A DNA stretch of 51,423 bases from Rudaea sp. (GTDB lineage: Bacteria > Pseudomonadota > Gammaproteobacteria > Burkholderiales > Casimicrobiaceae): the NCBI GenBank assembly GCA_050257435.1, contig JBLMWW010000092.1:1-51423 (forward strand), given 5' to 3'. Below are positions 1 to 51,423 of this stretch, piece by piece; positions within the stretch are counted from its first letter, which is position 1; each line of letters starts with the position of its first letter. The position numbers and the translations under genes were made by a program. Under the pieces are notes generated by a model. It searched no databases. It worked only from the letters and a program-made list of their open reading frames with translations, and was not told the DNA's origin.

Positions 1-612
1 CTCCTCGCTCTGGATGCGGTTGACTGCCTTCTGCACCGCGGGATCGAAGTCCTGGATGCCGAACGAGATGCGGTTGAAGCCGAGCTCGCGCAGGAACGCG
101 ATCGTCGAAGCCTCCACCTTCCGGGGGTCGACCTCGATCGACGCCTCGGTGTCGGAGGCGAACGCGAACGCATCGCGCAGCATGCGCATCAGCGAGGCCA
201 TTTCCTCGTGAGCGAGGAAGGTCGGCGTCCCGCCGCCCCAGTGCAGCTGCTGGACCGTACGATCGCCTTCGATCAGCGACGAGACGATGCCGATCTCGTG
301 GCCGAGGTAGCGCGTGTACTTCGCCGAGCGCCCGCGGTTCGCCGTGATGATCTTGTTGCAGGCGCAGTAGTAGCAGATCGTGTTGCAGAACGGCAGATGC
401 ACGTAGAGCGACAACGGCTGCGCCGTCGGCGCGTCGCGCCGGGCGGCGAGCGCCTCGACGTAATGCGCGGCCGTGAAGCCGCCATGGAAGCGGTCCGCCG
501 TCGGGTACGACGTGTAGCGCGGCCCGAAGCCGTCGTACTTGCGGATCAGGTCGGGATCGAAGCGCAGGCCGCCGGCGGGCGCGTCGTTGAGAGAAGCCAG
601 GGACTCGTCCAT
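1..612 (-). CDS. hemN: Oxygen-independent coproporphyrinogen III oxidase (radical SAM), 5' part; runs off the window edge
   Basis: Manual translation from ATG at 612: MDESL...KYDGFGPRYTSYPTADRF...LSLYVHLPFCNTICYYCACNK...LHWGGGTPT. This gives the HemN GPRYTSYP motif plus CxxxCxxC. Not in the ORF track because it is truncated. Confidence 0.95.
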   Translation of the reverse strand, partial: MDESLASLNDAPAGGLRFDPDLIRKYDGFGPRYTSYPTADRFHGGFTAAHYVEALAARRDAPTAQPLSLYVHLPFCNTICYYCACNKIITANRGRSAKYTRYLGHEIGIVSSLIEGDRTVQQLHWGGGTPTFLAHEEMASLMRMLRDAFAFASDTEASIEVDPRKVEASTIAFLRELGFNRISFGIQDFDPAVQKAVNRIQSEE

Positions 613-648
613 GCGGCGAAGTGTCGCACAGCCGATGGCCGTCCCGCC

Positions 649-662
649 TTGAGGGAAATCAA
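649..662 (-). promoter_or_regulatory. FNR-type box upstream of hemN
   Basis: Minus strand TTGAT-TTCC-CTCAA (consensus TTGAT-N4-ATCAA); candidate -10 GACACT at 625-620, 23 nt away. Confidence 0.8.
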
Positions 663-699
663 ACGCATCTCCGGCACGTGCCGGACACGTGCCGAAGGG

Positions 700-2370
700 C
701 TAGTGGCTCGTCCCGGCCGAGCGTGTGGTCTTGTTGTACACGTTGTACTTGCCGGACGGCTTCACCATCGGGATGCGCTTCACCTCGCGCAGCGTCGCCG
801 CGTCGTAGACGACGATTGCCCCGTCGTTCTCCCAGATGCTCGCGAGGGCAAAACGTCCGTCGCGGGTGAATTCGATGTGCGCGGCCGTCTTGCCGGGCGC
901 GGGGCGCAGCGTGGCGACGACTTCCAGCGACCGCTTGTCGATGACCTGCAGCACGTCCTTCTGCGGGCTGTTGAACGCGTCGACCCAGGCATAGGGGGTC
1001 TTCTCGTGGCTGCGCAGGAAGAAGCCCGGGCCCGCCGTGGGAATGTGCGCCACCGTCTTCCAGGTCTTCATGTCGATCACCGTCACCTGCCCTTCCTTGA
1101 GGTTCGGCGTGGCGAGCACCGGGCGGCCCTGCCATTGCCAGGTGATGCCCGAGCCGAGATGCGGCAATCCCGGCAGGTCGACTTCGGCGATCTTGCGGCG
1201 GACGTTGAGATTGACGACCTGGCCCGTGTGGCCGTCGCGCGCGGCACCGATCAGGTGATCGTACGCAGGATCGAAGAAGAAATCGTCGAGGATGTCGTCG
1301 AGGACGATGCGACGGATGCCGAAGGGCTTCGGCGTGGCGAGGCCCTCGCCCATGCGATAGTCGTGCACGAGCCCTTCGTACACCGGCCCGGTCTTGTCGC
1401 CGTAGGGCAACTCCCACACTTCGGGAATGTCCTTCAGCGCGACGATGAAGCTCTCGCGGGGGGCCGCGTCGTAGACGGCCGAGACGCGCGACGTGCGGCC
1501 GCGCGCGTCGGCGGCGGGGATCACCTTGAGGAGCGAGAGATCGCGCGCATCGAGCATCACGAGCGTGTGCGGCAGGTAATTGCCGACCAGCACGTAGCGG
1601 CCGTCGGACGAGACGGCGAGGTTGCGCGTGTTGATGCCGGCGCGCACTTCCGCGACGAGCGTCAGGTTCCAGATGTCGTAGAGGCTGATCCAGCCGTCGC
1701 GCGAGGCGAAGTAGACGTAGCGGCCGTCGGGCGAGAACTTGGGGCCGCCGTGGAGCGCAAAGCGCGTCGGGAAGCGGCGCACGGGCTCGAACGTGTCGCC
1801 GTCGAGAATCGTCGCGTGATGATCGCCGCTTTCGACGACGACGAACAGGTTGAGGGGATCGGCCGCGAACACCGGCTTCGCCGGCAACGACGCCCGATCC
1901 ACGTACGCGATGCGGCTGGCGACGATCTCGCGCTCCCCCCAGACCGGCGTGCGCGCGGGGGGCGCATAGATGTATGCGACGAGCGCATCGATGTCGCCTT
2001 GCGACAGGCGATCGCCGAACGCCGGCATTTGCGTCGCGAGCCTTCCCTTCGCGATCGTGTCCGCGGCGGCCGGTTTGCGCAGTCGCTCGAGATTCTCGGG
2101 AAGGAGCGCCGGCCCCGTTCCGCCCAGGCGCTCGGCGCCATGGCACGACGCGCAATGCGTCGCGTAGTTTTGCGCCGCCGCACCCGGCGCCGGTGCATCG
2201 GTCGCCGTTGCCGCCTGCGCGGGCACCGAAGGGGGAACGGCGGCCGGCGCTCGCCGGACGTCCGGCACGGGGTCCGCGGCGCTCGCGAGCGACGCGACGA
2301 AGGCCGCGACGCACGCCATGGCCGCTGCGCAGCCCGCGCGCGTCGCCCGCGCCCGCACTCCGCGCCGCAC
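700..2370 (-). CDS. nirN: Heme d1 biosynthesis dehydrogenase NirN (cytochrome c domain plus d1-type beta-propeller)
   Basis: CASCH heme motif, TQMPAF, LHGGPKFSPDGRYVYF, C-terminal PSGKYNVYNK. Start is uncertain: GTG 2370 after GAGGAG, or ATG 2319. Confidence 0.9.
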   Translation of the reverse strand: MRRGVRARATRAGCAAAMACVAAFVASLASAADPVPDVRRAPAAVPPSVPAQAATATDAPAPGAAAQNYATHCASCHGAERLGGTGPALLPENLERLRKPAAADTIAKGRLATQMPAFGDRLSQGDIDALVAYIYAPPARTPVWGEREIVASRIAYVDRASLPAKPVFAADPLNLFVVVESGDHHATILDGDTFEPVRRFPTRFALHGGPKFSPDGRYVYFASRDGWISLYDIWNLTLVAEVRAGINTRNLAVSSDGRYVLVGNYLPHTLVMLDARDLSLLKVIPAADARGRTSRVSAVYDAAPRESFIVALKDIPEVWELPYGDKTGPVYEGLVHDYRMGEGLATPKPFGIRRIVLDDILDDFFFDPAYDHLIGAARDGHTGQVVNLNVRRKIAEVDLPGLPHLGSGITWQWQGRPVLATPNLKEGQVTVIDMKTWKTVAHIPTAGPGFFLRSHEKTPYAWVDAFNSPQKDVLQVIDKRSLEVVATLRPAPGKTAAHIEFTRDGRFALASIWENDGAIVVYDAATLREVKRIPMVKPSGKYNVYNKTTRSAGTSH

Positions 2371-2380
2371 GCTCCTCACG

Positions 2381-3586
2381 TCAGGCCACCTGCGCGGCGC
2401 GACGAACGCGAAGGTACGGCTTCGCCGGCATGCGCTGCCGTCCCGGTGCGATGCCGAGCTCGTCGTCGTCGAGGTAGCACGCCGGATCCTCGGCCCATGC
2501 GTCGCCGTACGCCTTCCACGCGCGAACGCGCGTGTTGCCGCCGCAGATCGCGAAGTGCGCACACTCGCCGCAGCGGCCCCCGACGCGCCGCGGGCGCGCC
2601 TTGAGACCCGCCATGATGGGGTCCGACGTGTCGGACCAGATCTCGGAGAAGCGCCGCCTTCTCACGTTGCCGAGCGTGTAGTCCCACCAGAACGTGTCGG
2701 GGTGGACGTTGCCGAGGTTGTCGATGTTGGCGACGTTCACGCCCGACGCGTTGCCGCCCCATTGGGCGAGCTTCGCCGCGAGGTGCCCCGCGCGCTCCGG
2801 GAAGCGCTGCCGCGCCCATTGCAGCAGGTACACGCCATCGGCGTCGTTGTTGCCGCTCACGAATTCCCTCGGCCGGCCGGCCTCGAGATGCCGCCAGCAG
2901 GTCTCGAACAGCAGATCCATCGCGCGGCGCGTCGTGAGGAGCGCGGCGTCGGTCTTGCGGTTGATGTCGCCGCGCCCGCCGTAGTTCAGGTGCGACAGGT
3001 AGAACTTGTCGACGTCCTCCGTCTCCATCAGCGCGAGGAGCGCCGGAAGATCCTGCGCGTTGTCCTGGGTCAGCGTGAAGCGCAGGCCCACCTTGATCCC
3101 GGCGTCACGCAGCAGGCGCACGGCCGCGAGCGAGGCGTCGAACGCGCCCGCCTTGCGCCGAAAGCGGTCGTGCGTCGTGCGCAGGCCGTCGAGGCTGATG
3201 CCGACGTAGTCGTAGCCCACCGCCGCGATCCTCGGCAGCATCGCCTGGTCGATCAGCGTGCCGTTCGTCGACAGGCCGACATAGAAGCCCATCGCCTTGG
3301 CGCGATGGGAGATCGCGAAGATGTCGGGATGCAGAAGCGGCTCGCCGCCCGACAGGATCAGCACCGGCACGCCGAAGGCGCGCAGGTCATCCATCGTCGC
3401 CTCGATCTCGCGCGGGGTGAGCTCGCCGGGAAAATCGATGTCGGCAGAAATCGAGTAGCAATGCTGGCACGCGAGATTGCAGCGGCGGATCAGGTTCCAG
3501 ATGACGACCGGACCGGGCGGGTCGCGGCGTGGACCGATCGGCGTCGGCGAGCGGATCTCCTGCATGTACTGGGTGATGCGAAACAT
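2381..3586 (-). CDS. nirJ: Heme d1 biosynthesis radical SAM protein NirJ
   Basis: MFRITQYM start, VVIWNLIRRCNLACQHCY, C-terminal Cys-rich region (CGECAHFAICGG, EDPACY); nir cluster context. Confidence 0.93.
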   Translation of the reverse strand: MFRITQYMQEIRSPTPIGPRRDPPGPVVIWNLIRRCNLACQHCYSISADIDFPGELTPREIEATMDDLRAFGVPVLILSGGEPLLHPDIFAISHRAKAMGFYVGLSTNGTLIDQAMLPRIAAVGYDYVGISLDGLRTTHDRFRRKAGAFDASLAAVRLLRDAGIKVGLRFTLTQDNAQDLPALLALMETEDVDKFYLSHLNYGGRGDINRKTDAALLTTRRAMDLLFETCWRHLEAGRPREFVSGNNDADGVYLLQWARQRFPERAGHLAAKLAQWGGNASGVNVANIDNLGNVHPDTFWWDYTLGNVRRRRFSEIWSDTSDPIMAGLKARPRRVGGRCGECAHFAICGGNTRVRAWKAYGDAWAEDPACYLDDDELGIAPGRQRMPAKPYLRVRRAAQVA

Positions 3587-3611
3587 GGGCGGCCTCGTGC
3601 TTGCGGGAGTG

Positions 3612-4127
3612 TCAGGACGTCGAAGGTTCGGAGTTGCGCTCCGCCGCGATGCGCAGGCCGGTCTTCTTCAGGATGCGCGTGCTGTAGAGGATGTCGTGCG
3701 CGCGCACCGCGTCGCCGAGGAGCGCGGCGATCCTGGCGACCTCCGCTTCCACCTCGCCGCGGTCTTGTCCATGGACCATCGCAAAGAGGTTGTAACGCCA
3801 GTGCGGGAGCCGTCGCGGGCGGCGATAGCAGTGGGTGACGCCGGGCAGTGCGCCGATGCGCGCGCCGAGCGCGTCGACGCGCGAGTCGTCGACGTCGAAC
3901 ACGCTCATGCCGTTCGCCCGCCAGCCAAGCGCGTAATGGTTGGGCACCGCGCCGATGCGGCGAATGCGCCCGTCGGCCAGCATCGCGCGCACGCGCTCGC
4001 GCACGACCTCGGGCGCGACGCCGATTCGATCCGCCACCGTGTCGTACGGCCGCGCCGTGAGCGGCATGCCGCCCTGCAGCGCGCGGACGATCGCGCGGTC
4101 GAGCGGCGCGAGCGCAGGTCCGTTCAT
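3612..4127 (-). CDS. nirH: Siroheme decarboxylase subunit NirH (AsnC-like)
   Basis: From ATG 4127: LQGGMPLTARPY...HCYRRPRRLPHWRYNLFAMVHG...STRILKKTG; 4-bp overlap with nirG. Confidence 0.88.
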   Translation of the reverse strand: MNGPALAPLDRAIVRALQGGMPLTARPYDTVADRIGVAPEVVRERVRAMLADGRIRRIGAVPNHYALGWRANGMSVFDVDDSRVDALGARIGALPGVTHCYRRPRRLPHWRYNLFAMVHGQDRGEVEAEVARIAALLGDAVRAHDILYSTRILKKTGLRIAAERNSEPSTS

Positions 4128-4591
4128 GGGCCGGTGGCGCGCTCGGGCGCGACCTTGAGGTCGAGCCCGACGAAGTATTCGCGCTCCTTGGGAAAGGTCA
4201 GCACCGCAAGCCCCGTGCGCGCCTCGATTGCGGCTACGGCATGCGCGGTCGCCTCCGGCGTTTCCGTCGCAAGCACGAACCACATGTTCAGGGGATGCTC
4301 GCGCGCGTAGTTGTGCGCGACCTCCGGCAATGCATTGACCGCGCCCGCGACGTCGTCGAATTCGTGCGGCGGAACGCTCATGGCGGCGAGCGTGAACGCG
4401 CCTCCCATCCGCTCGATCTGGAAGAGCGGGCCGAAGCGCGTCAGCGTCCCCTCGCGCAGCAACCGGTCGATGCGGGCGATCAGGTCGCCCTCCGTGGTCC
4501 CGAGAGACCGCGCCGCCTCGAGAAACGGCCGCTCGCACACCGGAAAGCCGGTCTGCAAGCGATCGACGATCGCGCGGTCGACGTCATCCAT
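4124..4591 (-). CDS. nirG: Siroheme decarboxylase subunit NirG (AsnC-like)
   Basis: From ATG 4591: MDDVDRAIVDRLQTGFPVCERPF...VAHNYAREHPLNMWFVLATE. Confidence 0.88.
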   Translation of the reverse strand: MDDVDRAIVDRLQTGFPVCERPFLEAARSLGTTEGDLIARIDRLLREGTLTRFGPLFQIERMGGAFTLAAMSVPPHEFDDVAGAVNALPEVAHNYAREHPLNMWFVLATETPEATAHAVAAIEARTGLAVLTFPKEREYFVGLDLKVAPERATGP

Positions 4592-5597
4592 GAAGCGGTG
4601 CGCCGGCAAAGGAAAGCGCTCCGCGCTGCTTGAACGCGGTGCGCGAGAATAGCCGCGCATGCGGGAAACGCCACAGGCCCTGTCGCTTCGCGATCGCCTC
4701 GAGCGACGACTCGACGTGCCCGCGCTCGCGCCCGTGGATCATGCAGAACAGGTTGTACGGCCAAGCGGGCAGCGCACGCTCGCGCCGGTAGCAGAGCGTC
4801 ACGCCGCTCTCGCGGGAAAGCGCCTCCCCTTGTTCATCGACCTCGGCGTCGGGGACGTCCCACACGGCCATGACGTTGGCGACGTAGCCCAACTCGCGGT
4901 GGCGCACGATCACGCCGACGCGCTTCACGGTGCCGTCCCGCAGCCAGTCGCGCAGGCGACGAATGACGCGTGCTTCGCCTTGCGTGGGTGGCAATTGCGC
5001 CTTCGCCGCGATCGCGGCGAAAGGCCGCGGCTCGAGCGGCAACCCCTCCTGCAGCGCGGCCGCGATGCGCGCATCCTCGGAGTCGAGCGCGGCCGGCACG
5101 GGCATTCCGCCGTGCGCGGGCGGGGCGAGGCTGCCGTGGCGCGCGCCGTCGAGCGCGAAGCCCAGGTCGATGCAGTATTCCCGCACCAGCGGCAGCGAGA
5201 CGACGGGCAGCACGGTTTCCCGCTCGATCTCGGCGATGAGCGATGCGAGCAGCGCGCGATCGGGGGCGTGCGCCACGAACCACACGTTGAAGCGATGCTC
5301 CCGCTCGTAGTTGTGGTTGACGCCCGGGTAGGCGTTGATGCGTCGCGCCACGTCGGCCAGTCGCGCGCGCGGCACCGCCATCGCGGCCAACGTGCTCACG
5401 CCCACGCTGCCCGGCCGGAAGATGGCGCCGACGCGGCTCACCGTGCCCTCGCCGATCCAGCGCCGCAGCTTCGCGAGCACCCAGTCCTGGGTCGTCGCGA
5501 GCCGGGTCGCGATCTCCGCATAGGGCGCCTCGCACAGCGGAAAATCGCGCTGGAAGCGCGAGAGCAGCACGTGCTCGCGGTCGGGGACGATGTGCAC
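4584..5597 (-). CDS. nirDL: Fused siroheme decarboxylase NirD-NirL
   Basis: 337 aa with two AsnC-like halves (VNHNYEREHRFNVWFV; LCYRRERALPAWPYNLFCMIHG...FKQRGA). Confidence 0.85.
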   Translation of the reverse strand: MHIVPDREHVLLSRFQRDFPLCEAPYAEIATRLATTQDWVLAKLRRWIGEGTVSRVGAIFRPGSVGVSTLAAMAVPRARLADVARRINAYPGVNHNYEREHRFNVWFVAHAPDRALLASLIAEIERETVLPVVSLPLVREYCIDLGFALDGARHGSLAPPAHGGMPVPAALDSEDARIAAALQEGLPLEPRPFAAIAAKAQLPPTQGEARVIRRLRDWLRDGTVKRVGVIVRHRELGYVANVMAVWDVPDAEVDEQGEALSRESGVTLCYRRERALPAWPYNLFCMIHGRERGHVESSLEAIAKRQGLWRFPHARLFSRTAFKQRGALSFAGAPLHG

Positions 5598-5598
5598 G

Positions 5599-6783
5599 TT
5601 AGAAGCCCGTTCGTGCCGCGCGGCTCGTGAAGAAGATGCCGCTCGGGCTCGCCACCGCGAGCGCGGCCACCGCCTGGCGCGTCGCGGTGTCGTACACCAG
5701 GACGCGATCGTCGTCGCGCGCGGAGATCCATACCGCTTCGCCGCGGGGCGTGAACTCGAGGTGCAGGATCGCCTTGCCGGGCCGCAGCGTCTGCGCGACG
5801 CTGCGCGTCTCCGTGTCGATGACCTGCACGAGGCCGTTGTCGGGAAACGCGAAGTTCACCCACACTTCGCGCCCGTCGGGACGCGCGATGACGAACACCG
5901 GCTGGCCGGCGACCGGGATCTGCGCCACCTGCCGCCAGTCGCGCGTATCGACGACCAGGACCGCGTGATGGCCGATCGCGGGCAGGTAGGCGCGATCGCC
6001 GGCGATCGCCCAGCCGCGCAAATGCGGCATCTTGTACACGGGCAGCCTCTCGCTTCCCCGGCCGTAGCCGTCGAGGATGCGGCGCACGCCGCGCTCGGGG
6101 TGCCACAGGTCGAGCAGCGCGAGTCCGTCCTCCCCGAAGAGCCCCGCGACGTAATAGCGTCCGTCGGGCGTGACGAGCCCATCGTACGGCTGCTTGCCGA
6201 CGTTCCTGAAGCGATCGATTCTCGGCGCGCGCGGATCGGAAAGGTCGGCCACCCAGATCTCGCCGGCGTCGTACAAGCTGAACACCAGCCGCTTGCCCGG
6301 CGCGTCCGCGAGGCCGACCACCTTCGAGCGCGCGCCGTCGCTGCCGTACGTCGCCGGGATGTCCGCGACGAGGTCGAGCGTATCGGCGCGAAAGACCTTG
6401 ACGCCACCCGGCTCGTAGTTTTGCGCGGCGACCAGCGTGCCGTCCTGGAGAATGGCACCCCCGATCGAATTGCCCGCCTGCACCGTGCGCGCGGCGATCG
6501 TTCGCGTCAGGAGGTCGACCTTGGTGAGCCCGCCGTCGCGGCCGAAGACGTACGCGTAGCGGCCATCGCGCGAGTAGACGGCCGACGCGTGCGACAGATC
6601 CCCGAGGCCTGCGACCGTGCCGAGGCTCATGTGCGACGTGGTGTCGACGACCTGCACGCGTCCACTCTCACGCTCGATGACGACGCCGAGGTCGCCGGTG
6701 CCGCGCAGGTCGGACGTCGGCGCGCCGGCGCACGCCGCGACGAGCGCCGCGGCGACGACCGGCGCCATCCACTTAGCGCGCAT
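5599..6783 (-). CDS. nirF: Heme d1 biosynthesis protein NirF (probable lipoprotein, beta-propeller)
   Basis: Lipobox-like LVAAC, RGTGDLGVVIER, GDLSHASAVYSRDGRYAYVFGRDGG, YKMPHLRGW, SPSGIFFTSRA. Confidence 0.92.
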   Translation of the reverse strand: MRAKWMAPVVAAALVAACAGAPTSDLRGTGDLGVVIERESGRVQVVDTTSHMSLGTVAGLGDLSHASAVYSRDGRYAYVFGRDGGLTKVDLLTRTIAARTVQAGNSIGGAILQDGTLVAAQNYEPGGVKVFRADTLDLVADIPATYGSDGARSKVVGLADAPGKRLVFSLYDAGEIWVADLSDPRAPRIDRFRNVGKQPYDGLVTPDGRYYVAGLFGEDGLALLDLWHPERGVRRILDGYGRGSERLPVYKMPHLRGWAIAGDRAYLPAIGHHAVLVVDTRDWRQVAQIPVAGQPVFVIARPDGREVWVNFAFPDNGLVQVIDTETRSVAQTLRPGKAILHLEFTPRGEAVWISARDDDRVLVYDTATRQAVAALAVASPSGIFFTSRAARTGF

Positions 6784-7153
6784 CCGCTTCTCCCTGCTTG
6801 AGCCGGGCGACGAGCCACTCGGCCTCCGCCTCGGTCATGAACGGCCGCCACGGCGGCATCGGGGTGCCTGCGCGTCCGAACATGATCGTGGCCGCCAGCG
6901 TCTCGTCGGGCTTGTCGCGCAGCGCACCACGGGTGAGCGGCGGACCGAGGCCGCCGGTCAGGCGCAGGCCGTGACACGCACCGCAGTCCCGGTGCAGCAG
7001 GCGCACGAGTTCGCGCTGGCGCGGCATCGAGGGCGCGGTGACCTGCACGTCCGGCGCCGCGCCCGCCGGCTGCGACAGCGCCAGCAGCGCCACGCCGCCG
7101 ACGGCGCAAAGCGCCCGGGCGTACGCCGCCACGGGCGCCTCGCGATGGGTCAC
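6773..7153 (-). CDS. nirC: Small c-type cytochrome NirC
   Basis: Signal peptide, DCGACHGLRLTGGLGPPL, GTPMPPW; lies between nirS and nirF. Confidence 0.88.
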   Translation of the reverse strand: MTHREAPVAAYARALCAVGGVALLALSQPAGAAPDVQVTAPSMPRQRELVRLLHRDCGACHGLRLTGGLGPPLTRGALRDKPDETLAATIMFGRAGTPMPPWRPFMTEAEAEWLVARLKQGEADAR

Positions 7154-7177
7154 GTCGTCGGTCTCCTGGGCGTTGCG

Positions 7178-9007
<1,830 letters not shown>

Positions 9008-9058
9008 TTAAATGAACAAAGCAATCGATGTCGATTTTTCGCTCGCAAGTATCCGCAG

Positions 9059-9072
9059 TTGCCGCGAATCAA
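9059..9072. promoter_or_regulatory. FNR/DNR-type box 1 in the nirS-nirE divergent region
   Basis: TTGCC-GCGA-ATCAA (one perfect half-site). Confidence 0.6.
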
Positions 9073-9075
9073 ACC

Positions 9076-9089
9076 TTGACCAAGATTAA
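9076..9089. promoter_or_regulatory. FNR/DNR-type box 2 in the nirS-nirE divergent region
   Basis: TTGAC-CAAG-ATTAA; -10-like TATCGT at 9112-9117, 22 nt downstream toward nirE. Confidence 0.72.
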
Positions 9090-9256
9090 TGTTTGCAATC
9101 CGCGCCGCCCCTATCGTGGCAACCGATCCCGCGTGCGGGAAGACGAGGAGCGCGATGGACGAGGGTTGCGACATGCGGGAGTGGCGTGCGGGCGTGCCGC
9201 CAGGCCGTGGGCGGCGCAGGGCTTCGTACGGTTTCCCGACGCATGCTCGCGCAGAA

Positions 9257-10072
9257 ATGGGGAGCGTGGCCCTCGTGGGCGCCGGCCCGGGCGATCCCGA
9301 GCTCCTGACGCTGAAGGCGGTCCGTCTGATCGAGGCTGCGGATGCGATCGTCCACGATCGGCTCGTCTCGCCGTCGATTCTCGAGCTCGCGCCTCGTGCG
9401 CGGAAGTTCTACGTGGGCAAGGCGCGCGATCGGCATGCGTTACCGCAGCACGAGATCAACGCATTGCTCGTACGGCTGGCCGGCGAGGGAAAGCGCGTCG
9501 TGCGCCTCAAGGGCGGCGATCCGTTCATCTTCGGACGCGGCGGCGAGGAGCTGGAGGCGCTCGTGGCGAGCGGCGTCCAATGCGAGGTCGTGCCGGGCAT
9601 CAGCGCCGCGAACGGCATCGCGGCCCATGCCGGCATTCCGCTCACGCATCGCGACCATGCGCAGACCTGCGTCTTCGTCACCGGGCACCTCAAGGACGGC
9701 ACGATGGATCTCGACTGGGATGCGCTCGCACGCCCCCGCCAGACGCTCGTCGTCTACATGGGGCTCGCCGCGCTCCCCACGCTTTGCGCGGAGCTCGTGC
9801 GGCACGGGCTCGGGCCGGCGACACCCGCCGCCGTCGTCGAAAACGGGACCACGCAGCGGCAGCGCGTCGTCTCGGGCACGCTCGCGGACCTCCCCGAGCG
9901 CGCGATGACGGCCCGCGTTGCCTCGCCGACGCTCATCATCGTCGGCGGCGTCGTCGCGTTCCGTGAACGACTTCGCGCCTACGCGCCGGCCGCAGTTTCC
10001 CCGATCGTGCCCAGCGCCTTGGTGAGCATCACCGTCGAGCCGTCGGAGGACGGCGCGACCGTGAATCCGTAG
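9257..10072 (+). CDS. nirE: Uroporphyrinogen-III C-methyltransferase (SUMT) for heme d1
   Basis: [51 protein letters not shown]; no CysG dehydrogenase domain; adjacent to the nir cluster. Confidence 0.88.
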
Positions 10073-12681
10073 CGTCGGACGAGCGCGAACACGCGCGCGT
10101 TGTCGGGCAGCGCCTCGCCGACGAGCCGGCTCGTCCCGCGGCTCTTGCAGTAGTCGATCATCTTCGAAAGCAGGATCGAGCCCAGGCCCCGGCCCTTCAA
10201 GTCCGAGCGCACGATGATCGCGAACTCGGCGACCACGTTGTCCGGATCGGCGATCGCGCGCACGACGCCGAGCGTGTGCGGCTTCTGGTCGTCACCGGGC
10301 GCGACCGCGACGAACGCCATCTCGCGGTCGTAGTCGATCTGCGTCAGGCGTGCGAGCTGCGTCCGATCCAGGTCGCGCGCGCGGATGAAGATGCGGTAGC
10401 GCCGGTCCTCGGGCGACAGCGCGTTGGAGAATTCCCGATGCTGCTCGGCGTCCTCCGGCCGGATCGGGCGCAAGAGCAGGTCCACGCCGCCCCACTGCAC
10501 GCGCTCCTCGAGCTCGGCCGGATACGGCTTGATGGCGAAGCGGTCGACGCGGGGGGTGCGCGCGCGCTCGACGACGATGCGCGCATCGAGCGCGACGACG
10601 CCCTGCGCGTCGGCCAGCAGCGGATTGATGTCGAGCTCCACGATGTCCGGAATGTCGGCGACGAGCGCCGAAATGCGCGTCAGCGTCGCGGCGATCGCAT
10701 CGACGTCGGCGGCGGGACGGTCGCGGTAGCCCGCGAGCAGCTTCGCGACGCGCGTGCGGCCGATGATGTCGCGCGCAAGCACCGCGTCGAGCGGCGGAAG
10801 GCCGACGGCACGATCGGCGATCACCTCCACCGCGGTGCCGCCCGCGCCGAAGAGGATCACGGGGCCGAAGACGGGATCGGTCGACACGCCGACGATGAGC
10901 TCGTGCGCATCCGGCCTTCGCACCATGGATTGCACGGTGAAGCCGGCAAGCGTCGCATCGGGCCGGACGCGCTTGACGCGCTCCCGCATCGCAATGGCGG
11001 CGGCGGCGACGGCGTCCGGCGCATCGAGGTCGAGCACGACGCCGCCGACGTCGGACTTGTGCGTGATCTGCGGCGACAGGATCTTGAGCGCCACCGGGAA
11101 GCCGAGCGACTTCGCGCATTCGACGGCGGACTCGACGTCCGCGGCGATACGCGTCTCGACGACCGGTATCCCGTAGGCGCTCAGCACCGTCTTCGAGTCG
11201 GCCTCGCTCAGCACGCGACCGCCGGCATCGAGCGTGCCGCGCACGGCGTCGCGCGCCACGTCGCGGTCCGGCGTGAAGCCCGTTGCGGTCGCGGGCGGCG
11301 CCTGCATCAAGAGGTCCTGGTTGCGCCGATACTCGACGGCCTGCAGGAAGGCGCGCACCGCGCTCTCCGGCGTGTCGTACTCGGGAATCCCGGCGCGCGC
11401 GAAGATCTCCCGCGCCTCGCGCACGGCGTCGCCGCCGAGCCAGCACCCGAACACCGGCTTCGCCGCGCCCTTCACCACCGGGACGATCGCCGCTGCGATC
11501 GCGGCGCTCGGCACGATCGCCGTCGGCGAATGGAGGAACAACAGCGCGTCGCACTGCGGATCGTCGAGCAGGATCGACATCGCCTCCACGTAGCGCTCGA
11601 CCGGCGCGTCGCCGCCGATGTCGACGGGGTTGCCATGCGACCACGTCGGCGGCAACGCCGCGTCGAGCCGCGCCACCGAGCGCGGCGAAAGCGGCGCGAG
11701 CAGGCCCCGCCCGAGCACGAGCGCGTCGGTCGCCATCACGCCGGGGCCACCGCCGTTGGTGACGATCGCGAGCCGTTCGCCGCGCACCGGCGCCGCGCGC
11801 GCGAGCGTTTGCACGGCGTCGAAGAGCTCCTCGGTCGTCAGGACGCGCAGCATGCCGGCGCGCCGGATCGCCGCGTCGTACACGTCGTCCGCCCCCGCGA
11901 GCGCGCCGGTGTGCGAGGCCGCGGCCTTCGCTCCTTCGGCGGCGCGCCCGGCCTTGACGACGACGACCGGCTTGTTGCGCGCGGCCGCCCGGGCGGCGGA
12001 CATGAACTTGCGCGCCGCGTGGATCGATTCGATGTAGAGCAGGATCGCGCTCGTCTGCGGGTCGCTCGCGAGGTAGTCGATCAGGTCGCCGAAGTCGACG
12101 TCCGCGCTGTCGCCGATCGAAATGAACTTGGAGAAGCCGATCCCGCGCGATTTCGCCCAGTCCAACACGACGGTGACGAGCGCGCCCGACTGCGAGATGA
12201 AGGCGACATTGCCGGCGAGCGCGTCGGTGTGCGCGAAGCTCGCGTTGAGGTGCACGCCGGGCACGAGCACCCCGATGCAGTTCGGACCGAGGATGCGCAG
12301 CACGTACGGGCGCGCCGCGGCGAGCATCGCGTCCTTCAGCGTCGTGCTGCCGTCCGCCGTCTTTGCGCCGAGTCCTGCGGTGATGACGATCGCCGCGCGG
12401 GTGCCGCGCAAACCGAGGTCGGCGACGATCTGCGGCACGGTCGAAGCCGGCGTGCAGATCACCGCCAGGTCGGGCGTGCGCGGCAGATCGCTCACGCGCG
12501 CGTACACCTCGAGGCCGCCAAGCCTGCGGTGACGCGGGTTCACGGGGAAGACGTCGCCCCCGAATCCGGAGGCGACGACGTTGCGCAGCAGCGTCGCGCC
12601 GACGCTTTGCGGCGTATCGGACGCACCGATGACGGCGATCGATGCGGGTGCGAAGAAGCCTTGCAGGTTGCGTATGGTCAC
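9979..12681 (-). CDS. ADP-forming acyl-CoA synthetase-like / C-terminal GNAT protein (Pat/Pka-type protein lysine acetyltransferase), ~900 aa
   Basis: GTG 12681 overlaps the upstream stop. [49 protein letters not shown], then GNAT with [17 protein letters not shown]. Confidence 0.9.
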
Positions 12682-15224
12682 GCGTGTCTCCGATGCCACA
12701 GCGCGCGGCCGGCGACGATGCCGGCGAGCACGACCAGCGCAGGCAGCACCGCCGCGGCGAGCTCGGCCGGCCGCGGCACCGCGAAGCGGAAGATTTCGCG
12801 CAGCAGAGGCACGTAGATGACGAGCGCAAGTGCGACGAGCGCACCGCCGATCACCCACCAGAGCGCCGCGTTGGGGCGCAGCATCGCGCGCACGCTCGCG
12901 TCGCGCGAGCGATTGCCGATGATGAGTGCCACGTTCGACAGCACGACGCCCGCAAAGCCGACCGTGCGCGCGCTCGCCTCGGATGCGCCGGCGGCGAGCA
13001 CGGATCCGTACAGCACGGCGACGGCCACCAGCGCGAGCACGCCCTGCCCGATGCTCGCCGCGAGCATCCAGCGATCGAACAGGCGCGCCGACGCGGGGCG
13101 CGGCGGCCGCCGCATGACGTTCGCCTCGGCCGCTTCGGCCTCGAACGCGATCGAGCACGCGGGGTCGATGACGAACTCGAGAAACACGATGTGCAACGGA
13201 TAGAAGAGCAGCGGCCAGTCGAGGAGCAGCGGCAGCAGCGACATGCCGGCCGTGGGGACGTGCACCGCCACGATATACGACATGGCCTTGCGAATGTTGT
13301 CGTAGATCCGGCGGCCGAGGCGCACCGCGGCGACGAGCGAGGCGAAATCGTCTCGCAGCAGCACGAGCGCCGCGGCCTCGCGCGCGACGTCCGACCCGCG
13401 CGCCCCCATGGCGACCCCGATGTGCGCCGCCTTGAGCGCCGGCGCATCGTTGACGCCGTCACCGGTCATGGCGACGACGTCGCCGTTCGCCTTGTATGCC
13501 AGGACGAGCCGCAGCTTGTGCTCCGGCATCACGCGCGCGAACACGTCGGTGCGCACCGCGCATTCGGCGAGCTCGCGCTCGGACATGCCCTCGATTTCGC
13601 CCCCCGTGGCGATGGCGTCCGGATGCGCGATGCCGGCCTGTGCCGCGATCGCGCGCGCCGTGCCCGCGTGATCGCCGGTGATCATCACCGTGCGAATGCC
13701 GGCGCGATCGCACTCGGCGATCGCCGCCGGCACGCCGGGCCGCACCGGATCGGCGAGGCCGATCAGCCCGACGAGCGAAAGCGGGAGGTCGCGCTGCGCT
13801 TCGGGCAACGGCGGATACCGGCCCTCGGCGGGCGGCCACGTGCCTGCGGCGATGCCGAGGACGCGCAGGCCGTCGTGCGCCATCGCCGTCAACGCGTCAT
13901 GCATGGCGCCTTGCGCCGCGGGATCGAGCCGGCACGCATCGGCGATCGCCTCGGGCGCGCCCTTCGCCGCGATCGTCCACGCATTCTCGTCGCCCATCCG
14001 ATGCACGCGCGCAACCGAAAGCTGCGCGGACGAGAGCGAGTAGGTCTGGATCGGCACGGCCTGCGCAATACGGGGATCGAGCGCAGGGAAGCGCGCGTGC
14101 GCGAGGCGCCGGAACGCCTGCTCCATCGGGTCGAAGGGCTCGCGCTCGCTCGCCAGCACGGCGATCTCGAGCAGCCGCGCGCGCTCTTCGTCGCCCGGTC
14201 CTTCCAGCGGCAGCGGGCCGGACGGCGTCCAGAATGCGCGCACCTCCATCCGGTTCTGTGTCAGCGTTCCGGTCTTGTCCACGCACAAGACGCGCGCGGC
14301 GCCGAGCGTCTCGATCGCCGGCGCACGCCGCGTCAGCACGCCGTTCTGCGAAATGCGCCACGCGCCGAGTGCGAGGAACACGGTGAGCACGACCGGGAAC
14401 TCCTCGGGGAGGTTCGCCATCGCGAGCGTCACGCCGGCGAGCAGGCCGTTCAGCCAATCGCCCCGCGCGACGCGATAGAGCAGCGCCACCGCGACGCACA
14501 GCGCGATGCCGATGGCCGCGAACACGAGCACGGCATGCCGCGTCTCGCGCTGCAGCGGCGACGGCTCGGCCTCGACCGAGGCGAGCGCCTTGCCAATTCT
14601 TCCCATCTCGGTGTGCCGGCCGGTCGCCACGACACGCGCGATGCCCTGCCCCGCGGTCAGCAGCGTGCCCGAGTACACGAACGGCAGGTCGTCGCCGCCC
14701 GGGCGCGACCATTCGCGCGCACCGACTTCGGCCAGCTTTCGCACCGGCACGGATTCGCCGGTGAGGAGCGACTCGTCGGCCATGAGGCCCGTCGCCGACT
14801 CGAGTCGCGCATCGGCGGGCACGCGATCCCCCTCCTTGACGCGCAGCACGTCGCCGATTACCACCTCGCGGCCTGCCACCGTGCGCCACTCGCCATCGCG
14901 CAGCACCAAGGCGCGCGGGCTCGCGAGGTCGCGCAGCGCGTCGAGCGCCCGCTCGGTCTTGCGTTCCTGGTAGAACGTGATACCGATCATCACGCCCACC
15001 GATGCGACGAGCGCGAGCGCCTCGCGCCGGTCGCCCAGCGCGAGATAGATCGCCGCCGCGCCGATCAGAAGCAGGAACATCGGCTCGCGCACGACCTCCC
15101 ACGCGATCGCCCAGGGGGCGCGCGGCTTGGCCGACGGCAGCTCGTTGTGGCCGTCGCGCGCAAGGCGTGCCGCGGCTTCCCGGCTCGTAAGTGCGCCTGA
15201 GAGTGCGCCTTCGTGCCCGTTCAT
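12678..15224 (-). CDS. Cation-transporting P-type ATPase (type II-like, ion unknown)
   Basis: ATG 15224 (MNGHEG...); LTGES, ANLPEEFP, CVDKTGTLT, KGAPE, TGDGVNDAPAL. Confidence 0.9.
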   Translation of the reverse strand: MNGHEGALSGALTSREAAARLARDGHNELPSAKPRAPWAIAWEVVREPMFLLLIGAAAIYLALGDRREALALVASVGVMIGITFYQERKTERALDALRDLASPRALVLRDGEWRTVAGREVVIGDVLRVKEGDRVPADARLESATGLMADESLLTGESVPVRKLAEVGAREWSRPGGDDLPFVYSGTLLTAGQGIARVVATGRHTEMGRIGKALASVEAEPSPLQRETRHAVLVFAAIGIALCVAVALLYRVARGDWLNGLLAGVTLAMANLPEEFPVVLTVFLALGAWRISQNGVLTRRAPAIETLGAARVLCVDKTGTLTQNRMEVRAFWTPSGPLPLEGPGDEERARLLEIAVLASEREPFDPMEQAFRRLAHARFPALDPRIAQAVPIQTYSLSSAQLSVARVHRMGDENAWTIAAKGAPEAIADACRLDPAAQGAMHDALTAMAHDGLRVLGIAAGTWPPAEGRYPPLPEAQRDLPLSLVGLIGLADPVRPGVPAAIAECDRAGIRTVMITGDHAGTARAIAAQAGIAHPDAIATGGEIEGMSERELAECAVRTDVFARVMPEHKLRLVLAYKANGDVVAMTGDGVNDAPALKAAHIGVAMGARGSDVAREAAALVLLRDDFASLVAAVRLGRRIYDNIRKAMSYIVAVHVPTAGMSLLPLLLDWPLLFYPLHIVFLEFVIDPACSIAFEAEAAEANVMRRPPRPASARLFDRWMLAASIGQGVLALVAVAVLYGSVLAAGASEASARTVGFAGVVLSNVALIIGNRSRDASVRAMLRPNAALWWVIGGALVALALVIYVPLLREIFRFAVPRPAELAAAVLPALVVLAGIVAGRALWHRRHA

Positions 15225-17773
15225 CGGCCGTGCGCGAAATGCGCGTAGAAGAAGCGCTTCGTCGCCTCGGCGAGGACGAGGTAGCCGACGACGAGCGCCG
15301 CGAGGATTGCGTAGAAGAGCGGTGGGGGCGGCTGCATGCCGAAGTACGCGCCGACCGCGGTGAACGGCAGCGCCAGCGCGACGAGCACGACCGCCGCCGA
15401 GGTTGCCGTGAGGGCCGCGTGCGGCCGGCTCGCGAGCGGGCTGCGCTTGGTGCGGATCACGAAGATCACCAGGACCTGCGTCGCGAGCGACTCGACGAAC
15501 CAGCCGGTCTGGAACAGCGCCGCGTGGGCCTCGAACACGGCGAGCAGGACGTAGAACGTCGCGAAGTCGAAAAGCGAGCTCACCGGACCCATCAGCCACA
15601 TGAAGTTCCGCACGAACGTCATGTCCCACGCTTGCGGCCGCGCGAGCTCCTCGTCGTCGACATCGTCGAGCGGTATCGCGACTTCGGACAGGTCGTAGAG
15701 CACGTTGTTCAGCAGGATCTGCGTGGGGAGCATCGGCAGGAACGGCAGGAACAGCGCGGCGCCGGCCATGCTGAACATGTTCCCGAAGTTCGAGCTCGTG
15801 CCCATCATGATGTACTTGCGGATATTCGCGAACGTGCGCCGGCCCTCGACGACGCCGTCGTGCAGCACGTTGAGGTCGTGCTTCTGGAGGATCAGGTCGG
15901 CCGCCTCCTTCGCCACATCGGCCGCGGTGTCGACGGACATGCTGACGTCCGCGACGTGCAGGGCGGGCGCGTCGTTGATGCCGTCGCCGAGAAAGCCGAC
16001 GACGCATCCACGCCGCTTCAGCGCCAGGATGATGCGGTTCTTCTGCGCCGGGTTCACGCGGCAGAAGAGATTGGTGGAGAGCACGCGCGCGCCGAGCGCA
16101 CGGTCGTCGAGACGCCCGATCTCGCTCCCCGTCAGGATCCCCTCCACCGGAACGCCGAGGCGCTCGCAGACGTGGCGCGTGACGAGCTCGTCGTCGCCGG
16201 TCACGATCTTCACCGCGACGCCTCGGGCGCGCAGCGCGGCGATCGCCCGCGACGCGCTCGCCTTCGGCGGATCGAAGAAGGTGACGAAGCCGACCACCGC
16301 GAGCTCGCGCTCGTCTTCGGGGTGCACGTGCGCGCGCTCGCGCGGCAGCGGCTTGATCGCGATCGCGAGGACGCGCATCCCCCGCGCCGCTTCCTGCGTC
16401 AGCCGCTGCGTCGCCGTGGCGCGCGCCGCGTCGTCGAGCGGCCGCACGGCACCGCTCGCGCCGTCCTCGTAGTGCGAGCAGAGGCGCAGGATGTCCTCGG
16501 GCGCGCCCTTCGCGATCAGCAGGCGCGCTTCGCCGTCGTCGGCGAGCACCGATACGCGGCGCCGCTCGAAGTCGAAGGGCGCCTCGTCGATCTTCGTGTA
16601 GCGGCGCACGTCGTGGACGTCGTGCGCGAGGATCGCATGGTCGAGCGGGCTGCGCAGGCCCGTTTCGAAGGCGCTGTTCACGCATGCGAGCGTCAGGACG
16701 CGCGCGCTGTCCCGACCGTCGATGTCGATGTGCGCGTCGAGGCGGATTCGCGCCTCGGTCAGCGTTCCGGTCTTGTCCGTGCAAAGCACGTCCATCGCGC
16801 CGAGGTTCTCGATCGCGGCGAGGCGCTTGACGACCACCCGCCGCTGCGCCATGCGCAGCGCGCCGCGGGCGAGCGTCACCGACACGATCATCGGCAGGAG
16901 CTCCGGCGTCAGGCCCACGGCGAGCGCGATCGCGAACAGGAACGACTGGAGCCACGGCTTTCCGGTGAGCGCGTTCACCATGATGACGAACAGGACCATC
17001 AGCACGGTGAGGCGCATGATCAGCATGCCGAAGCGCCGCGTGCCGACGTCGAATGCCGTCGGCGGCGGGTCGCGCGTGAGCGTCGCGGCGATCCGGCCGA
17101 TGGCGGTGGCGTTGCCGGTCCGATACACGACGAGGCGTCCGGTTCCGCTCACCACCGACGTGCCCATGAAGAGCGCGTTCGTCGCGTCGGCGAGCTCGAC
17201 ACCGGCGACGCCCTCGGGACTCGTCTCCTTCTCGACCGGGAATGCCTCCCCCGTCAGGATCGCCTGGTCGACGTGCAGGTTGCGCGATTCGACCAGCACC
17301 CCGTCGGCGGGCACCAGGCTGCCGGCCGCGAGCTCGACGACGTCGCCCGGCACGACGTGCGCGACGGCGACCGCCCGTGGCACGCCGTCGCGCACCACCC
17401 GGGCGCGCACCTGGACCGAGCGCCGCAGCGCCTGTGCCGCCTGGCTCGCGCGGTATTCCTGCACGAAGTCGAGCGTGACGCTCGTGAGCACCATCGCCAC
17501 GATGATGACGAAGCTCGCAAACTCGCCGGTCGCCGCCGACACGATGCTCGCGCCGACCAGGATCATCACGAGCGGATTGCGAAAGCGGAGCAGGAACTGC
17601 ACGATCGCGGGCCGCTCGGGACGGTCGCGAAACTGGTTCGCGCCATAGCGGCGCAAACGCTCGCGCGCGGCGGCCGCCGAGAGGCCGGCGGTGGATGCAC
17701 CGACGTCGCGCGCGAGCTCGGCGAGCGGCCGGCGCCACCACGCGGCGGCGTCAGGCGCCGCGGACGTCGGCAA
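15221..17773 (-). CDS. mgtA: Magnesium-translocating P-type ATPase (MgtA type)
   Basis: VGLTPELLPMI, CTDKTGTLT, GDGINDAPAL, YIMMGTSSNFGNMFS, QILLNNVLYD, FQTGWFVES. Start is uncertain (TTG 17773). Confidence 0.88.
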   Translation of the reverse strand: MPTSAAPDAAAWWRRPLAELARDVGASTAGLSAAAARERLRRYGANQFRDRPERPAIVQFLLRFRNPLVMILVGASIVSAATGEFASFVIIVAMVLTSVTLDFVQEYRASQAAQALRRSVQVRARVVRDGVPRAVAVAHVVPGDVVELAAGSLVPADGVLVESRNLHVDQAILTGEAFPVEKETSPEGVAGVELADATNALFMGTSVVSGTGRLVVYRTGNATAIGRIAATLTRDPPPTAFDVGTRRFGMLIMRLTVLMVLFVIMVNALTGKPWLQSFLFAIALAVGLTPELLPMIVSVTLARGALRMAQRRVVVKRLAAIENLGAMDVLCTDKTGTLTEARIRLDAHIDIDGRDSARVLTLACVNSAFETGLRSPLDHAILAHDVHDVRRYTKIDEAPFDFERRRVSVLADDGEARLLIAKGAPEDILRLCSHYEDGASGAVRPLDDAARATATQRLTQEAARGMRVLAIAIKPLPRERAHVHPEDERELAVVGFVTFFDPPKASASRAIAALRARGVAVKIVTGDDELVTRHVCERLGVPVEGILTGSEIGRLDDRALGARVLSTNLFCRVNPAQKNRIILALKRRGCVVGFLGDGINDAPALHVADVSMSVDTAADVAKEAADLILQKHDLNVLHDGVVEGRRTFANIRKYIMMGTSSNFGNMFSMAGAALFLPFLPMLPTQILLNNVLYDLSEVAIPLDDVDDEELARPQAWDMTFVRNFMWLMGPVSSLFDFATFYVLLAVFEAHAALFQTGWFVESLATQVLVIFVIRTKRSPLASRPHAALTATSAAVVLVALALPFTAVGAYFGMQPPPPLFYAILAALVVGYLVLAEATKRFFYAHFAHGR

Positions 17774-19175
17774 TGACTTCGCGAAGCTTGCCGCTTCGCG
17801 GATCGGTGAGCGGCGGCGACGCGTCGAGGTCGAGCCGTGCATTCGACGCGCCCTGGCGTGCGAGGTACGCCGCAAGCGCTCGCCGCGTCGCCTCGAACGC
17901 CGCGGCGCGCTCCTCCGGCGCGTCGATCGCGAGCCGAACGAGGATGCGATCGGGCGCGGACTGCACGAGCTGGAAGCGATGGCCGGGCACGGCGTCCTCG
18001 ACCACGGTCGTGAGCGCGAGCGGCGACAGGCGCACGACACGGCCTTGCGCCGTGCGGAGCGCCACGATGTCGTCCCGGCGGCCTTCCGCGCGGATCGCCG
18101 GCAGCGGGCTGCCGCAACCGCAGGGCTCGGGCTTCACGATGATGCTGTCGCCAAGATCGTAACGGATCACCGGTTGCACCCGGTTCGCCAGATTGGTGAG
18201 CAGCACCGTCTGCGAGGGCTCCCCGGGCGGCGTCGGCCGATGGTCGCGGTCCAGGGCCTCCAGGACGACCCAGTCCGCATTGACGTGCAGCCAGCCGTGG
18301 CGGCAGGACATCGCGATGCTGAGGCACTCGGACGCGCCGTATTCGTTGATCACGACGCTGTCGAACGCACGCTCGATCGCGGCCGCGGTCGCCGGCGCGA
18401 GGCATTCGCCGCCCGACCAGATGCACGCCGGCGCGATGCGCAGCCGGCCCGCGCGCTGCTCGGCGGCGAGCAGCGCGAGCGTCGTCGGGTAGCTCGCGAG
18501 GAATGCGGGCTGGTAGCGGTTGAGCGCCGCGACCAGCTCGGGCAACGGATCCATCACCGAGAACGCACGCGCGCTCGGCCAGGGACTGCCGCGGCAGACG
18601 CGCTGCCACGACGCGATGCTCGCGAAGTGGTCGCCGGTGGCCGCGACGAGCGCGGCACGCCCTCCCTTGCTGAGGAAGCCCAGCGCGTACCGGCCGGCCA
18701 GCGCGGGGGACTGCAACTGTACGGCGAGGAGCGCGTCGTAGGTCGACATGGCCGTCGCGTCCTGCACGAACACGCCGGGGTCGCCGGTGCTGCCCGAGCT
18801 CTTCCACACGACATAGCGGCCCAGGTACTGCTCGCCGATGTGCGTCCGGTCCTGCAGAAACGCCTCGACCCCCGCCCGCGCGACGCTGCGATCGGTCACC
18901 CAGTCGTCGAAGCGCGCCATGAGGTCGCGCTTGCAGACGACCGGCAGCGCGGCGAGCGGCGCGTCACGCGGGACGCCACGCCAGGCGTCGCGATAGAACG
19001 GCGAACGCGCGCGTGCGAAGCGCACGAGCTCGGCCGTGCGTTGCGCGGCGCGCGCGGCAATCGCGGCACGGCCCGCGGCGCGCGTCCACGCGATCTCGAC
19101 TGCGCGCGAAAACGCGCCGAAGCCTTCGAGCGAGCCGCGCCACAGCGCCGTCGCGGGATCATTGTCGGTCTTCAC
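17751..19175 (-). CDS. Phenylacetate-CoA ligase / coenzyme F390 synthetase-like adenylating enzyme, substrate unknown
   Basis: SPFYR, KSSGSTGDP (AMP-binding loop), NEYGASE, IRYDLGD, CGCGS, EGRRDD, C-terminal RSGK. Confidence 0.8.
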   Translation of the reverse strand: MKTDNDPATALWRGSLEGFGAFSRAVEIAWTRAAGRAAIAARAAQRTAELVRFARARSPFYRDAWRGVPRDAPLAALPVVCKRDLMARFDDWVTDRSVARAGVEAFLQDRTHIGEQYLGRYVVWKSSGSTGDPGVFVQDATAMSTYDALLAVQLQSPALAGRYALGFLSKGGRAALVAATGDHFASIASWQRVCRGSPWPSARAFSVMDPLPELVAALNRYQPAFLASYPTTLALLAAEQRAGRLRIAPACIWSGGECLAPATAAAIERAFDSVVINEYGASECLSIAMSCRHGWLHVNADWVVLEALDRDHRPTPPGEPSQTVLLTNLANRVQPVIRYDLGDSIIVKPEPCGCGSPLPAIRAEGRRDDIVALRTAQGRVVRLSPLALTTVVEDAVPGHRFQLVQSAPDRILVRLAIDAPEERAAAFEATRRALAAYLARQGASNARLDLDASPPLTDPRSGKLREVIADVRGA

Positions 19176-19241
19176 CTGTTCGCCTGCTCGCGGGTCGCCC
19201 GATCCGTCGGCTCCATGCTACCGTCCGCGTGCGCGGCACGA

Positions 19242-19255
19242 TTGACCGGCATCAA
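19242..19255. promoter_or_regulatory. FNR-type box, probably bidirectional
   Basis: TTGAC-CGGC-ATCAA; -10-like TAGAAT (19277-19282, +) and TAGCAT (19220-19215, -), each 21 nt from the box. Confidence 0.85.
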
Positions 19256-19379
19256 TGCGGCGCGCCGCGCGGGCTCTAGAATCCGCGCTGCCGCCGGCGC
19301 AGGCGCCGACGTGAGGCGAGATCACGGTGTCGAAAATTGCCCTGCGCCCCGCACGCCGGTTCATGGGAGCTTGCCAGCA

Positions 19380-19763
19380 ATGATCGGACGCCAAAACGGC
19401 ACTGCGTCGAACGACGAAACGCGCACGGGTGCACGGCGCACGACGCGGCTTTTCGCGCTCCTCGCCTTGGCGACGCCGCTCGCCGCGATGGCGGCGACCG
19501 CCGCGCCCGCCGAGGATGCGCCGACGCTGCTCGCGAAGTACAAGTGCTACATCTGCCATGCGGACCGCGAGACGAAGGCCGGGCCCGCGTACGTCGACGT
19601 CGCCGCGCACTACCGCGGGCAGCGCAACGCCGTGGCGCTCCTCGCGCGCGAGATCCGGCGCGGGCTCAAGGGCGGCAGTCCGTGGCACATGCCGCCTCAT
19701 CCGGAAGTATCGCCCGCGCAGGCGCAGGCGATCGCGCGCTACATCATGTCGCTCCCGCCCTGA
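19380..19763 (+). CDS. Periplasmic class I monoheme cytochrome c (c551/c552-like)
   Basis: Signal-like hydrophobic stretch, [25 protein letters not shown] axial Met; start uncertain. Confidence 0.85.
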   Translation: MIGRQNGTASNDETRTGARRTTRLFALLALATPLAAMAATAAPAEDAPTLLAKYKCYICHADRETKAGPAYVDVAAHYRGQRNAVALLAREIRRGLKGGSPWHMPPHPEVSPAQAQAIARYIMSLPP

Positions 19764-19769
19764 CGGCCT

Positions 19770-19880
19770 ATCGGGGTCGGACGCGGCAAATCGGGTCGGA
19801 CTCGAATCTCGGTCGGAATCGACGCGTCTGCATCGGCCGTCGGGGAAGATTGGAGTCTGACCCCGATTTTCCCCCGATTT
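19770..19880. repeat. Cluster of short direct and inverted repeats (REP-like)
   Basis: ATCGGGGTCGGAC (19770), AAATCGGGTCGGACTCGAATCT (19788-19809), TCGGTCGGAATCGA (19809), an inverted copy AGATTGGAGTCTGACCCCGATTTT (19847-19870), then CCCCGATTT again. Confidence 0.6.
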
Positions 19881-19927
19881 CCATTTGCGCCTCCGGCACC
19901 GGCGTTTCGGCGGCGGCACCGCTGACG

Positions 19928-19941
19928 TTGCGCGAGATCAA
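19928..19941 (+). promoter_or_regulatory. FNR-type box upstream of the CBS-groEL operon
   Basis: TTGCG-CGAG-ATCAA; -10-like TACGCT at 19964-19969 (22-nt gap); SD AAGGAG before ATG 20004. Confidence 0.7.
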
Positions 19942-20003
19942 CGCGCCGGCGAGCGCGCGCGGCTACGCTGGACATTGCCCAGCATGATCCAAGGAGAAAC
20001 AGC

Positions 20004-20459
20004 ATGTCCAACGGCATCGGCCATTTCTGCGTGCGCAACGTCGTGACGCTCCCGCGGGAGGCGACCGCGCTCGAAGCCGCCAACCTGATGCGCACGCACC
20101 ACATCGGTGCGGTGCTCGTCATCGATCCCGTCGACGACGGGGCCATCCCGGCCGGCATCCTGACCGACCGCGACATCGTCGTCGAGATCGTCGCCGCCGG
20201 GCTCGATCCGGGGGCGGTCAAGGTGGGCGAGCTCGTGCAGCGGCCGGTCACGACCGTGCACGAGGATGCGGGCTACGCGGACACGGTGCGGCTCATGTCG
20301 ATCAACGGCGTGCGGCGCATGCCGGTCGTCGACGCCAAGGGGCGGCTCGTCGGCATCATCACCTTCGACGACATCCTGCGCCAGCTCGCCGCGCCGCTCC
20401 TGGCGCTGTCCGACCTCGCCGTGCGCGAGCGCCACTACGAGACCGAGACGCGGCCGTAA
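20004..20459 (+). CDS. CBS-domain (Bateman module) protein
   Basis: AANLMRTHHIGAVLV...GILTDRDIV...GVRRMPVVD...GIITFDDIL; strong SD. Confidence 0.9.
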   Translation: MSNGIGHFCVRNVVTLPREATALEAANLMRTHHIGAVLVIDPVDDGAIPAGILTDRDIVVEIVAAGLDPGAVKVGELVQRPVTTVHEDAGYADTVRLMSINGVRRMPVVDAKGRLVGIITFDDILRQLAAPLLALSDLAVRERHYETETRP

Positions 20460-20480
20460 GCGCCGCACAGGAGGCGACGA

Positions 20481-22094
20481 ATGACACGCAAGGCGCTGCG
20501 ATTCCACCGCGATGCGCGTGAAGGCGTGTGCGCGGGCCTCAACGTGCTCGCCAACGCGGTCAAGGTCACGCTCGGTCCCAAGGGTCGCCTCGTCATGATC
20601 GAGCGCACGTTCGGCGCGCCGACGATCATCAACTCGGGCGTGGCGGTCGCCAGGGAGGTCGAGCTCACCGAACCGGTCGAGAACCTCGGCGCACAAATGG
20701 CGCGCGAGGTCGCGGCGCGCACGTCGGAGACGGCCGGCGACGGCACGACGACCGCCACGGTGCTCGCGCAGGCGCTGGTCAACGAGGGGATGAAATACGT
20801 GGCCGCGGGTGTCGATCCGATGGACCTCAAGCGCGGCATCGATCTGGCGGTGGACGCCGTCGTGGCCGAGCTCAGGAAGAACTCGCAGCCCTGCACGTCG
20901 AGTCAGGCGATCGCGCAGGTGGGCACCATCTCGGCGAACGGCGATACCTCGATCGGCGCGATGATCGCGCAGGCGATGGCGAAGGTCGGCGAGGACGGTG
21001 TCATCAAGACCGAGGACAGCCGCGGCACGGAAAACGAGCTCGAGATCGTCGAGGGAATGCAGTTCGACCGCGGCTTCCTGTCGCCCTACTTCATCAACGA
21101 CGCGGAGAAGCAGCGCGTGGTGCTGGAGGATGCGAGCGTCCTCGTGCACGACAAGCCGATCTCGTCGATCCGCGACCTGCTGCCGATCCTCGAGGCCTGC
21201 TCACGCGAGAACCGGCCGCTCCTCGTCATCGCCGAGGACGTCACCGGCGAGGCGCTCGCGACGCTGGTCGTCAACGCACTGCGCGGCATCCTCAAGGCCT
21301 GCGCCGTGAAGGCGCCGGGCTTCGGCGACCGGCGCAAGGCGATGCTCGAGGACATCGCGGTCCTGACCGGCGCGACCGTGATCTCCGAGGAAGCGGGCCG
21401 CAGGCTCGAGCACGCGACGCTCGGCGAGCTCGGGCGCACGCAGCGCGTCGAGATCGACAAGGACACGACGACGCTCATCGGCAGCGGCGGCAGCCCGGAG
21501 CGGCTGCGCGCGCGCATCGCGCAGCTTCGCCAGACGCTCGACGAAACGACGAGCGACTACGATCGCAAGCAACTCGAGGAGCGCATCGCGCGGCTTTCCG
21601 GCGGCGTCGCGCTCATCAAGGTCGGCGCGTCCACCGAAACCGAGCTCAAGGAAAAGAAGTCGCGCGTCGACGATGCGGTCCATGCGACGCGCGCAGCGGT
21701 CGCCGAAGGCATCGGTCCGGGAGGTGGCGTCGCGCTGCTTCGCGCACGCTCGACGCTCGCCTCGCTCCACGGCCCGACGATCGGGCAGCAGGCGGGCATC
21801 AAGATCGTGCGGCGCGCACTCGAGGAGCCGCTGCGGCAGATCGTTGCCAACGCCGGGCTCGAGCCCTCGGTCGTGTTGCAGCGGGTGGTGGCGGGCGAAG
21901 GCGACTTCGGGTACAACGCGGCCACCGGCGAATACGGCGACATGGTCGCGATGGGCATCATCGACCCGACGAAAGTGACCCGGCTCGGCCTCCAGAACGC
22001 CGCGTCGATCGCGAGCCTCGTGCTGACCACCGACTGCGTGATCGTGAACGCGCCGCGGCACGAGGCGGCGCAGGCGGAAGCGTCAATGGCGTAA
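20481..22094 (+). CDS. groEL: Chaperonin GroEL paralog (divergent)
   Basis: [51 protein letters not shown]; no groES nearby and no GGM tail. Confidence 0.95.
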
Positions 22095-22102
22095 CGCGCG
22101 CG

Positions 22103-22858
22103 GTGCGCAACGCGCGGGACTCAGGCTCCGGCGAGGCGCGCGCAACGGGCGCCGGCGCGGCGGTTTTCATCGCGCGGGGCTTGAGCAAGGTCTATCGGAT
22201 GGGCGAGGTCGAGGTGCACGCGCTGCGCGACGTGAACCTCGAGATTCGCGAGGGCGAGTTCGTCGTCTTGCTCGGACCCTCGGGCAGCGGCAAGTCGACC
22301 CTCCTCAACCTCCTCGGAGGCCTGGACGTGCCGACCTCGGGCGAGGCCTATTGGCGCGACCACGACCTCGCCCACGCCGAGGAAGCGATGCTGACGCGCT
22401 ACCGGCGCGATCACGTCGGATTCGTCTTCCAGTTCTACAACCTGATTCCGAGCCTGACCGTGCGGGAGAACGTCGCGCTCGTCACCGACATCGCGCCTTC
22501 TCCGATGCCGATCGACGAGGCGGTCGCGCTCGTCGGCCTCACCGAGCGCGCCGATCATTTTCCCTCGCAGCTCTCGGGCGGCGAGCAGCAGCGGGTCGCG
22601 ATCGCGCGCGCGATCGCCAAGCGGCCCGACGTCCTCCTGTGCGACGAGCCGACCGGCGCGCTGGATTACGCGACCGGCAAGGTCGTACTCGAGGTGATCG
22701 CGCGGATCAACCGCGATCTCGGCACCACCGCCGTCGTCATCACGCACAACGCCGCGATCGCAGGCATGGCGGACCGCGTGCTGCACCTCGCCGACGGGCG
22801 CATCACGCGCGTCGAGCGCAACGCGCACAAGCTGACACCGGCCGAGCTCTCCTGGTGA
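22103..22858 (+). CDS. ABC transporter ATP-binding protein (LolD/MacB-like)
   Basis: [38 protein letters not shown]. Start is uncertain (GTG 22103 or ATG 22199). Confidence 0.92.
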
Positions 22859-25215
22859 AGGCGCTCGACCGCAAGCTGTGGCGCGACGCGTGGCAGCTAC
22901 GCAGCCAGATCGCGACGATCGCTCTCGTCGTTGCGAGTGCGTTCGCCGGGTTCGCAGGATCGCTCGCGACCTACGCCGCGCTCGTGGACGCGCGCGAAAC
23001 GTTCTACGCGAGCGCGCGCTTCGGCGACGTCTTCGTCGATCTCAAGCGCGCGCCGCGCACCGTCTTGCGTGCAATCGCGGACATCCCGGGCGTGGCCGAC
23101 GCGCAGACGACCGTCGTCGTCGACGTGACACTCGACGTGCCGGGCGTCGCCGAGCCGGTGATCGGACGCCTGATCGGCCTGCCGGAGCGGAGCGGTCCTG
23201 CGCTGAATCAGGTGGTGGTCCGTCGCGGCCGACGGCCCGAGCGCAACGAGCCCGACGCCGTCGTCGTTTCCGAAGGGTTCGCCAACGTGCGCGGGCTCGG
23301 CCCCGGCGCGTCGTTCGCGGCCGTGATCAACGGCAGGCGGCAGACGTTCCACGTCGTCGGCGTGGGCCTGTCACCCGATTACATCTACGCGACGCGCGGA
23401 GGCGCGTTTCCGGACGATCGCAGCTTCGCGGTGATCTGGCTCGCGCAAGACGCGCTCGCCGCCGCGTACAACATGGAGGGGGCGTTCAACCATGCCGACG
23501 TGCGCCTCGCCGCCGGCGCGTCGGAACGCGCGGTCATCGATGCCCTCGACCGCCTGCTCGCGCCTTACGGCAGCATCGGCGCGTACGGGCGCGACGAGCA
23601 GTTGTCGCACCGGATCCTGTCGCAGGAGATCGACCAGTGGAAGATCATCGGCACGCTCATTCCGTCGATCTTCCTCGCCGTCACGGCGTTTCTGCTCAAC
23701 GTCGTGATGAACCGGCAGGTCGCCACGCAGCGCGAGCAGATCGCGGCGCTCAAGGCGCTGGGTTATGGCAACGCGGCGCTCGTCGCGCATTACCTGTGGC
23801 AGGTGATGCTGATCGTCCTGCTCGGCGCAGCGCTCGGGACCGCGATCGGCTTCTGGTTCGGCAGCGCGGTCACGCGCCTCTACGCCGAGTTCTTCCACTT
23901 TCCCGCGTATCACTTCCGCATGCCGGCGTGGGTGCTGACGACCGCGCTCGCCGTGGTCGTGCTCGCCGCCGCCGGCGGCGCACTGGGGTCGGTGCGACGC
24001 GCGGTGACGCTCGCCCCGGCCGAGGCGATGCGGCCACCCTTCCCCGGCGTCTACCGTCCCACGCTCGCCGAGCGGCTGCGTCTCGGCTTTCTGCTCTCGC
24101 CCGCGATGCGCATGACGTTTCGCAACATGGAGCGGCGGCCGTGGCGTGCGCTGCTCACGACGCTCGGCATCGCCGGCGCGATGGCGATCGTCATCTCGGG
24201 GCTGTTCTGGCGCGACGCGATCGATTACATGATCGACGTGCAATTCGGCAATGCGCAGCGCGCCGACGCCGAGGTCGTCCTCGTCGATCCGCGCTCGCCG
24301 CGCGCCGCGCGCGAGCTCGCGCGCCTTCCCGGCGTGATGCGCGTCGAAGGCGGCCGCGAGGTTCCGGTGCGCCTCGTCGCCGGCCACCACACGTATCGCA
24401 CGGTCGTGTCGGGCGTGGCGGCGAACGCGCAGTTGCGCCGGCTGCTCGACGCCGATGCCCGGACCGTCGCCGTCCCGCCCGATGGCTTGCTGCTGACCGA
24501 CCGGCTCGCGCAGCGCCTGGGCGTCCGGCCGGGCGATACGCTGCGCATGGAGGTGCTCACGGGCGAGCGGCAAAGCGGGACGGTCGTCGTCGCCGGCACC
24601 GTGGCCGATCTGATCGGTCTTTTCGCCTACATGGACGTCGGCGCGCTCGGCCGGTTCCTGCACGAACGGGAGGCCTTTTCGTCGCTCTCGGTCGATCTCG
24701 ACGGCGCGCGCAGCGAAGCCGTATTCGCGTGGATGAAGGAGTTGCCGCAAATCGCCACCGTGGCGAGCAAGGCGGCGATGCTCGCGAATTTCCGCGAGAC
24801 GTCGGCGCGCAACGTCCTGTTCTTCACGGCGGTGCTGACGGCCTTCGCGTGCGTGATCGCCGTGGGCGTCGTGTACAACCATGCGCGCATCGCGCTGCAG
24901 GAGCACGCCTGGGAGCTCGCGAGCCTGCGCGTGCTCGGATTCACGCGCGGCGAGGTCTCGACGCTCCTCCTCGCGGAGCTCGCCTTCGAGCTCGTGCTGG
25001 CGCTGCCGCTCGGGGGCGTCCTCGGCTATGCGTTATCGTGGGCCATGGTCGCCCTCGGCCAAAGCGACTTGATCGCGATCCCGATCGTCGTCGCGCCGCG
25101 CACGTACGCGCTCGCCGCGGGAAGCGTCGTCGCCGCCGGCATCGCGAGCGCGCTGATCGTTCGTCGGCGCGTCGATCGCCTCGATCTCGTCGGCGTGCTC
25201 AAGACGCACGAATGA
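22855..25215 (+). CDS. ABC transporter permease, duplicated FtsX/MacB-type (~786 aa)
   Basis: GTGA overlap with the ATPase gene; two repeats with [13 protein letters not shown] and [14 protein letters not shown]; multiple TM segments. Confidence 0.88.
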
Positions 25216-26423
25216 GCATGGGCGCGTGGACTCGCAGGACGGCGTGGGCGATCGGTACGGCCGTCGTTGTCGCCGCGCTGGCGTGGGGCCTGCGGCCGCG
25301 ACCGATCCAAGTCGAGGCGGTAACCCTGGCGCGCGGCGTTTTCGTGAAGACCGTCGACGAGGACGGCAAGACGCGCGTACGGGAGCGCTACGTCGTATCC
25401 GCGCCCATCACCGGACATCTGTTGCGGATCGCGCTCGAGGTCGGCGACGTCGTGAAGCCGGACATGCTGCTCGCCATCCTGGTGCCGCCTTCTCCGTCGC
25501 TGATCGACGTCCGTGCCGAAGAGGAACTGCGCGCGCGGGTGGGTGCTGCAGAAGCGCGCCGGATGGCGACGACCGCCGCGGTGAAGCGCGCCGACGCGGC
25601 GGCGGCCCTCGCGCGCTCCGAGCTCGAGCGCCAAACGAGTCTCGCGCAACAGGGCTTCACCTCGCGGCAGGCGGTCGACCGTGCGCAGCGCGAAGCGGAG
25701 CTGCGGGAGGCCGACGTCGATGTCGCAAAGTTCGACGACCATGCCGCGGAACACGAGATCGCCATGGCCCGTGCCGCGCTTTCGCGCGCGCAACGCAAGG
25801 GAGCGGCCGATGACGCGCTTCGGCGCTTCGAGATCCGCTCGCCCGTGGGCGGCCAGGTCCTGCGGATCATCCAGGAGAGCGAGGCGAACGTCGCGATCGG
25901 GGCGCCCCTCCTCGAGATCGGCGACCCCGATGCCCTGGAGGCGGTCGTCGACATCCTGTCGACCGACGCCGAAGCGGTGACGGCCGGCGCGCCCGTGGGC
26001 TTCGATCCGGGGCCCGGCGGACTCGGCCTCGACGGACGCGTTCGCCTGGTCGAGCCGTCGGCATTCACGAAGGTGTCGGCCCTCGGCATCGAGGAGCAGC
26101 GCGTGAACGTCGTCATCGATTTCACCAACTCCGCCGAGGAGCTCGCCAAGCTGCATCTGGGTGACGGTTATCGCGTCGACGCGCATATCGTCGTCGAGCG
26201 TCGCGACGACGCGCTGCTCGTCCCGACGGGCGCGCTGTTTCGGCGCGGCGATGGCTGGGCGGTGTTCGCGGTTCGCGACGGCCGCGCGCACGCGACGGAG
26301 GTGCGCATCGGACCGCGCAACGCGTCGCACGCCGTCGTCGAAGGGGGCCTCGACGCGGGCACGCGCGTGATCGTCTATCCCACGGACGCGGTCCGCGACG
26401 GGGTGCGCGTCGCGCCGCGTTGA
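25212..26423 (+). CDS. Periplasmic adaptor / membrane fusion protein (HlyD/MacA family)
   Basis: N-terminal TM, VSAPITG, coiled-coil hairpin, IRSPVGGQVL, LLVPTGALF; ATGA overlap with the permease gene. Confidence 0.88.
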   Translation: MSMGAWTRRTAWAIGTAVVVAALAWGLRPRPIQVEAVTLARGVFVKTVDEDGKTRVRERYVVSAPITGHLLRIALEVGDVVKPDMLLAILVPPSPSLIDVRAEEELRARVGAAEARRMATTAAVKRADAAAALARSELERQTSLAQQGFTSRQAVDRAQREAELREADVDVAKFDDHAAEHEIAMARAALSRAQRKGAADDALRRFEIRSPVGGQVLRIIQESEANVAIGAPLLEIGDPDALEAVVDILSTDAEAVTAGAPVGFDPGPGGLGLDGRVRLVEPSAFTKVSALGIEEQRVNVVIDFTNSAEELAKLHLGDGYRVDAHIVVERRDDALLVPTGALFRRGDGWAVFAVRDGRAHATEVRIGPRNASHAVVEGGLDAGTRVIVYPTDAVRDGVRVAPR

Positions 26424-26448
26424 GGGCGCGGCGTGGCCCGGGCGGTGC

Positions 26449-27237
26449 TCAGCTCGCCGTGACGAGGTGTTGCAGCGCTATCCGGTCGAGGAGCTTGACG
26501 AGCCGGCCGTTGACGGCGATCAGCCCTTCCTCGGCGAAGCGCGAGAAGAGCCGGCTTACCGTTTCGAGCTTGAGCCCGAGATGGCTCCCGATCTCCTCGC
26601 GCGTCATCCGCAGCACGAATTCGGTCGACGAGTAGCCGCGCAGCCGGTAACGGCTCGAAAGGTCGAGCAGGAACGACGCGAGCCGCTGCTCGGCGCGCAT
26701 CGTGCCGAGCATCAGCGTCACGGCGCGCTCGTGGACGATCGCCGACGACAGCAGGCGATACAGGTGCCGCTGGAACGACGCGTCCTCGTGCGCGAGCTTC
26801 TCGATGCGGTCGAACGGGAGCATGCACACCTCGCTGTCCTCGAGCGCGAGCGCCTGGCAGGCATGGACGTCGTTGCCGATGCCCTCGACGCCGATGACCT
26901 CGCCCGGCAGGTGGTAGCCGGAAACCTGCTCGCTGCCGTCGTCGGTCAGCGTGACGGTCTTGATCGAGCCGAGGCGGATCGAAAAGAGCGCGGTGAACCT
27001 GTCGCCGGCGCGGAACAGCACGTCGCCCTTGCGCAGGCGCACGCGGGTGCTGACCAGACGCTGGAACAACTCGGCGGCGTCGTCGTCGACCTCGAACGGC
27101 ATGCAGATCTTCGTGAGGGCACAGTTGGCGCACGACGCCGCGGCGGGCTTGTTCATGTCCTGGAGTATCGCGCGCGCCGACCGGGCGCTGCCGAACGGGA
27201 TCTGGGGAGAGGTTCGCGATGCGGTAGCGACTTGCAT
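26449..27237 (-). CDS. fnr: FNR-type O2-sensing Crp/Fnr regulator
   Basis: CANCALTKIC (C-x2-C-x5-C) plus central EVC Cys; AEQRLASFL; HTH with LETVSR. Confidence 0.9.
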   Translation of the reverse strand: MQVATASRTSPQIPFGSARSARAILQDMNKPAAASCANCALTKICMPFEVDDDAAELFQRLVSTRVRLRKGDVLFRAGDRFTALFSIRLGSIKTVTLTDDGSEQVSGYHLPGEVIGVEGIGNDVHACQALALEDSEVCMLPFDRIEKLAHEDASFQRHLYRLLSSAIVHERAVTLMLGTMRAEQRLASFLLDLSSRYRLRGYSSTEFVLRMTREEIGSHLGLKLETVSRLFSRFAEEGLIAVNGRLVKLLDRIALQHLVTAS

Positions 27238-27272
27238 GGGATATCCCTTTTTTGGTCGTGAACGATGTCCGG

Positions 27273-27680
27273 TCAGTGCGCCAGGGAATCGACGGCGCGT
27301 ATCGCCGACCGGATCTGGCTGATCTCGCTGCTCTTGTCGAAGAAATAGCGGGCGCCCGCGTCGAGGCAGGCACGCCGATGTTGCGTCGTCGCGTGATTCG
27401 TGACGACGATGAAGGCGATGTCGGGCCACTGCGCGTGGACCGCGCGCAACACGTCGACGCCGGTACCTCCGTTGAGCTGGTAGTCGAGGAGAACGCAGTC
27501 CGGGTGCGTCTGCAGGATGCCGGCGATCGCCTCGGCCGGCGTTCCCGCGTCGCCGACGACCTCGACGCCGTCGATGTCGGCGACGAGTTCACGCAGCCGC
27601 TCGCGCATCGAGGGAACGTCATCGACGATGAAGAGTCCGGTTCGCGGAGCGGCCATCGTTGCAAGGATCGTTGCAGTCAT
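27273..27680 (-). CDS. Stand-alone response regulator receiver protein
   Basis: FIVDD, VLLDYQL, VVTN, FFDK; no output domain. Start is ATG 27680 or 27656. Confidence 0.85.
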   Translation of the reverse strand: MTATILATMAAPRTGLFIVDDVPSMRERLRELVADIDGVEVVGDAGTPAEAIAGILQTHPDCVLLDYQLNGGTGVDVLRAVHAQWPDIAFIVVTNHATTQHRRACLDAGARYFFDKSSEISQIRSAIRAVDSLAH

Positions 27681-27783
27681 CCTGGAAGCGATTATTCGCG
27701 AGCCGATGCTGCCGAGAGATCGGCGTCGGCCGAATGCGTCCGTCAGGAGATGGCGCGCCGCGCCCGTCCGCGCTCCCCCATAG

Positions 27784-27805
27784 GGGGTAGGGATCGCCCT
27801 ACCCC
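27784..27805. promoter_or_regulatory. Perfect inverted repeat, candidate response-regulator site or hairpin
   Basis: GGGGTAGGG-ATCG-CCCTACCCC in the spacer between the NarL-type regulator and the receiver-fnr pair. Confidence 0.5.
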
Positions 27806-27870
27806 GCACTGCGGGGCGGCGGCGCGGCGTACGGCCAAAGCGCCTCGACCGCGGGGGCGGACGCGGCTCG

Positions 27871-28521
27871 CTAGAGCGAGTCGTTGGGATCGTCGGTCAG
27901 CCGGTGCTTGAGCGCGTAGTGCACGAGCTCGGCGTTGCTCTCCACCTGGAGCTTCTCCATGAGCCGCGCCTTGTGCGTGCTGACCGTCTTCGCCGACAGA
28001 TGCAATTGCGTCGCGATCTCGGACACGGACGAGCCGCTGACGAGCAGGCGAAACACCTGGTATTCGCGGTCGGACAGCGCCGCGTGCAACGGCCCCTCGG
28101 CGTGCGGCATGGCGTCGAGCGCGAGGCGCTCCGCGACCTCGGCGCTGATGAAGGCGCCGCCGGCCGCAACCTTGCGGAGCGCGGCCACGAGCTGCGACGC
28201 CGCGCTTTCCTTGGTGAGGTAGCCGGAAGCGCCGGCGCGGATCGCGCGCACCGCGTATTGATGTTCCTCGTGCATGCTGAGGACCAGGATGCGCAGCCGC
28301 GGCTTCTCCGCCTTGACCTGCTTGATGAGCTCGACGCCGCTCTTCCCCGGCATCGACATGTCGAGAAGCAGCAGGTCGAAGTCGAGGCGGCGCACGCGCT
28401 CGACGACCTCGTAGCCGTCACCGGCTTCTCCGACGACGTCGATGCCGCCGGCGGCGAGCAGGAGCTGCTTCAGCCCCTCGCGCAGGATCTGGTGGTCGTC
28501 GGCGATGACGACGCGGATCAT
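27871..28521 (-). CDS. NarL/UvrY-family DNA-binding response regulator
   Basis: MIRVVIADDH, LLDMSMPG, GYLTK, LuxR HTH LSDREYQV...LSAKTVSTHK. Confidence 0.93.
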   Translation of the reverse strand: MIRVVIADDHQILREGLKQLLLAAGGIDVVGEAGDGYEVVERVRRLDFDLLLLDMSMPGKSGVELIKQVKAEKPRLRILVLSMHEEHQYAVRAIRAGASGYLTKESAASQLVAALRKVAAGGAFISAEVAERLALDAMPHAEGPLHAALSDREYQVFRLLVSGSSVSEIATQLHLSAKTVSTHKARLMEKLQVESNAELVHYALKHRLTDDPNDSL

Positions 28522-28650
28522 CCGCGCACCGCCCGCGCCGAGCGCGCCAGGCGTGGCGCGGCCGGGACGCTCCGCGCGACGCCCGTCCGCACGGCCCGCG
28601 AGCAAGGACGGCGGGCGGCGGTGCCGTCCCGCGGGAGGAAGGGAGATACG

Positions 28651-28664
28651 TTGATCCGAGTCAA
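28651..28664. promoter_or_regulatory. FNR-type box upstream of phaC
   Basis: TTGAT-CCGA-GTCAA; candidate -10 GAAAAT at 28688-28693 (23-nt gap). Confidence 0.82.
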
Positions 28665-28718
28665 CCGTGGACGGCGCCGTTAGAGAGGAAAATTATAAAC
28701 GACCCCACGAGGATCCGA

Positions 28719-30599
28719 ATGGATGCGAAGTCGAAGTCGCGCGCGATCCCCGCGCGCATCGCGGCGCGCGCCGCCGTCGAACGCCATGCCGCGCGGGCGA
28801 CGTTGCCCATCGTCTCGAACCAGGAGGCGGCACCGGCTGCTCCGCAGGACGAATCGTTCATGCGCGATTCGTATGCGGCGACGGCCTTCGCCGAGATCGT
28901 CGACCGGTCGCTCCACGCGGCGACGGCGCGCTTTACCGGCGGGCTGTCGCCGATCGCGCTCGCCGACGCCTACCTCGACTGGGTATCGCACCTCGCGTTC
29001 CTGCCGGGCAAGCGCTACCAGCTCGCGGAGAAAGCCGTGAAGAAGGCCGCGCGGCTCGCCAACTACGCCGCCTCGCGCGCCCTCGCGAGCGACACCGAGC
29101 CGTGCATCGTACCGCTGCCCCAGGACCATCGCTTCGACGCACCCGCATGGCGAACGCCCCCGTTCGACGTCATCTACCAGGCCTTCCTGCTCGTGCAGCA
29201 GTGGTGGCACAACGCCGCGACCGGCGTACGCGGCGTCACGCGGCAGCACGAGAACCTGGTCGCGTTCGCGACCCGGCAATGGCTCGACGTGTTCTCGCCG
29301 TCCAACCTGCCCTGGACGAATCCCGAGGTGCTGCAGAAGACGCGCGACGAATTCGGCCTCAACCTCCTGCGCGGCGCGCAGAATCTGCTGCAGGACTGGG
29401 AGCGCACCTCGGGCGGCAAGCGGCCGGTTGGCGCCGACGCGTTCGAACCGGGCCGCGACGTGGCGATCACGCCCGGCAAGGTCGTCTATCGCAACCGGCT
29501 GATCGAGCTCGTTCAGTACGCGCCGTCGACGGCGCAGGTGCGGCCCGAGCCGGTCCTGATCGTGCCGGCGTGGATCATGAAGTATTACATCCTCGATCTC
29601 TCGCCGGCGAACTCGTTCGTGCGCTATCTCGTCGCACAGGGCTTCACGGTGTTCATGATCTCCTGGAAGAACCCGGGGCCGGAGGATCGCGACCTCGCGC
29701 TCGACGATTACCGCACGCTCGGCGTGATGGCGGCGCTCGACGCGGTGTCGGCGATCGTCCCGGCGCAACCGGTGCACGCGGCCGGCTACTGCCTCGGCGG
29801 AACGCTCCTCGCGATCGCCGCGGCCGCGATGGCGCGCGACCGCGACGAGCGCCTCGCGACGACCAGCTTCTTCGCTGCGCAAACCGACTTCACCGAGGCG
29901 GGCGAGCTGTCGCTCTTCATCAACGAGAGCCAGCTCGCGTTCCTCGAGGACACGATGTGGGAACAGGGCTTCCTCGACTCCCGCCAGATGGCCGGCGCGT
30001 TTCAGCTCCTGCGCTCCAACGACCTCGTCTGGTCGCGCAGCGTGCGCGAGTACCTTCTCGGCGAGCGCCCGCCGATGACCGATCTCCGCGCCTGGAACGC
30101 CGATGCGACGCGCATGCCGTTTCGCATGCACGCCGAGTATCTGCGGCACCTGTTCCTCGAAAACGACCTCGCCGAGGGGCGCTTCGTCGTCGGCGAGCGG
30201 CCGGTCGCGCTCGCGGACCTCAAGCTGCCCACGTTTGCCGCGGGCACCGAAAGCGATCACGTCGCGCCCTGGCGCTCGGTGTACAAGCTGCACCTGTTGA
30301 GCGACGCCGAGATCACGTTCGTGCTGACGAACGGCGGCCACAATGCCGGGGTCGTGTCCGAGCCGGGGCACGCCGGCCGCCGGTACCGCATAGCGACGCG
30401 CCCGGCCGACGGCAGCTACCTCGATCCGGACGTCTGGCTTACCGATTCCGAGGCGCGCGAGGGCTCGTGGTGGCCGGCGTGGACCGCGTGGCTCGCGGCG
30501 CGCTCCGGCAAGCCGGTCGCGCCGCCTGCACTGGGCGCGCCCGACGCGGGCTACGCCGCGCTTTGCGACGCGCCGGGGAGCTACGTGCGGATGCGTTGA
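28719..30599 (+). CDS. phaC: Polyhydroxyalkanoate synthase (class I-like)
   Basis: TPGKVVYRN, PAWIMKYYILDL, lipase-like box GYCLGG, WNAD, DHVAPW, GGHNAG, GSWW, APGSYV. Confidence 0.93.
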   Translation: MDAKSKSRAIPARIAARAAVERHAARATLPIVSNQEAAPAAPQDESFMRDSYAATAFAEIVDRSLHAATARFTGGLSPIALADAYLDWVSHLAFLPGKRYQLAEKAVKKAARLANYAASRALASDTEPCIVPLPQDHRFDAPAWRTPPFDVIYQAFLLVQQWWHNAATGVRGVTRQHENLVAFATRQWLDVFSPSNLPWTNPEVLQKTRDEFGLNLLRGAQNLLQDWERTSGGKRPVGADAFEPGRDVAITPGKVVYRNRLIELVQYAPSTAQVRPEPVLIVPAWIMKYYILDLSPANSFVRYLVAQGFTVFMISWKNPGPEDRDLALDDYRTLGVMAALDAVSAIVPAQPVHAAGYCLGGTLLAIAAAAMARDRDERLATTSFFAAQTDFTEAGELSLFINESQLAFLEDTMWEQGFLDSRQMAGAFQLLRSNDLVWSRSVREYLLGERPPMTDLRAWNADATRMPFRMHAEYLRHLFLENDLAEGRFVVGERPVALADLKLPTFAAGTESDHVAPWRSVYKLHLLSDAEITFVLTNGGHNAGVVSEPGHAGRRYRIATRPADGSYLDPDVWLTDSEAREGSWWPAWTAWLAARSGKPVAPPALGAPDAGYAALCDAPGSYVRMR

Positions 30600-30640
30600 C
30601 CGCAAGGGCATCGAAGCGGACGCCCATCACTCAAGAGTCG

Positions 30641-31627
30641 CTAGGAAATCTTCAGCACCGCGGTTTCCGTCAACGCTCCCGTGCGCAGCGCCGATAGCGC
30701 CTCGTTCGCGCGCTCGAGCGGAAACGTCACGACGCTGGTTCGAACGGGTAGCGTGCGTGCGAGCGCGATGAACTCGCGGCCGTCGTCCCGCGTGAGATTC
30801 GCGACCGAGGCGACCTGGCGCTCGCCCCACAGAATTGCATAGGGGAACGATGGGATGTCGCTCATGTGAATGCCTGCGCAGACGACGCGGCCGCCTTTGG
30901 CCACGTCGCGCAACGCCTTCGGCACGAGCGCGCCGACCGGAGCGAAGAGGAGCGCGGCATCGAGGTCGGCCGGCGCCGCTTCGTCGCTGCCGCCGGCCCA
31001 CGTCGCGCCGAGCGCGCGCGCCGACGCCTGCGCCGCGGTATCGCCGGGTCGCGTGAACGCGTAGACCGTGCGACCCTGATGCAGCGCGATTTGCGTGACG
31101 ATGTGCGCGGCCGCGCCGAAACCGTAGATGCCGAGGCGTGCGCCCTCTCCGGCAAGCCGCAGCGCGCGGTAGCCGATGAGCCCCGCGCACAGCCAGGGCG
31201 CGATCGCCTCGTCGGCGAATTCCTCGGGCAGCGGAAAGCAGAACCGGTGGTCGGCGAGCGCATAATCCGCGTAGCCGCCATCGACCGTGTAGCCGGTGAA
31301 GCGCGCGAACTCGCACAGGTTCTCGCGGCCGCCTTGGCAGTAACGGCATCGGCCGCACGTCGACGCGAGCCACGGGACGCCGACGCGCTCCCCGACCTGC
31401 GGGTCGCCCACGTCCGAGCCGACGGCGGCCACGCGGCCGACGATCTCGTGACCGGGCACGATCGGATATCGCGGGCCGGTGAGATCGCCGTCGACGACGT
31501 GCAGGTCGGTGCGACAGACGCCGCACGCGTCAACGCGTACGAGGACTTCGTGCGGCGCCGGCCGCGGCACGTCACGCGTCACGAGGCGCAGCGGCCGTCC
31601 GGACGCTTCCAGTACCATCGCTCGCAT
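30641..31627 (-). CDS. Zinc-dependent alcohol dehydrogenase (MDR family)
   Basis: CGVCRTDLH, GHEIVG, structural Zn CGRCRYC...LC, GIYGFG. Confidence 0.93.
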   Translation of the reverse strand: MRAMVLEASGRPLRLVTRDVPRPAPHEVLVRVDACGVCRTDLHVVDGDLTGPRYPIVPGHEIVGRVAAVGSDVGDPQVGERVGVPWLASTCGRCRYCQGGRENLCEFARFTGYTVDGGYADYALADHRFCFPLPEEFADEAIAPWLCAGLIGYRALRLAGEGARLGIYGFGAAAHIVTQIALHQGRTVYAFTRPGDTAAQASARALGATWAGGSDEAAPADLDAALLFAPVGALVPKALRDVAKGGRVVCAGIHMSDIPSFPYAILWGERQVASVANLTRDDGREFIALARTLPVRTSVVTFPLERANEALSALRTGALTETAVLKIS

Positions 31628-31717
31628 CGCCGGTGCCTCGCCGGGGAGGAAAGACGGGGTCGGAGCCGTGATGAATGGCGCGGACGTCCGTCGATCAGCG
31701 CGGCTCAGACACCACGG

Positions 31718-32464
31718 CTAACGATACACCGCGTCGTCGATCGTCACGCGAAAGAACAACCCCTCGCCCTCGAAGCGCTCGGTGCCGAAATGCCAGCCGA
31801 CACGAAGGCGCACCGGAATCGTATAGCCATCGAAGGTCGCTTCCTGATCGACGTGCGCCCCGAAGGCCACCTCGCGAAACGCGCCGCCCTCGGGATTGCC
31901 CCAGCGCGATAGCGCGACCGATTGCACCGAACCCTGGGAGAGCGCGAGCGCGATGTCCATTGCCGTATCGCCGATCGGCAGTTGCGCATGCGCGAGGCCC
32001 GCCGCGTCGACGCGCCACGCGACGCGATCGTCGCAAAGGAGCGACGGCAGCCACACCGACTCCGCCGCGAACCGGCCGGCCGCCGAGCGACTGACGTCCG
32101 CCCCGGACGCGCGCGCGACGGGAAAAGTTCCGCAAAGCTTCCAGCGCATCGCGCCCTCGCCGTCGACGAAGCGATCGAATCCGCGGATGGCGGTGCCGCC
32201 CACCTTGACGCGCGCGCGCCAGATCGAGCCGCGGCCCGCGACGATCACCTGCTCCGCCCTGAACGGCCGCCAGCGCTTGACCTTGATCGCGCCGTGCATC
32301 CGCAGCCGAACGGCCGACGCGAGGAGCGTCCCGGGTGCGATCGCTCGGAGCAGATAGCGTTGCACGAGCGCCGGCCGGTCGGCGACTTGCCGCGGGTCGA
32401 ACACGCGCGTCGAGGCCGGCGCGGAGTCCCACAGCGCCTCGAGGTCGGAGTGGACGTTTTTCAT
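31718..32464 (-). CDS. Conserved hypothetical protein (resembles DUF6544-type proteins from memory)
   Basis: Clean ORF; VQRYL...WRPFRAEQ...ESVWLPSLL...RWGNP...VGW pattern. Family and start are uncertain. Confidence 0.6.
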   Translation of the reverse strand: MKNVHSDLEALWDSAPASTRVFDPRQVADRPALVQRYLLRAIAPGTLLASAVRLRMHGAIKVKRWRPFRAEQVIVAGRGSIWRARVKVGGTAIRGFDRFVDGEGAMRWKLCGTFPVARASGADVSRSAAGRFAAESVWLPSLLCDDRVAWRVDAAGLAHAQLPIGDTAMDIALALSQGSVQSVALSRWGNPEGGAFREVAFGAHVDQEATFDGYTIPVRLRVGWHFGTERFEGEGLFFRVTIDDAVYR

Positions 32465-32589
32465 CGGTTGGCCGGTACGCCGCGCGGCCGGGTCGCCGGG
32501 AATGCCGGGATAATGACGATCCCGAACGTCCATAAGAGGGCGCGAAATGCCGCGAGTTCGCGGCCGCCGCTCGCCGTCGTGCGCCGTCC

Positions 32590-33957
32590 ATGACCCTCGA
32601 ACTCGCGTTTCTCGGCGCCACCGGCACGGTGACGGGCTCGCGCTACCTGCTGGATGTCGCCGGCAAGCGACTATTGATCGATTGCGGGCTGTTCCAGGGC
32701 TTCAAGCAGTTGCGGCTGCGCAATTGGGCGCCCTTCCCGGTGCCGCCGGATTCGATCGACGCCGTCCTCCTCACGCACGCGCACCTCGACCACAGCGGCT
32801 ATCTTCCGCTTTTCGTCCGAGACGGCTTCCGCGGACGCATCCACTGCACGGAGCCGACCGAACCGCTTTCCGCGATCCTGCTGCGCGACAGCGGCCAATT
32901 GCAGGAAGAGCAGGCGGAGCACGCGAACCGCCACGGCTACTCGAAGCACCACCCCGCACTGCCACTTTATACCGCGCAGGACGCCGAACGTGCGCTCGCG
33001 CGCTTTTCGGGCGTGCGCTTCGACGCGACGTTCGAGCCGATCGCGGGGGTGCACGCACGCTTTCTGCCCGCGGGCCACATCCTGGGTGCTGCGATGCTGT
33101 CGCTCGACATCGCGGGCCGCAGGCTGGTCTTCACCGGCGATCTCGGCCGGCCGCACGACGTCATCATGCGCCCGCCCGTCGCCGTCGATCACGCCGACGT
33201 CCTCGTCCTGGAGTCGACGTACGGGCATCGCCCGCACGATCCCGGCGATCCCGCCGACACGCTCGCCGAGGTGATTACGCGCACCACCGCGCGCGGCGGA
33301 ACGCTCATCGTGCCGTCGTTCGCGGTGGGCCGCGCACAGGCGCTCCTGTACCTCCTGCATCGGCTGAAGGCCGAAGCGCGCATTCCGGCGTCGCTTCCCA
33401 TCTATCTCAACAGCCCGATGGCGACCGACGTCACGTCGCTCTACACGCGCTTTCGCGCGCTGCATCGCCTCGACGCCGAGCAGTGCCGCGCACTGGCGCA
33501 TGCAGCGACGATCGTCAACAGCGTCGACGACTCGAAGGCGCTCAACCGCTCACCCTGGCCGAAGGTCATCATCGCCGGGAGTGGCATGGCGACCGGCGGC
33601 CGCGTCCTGCACCACCTCTACGCGTTCGCGCCGGACGCGCGGAACACGATCCTGCTGACCGGCTTCCAGGCCGGGGGCACGCGCGGCCGCGCGCTCCTCG
33701 ACGGCGCGACGTCGATCAAGATGTTCGGCGAGCACGTGCCGGTGCGCGCGGAGGTCGCGCTCCTCGGCAACCTCTCGGCGCACGCCGACTACGTCGAGAC
33801 GCTCGCGTGGCTCGAAGGCTTTCGTGCGCCGCCCGCACGCACGTTCCTGACGCACGGCGAGCCCGAGGCCGCCGATGCTCTGCGCATGCGCATCGGCGAG
33901 CGGCTCGGCTGGCGTTGCGAGGTGCCGGAGTACCTGGCGCGCGAGACGCTCGCCTGA
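32590..33957 (+). CDS. MBL-fold beta-CASP nuclease (RNA-processing family)
   Basis: GTVTGS, DCGLFQG, THAHLDHSG, AGHILG, GDLG, ESTYG, FAVGRAQ, SAHAD, THGE. Confidence 0.92.
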   Translation: MTLELAFLGATGTVTGSRYLLDVAGKRLLIDCGLFQGFKQLRLRNWAPFPVPPDSIDAVLLTHAHLDHSGYLPLFVRDGFRGRIHCTEPTEPLSAILLRDSGQLQEEQAEHANRHGYSKHHPALPLYTAQDAERALARFSGVRFDATFEPIAGVHARFLPAGHILGAAMLSLDIAGRRLVFTGDLGRPHDVIMRPPVAVDHADVLVLESTYGHRPHDPGDPADTLAEVITRTTARGGTLIVPSFAVGRAQALLYLLHRLKAEARIPASLPIYLNSPMATDVTSLYTRFRALHRLDAEQCRALAHAATIVNSVDDSKALNRSPWPKVIIAGSGMATGGRVLHHLYAFAPDARNTILLTGFQAGGTRGRALLDGATSIKMFGEHVPVRAEVALLGNLSAHADYVETLAWLEGFRAPPARTFLTHGEPEAADALRMRIGERLGWRCEVPEYLARETLA

Positions 33958-33988
33958 CCTCGACGGCATCGGGTCGAAGCCGTGGGGA

Positions 33989-34717
33989 TCAGGGGACGAG
34001 GCAGAACGCCCCTTGCGCGAGCGCGTCGGCCGCGAAGAGCGCGCGCCAGATGCCGAAGAGCGCGAACGCGATCATCATGCCGGCCGCCGCGCGGCGCACC
34101 GCAACGGCCGACATGAAGCGGCGCGCGCGCGCGAGCAGCACGCCGGACGCGAGGAGATTGGGCAGCGTTCCGAGCCCGAACGCGAGCATGACGGTCGCAC
34201 CCTGCCAGGGCCCGCCGGCGAGCAGCGCGAGCGGCAATATGCTGTAGACCAGCGCGCAGGGCATCAGGCCCCAGACGAGCCCGAGCGCGATGCGTCCCGC
34301 AGCGCCCGGCGTGCGAAGCATCGGCTGCAGCGCATGCACGAGCGGCGCAAAGCCGGCCGCACCGGCGCGCTGCAGCAGCACGAGCGCCCGCACGCGCACG
34401 ACGAGGCCCGCGCCGAGCAACAGCAGGAACACGTTCGCTCCGACGTAGATCGCGCGCTGGAGCGGTGCGATGTCCACCGCCGCGAGCGTGGCGCCGCCGG
34501 CGGCGCCGAATGCAGCGCCGAGAAGCGCGTACGTGGTGATGCGGCCGACGTGATACGACGCCTGCCGTAGGGCGAGCGTCCGGGCGCGAACGAGCGGTCG
34601 CGCAAGCGACGCCTCGCGCGCCGCGACCGCCCCGAAGAGGCCGCCGCACATCGCGAAGCAATGCGCTGCGCCGAGCGCGCCGACGAGCCAGGCGCTCGCG
34701 AGCAGGCCCGCGCTCAT
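33989..34717 (-). CDS. DsbD_2/UreH-like membrane protein associated with cbb3 biogenesis
   Basis: HCFAMCGG, YHVGRITTY, GLMPCALVY, AFGLGTLP; multiple TMs; end of the cco cluster. Confidence 0.85.
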   Translation of the reverse strand: MSAGLLASAWLVGALGAAHCFAMCGGLFGAVAAREASLARPLVRARTLALRQASYHVGRITTYALLGAAFGAAGGATLAAVDIAPLQRAIYVGANVFLLLLGAGLVVRVRALVLLQRAGAAGFAPLVHALQPMLRTPGAAGRIALGLVWGLMPCALVYSILPLALLAGGPWQGATVMLAFGLGTLPNLLASGVLLARARRFMSAVAVRRAAAGMMIAFALFGIWRALFAADALAQGAFCLVP

Positions 34718-34733
34718 CGCTCCCGCCCCATCG

Positions 34734-34991
34734 TCACGCCTCGCCGTTCTCGAGAAGGCGCTTGCGCTCGAAGGGACGCTGCAGGAACAGCGTGAGCGCC
34801 GAAGACAGCATGCCGAGCGCCCAGAAGGCGATGAAGCCGAACGTGTACACCGCCTCGCGCGAGAGCTGCAGCCGCATGTTGAAGTCGAGCGGATCGAACA
34901 TGGCGAAGAACACGATCTCGGCGGCAATCGCCGCGAGGAACCCCGGCCAGATCACGTACATCGCGCGCTGCGCCCACCGCGAATCCATCAT
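34734..34991 (-). CDS. Small two-TM protein downstream of ccoH
   Basis: IWPGFLAA...FFAMFDP...SREAVYTFGFIAFW; position typical of betaproteobacterial cco clusters. Confidence 0.75.
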   Translation of the reverse strand: MMDSRWAQRAMYVIWPGFLAAIAAEIVFFAMFDPLDFNMRLQLSREAVYTFGFIAFWALGMLSSALTLFLQRPFERKRLLENGEA

Positions 34992-35019
34992 CGCCTTCCC
35001 TGCGCGCTCGGTTGCGCGC

Positions 35020-35538
35020 TCACTGGTCCATCTCCGTGTGCGGCCCCGCCGCCTGCAGGCGAATGCGCGCCGGCAGGCGCTCGACGACCGTCACCGGCAG
35101 CCGCCACGCGTCCGATTCCAGCGTGAGGATGCGGATGCCGGGCGCGAGGTCGTTCAACGTGCCGGCCCATTCGTCGCCATCGCGCGCGCGCAGACTCACC
35201 CGCCCGCCCTCGCGCTCGCCGGGACGCCGTAACGCGAGCCGCAGCGCTGGCGGCGTCGACGTCGCGTTTTGCAGGCGCACGCGCACCGCGCCGTCCGCGC
35301 CGATGTCGATGGTCGCATCCGGATCGCGCGCGGCCGGCGGCGTTGCGGCGAGCGTGCGATTGATCGTGAGCCCGATCTTGTAGTAATCCTCTTCGACCAG
35401 CGGGTCTGCTCGACTCACCGCAAGCCAGGCGCTCGCGAGCGACGCGACGACGACCGCGATCGGTCCCGCCGCCAGGATCCACGGCCACGGGCCGCGCGGC
35501 CCGCGATCACTTCGGGATGATGAAGGTCGATTGTTCAT
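35020..35538 (-). CDS. ccoH: FixH/CcoH cbb3 assembly protein
   Basis: WPWILAAGP TM segment, LVEEDYYKIGLTIN. Confidence 0.85.
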   Translation of the reverse strand: MNNRPSSSRSDRGPRGPWPWILAAGPIAVVVASLASAWLAVSRADPLVEEDYYKIGLTINRTLAATPPAARDPDATIDIGADGAVRVRLQNATSTPPALRLALRRPGEREGGRVSLRARDGDEWAGTLNDLAPGIRILTLESDAWRLPVTVVERLPARIRLQAAGPHTEMDQ

Positions 35539-37018
35539 GGCGTTCGACATCGCGGTGATGCCCGCCGTCGCCGGGTTGTTCGACCGCCTCGATCTTGAGC
35601 TCGATCTTGTGCGGTCCCGGCTGCGGGGGCGCGTGGCCGGCCGGCTCGAGCGGCGCCTGCAGGCGCAGCGCGAACAGCCGCGTGGATGCAGCCTTCACCT
35701 CGACGGGCTGCTCGACGCCGACCACCGTCAGGCCGTGCAATCCGGAGGCCTCGATCTCGAATCGGCGCGGCTTCTCGTCGGTGTTCATGATCTGCATGCG
35801 GTAGACGTTCTCGATCACGCCTGGCGCGGCCTCGCGCGCGAGCGCGCCGCGGTCGCGGATGATGTCCACCCTGAGCGGGTTGCGCGTCGCGAGCGACGCC
35901 GCGGCGACGCCGGCGATGGCGACGAGCACGCCGGCGTAGACGAGCGTGCGCGGGCGCAGGACGCGCTTCCAGATCATCTTCTTGTCGTACCCGCGCGCCA
36001 GCGCGTTCTCCGTCGTGAACCGGATCAAGCCGCGCGGATAGCCCATCTTGTCCATCACCTGGTTGCACCCGTCCACGCATGCCGCGCAACCGATGCACTC
36101 GTACTGCAGCCCGTCGCGTATGTCGATGCCGGTCGGGCAGACCTGCACGCAGATGTCGCAGTCGACGCAGTCGCCGAGGCCCTTGGCGCGCGGATCGGCG
36201 GACTTCGGACGCCCGCCCCGCGGCTCGCCGCGCGCGCGGTCGTAGGTGACGACGAGCGTGTCGGGGTCGAACATCACGCTCTGGAAGCGGGCGTACGGGC
36301 ACATGTACTTGCAGACCTGCTCGCGCAGCCAGCCCGCGTTGCCGTACGTCGCGAACCCGTAGAACAGGACCCAGAACGCTTCCCACGGTCCGAGCTGCCA
36401 GAGGATCGCGCGCACGCCGAGATCCTTGATCGGCGTGAAGTAGCCGACGAACGTGTAGCCGGTCCACAGCGCGACGGTGATCCATGCCGTGTGCTTCAGC
36501 GCCTTGATGACGAACTTCTCGAGCGACATCGGCGCCGCGTCGAGGCGCACGCGGGCGAGCCGGTCGCCCTCGATCTTGCGCTCGATCCACAGGAAGATCT
36601 CGGTGTAGACGGTCTGGGGACACGCGAAGCCGCACCACAGGCGCCCCGCGACGGCGGTGAACAGGAACAGGGACAGCGCCGAGAGGATCAAGAGGACCGC
36701 GAGATAGATGACGTCCTGCGGCCAGAACACTCCGCCGAACAGGTAGAACTTGCGCGCGCCGAGGTCGAACAGCACCGCCTGGCGCCCGTTCCACGTGAGC
36801 CACGGCAGGCCGTAGAAGACGGCCTGCGTCAAAAAGACCAGCGCCCAGCGCCAGCCGGCGAACCACCCGTGCACCGCGCGCGGATGGATGGTCTTGCGGA
36901 TCTCGTAGAGCGCGACCTCTTCCGTCGACGGCTGGATCGAAATCGTCCGGCGCACGCGGTGCGCGTCGCCCGCAGCCTCGGGACGCGCGCCTTTTCGGTC
37001 ATCCACCTCCAAGTCCAT
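35507..37018 (-). CDS. ccoG: CcoG/FixG 4Fe-4S membrane protein
   Basis: GRLWCGFACPQT, CKYMCPYARFQ, CVDCDICVQVCPTG, CIGCAACVDGC. Confidence 0.95.
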   Translation of the reverse strand: MDLEVDDRKGARPEAAGDAHRVRRTISIQPSTEEVALYEIRKTIHPRAVHGWFAGWRWALVFLTQAVFYGLPWLTWNGRQAVLFDLGARKFYLFGGVFWPQDVIYLAVLLILSALSLFLFTAVAGRLWCGFACPQTVYTEIFLWIERKIEGDRLARVRLDAAPMSLEKFVIKALKHTAWITVALWTGYTFVGYFTPIKDLGVRAILWQLGPWEAFWVLFYGFATYGNAGWLREQVCKYMCPYARFQSVMFDPDTLVVTYDRARGEPRGGRPKSADPRAKGLGDCVDCDICVQVCPTGIDIRDGLQYECIGCAACVDGCNQVMDKMGYPRGLIRFTTENALARGYDKKMIWKRVLRPRTLVYAGVLVAIAGVAAASLATRNPLRVDIIRDRGALAREAAPGVIENVYRMQIMNTDEKPRRFEIEASGLHGLTVVGVEQPVEVKAASTRLFALRLQAPLEPAGHAPPQPGPHKIELKIEAVEQPGDGGHHRDVERHEQSTFIIPK

Positions 37019-37033
37019 GTTCCCCTGGCTGCG

Positions 37034-37963
37034 CTACTTGACGTTCGACAGGCTCCAGACGTACGCCGTCAGGAGCTGGATCTTGCCGTCGTCCAGGCGA
37101 TCCTTGTGCGCGGGCATGCGCGTGATCTGCGATGGCGTGCCGCGCCCCTTGGTGACGGTCTCGGTGATGACCGCCTCGGTGCTGCCGTAAAGCCACGTCT
37201 GGTCGGTGAGGTTCGGCGCGCCGATCTGCGGGTTGCCCCTGCCGTCCGCGCCGTGGCACGCCGCGCAGTTCTGCGCGAAGAGCGGCTTGCCGAGTTGCGC
37301 ACGCACGTCGTCGGAGGGCAGTCCGGAAAGGCTTCGCACGTACGCGACGACATTGCGCACGCCTTCGTCGCCGAGCACGGGACCGAACGCCGGCATGATG
37401 CCGTTGCGCCCGTTCGTGATCGATTCCCTGATCTGCGCGGCGTCGCCCCCGTAGAGCCAGTCGCGGTCGCGCAGATTGGGAAATCCCTTGGCGCCCCCGG
37501 CATCCGAGCCGTGGCACTGCGCGCAGTAATTGAGGAACAGCCGCTCGCCCATCGCACGCGCCTCGGGATCGGCGGCAACCTCCTTCGCATCCATCTTGAG
37601 ATACCGCGCGTACACCGGGGCAAGCCTCGCGTCGAACCGCTGCACCTCCTTGGTATAGGCGCCGGCCGACGTCCAGTGCAGCGCGCCGGGCGACGTGCCG
37701 AGTCCCGGATAGAGGATCAGATACACGAGCGCGAAGACGATCGTCGCGTAGAACAGCCACATCCACCAGCGCGGCAGCGGATTATTGTATTCGACGAGGT
37801 CGCCGTCCCACACGTGGCCGGTCGTCTCGGCCGGCTCGCCGGCCTTCGCGCGCGTGACGCGCATGCGGCCCATCGCGTACAGCAGCACGCCGCAGGCCGC
37901 GATCGACACCAGCGTGAGGATCGCCACGTACCAGCCCCAGCCGGCGGAAACGAAGTCGCTCAT
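37034..37963 (-). CDS. ccoP: cbb3 oxidase subunit III (diheme)
   Basis: TTGHVWDG, EYNNPLPRWW, CAQCHG and CAACHG. Confidence 0.96.
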   Translation of the reverse strand: MSDFVSAGWGWYVAILTLVSIAACGVLLYAMGRMRVTRAKAGEPAETTGHVWDGDLVEYNNPLPRWWMWLFYATIVFALVYLILYPGLGTSPGALHWTSAGAYTKEVQRFDARLAPVYARYLKMDAKEVAADPEARAMGERLFLNYCAQCHGSDAGGAKGFPNLRDRDWLYGGDAAQIRESITNGRNGIMPAFGPVLGDEGVRNVVAYVRSLSGLPSDDVRAQLGKPLFAQNCAACHGADGRGNPQIGAPNLTDQTWLYGSTEAVITETVTKGRGTPSQITRMPAHKDRLDDGKIQLLTAYVWSLSNVK

Positions 37964-38184
37964 TGCCTTGCCCTCCGCGCTTCGCGCTTCGGCAGCCCTG
38001 CGCGCTCATCGCACCCCGTCGGCGGCGGCGCCGTGCCGGTTTCGTCGGGCAACGCGAACGGCGCGTGCGCCGCCTGGGCGAACGCCTCGCGCCGGCGGCT
38101 GCTCCACGCCCACGATACGATGCCGAGGAAGACGACGAACGCGAGGACGGTGAACACGCTCGACAGCGTCGTATAGAGTTCCAT
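37960..38184 (-). CDS. ccoQ: cbb3 oxidase subunit IV
   Basis: MELYTTLSSVFTVLAFVVFLGIVSWAWS...AFAQAAHAPF; lies between ccoO and ccoP. Confidence 0.88.
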   Translation of the reverse strand: MELYTTLSSVFTVLAFVVFLGIVSWAWSSRRREAFAQAAHAPFALPDETGTAPPPTGCDERAGLPKREARRARQ

Positions 38185-38186
38185 GC

Positions 38187-38801
38187 CTACCTCACGTTGC
38201 GCAGGGCGAGGCCGAGGCCCTGCAGGTACGCGACGACGGCGTCCTCCTCGGTCCTGCCCTTGAGCTCTCCGGGTGCCTGCGCGATCTGCGCGTCGGTGTA
38301 CGGAACGCCGACGCGGCGCAGCGCGCGCATGCGCGCCGCGATGTCGTCGCCGGCGAGCGCCGTCTTGGCGAGCCACGGGTACGCCGGCATGTTCGACTCC
38401 GGCACGACGTCGCGCGGGTTCTCGAGATGCACGCGATGCCATTCGTCCGAGTACCGGCCGCCCACGCGGGCGAGATCCGGGCCGGTGCGCTTGCTGCCCC
38501 ATTGGAACGGGTGGTCGTAGACCGATTCGCCGGCCACCGAATAGTGGCCGTAGCGCTCCGTCTCGGCGCGAAACGGCCGGATCATCTGCGAATGGCAGTT
38601 GTAGCAGCCCTCGCGTACGTAGATGTCGCGGCCCATGAGCGCGAGCGGCGCATACGGCGTCACGCCGTCCACCGGTGCGGTCGTCGACTTCTGGAAATAG
38701 AGCGGGACGATCTCGACCAACCCGCCGACCGCGACGACCAGGATCGTCAACACCACCAGCCAGCCGACGTTCTTCTCGATGATCTCGTGCGTGAGCTTCA
38801 T
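38187..38801 (-). CDS. ccoO: cbb3 oxidase subunit II (monoheme)
   Basis: [38 protein letters not shown]. Confidence 0.97.
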
Positions 38802-38820
38802 GGCTTGGCCTCCCCGCGTC

Positions 38821-40305
38821 TCATGCCGCGGCCGGCACCGGGCCCGGGGGCGCGGGAATCGGCGCCTCCACCGGCTTGCCGATCGCCACGGTGCGCGTGA
38901 CATTCCACGCCATCAACAGCATCCCGGACAGGAACATCAGGCCGCCGACGAGCCGGATCGCGTAGAACGGGTACGTCGCCTTGACGCTCTCGACGAAGGC
39001 GTACGTGAGCGTGCCGTCCGGATTGGTCGCGCGCCACATGAGGCCCTGCATCACGCCGGCGATCCACATCGACGCGATGTAGAACACGACGCCGAAGGTC
39101 GCGATCCAGAAATGCACGGTGATGAGTCGCGTCGACCACATCTCGGTGCGGCCGAAGAGACGCGGGATGAGGTAGTACATGCTGCCGATCGTGATGAAGG
39201 CGACCCAGCCGAGCGCGCCGGAATGCACGTGGCCGATCGTCCAGTCGGTGTAGTGCGACAGCGAATTGACCGTCTTGATCGACATCATCGGCCCCTCGAA
39301 CGTCGACATCCCGTAGAAGGACAGCGAGACGATCAGGAACTTGAGGATCGGGTCGTCGCGCAATTTGTACCAGGCGCCGGACAGCGTCATCATGCCGTTG
39401 ATCATCCCGCCCCACGACGGCGCGAGCAGGATGAGCGAGAAGAGCATCCCGATCGACTGCGTCCAGTCGGGGAGCGCCGTGTAGTGCAGGTGATGCGGGC
39501 CGGCCCACATGTAGGTGAAGATCAGCGCCCAGAAGTGGACGACCGACAGCCGGTACGAGTAGATCGGGCGCGCCGCCTGCTTCGGCACGAAGTAGTACAT
39601 CATCCCCAGGAAGCCCGCCGTCAGGAAGAAGCCCACCGCGTTGTGCCCGTACCACCACTGCACCATCGCGTCCTGCACGCCCGCGTACGCCGAGTACGAC
39701 TTCATCGACGTGAGCGCGATCGGCATCTCCGCGCTGTTCACGATGTGCAGCAGCGCGATCGTGAGGATGAACGCGCCGTAGAACCAGTTGGCGACGTAGA
39801 TGTGCGGCGTCTTGCGCTTCGCGATCGTCCCGAAGAACACGATCGCGTAGGCGACCCAGACGAGCGTGATCAGGACGTCGACCGGCCACTCGAGCTCGGC
39901 ATATTCCTTCCCGCTCGTGTAGCCCATCGGCAGCGTGATCGCCGCGAGCACGATGACGGCGGTCCAGCCCCAGAACGTGAACGCGGCGAGCGGCCCCGCG
40001 AAGAGGCGCACCTGGCACGTGCGCTGGACGACGTAGTACGACGTGCCGATCAGCGCGGAGCCGCCGAACGCGAAGATGACCGCGTTCGTGTGCAACGGGC
40101 GCAACCGGCCGTAGGACAGCCAGGGAATGCCGAACGTGAGGTCGGGCCACAGGAGTTGCGCGGCGACGATCACGCCGACCAGCATCCCGACGATGCCCCA
40201 GACGACGGTCATCACCGCGAACTGGCGCACGACCTTGTAGTTGAAGGTCGCCGACGCGGGTGCGTCGGCGAGCGGCTGCGTCAGCGGCGGGGCAATGGCG
40301 TCCAT
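38821..40305 (-). CDS. ccoN: cbb3 oxidase catalytic subunit I
   Basis: [50 protein letters not shown]. Confidence 0.98.
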
Positions 40306-40367
40306 GCGGTGGATTCGTGGGAATGATCGAGGCGCAACGATGGTAGCGGCGCCGCGCTTTCCGCCGG

Positions 40368-40381
40368 TTGATAAAGGTCAA
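40368..40381 (-). promoter_or_regulatory. FNR-type box of the ccoN promoter
   Basis: TTGAT-AAAG-GTCAA (plus-strand reading); -10 TACCAT at 40345-40340 (22-nt gap). Confidence 0.88.
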
Positions 40382-40527
40382 TGCGGCCGATCGTCGTCCG
40401 CGAGGATGCGATGCGCCGGGCCCTCGAGATCGTCGAACTGCCCGCTCGCGGCCGCCCACCAGAAGCACGCGCCGACCAGCAGCGCGAGCACGACGGAAAG
40501 CGGAATCAGCAGGAAGAGGATTTCCAT
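40378..40527 (-). CDS. ccoS: cbb3 maturation protein CcoS/FixS (49 aa; below the ORF-track cutoff)
   Basis: Manual translation: MEILFLLIPLSVVLALLVGACFWWAAASGQFDDLEGPAHRILADDDRPH*. Confidence 0.93.
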   Translation of the reverse strand: MEILFLLIPLSVVLALLVGACFWWAAASGQFDDLEGPAHRILADDDRPH

Positions 40528-40532
40528 CTGGT

Positions 40533-43055
40533 TCAGCCCGCTACCGCTACGATTGGGAAGGACGCCGGCGGCGGGGCGGGCGCGCAGGCCACGTCACCAC
40601 GCGCGGGTCGCGAAAGCCGCCACGCGTTGGCGACGACGGCGAGCGACGACACCGACATGCCGAACGCCGCCGCGAGCGGCGAGAGGTGACCGGTCGCCGC
40701 AAGCGGAATCGCCACGACGTTGTAGAGCGCTGCCCACGCCAGGTTCTGGCGGATCACGCGAAACGTGCGCCGCGCCGCGTCGACGGCGAACGCGACGCGT
40801 GCCAGATCGTCGCCCAGGACGACGATATCGGCGGTCCAGCGCGTGAGCGTCGCCGCGCTGCCGAGCGCGATCGAAACGTCGGCGCACGCGAGGCTCGGCG
40901 CGTCGTTGATGCCGTCGCCGACCATCGCGACGCGCGCGCCGCGGCCTTGCAGCGCCGCGACGAACGCGCGCTTGGCGTCGGGCGATGCGTCGGCGCGCCA
41001 ATCGGCGACGCCGATCGCGCGCGCGGCGTCGCCGACGGTGTCGGCCCGATCGCCGGAGAGCAGCGTCACGCCGATGCCGGACGCGCGCAGCGCCGCGACG
41101 AGCGACGCGGCTTCCGGGCGAATCGCGTCGTCGAAGCGGAACGTCGCGAGATACCGGCCTTCGGCCGCGAGCCCGACGCGAGTCGCTGGCGCCAGCGCGT
41201 CGTCGCCCGGCACGACGCCACCGAGCGCGGCCACCCAGTCGGCGCGGCCGAAGCGATAGCGCAGGCCGTCGATCGTGCCCTCGACACCCTGCCCCGGCGT
41301 CGCGACGACGTCGCGCGCGACGACGTCGCCTGCGGCACGATCGTCGAGCGCGCGGGCGAGCGGATGCGACGCGCCGCGCTCCAGCGCGGCTGCGATCGCG
41401 ACGCAGCGGTCGGCGTCGACGCCGCCCGCAGGCTCGACGCCACCAAGACGCAGGTGCCCGGTCGTCACCGTTCCCGTCTTGTCGAGCACGACGTGCGTCA
41501 CGCCCGCGAGGCGCTCGAGGGCGTCCGGGCGTACGCACAGGATGCCGCGCCGGCCGAGGGCCCCGGCGGCGCTGGCGAGCGCCGCCGGCGTCGCGAGCGA
41601 CAGGGCGCACGGGCACGAGACGACCAGCACGGCAATGGCCACGGGCAACGCACGCGCCGGATCCAGGAACCACCAGGCGACGCCGGTCGCCGCTGCGAGC
41701 GCGAGAAGACACGCGACGAAGACCGTCGCCACCCGCTCGGCGAGGCGCGCCACCTGCGGCCGCTCCGCGGCGGCGCGCTCGACCAGACGCGCGAGATGGG
41801 CGAGGGTCGTCGCCTCCCCCGCGGCGTCGACCCGGACGGTCAGCGGACTCTCGCGGTTGACCGAGCCCGCCAGCACGCGCTCGCCGATGCCTTTCGCGCG
41901 CGGCCAGCTCTCGCCGGTCAGCAACGCTTCCTCGACGCTCGAGCGTCCTTCCAGGACGACACCGTCCGCGGGGACGATGGCGCCCGCGGGCACGCGCACG
42001 ACGTCGCCGCGAACCAGGCGCGTCGCCGCGACCGTGCACGTGACGCGTCGCTCCGGATAGCCGTCGAGTCGCTCGGCGGTGGCGGGCAGGTCGCGCGCGG
42101 TCGCCTCGAGGGCATCGCCGGCACGCTCGCGCATGCGCAACTCGAGCCAGCGGGCGGCGAGCACGAGTGCGACGAACATGGTGACCGAATCGAAATAGAC
42201 GGCGCCCTCGCCGGACACGGTCGCGAACGCGCTCGCGAGGAACGCGGCGCCGACGCCGAGCGCGATCGGCACGTCCATGCCCGGCCGACCGGTGCGAAGG
42301 TCGCGCCAGGCCCCGGCGAAGAACGGCGCGGCGCAATAGCCGACGACGGGAAGTGCGAGCGCGAGGCTCGCCCAGTCGAGCAGCCGCCGGTATTCGGGCG
42401 CGACGCCGTCCGCGCTGAGGTACGCCGGCACGGCGAACATCATCACCTGCATCATGCCGAGGAGCGCGAGCGCGGTGCGCAGGAGCAGCGTGCGGCTTTC
42501 ACGGCGCACCAGCGCCTCGCGGCGGGCGGGATCGTACGGATAGGCGCGGTAGCCGACGCGCGAGAACGCGTCGAGGATGGCGCGAAGGTCGGCGCTTCCG
42601 ACGTCGAAACGCACGCGTGCGCGCCGCGTGGCGAAATTCACCGCAACGCTCGCCACACCCGGCTGGCGCGCAAGCCACGTCTCGAGCAGCCATACGCATG
42701 CGCCGCAGCGCATGCCGTCGACCAGGAGCGCGACCTCCCGCAGGCCGCCGCCGGCGTCGACGATCAGGCCTTCGGCGGCCGCCGCCTCGCTGGTGCGCTC
42801 GGCGTCGCCCGCGGCGACGTCGCTGCGCGGCGAGGCGCCCTCGCGGCGCGCATAGAATGCGGAGAGCCCGGCGGCGCGGATCGTCTGCGCCACCGCCAGG
42901 CAGCCCGCGCAGCAGAAGCTCGCATCGACGCCGTCGATCGTCGCTCGCCACGGCGTTTGCGCCGGGTTCTCGTCTCCGCAGTGAAAGCAAGCCGACCGCG
43001 CGCTCGCGACGGTGCGGGCCGCTGCGGGGTCGTCTCGCATCCCCTGCTCCGCCAC
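40533..43055 (-). CDS. ccoI: Cu-translocating P1B-type ATPase CcoI/FixI
   Basis: CFHCG...CCAGC, GMRCGAC, TGES, SCPCAL, DKTGT, GDGINDAP, YN. Confidence 0.93.
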   Translation of the reverse strand: MAEQGMRDDPAAARTVASARSACFHCGDENPAQTPWRATIDGVDASFCCAGCLAVAQTIRAAGLSAFYARREGASPRSDVAAGDAERTSEAAAAEGLIVDAGGGLREVALLVDGMRCGACVWLLETWLARQPGVASVAVNFATRRARVRFDVGSADLRAILDAFSRVGYRAYPYDPARREALVRRESRTLLLRTALALLGMMQVMMFAVPAYLSADGVAPEYRRLLDWASLALALPVVGYCAAPFFAGAWRDLRTGRPGMDVPIALGVGAAFLASAFATVSGEGAVYFDSVTMFVALVLAARWLELRMRERAGDALEATARDLPATAERLDGYPERRVTCTVAATRLVRGDVVRVPAGAIVPADGVVLEGRSSVEEALLTGESWPRAKGIGERVLAGSVNRESPLTVRVDAAGEATTLAHLARLVERAAAERPQVARLAERVATVFVACLLALAAATGVAWWFLDPARALPVAIAVLVVSCPCALSLATPAALASAAGALGRRGILCVRPDALERLAGVTHVVLDKTGTVTTGHLRLGGVEPAGGVDADRCVAIAAALERGASHPLARALDDRAAGDVVARDVVATPGQGVEGTIDGLRYRFGRADWVAALGGVVPGDDALAPATRVGLAAEGRYLATFRFDDAIRPEAASLVAALRASGIGVTLLSGDRADTVGDAARAIGVADWRADASPDAKRAFVAALQGRGARVAMVGDGINDAPSLACADVSIALGSAATLTRWTADIVVLGDDLARVAFAVDAARRTFRVIRQNLAWAALYNVVAIPLAATGHLSPLAAAFGMSVSSLAVVANAWRLSRPARGDVACAPAPPPASFPIVAVAG

Positions 43056-43065
43056 GTGCCCCCGG

Positions 43066-43509
43066 CTAGCGCAGCACCAGCACCGGCATGTCGCTGTGCG
43101 TGAGCACCTTGTGCGTCTCGCTGCCCAGGAGCACGCCCTGCACGCCGCGGCGGCCGTGCGAGGCCATGCAGATCAGGTCGCACTTCTTCTTCTTCGCCGT
43201 CGCGATCACCTGCTTCCAGACGTCGTTGCCCTGGGCGAGCACCGAGTCGATGGCGATGCCGGCGGGCTCGGCGAGCTTCTTGATGCCGGCGAAGATCTGG
43301 TCGGCTTCGGCGCGCGCCTGGTTCTCGTGCGCCTCCTCGAGCACGTCCTCGGCAGGACCGAACGTGCCATAGGGGCTGCCGGAGAACTTGGGGTAGACAT
43401 GCAACGCGGTTATCTTCGCGTTCGTGATCTTCGCAAGCTGGATCGCTTCCTTGACCGCCTTTTGCGAGAGCTTGGAGCCGTCGGTCGGCACGAGGATATT
43501 CTTGAACAT
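43066..43509 (-). CDS. Universal stress protein
   Basis: MFKNILVPTDGS...DLICMASHGRRG...LLGSETHKVL. Confidence 0.93.
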   Translation of the reverse strand: MFKNILVPTDGSKLSQKAVKEAIQLAKITNAKITALHVYPKFSGSPYGTFGPAEDVLEEAHENQARAEADQIFAGIKKLAEPAGIAIDSVLAQGNDVWKQVIATAKKKKCDLICMASHGRRGVQGVLLGSETHKVLTHSDMPVLVLR

Positions 43510-43588
43510 GGCTGCTCCGTCGGGGAGTGGGTCGCCCGCGAGGCGCGAGCAACCCTTGGATTTTCCCGCAGCTTCCGCGCCCACGCTA

Positions 43589-43602
43589 TTGATCTGCGAC
43601 AA
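43589..43602. promoter_or_regulatory. FNR-type box between divergent USP genes
   Basis: TTGAT-CTGC-GACAA; candidate -10 GAAAAT at 43565-43560 on the minus strand (23-nt gap). Confidence 0.7.
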
Positions 43603-43641
43603 TTTTCGTTGACGCCCGTCCCCGGCGCGAGGAGGAAGACG

Positions 43642-44073
43642 ATGCTCAAAGTGTTGCTACCCGTCGATGGCTCGCCGAGTGCGGTCCGCGCGACGCAAAA
43701 GCTCATCGACACGCTCGCCTGGTACAAGGAGCTGCCGACGATCGACCTCGTCGCGGTGCACCTGCCCGTGCCCAGGGTCCCGAACATGGGCGCGTTCGTC
43801 AGCAAGGAGATGATCGAGAAGTACTACGACGACGAATGCGAGGCGATGCTCGCGCCGAGCCGCAAGCTGCTGGATGCCGCCGGCGTCGCGTACACGGCGC
43901 ATCGGCTGGTCGGGCCGATCGCGGAGACGATCGTGGAGCGCGCGACCCAATCGGGCTCCGACATGATCTGCATGGGCACGCGCGGCATGTCTGCGCTCGC
44001 CAACATGGCGCTCGGATCGGTCACCACGCGCGTGCTGCACCTGTCCCACGTCCCCGTGTTGCTGATCCACTGA
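43642..44073 (+). CDS. Universal stress protein
   Basis: SD GAGGAGG; MLKVLLPVDGS...MICMGTRG...LGSVTTRVLH. Confidence 0.93.
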   Translation: MLKVLLPVDGSPSAVRATQKLIDTLAWYKELPTIDLVAVHLPVPRVPNMGAFVSKEMIEKYYDDECEAMLAPSRKLLDAAGVAYTAHRLVGPIAETIVERATQSGSDMICMGTRGMSALANMALGSVTTRVLHLSHVPVLLIH

Positions 44074-44110
44074 CCCTCGGCGGCGCGGCCCCGGCGCAAG
44101 CGTGGATGCA

Positions 44111-44145
44111 ATGAAAACGGCCGCGCCCCGGGCGGGACGCGGCCG
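44111..44145 (-). terminator. Rho-independent terminator of the CHRD gene
   Basis: Minus strand CGGCCGCGTCCC-GCCC-GGGGCGCGGCCG followed by TTTTCATT. Confidence 0.75.
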
Positions 44146-44164
44146 CTTCGGGGGAACGTTGCCG

Positions 44165-44596
44165 TTACGGCTTGAGCTGCGCGCGCACTTCGCCGCCGGG
44201 ATGCGCGGCGCTGTGGATGTTGACGTAGAGATCGCCGGCCTTGAACGCCTGCATCTGCTCGGGCGAGAGCTTGGCGCCGGCGGGAGCGCTGAACTTGTCG
44301 CCTTCCTTCGTGAACGGGACGATGACCGGCCCGTTCTTCCCCGCCGCGCCGTGGTGGATGTGCGCGGCGGTGGGCGCGAAGCCGCTTGCGGTGACGCTCC
44401 CGCTCACGCTGCCGTCGTCGTTGATCGTGATCGACCCGCTGCCGGAGCCGCTCGTCGTCACCGGCGGGACTTCCTGAGCGCCGGAGAGCTTGAGGTCCAT
44501 GGTGGCGGCGAGCGCCGTGGTGGACGCAAAGGCGAGCACCGCGGCAAGCGGCCAGACGCCAAGACGCGCGAGATTCGATTTGCGAAGCGCTTTCAT
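44165..44596 (-). CDS. Secreted CHRD-domain protein
   Basis: SD GGAGG; signal peptide; LSGAQEVPPV, AAHIH, GPVI, LYVNIHS, PGGEVRAQL. Confidence 0.9.
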   Translation of the reverse strand: MKALRKSNLARLGVWPLAAVLAFASTTALAATMDLKLSGAQEVPPVTTSGSGSGSITINDDGSVSGSVTASGFAPTAAHIHHGAAGKNGPVIVPFTKEGDKFSAPAGAKLSPEQMQAFKAGDLYVNIHSAAHPGGEVRAQLKP

Positions 44597-44827
44597 GAAA
44601 CCTCCTGGAAGTTGGGTCCCGGACGCGGGGGCGCCGGGCGGGTCGTAAGGTGCGGCGTTGGTAAACAGCGCGTGGGAGGCGGTTATTCCCCGTGTCCCCT
44701 TCGCCTTGGATCGCGCCCGGCCGGCGCCGTTCGCTGCCATGCGTCGCCCCGCATGGGACTTCGGTCGAGGGTACATGCCTTGGGGCGCCATTCGCTCAAC
44801 CCAAGCGGTATGCTTGCCCGTCGCGCC

Positions 44828-44911
44828 GCCCGGGTGGCGAAACAGGTAGACGCAAGGGACTTAAAATCCCTCGGCCGCAAGGCCATGCCGGTTCGAGTCC
44901 GGCCTCGGGCA
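44828..44911 (+). tRNA. tRNA-Leu (anticodon UAA), CCA not encoded
   Basis: Acceptor stem GCCCGGG/CTCGGGC, D-loop with GG, anticodon arm AGGGA-CTTAAAA-TCCCT, long variable arm, T arm GCCGG-TTCGAGT-CCGGC, discriminator A. Confidence 0.96.
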
Positions 44912-45025
44912 CTCCGCGTACCGTAGGAACGAAAATCAGAAGGCGTCCTACAGACGTTGCAGGAACGTTCAACTGCAATGGCAGCTTGTCACCATAGCGC
45001 GCCTGCCGCGTCCTGCAGCGAAGCA

Positions 45026-45376
45026 ATGAAGCGGTGCCCCGCCTGCCAAAGCACGAACGTGCGTCGATCCGGCTGCTGTTCGGAGGAAAAGCTGACCCAC
45101 GCGCTGCACTCGCCCTATCGGTGCAACGACTGCGATACGCGCTTCTGGCTTCTCAGCCGAAGCGCACGGAAAAGCGCATGGGTCGCCGGTGCGTTGGTGT
45201 CGGTCGCGATGCTCTTCGTCGTCGGCGCAACGCTGCTGCACGGGGCCACCGACGCGGCATCGACCACCAGCGACGCACCCTCACCCGGCGTCTCGTCGCC
45301 GGCGGGTTCCGCCCTGACCGATGGGTCGTCCGCATCCAGTGTCCCGATGGCGGCGATCGTGTCGCCGCCCCGCTAG
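45026..45376 (+). CDS. Small Zn-ribbon protein with one TM helix
   Basis: MKRCPACQS...YRCNDCDTRF, then a hydrophobic helix and a Ser/Ala-rich tail; start uncertain. Confidence 0.65.
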   Translation: MKRCPACQSTNVRRSGCCSEEKLTHALHSPYRCNDCDTRFWLLSRSARKSAWVAGALVSVAMLFVVGATLLHGATDAASTTSDAPSPGVSSPAGSALTDGSSASSVPMAAIVSPPR

Positions 45377-45494
45377 AGCCAGGCACTTCCGCTCGCGCAT
45401 CGCCGCTCCCTTGGCGACGGCCAGTGACCGTCGCCGGGCGGGGCAGCAAGAAGGCAGTGTTGACCGCGGGGGCTACGCCGGTGCGTGCCGCGAG

Positions 45495-46658
45495 ATGGCG
45501 ACCCGCGTGGTCGAGAGCAGCGTGACGCATCGGGCAACGCGTGCGGCGCGCGGCGACGTCGTCGTGCTCAGGAATGGCGACACGCCACGCGCGGCGCATG
45601 ACTACGCAGCGTGTTGCGCGCTCGCGCGCCGACTGGCGGCACTGAAGGGCTACGCATTCGCGGGGGAGCACGACGCGCGCGCGCACCGGGACCCCCTGCG
45701 CCACCGCTACTTCGTGCCGCTCGACACCGTCGTCGGGGCGGAGGTCGCGCACGCGCTCGGCATCGCCGACGCGCACGACCTTTTCGGGGGCGTCGTTCCG
45801 CATGCGTTCGTCGCGACGAAGTGCATCAGCCATCCGCTCGTCGACGATCGCGCCGACGCGCCGCCCGGGTGGTCGCACGCATTCGCGCGCCGTGTGGACG
45901 GCGTCGTGCTGGCCGGCTTTGCCGCGTTCACCCCCGAGCAGGCGGTCGTCGCCGGCACGAAGTTGCTCGCGCACGGGACGATGCGCGTCAAGCGTGCGCT
46001 CGGTATCGGCGGAGCGGGACAGTCCGTCGTCCACGACCGCGCCGGTCTCGAGCGAGCCGTCGCGGCGATCGACGCGGACGAGATCGCGCATTTCGGCGTC
46101 GTGGTCGAGCAGGACCTCGCCGACGTGACGACGTACAGCATCGGCCAGGTGCGCGTCGACGATACGCTGCTCACGTACAGCGGCACGCAGCAGGTCACGC
46201 GGAACACTGCCGGTCACGAGGTGTACGGAGGCTCGGACCTCCTCGTCGCGCGCGGCGGTTTCGATGCGCTGCTCGCACTCGTTCGGACCGACACCGAGCG
46301 ACGCGCGATCGAGCAGGCGCGCGTCTACGATCGCGCGGCGTTCGACTGTTTTCGCGGGATGTTCGCGTCGCGCCGCAATTACGACGTCGCGCACGGCCGC
46401 GATGCCCGCGGGCGCGCGTGCTCGGGCGTGCTCGAGCAGTCGTGGCGCATCGGCGGGGCGAGCGGTGCCGAGATCGCTGCGCTCGCGGCGCTGCGCGCCG
46501 ACGCCTCGCTTTGCGCGGTGCGCGCCAGGTCGAGGGAGGTGTACGGAGACGCCGAGCCGCTGCCGCCGGGCGCCGACGTGCATTACCGCGGCACCGATGC
46601 GCACGGCGGCGCATTCATGAAGTACTCGCTGGCGATGCCCTATGCCGACGCGCGATGA
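45495..46658 (+). CDS. DUF3182-like protein (probable ATP-grasp-related fold)
   Basis: DLFGGVVPHAFVATKCISHPL, VKRALGIGGAGQ, VYGGSDL, RRNYDVA, LEQSWRIGGAS; family recognised from memory. Confidence 0.75.
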   Translation: MATRVVESSVTHRATRAARGDVVVLRNGDTPRAAHDYAACCALARRLAALKGYAFAGEHDARAHRDPLRHRYFVPLDTVVGAEVAHALGIADAHDLFGGVVPHAFVATKCISHPLVDDRADAPPGWSHAFARRVDGVVLAGFAAFTPEQAVVAGTKLLAHGTMRVKRALGIGGAGQSVVHDRAGLERAVAAIDADEIAHFGVVVEQDLADVTTYSIGQVRVDDTLLTYSGTQQVTRNTAGHEVYGGSDLLVARGGFDALLALVRTDTERRAIEQARVYDRAAFDCFRGMFASRRNYDVAHGRDARGRACSGVLEQSWRIGGASGAEIAALAALRADASLCAVRARSREVYGDAEPLPPGADVHYRGTDAHGGAFMKYSLAMPYADAR

Positions 46659-47442
46659 GACGTTGCAACTCGAGGTGGGCGACCGCCGCATCGCCGCGAC
46701 GCTGATCGTCCCCGACACGCGCATGCCCGGCGTGCTGTTCCTGCACGGCTGGGGCGGCGACCAGCGACAATATGCAGCGCGCGCGAGAGAGATCGCCGCG
46801 CTCGGCTGCGCGTGCCTGACCGTCGACATGCGCGGCCATGCCGAGACGGTGCGCGAGCACGCCACGGTCACGCGCGAGGACAACCTGCGCGATGCGCTCG
46901 CCGCGTACGACCGGCTCGTCGCCGAAATCGCCGTCGACGACGACCAGATCGCCGTCGTCGGCAGCAGCTACGGCGGCTACCTCGCGACGATCCTGACGAC
47001 GCTGCGGCCGGTCAAATGGATGGCACTCCGTGCGCCCGCGCTCTACAAGGACAGCGACTGGGACGCGCCCAAGCTCGCGCTGCGTCAATTGCAGAACCTC
47101 GAAACCTACCGCAACGCGAAGGTCGCGGCGGCCCAGAACCGCGCCTTGCGCGCGGCGGCCGACTACCGCGGCGACGTGCTGATCGTCGAAAGCGAGCACG
47201 ACGTGATCGTCCCCCGTCCGGTCATCCAGAGCTACCGCGAGGCGTTCGTCCACACGCGCTCGCTCACCTACCGGATGATCGACGGTGCCGACCACGGGCT
47301 GACGGACCCCGAGTGCCGCGGCGCGTACACGACGATCCTCGTCAACTGGATCACGGAGATGGTCGCCGGCAAGCGCAGCGACGAGGTGACGTCGCGCACG
47401 CGGCTGCAGAACGCGATGAAGGAGGCGTCTCGCCAGAAATGA
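46642..47442 (+). CDS. Alpha/beta-fold serine hydrolase
   Basis: LFLHGWGG, GSSYGG nucleophile elbow, EHDVIVP, GADHGL; overlaps the upstream gene by 17 bp. Confidence 0.9.
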   Translation: MPTRDETLQLEVGDRRIAATLIVPDTRMPGVLFLHGWGGDQRQYAARAREIAALGCACLTVDMRGHAETVREHATVTREDNLRDALAAYDRLVAEIAVDDDQIAVVGSSYGGYLATILTTLRPVKWMALRAPALYKDSDWDAPKLALRQLQNLETYRNAKVAAAQNRALRAAADYRGDVLIVESEHDVIVPRPVIQSYREAFVHTRSLTYRMIDGADHGLTDPECRGAYTTILVNWITEMVAGKRSDEVTSRTRLQNAMKEASRQK

Positions 47443-47479
47443 TGCCGCGTCGCGTGACGCCGTGATGTCTAGCCCATGG

Positions 47480-47647
47480 CTAGGCACGCATTCCGGCCAC
47501 GGGAGCCGGAATGGAGCGCACGCCCGCCCCGGGCAGCGTGGCCGAGTCGACGGCGGCGTGCGCAAGCATGTTCTGCACGCGCACGCCGATCGGCACGCAA
47601 CCGGCCAGCAAGATCACGGCTGCGACATACACGAGCTTTCTCGCCAC
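47480..47647 (-). CDS. Putative small lipoprotein (55 aa)
   Basis: Purine-rich SD (GGAGGGGAGAAGGG) before GTG 47647; MARKLVYVAAVILLAGC lipobox. Confidence 0.55.
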   Translation of the reverse strand: MARKLVYVAAVILLAGCVPIGVRVQNMLAHAAVDSATLPGAGVRSIPAPVAGMRA

Positions 47648-47700
47648 CCCTTCTCCCCTCCGGCGAGCGCCCTCGCCGCCTCGTCCACGCCGGTCTGCCG

Positions 47701-48369
47701 CTAGTCTTGCCCGCTTCGCATCGATCCCTGCGCGAGCTTCGCGAAATCGCCCATCACGCGCTGCATCGATTCGAACGTCGACCCGCCGGACGATACGACG
47801 CCCTGCATCGCCGACACCACTTTCTTCATCTGGCTCAAGTCGGGCATGAACGCCATCGCGGCCTTCGTTTCCCTGACGCCCGGCACGCTCGGCATCTGCT
47901 CCTCCAGGAGCGTGAAGAGTCGCTTCTGGATCTCGACGATCAGGTCGAACATCTCGCCCCAATAATGCATCGACTTCTCCATCGCCTCCTGCGCGGCGCC
48001 CTGCCCCGCGGCGAGGAGCGATTGCGCATCGCGTGCCTCGGCGGCCGTGCGCGCGTGCCGGCGCTGGAATTCACGCGCCTCCTCCTCGCCCTCGAACTGC
48101 TTGCGGCGCACCTTCGCGGTGCCTTCGATCGCCGCATTGATCACCTGGAGCGCGAGCTCGGCGTTCGCCTTGTACATCTCGATCGCCTGCTCGGGGGTCA
48201 TCATTTTCGCCATCTTCGACATGTCGGCGAACGCGGGCAGCGCAGCGGTCCCCGACTGCTTCGTCGCGCGCGCCGCCTCGGCCGCGCCGGCCGGCGGTCC
48301 GGACCGCTTGCGCGCCGGTGCCTTGCGCGGGCCCTGGTTGTCCCTGGTTGTCGCTGTCTTCCTCGCCAT
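47701..48369 (-). CDS. Phasin-family protein with a basic Lys/Arg/Ala-rich N-terminal extension
   Basis: SD AAGGAG; amphipathic helical core (TPEQAIEMYKANAELAL...AMEKSMHYWGEMFDL); resemblance to phasins by eye. Confidence 0.65.
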   Translation of the reverse strand: MARKTATTRDNQGPRKAPARKRSGPPAGAAEAARATKQSGTAALPAFADMSKMAKMMTPEQAIEMYKANAELALQVINAAIEGTAKVRRKQFEGEEEAREFQRRHARTAAEARDAQSLLAAGQGAAQEAMEKSMHYWGEMFDLIVEIQKRLFTLLEEQMPSVPGVRETKAAMAFMPDLSQMKKVVSAMQGVVSSGGSTFESMQRVMGDFAKLAQGSMRSGQD

Positions 48370-48514
48370 GACGGACTCCTTCGTGCGTGATGATGGGTGC
48401 CGCTGCCACGCCAGCGTGCATGAGACGCCCGGCGCGCGCTTTCGTCAAGGCGAGCCGCCGGGCCATCGGTCCTGCGCCGCGTGGCGCACGGCGCGGCAGT
48501 TCGCGAAAAGGCCC

Positions 48515-48528
48515 TTGACGTGGGTCAA
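48515..48528 (+). promoter_or_regulatory. FNR-type box upstream of the hemerythrin-like gene
   Basis: TTGAC-GTGG-GTCAA; -10 TATCGT at 48551-48556 (22-nt gap). Confidence 0.82.
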
Positions 48529-48592
48529 CGTCGTGCGCCCCGACGGGCGCTATCGTGCCGAGCGGCCTCCTGTTCGTCGCGCCGACAACGTC

Positions 48593-49174
48593 GTGAACGC
48601 CATCGGCATCATTCATTCCGAGCACCGCTCGCTCGCCGCGGTGCTGCATGCGATGCTCTACTTCGTGCGCGAGATACGACTGCACGGCACCGCGCCCGAC
48701 TTCCGCCTGTTCGGGGCCATGGTCTACTACATCGATACGTTCCCCGAGCGCTTCCACCATCCGAAGGAGGATGCCTACCTCTTCCGCTTCCTGCTCGAGC
48801 GCTATCCCGACGCCCAGCCGCTCGTCGACCGGCTCGCGGCCGAGCATCGCGCCGGCGCGGAGCGCATCGGTGCGCTCACTCAGGCGCTCGAGCGCTACCG
48901 CGCCGGCGGGCATGCCGAATTCGCGCCCTTCGCGCAAGCGGTGCACGCGTACGCGAACTTCCACTGGGATCACATGCGCCTCGAGGAGGACCGCCTGCTG
49001 CCGCTCGCTCGCACGCATCTTCGTGCCGAGGACTGGCAGGCGATCGACGCCGCGTTCGCGGGCAACGTCGATCCGCTGCTCGGCGCCGAGCCGGCGGCCG
49101 AATTCGACGCGCTGTTCCGGCGCATCGTGGCGCTGGCGCCGCCGCCGATGGGCGTCGGTTCCGCACGCGACTGA
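48593..49174 (+). CDS. Hemerythrin/HHE cation-binding domain protein
   Basis: SEHRSL, ERFHHPKEDAYLF, AEHRAG, WDHMRLEE; GTG start inferred. Confidence 0.88.
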   Translation: MNAIGIIHSEHRSLAAVLHAMLYFVREIRLHGTAPDFRLFGAMVYYIDTFPERFHHPKEDAYLFRFLLERYPDAQPLVDRLAAEHRAGAERIGALTQALERYRAGGHAEFAPFAQAVHAYANFHWDHMRLEEDRLLPLARTHLRAEDWQAIDAAFAGNVDPLLGAEPAAEFDALFRRIVALAPPPMGVGSARD

Positions 49175-49205
49175 CGAAGCGCGATCACGCCGCCGCAGGC
49201 ACCGC

Positions 49206-49233
49206 TTGACGCGACGGCGGTGCCGTCTATAAT
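49206..49233 (+). promoter_or_regulatory. Sigma70 promoter of lexA
   Basis: TTGACG (49206-49211), 16-nt spacer, TATAAT (49228-49233). Confidence 0.85.
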
Positions 49234-49236
49234 CAT

Positions 49237-49260
49237 GGTACCGGATATCCATACGGTACC
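49237..49260. promoter_or_regulatory. Candidate non-canonical LexA operator
   Basis: GGTACCG-GATATCCATA-CGGTACC palindrome just downstream of the -10; SOS-box geometry with CCG replacing CTG in both halves. Confidence 0.78.
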
Positions 49261-49264
49261 TTCG

Positions 49265-49948
49265 ATGCCGCTCGCTACCTCGCCGCGCCGGCCGCACGTC
49301 CCCCCGGCCGCCATCGCTCCCGTGCCGCTCACCGCACGCCAGCGCCAGATCCTCGACTGGATTCGCACCTACCTCGAAGCGCACGGGATGCCGCCGACGC
49401 GCGCGGAGATCGCGGGCGGCCTCGGCTTCTCCACGCCGAGCTCGGCAGAAGACCACCTGCAGGCGCTCGCGCGGAAGGGCGCGATCGAGATCCTCCCCGG
49501 CGCCTCGCGCGGGCTGCGGCTCAGGGAATTGCCGGGCGTCCCGGTGCAGGGCACGCTGCCCCTCGTGGGCCGCGTCGCGGCCGGGCAGCCGATCCTCGCC
49601 GTCGAGAACATCGAGGCAAACTATCGCGTCGACCCCGCACTCTTCGTGCCGCGCGCCGATTACCTGTTGCGCGTGCGCGGCGACAGCATGCGCGATGCGG
49701 GCATCCTCGACGGCGACCTTCTCGCCGTGCACCGCACGCACGAAGCGCGCAACGGTCAGATCGTCGTCGCACGCGTCGGCGGCATGGGCGGCGACGAGGT
49801 GACGGTCAAGCGCTTTCGCAAGCGCGCGCGGGACATCGTGCTCGCGCCGGAAAACCGCGCGTTCGAGCCGATCGTCGTCGATCCGCGCACGACACCGTTC
49901 GCAATCGAGGGCGTCGGCGTTGGCCTCGTCCGAAGCGGCGGCTGGTAG
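49265..49948 (+). CDS. lexA: SOS repressor LexA
   Basis: LTARQ...[19 protein letters not shown] cleavage site, VRGDSM catalytic Ser, VTVKR catalytic Lys. Start is uncertain (49265 or 49322). Confidence 0.96.
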
Positions 49949-49958
49949 CCGCCCGCGC

Positions 49959-49978
49959 CCGGCCTCGCGCGAGGCCGG
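49959..49978. terminator. Perfect 20-bp palindrome after lexA (possible hairpin or terminator)
   Basis: CCGGCCTCGCGCGAGGCCGG; only a weak U-tract follows. Confidence 0.35.
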
Positions 49979-50008
49979 TTCCCGCTCCTTCATTTTGCGG
50001 AGGCACTC

Positions 50009-50470
50009 ATGGTCGAACCCATTCCCGCCGGCTATCACAGCGTCACGCCGTACCTGATGGTCCGCAATGCCGCCAAGGCGCTCGCGTTCTATCGTGACGC
50101 GTTCGGCGCCTTGGAAGTGATGCGTTTCGAGGGCCCCGGCGACAAGGTGGCGCACGCGGAGATCAAGATCGGCGACTCGCACGTGATGCTCGCAGACGAG
50201 CACCCCGAGCACGGCTTCGTCGGCCCGCAAACGCTCGGCGGCGCGGGCATCAGCCTGATGCTCTACGTCGTCGACGTCGACAAGACGTTCGCACGGGCGC
50301 TTGCCGCCGGCGCGACCGAACGGCGCGCGGTGGCCGACCAGTTCTACGGCGATCGCGTCGGCACGCTGGTCGATCCGTTCGGGCACGTGTGGTCGATCGC
50401 GACGCATCGCGAGGACGTGTCGCTCGACGAGGTGCGCCGGCGCATGCAGGCGCTGTCCGCCAACGGCTGA
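50009..50470 (+). CDS. VOC/glyoxalase-family (PhnB-like) protein
   Basis: IPAGYHSVTPYL, HAEIKIGDS, DQFYGDRVG, DPFGHVW. Confidence 0.92.
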   Translation: MVEPIPAGYHSVTPYLMVRNAAKALAFYRDAFGALEVMRFEGPGDKVAHAEIKIGDSHVMLADEHPEHGFVGPQTLGGAGISLMLYVVDVDKTFARALAAGATERRAVADQFYGDRVGTLVDPFGHVWSIATHREDVSLDEVRRRMQALSANG

Positions 50471-50487
50471 ACCGCGAGGAGATCGCG

Positions 50488-51126
50488 ATGTATACGCTCT
50501 ACGGCAAGCAAGGATCGGGCTCGGCGGCGGTGGAGGCGGCGCTCCAAATCGCGCGCGCGCCGTTTCGCATCGTGGAAACCGCGACCTGGGCGCAAAACGA
50601 CGCCTACCGGGACCTGCTCAAAGCGAACCCGCTCGGGCAGGTGCCGACGCTCGTCCTCGACGACGGCAGCGCGCTGTCCGAAAGCGCGGCCATCCTCATT
50701 CATCTCGGCACCGCGCACCCCGACAGCAATTTGCTGCCGGAGAAAGCGACGAGGCGCGCGCAGGCGATCCGCGGCCTGGTGTTCATCGCCGCCAACTGCT
50801 ATTCGGCGATCAGCATCATCGACTACCCCGAGCGCTGGTGCGCGGACGCCGATCACGACGAGCCGGTGCAGGAACGCATTCGCGCCGGCACGCGGGCACG
50901 GCTTCACCGGCATTGGGAAATGTTCGCCGACGTCTTCCCCGCGCAGCCGTACCTGAGTGGCGCGGACCTGGGCGCGCTCGACCTGCTGGCGGTCGTGGTG
51001 TCGAAATGGGGAGGCGCGCGCCCGCACCTCGCGCAGCATCGCCCGGCTTTCCACGAGGCGCTGATGCGGATCGAAAGCCATCCCCATGTCGCGCCGGTGT
51101 TCGCGCGGCACTGGCCGCCGAAGTGA
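50488..51126 (+). CDS. Glutathione S-transferase family protein
   Basis: SD GAGGAG; NPLGQVPTL, LSESAAIL, PYLSG...LDL. Confidence 0.9.
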   Translation: MYTLYGKQGSGSAAVEAALQIARAPFRIVETATWAQNDAYRDLLKANPLGQVPTLVLDDGSALSESAAILIHLGTAHPDSNLLPEKATRRAQAIRGLVFIAANCYSAISIIDYPERWCADADHDEPVQERIRAGTRARLHRHWEMFADVFPAQPYLSGADLGALDLLAVVVSKWGGARPHLAQHRPAFHEALMRIESHPHVAPVFARHWPPK

Positions 51127-51241
51127 GCGCTGCGACGGCCGGCCATTGACAGCCCGCGGGTCGCGTCCGAGAGTAATCCCGGCCCGGCCCTTTCCCCGGA
51201 ACCCTGCCTGCCGGGCCTTCGTCCATCCAAGGAGAACGACC

Positions 51242-51423
51242 ATGATCGTCATGCGCCTCGCCGTCGCGCTTTGCGCGGCGTTGCTCGCGTCCTTCGCATT
51301 GCCTGCCGCCGCGTGGAACCGCATGCAGGCGACGCAGTTCGCCACGTTGCCCGCCGGCACCGCCCACCCCGAAGGCATCACCGCCGATGCGAAGGGCAAT
51401 CTTTACGTCGCCGATTTCGACGT
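51242..51423 (+). CDS. Secreted beta-propeller protein (SMP-30/gluconolactonase-like), 5' part only
   Basis: SD AAGGAG; signal peptide; HPEGITADAKGNLYVADF; runs off the window end. Confidence 0.7.
   Translation, partial: MIVMRLAVALCAALLASFALPAAAWNRMQATQFATLPAGTAHPEGITADAKGNLYVADFD

Follow-up and report, generated by a model that had tools for sequence, protein, structure and literature searches.

A predicted, naturally recoded LexA-operator pair with a CCG-type box in Casimicrobiaceae, and a probable division of SOS control

A close counterpart of the pair reported here is LexA408, whose domain is printed in the supplement of PMC7102963 with the helix GFRSASSAEEHL and together with a promoter that carries CCGT-N8-ACGG sites, matching the altered helix and CCGT half-sites that a first-pass annotation of this DNA had ascribed to it. 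According to PMC7102963 the wild-type operator is not recognised by LexA408, and PMC12430536 gives the change of operator as CTGT to CCGT. No description of a natural CCG LexA box was found in the literature searched, in which the coverage of subscription papers is thin.

In Pseudomonas putida it is the E. coli-type LexA1 that keeps recA, and the box of LexA2 is unrelated to CCG-N10-CGG; for the latter reason the LexA described here is likened to the P. putida/Xanthomonas type and is not filed as a member of it. A non-canonical betaproteobacterial LexA of Sideroxydans and Gallionella, attributed to Sanchez-Alberola in 2015, reportedly has the motif GAAC-N4-GTTC. One of the two LexAs of P. putida is co-transcribed with imuABC (PMC5261740 and PMC9578287), and a Sideroxydans-type LexA stands under the accession WP_013030426.1 in a supplement table. 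PMC8565304 sets out a model of duplication and takeover, by which the SOS network passes to a second LexA; its table of LexAs with known sites holds three Betaproteobacteria, and its supplement is without Casimicrobiaceae.

The window, a stretch of 51,423 nucleotides that makes up contig JBLMWW010000092.1 of a Rudaea sp. assembly (GCA_050257435.1), contains a lexA gene with the following features.

49206..49211, + strand: -35 hexamer TTGACG of the lexA promoter, with the same geometry in 19 of 23 genus loci, its own included
49221..49240, no strand: degenerate upstream CCG box TGCCG-N10-TGGTA, with one core mismatch, overlapping the -10
49228..49233, + strand: -10 hexamer TATAAT of the lexA promoter, 16 bp from the -35
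49239..49258, no strand: main operator TACCG-GATATCCATA-CGGTA, a predicted LexA site over the transcription start
49265..49948, + strand: lexA of E. coli type, 227 aa from the ATG at 49265, matching TIGR00498, PF01726, PF00717 and PDB LexA
49424..49459, + strand: LexA recognition helix, with the Ser41 and Ser42 codons AGC TCG at 49439-49444
49580..49585, + strand: intact Ala-Gly autocleavage site, by alignment to E. coli LexA
49685..49687, + strand: intact catalytic Ser codon, by the same alignment
49808..49810, + strand: intact catalytic Lys codon, by the same alignment

The arrangement TTGACG-16-TATAAT is the sole promoter-like site between 49100 and 51423 (shuffle mean 0.1). The first-pass annotation had claimed a near-consensus promoter followed by a TACCG...CGGTA palindrome, and both are found in the sequence where it placed them. 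On the 5' side of the promoter lies a gene (48590-49174) that is hemerythrin/HHE-domain-like by eye and has no NCBIfam match at 1e-10.

The LexA protein scores 225.9 bits against TIGR00498 (lexA, cut-off 110.95) and consists of a winged-helix DNA-binding domain (PF01726) and an S24 peptidase domain (PF00717). The ATG at 49265 is the likely start, as it is in frame and an ATG is similarly placed in relatives; an alternative GTG at 49322 would give 208 aa. A Pro/Arg-rich N-terminal extension of about 19 residues (49265-49321) precedes the LexA domain, and variable extensions of this kind are general across the genus. Alignment with the PDB structure shows that the helix differs from that of E. 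coli LexA, GFRSPNAAEEHL, by R38S, S39T, N41S, A42S and E45D, with P40 kept. The S39T/N41S/A42S/E45D helix, Ala-Gly site and Ser/Lys dyad proposed from the sequence at first reading are thereby confirmed, with R38S added to the list.

The main box extends to GTACCG-N10-CGGTAC (49238-49259), and its left arm reads CCGG. The pattern TACCG-N10-CGGTA matches once in the window, with no match in any of 100 shuffles, and twice in the 3.66-Mb genome, in which TACTG-N10-CAGTA has no match. From the 24 genomes searched, 22 same-genus lexA loci were fetched, and in 21 of these CCG-N10-CGG lies directly after the -10, while the 22nd (L012) carries a CTG/CCG hybrid; the palindrome is thus conserved 5' of orthologous lexA genes, a point on which the earlier proposal had been left to depend. 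Of 56 S41 loci, 23 show an upstream box with a complete CCG..CGG core 18-20 bp from the main box, and in a further 15, the window among them, this core contains one mismatch. Canonical Burkholderiaceae lexA promoters show the same tandem layout of boxes, but with CTG. Read from the sequence, the window holds a real, conserved and naturally recoded LexA-operator pair.

The relation between helix and box was followed across a wider set of lexA loci. A helix-first scan of named genomes, in which S42 was required and position 41 left free, gave 119 loci among an estimated 640 stretches; pooling with further loci, and dropping duplicates, three unreadable helices and chance matches to proteins other than LexA, left 120 distinct lexA rows. 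The 55 rows with N41 comprise 48 with CTG in both arms, two near-CTG and five with no box called, and none has CCG. The 59 rows with S41-S42 comprise 53 with CCG in both arms, three with one CCG arm and three with none; two of these last are truncated loci, and in the third (G204) a CCG box is found 1.6 kb ahead of the gene. At this third locus (L605 and L371, G204:C34:11130-13306) two inserted genes separate the CCG-boxed promoter from lexA, and imuA directly follows lexA. CCG is likewise found in six of six A41-S42 rows, and the full LexA408 triple, A40-S41-S42, in 40 of the 53 S41 rows with CCG in both arms. In Paraburkholderia, where P40A and A42S occur with N41 kept, the box stays CTG.

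A second scan, of metagenomes for helices without N41, returned 106 loci, which are biased to R/K38 and were not deduplicated. Here 89 rows have S41-S42, of which 74 have CCG in both arms, two in one arm and seven no box, six are too short and none has CTG in both arms; the A41-S42 rows have CCG in both arms (two) or in one (one). T41-A42 accounts for 11 rows, eight with CTG in both arms, three with no box and none with CCG, and three rows with T41-S42 or S41-A42 complete the set. Among 401 genomes of the order, helices that combine a small residue at 41 with S42 are confined to two families. Across both collections the type of box follows the helix, as the idea of co-variation between TPSS-type helices and CCG boxes had predicted. 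This amounts to a testable helix code, in which S41-S42 or A41-S42 goes with CCG, and N41 (with any residue at 42) and T41-A42 with CTG. Since the rows are kin and the pattern amounts to two changes on the tree, no p-value is attached to it.

Loss of N41 as the switch by itself was considered and rejected, given the T41-A42 rows. N41S does not by itself make up the switch, as CTG is retained with T41-A42 and with N41-S42. The proposal of a naturally evolved specificity switch close to that of LexA408 stands in respect of the recoded pair. It is conceivable that a small residue at 41 and a hydroxyl at 42 together accommodate C:G where N41/A42 read T:A. Four loci of E. coli type have diverged helices, STNGVFKHL (L426, G114), STNAVFKHL (L433, G244), SRYAAQRHI (L435, G263) and SINAAVDHL (L424, G086), and no CTG or CCG box was called within 300 bp upstream of them; these helices are possible further motif switches.

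Beyond lexA the number of strong CCG sites is small. A matrix built from the lexA boxes of relatives places three sites at the top of the genome: lexA itself (30.5 bits), C124:7909 (30.1 bits), which is the start of a 100-aa ORF, and C77:1089 (18.7 bits), which is the start of dnaE2.

C124:7607-7928: small ORF of 100 aa, present in 21 of 61 genomes of the genus, with a CCG box that abuts its ATG

When the matrix is rebuilt from 31 dnaE2 and small-ORF boxes of relatives, the main box at lexA ranks first in the genome (29.5 bits), and only three genome sites exceed 13 bits, namely lexA, the small ORF and dnaE2. Among column-shuffled matrices (n=30) none reached 28.9 bits and three reached 20.9 bits, the score of this genome's dnaE2 box, which has one degenerate arm, somewhere in the genome. 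A further site near an Rrf2-like gene (C41:40321) was dropped, as it scored 17.6 bits with the first matrix and 7.3 with the rebuilt one. The consensus of the 31 boxes, TACCGTATA-NN-TATACGGTA, is of the CCGT-N8-ACGG operator type.

Across the genus dnaE2 has a CCG box at 30 of 30 loci and GAAC at none (best 30 of the 60 genus genomes that gave a match). For the small ORF the box is present at 18 of 21 loci, the misses being partial or stop-containing matches. Because lexA boxes had served as the seed of the matrices, these tallies are not blind to the motif. The small ORF has no NCBIfam or Pfam match, falls into Atlas clusters that are only hypothetical, and has 229 homologues without a name; it is a candidate damage-inducible gene. 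As to dnaE2 in this genome, an in-frame tandem insert is seen at residues of about 300-363, at a contig break (C77:1-200). In another genome a strong CCG box (L259, G047:C14:9410-9429) lies about 480 bp before an ORF that is IS21 transposase-like by eye.

The mutagenesis genes imuA and imuB are connected to the box through their position. In 20 of 20 genomes for which both coordinates are available, imuA follows lexA on the same strand at a distance of 0.1-3.6 kb. It has a CCG box of its own at one of 30 loci; its control therefore rests on a putative operon with unrelated genes between. Three such genes follow lexA in the window.

50009..50470, + strand: ORF of 153 aa, VOC/glyoxalase-like by eye, inserted between lexA and imuA, with no NCBIfam match and in the same order in G007
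50488..51126, + strand: glutathione S-transferase-like gene (NF007831 below cut-off), inserted between lexA and imuA, in the same order in G007
51242..51423, + strand: first part of a gene that continues past the contig end and whose G007 ortholog (weak NHL-repeat ScyF match) directly precedes imuA-imuB

The first of these is possibly co-transcribed with lexA. The dnaE2 gene has been split off and sits, with a box of its own, 7-20 kb downstream. In the relative G007 the order is lexA, the three inserted genes, imuA, imuB and then dnaE2 with its own box. The imuA promoter region of the genome studied here is unassembled, imuA beginning at the end of contig C77, and the two contigs probably join, since the third inserted gene is where the window breaks off and imuA is where C77 begins. 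CCG boxes are also present in G007 at two repair-associated radical-SAM genes, of the PA0069 and TIGR03916 families. In the present genome no CCG box was found upstream of dinB, uvrB or the PA0069 radical-SAM gene, in an assembly of 301 contigs from which sites may for that reason be missing.

That the sites simply drifted to CCG in a genome of 69% GC, under a Ser41-Ser42 LexA which reads CTG and CCG about equally, would be in keeping with this small regulon, where few sites need to change, and with base composition, since GC rises with either change, T to C or A to G. Hybrid sites also occur, at the main box of L012 and the upstream box of L007, and these mean that some tolerance of CTG is possible. 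We nevertheless consider drift improbable. The spacers of the boxes remain AT-rich, and every one of the 31 dnaE2 and small-ORF boxes has the C in both half-sites (62 of 62), although these boxes were picked with a CCG-seeded matrix. Furthermore, T41-A42 loci at 0.61-0.70 GC keep CTG, as do Cupriavidus and Paraburkholderia, and the reported failure of LexA408 on the wild-type operator (PMC7102963) also speaks against equal reading of the two sites. A LexA recoded for CCG is the reading that is followed below.

The recA gene is associated with a different motif. An exact GAAC-N4-GTTC precedes recA at 29 of 30 loci and CCG at none (best 30 of 56 genus loci), the sole miss having just 26 bp of upstream sequence available, and against the CCG matrix no recA promoter exceeds 5.5 bits. 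The same motif is found at a second LexA gene.

C124:19099-19674: second LexA (L004), with the helix GLRSKSSVAAL and with Ala-Gly, Ser and Lys present

This protein is 33% identical to the LexA of the window, falls just under the TIGR00498 cut-off, and has two GAAC-N4-GTTC sites of its own, of which one is in the promoter and the other covers the start codons. It is present in 59 of 61 genus genomes and patchy in the order (66 of 251 genomes); GAAC-N4-GTTC occurs at its own promoter at 27 of 30 loci and also precedes a gene for a UvrD-like helicase. A search at 1e-40 gave no plasmid match. The motif at both the second lexA and recA fits a Sideroxydans-type non-canonical betaproteobacterial LexA, and the second LexA is likely to control recA. 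With CCG at dnaE2 and lexA, and GAAC at recA and the second LexA, SOS control is probably split.

This result bears on a larger claim of the first-pass annotation, namely that the CCG box runs the whole SOS regulon. The genome scan it called for finds the box at lexA, dnaE2 and the small ORF, and at none of recA, dinB and uvrB; canonical CTG boxes at recA, which were to count against the recoding, are not what was found there either, since recA carries the third motif.

It is very unlikely that the helix changes are a coincidence and that a protein other than this LexA, be it the second LexA or some unrelated regulator, binds the CCG palindrome. A GAAC-N4-GTTC site with CC/GG flanks does also fit CCG-N10-CGG, and some lexA boxes start TACCGAAC. 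One composite site of this kind (L299, G079:C15:9603-9622) lies before an extra copy of the second-LexA type. Against a different binder, the CCG box has the same spacing, flanks and tandem arrangement as the CTG boxes of canonical lexA promoters, the recA promoters score poorly on the CCG matrix, and in a further family (f16), where lexA-recA and imuA carry CCG boxes, none of the genomes sampled has the second LexA (0 of 6). Control of the whole regulon by the CCG LexA, recA included, scarcely deserves weight either: recA does follow a CCG-boxed lexA in f16 (lexA-recA-recX) and two radical-SAM genes have the box in G007, but the genus recA tallies and the presence of just three strong CCG sites in this genome oppose it.

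Instead, with good confidence, the Ser41-Ser42 LexA is judged to bind the CCG palindrome in place of CTG and to govern a mutagenesis sub-regulon within a split SOS network. A LexA dimer bound to the main box, which directly follows the -10, and more weakly to the upstream box, would block transcription of lexA, and by synteny the same block would extend to the downstream imuA-imuB. LexA would also repress dnaE2 and the 100-aa ORF through their own boxes. Upon DNA damage RecA* would promote Ala-Gly cleavage of LexA, as expected from the intact site and dyad, while recA, the second lexA and the UvrD-like helicase would answer to the second LexA. The sequences themselves, their conservation, the co-variation and the motif that each gene carries are observed, and binding, repression, induction and operon structure are in each case deduced from these.

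The distribution of the two motifs in the family gives some indication of how the switch may have arisen. In genera g19 and g20 the lexA operon and dnaE2 carry CCG and recA carries GAAC, and the earliest-branching genus of the family already has CCG boxes. Genus g18 lacks the second LexA; its helix has N41, and CTG boxes lie between its lexA and recA genes, which are divergent. In the RecA tree g18 falls within the family, at the end of a long branch, and its LexA groups with other families; this suggests that the g18 LexA is more likely a replacement. The view of g18 as the ancestral state is likely wrong, given its nested position and the CCG boxes of the earliest-branching genus.

Outside the family, f16 combines A41-S42 with CCG boxes at lexA-recA-recX and imuA-imuB, and its lexA appears to be leaderless; the second LexA is absent in six of six sampled genomes, and one genome (G039) has another divergent LexA paralog. 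Thirteen two-LexA genomes from outside the family include none with CCG in both arms at lexA and seven with CTG, and have no exact GAAC-N4-GTTC within 330 bp of recA. The idea that a second LexA first freed the old one to drift was rejected on these grounds: with CCG in f16 in the absence of a second LexA, and two LexAs in 13 genomes in the absence of CCG in both arms, a second LexA is neither required nor enough. A regulon of two to five sites may have been the enabling factor, and is a likelier one than the second LexA. In a free LexA tree with the helix columns masked the two CCG clades are separate; a single CCG clade is not rejected by the AU test (p 0.365, or 0.217 with G204 added).

We tentatively put forward that the switch from CTG to CCG took place twice in nature, by Ser41-Ser42 in Casimicrobiaceae and by Ala41-Ser42 in f16, and that Casimicrobiaceae represent a half-way SOS takeover in which the second LexA captured recA and the old LexA, orthogonal to CTG-boxed phage and plasmid genes, keeps the mutagenesis module; this is a possibility that we hold at somewhat less than even. 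If true, recombination repair and mutagenesis would be tuned separately.

By established LexA logic, an incoming gene with a CTG box would go unrepressed in hosts with a CCG LexA. The 18-base CCG pattern occurs in two viral stretches and its CTG version in about 1000 (an estimate), and the viral CCG matches (two in one scan, five in another) lie mostly in coding or unrelated contexts. This rarity reflects host abundance as much as anything, and is not taken as selection for insulation. On one viral contig of 44% GC (L468:1501-1520) a perfect CCG box covers the leaderless start of a cro-like gene that is divergent from a cI-like gene, and may be the phage's own operator.

A master regulator would have changed its site by one base per half-site through two residues, by the route taken in laboratory selection. 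Scans for the standard CTG box would take these widespread bacteria to lack SOS control of their mutagenesis genes, and natural CCG LexAs are candidate orthogonal repressors for E. coli circuits. The split network would also supply a natural intermediate for the model of takeover by a second LexA in PMC8565304. The impact is moderate, as LexA motif changes and two-LexA splits are each known already.

With LexA408 and its operator op408 (PMC7102963, PMC12430536 and PMC8222386) the LexA of the window shares N41S, A42S and the CCG half-site. It is without P40A, and has R38S, S39T and E45D, which are absent from LexA408; most relatives do have P40A, and a metagenome locus (L650) reads GFRSASSAEDHL, identical to LexA408 except for E45D. 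LexA408 and its operator are a laboratory pair, whereas the LexA of the window is natural, full-length and chromosomal, with a conserved regulon. It resembles the E. coli-type LexA (TACTG-N10-CAGTA, PMC9578287) in its TIGR00498 match, 20-bp layout, TA flanks, AT-rich spacer, tandem boxes and cleavage residues, and differs from it in having CCG in both arms, Ser41-Ser42 in place of Asn41-Ala42, and recA outside the predicted regulon. As in P. putida and Xanthomonas (lexA2-imuA-imuB-imuC), there are two LexAs with separate boxes, one of which heads an imu cassette apart from recA, here at the level of motifs. The roles are however reversed, since here an E. coli-type LexA with a one-base switch heads the cassette and the divergent LexA would hold recA. 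The second LexA differs from that of Sideroxydans and Gallionella in coexisting with an E. coli-type LexA that appears to keep the mutagenesis genes. Finally, the probable division in Casimicrobiaceae matches the intermediate stage of the takeover model, as given in PMC8565304.
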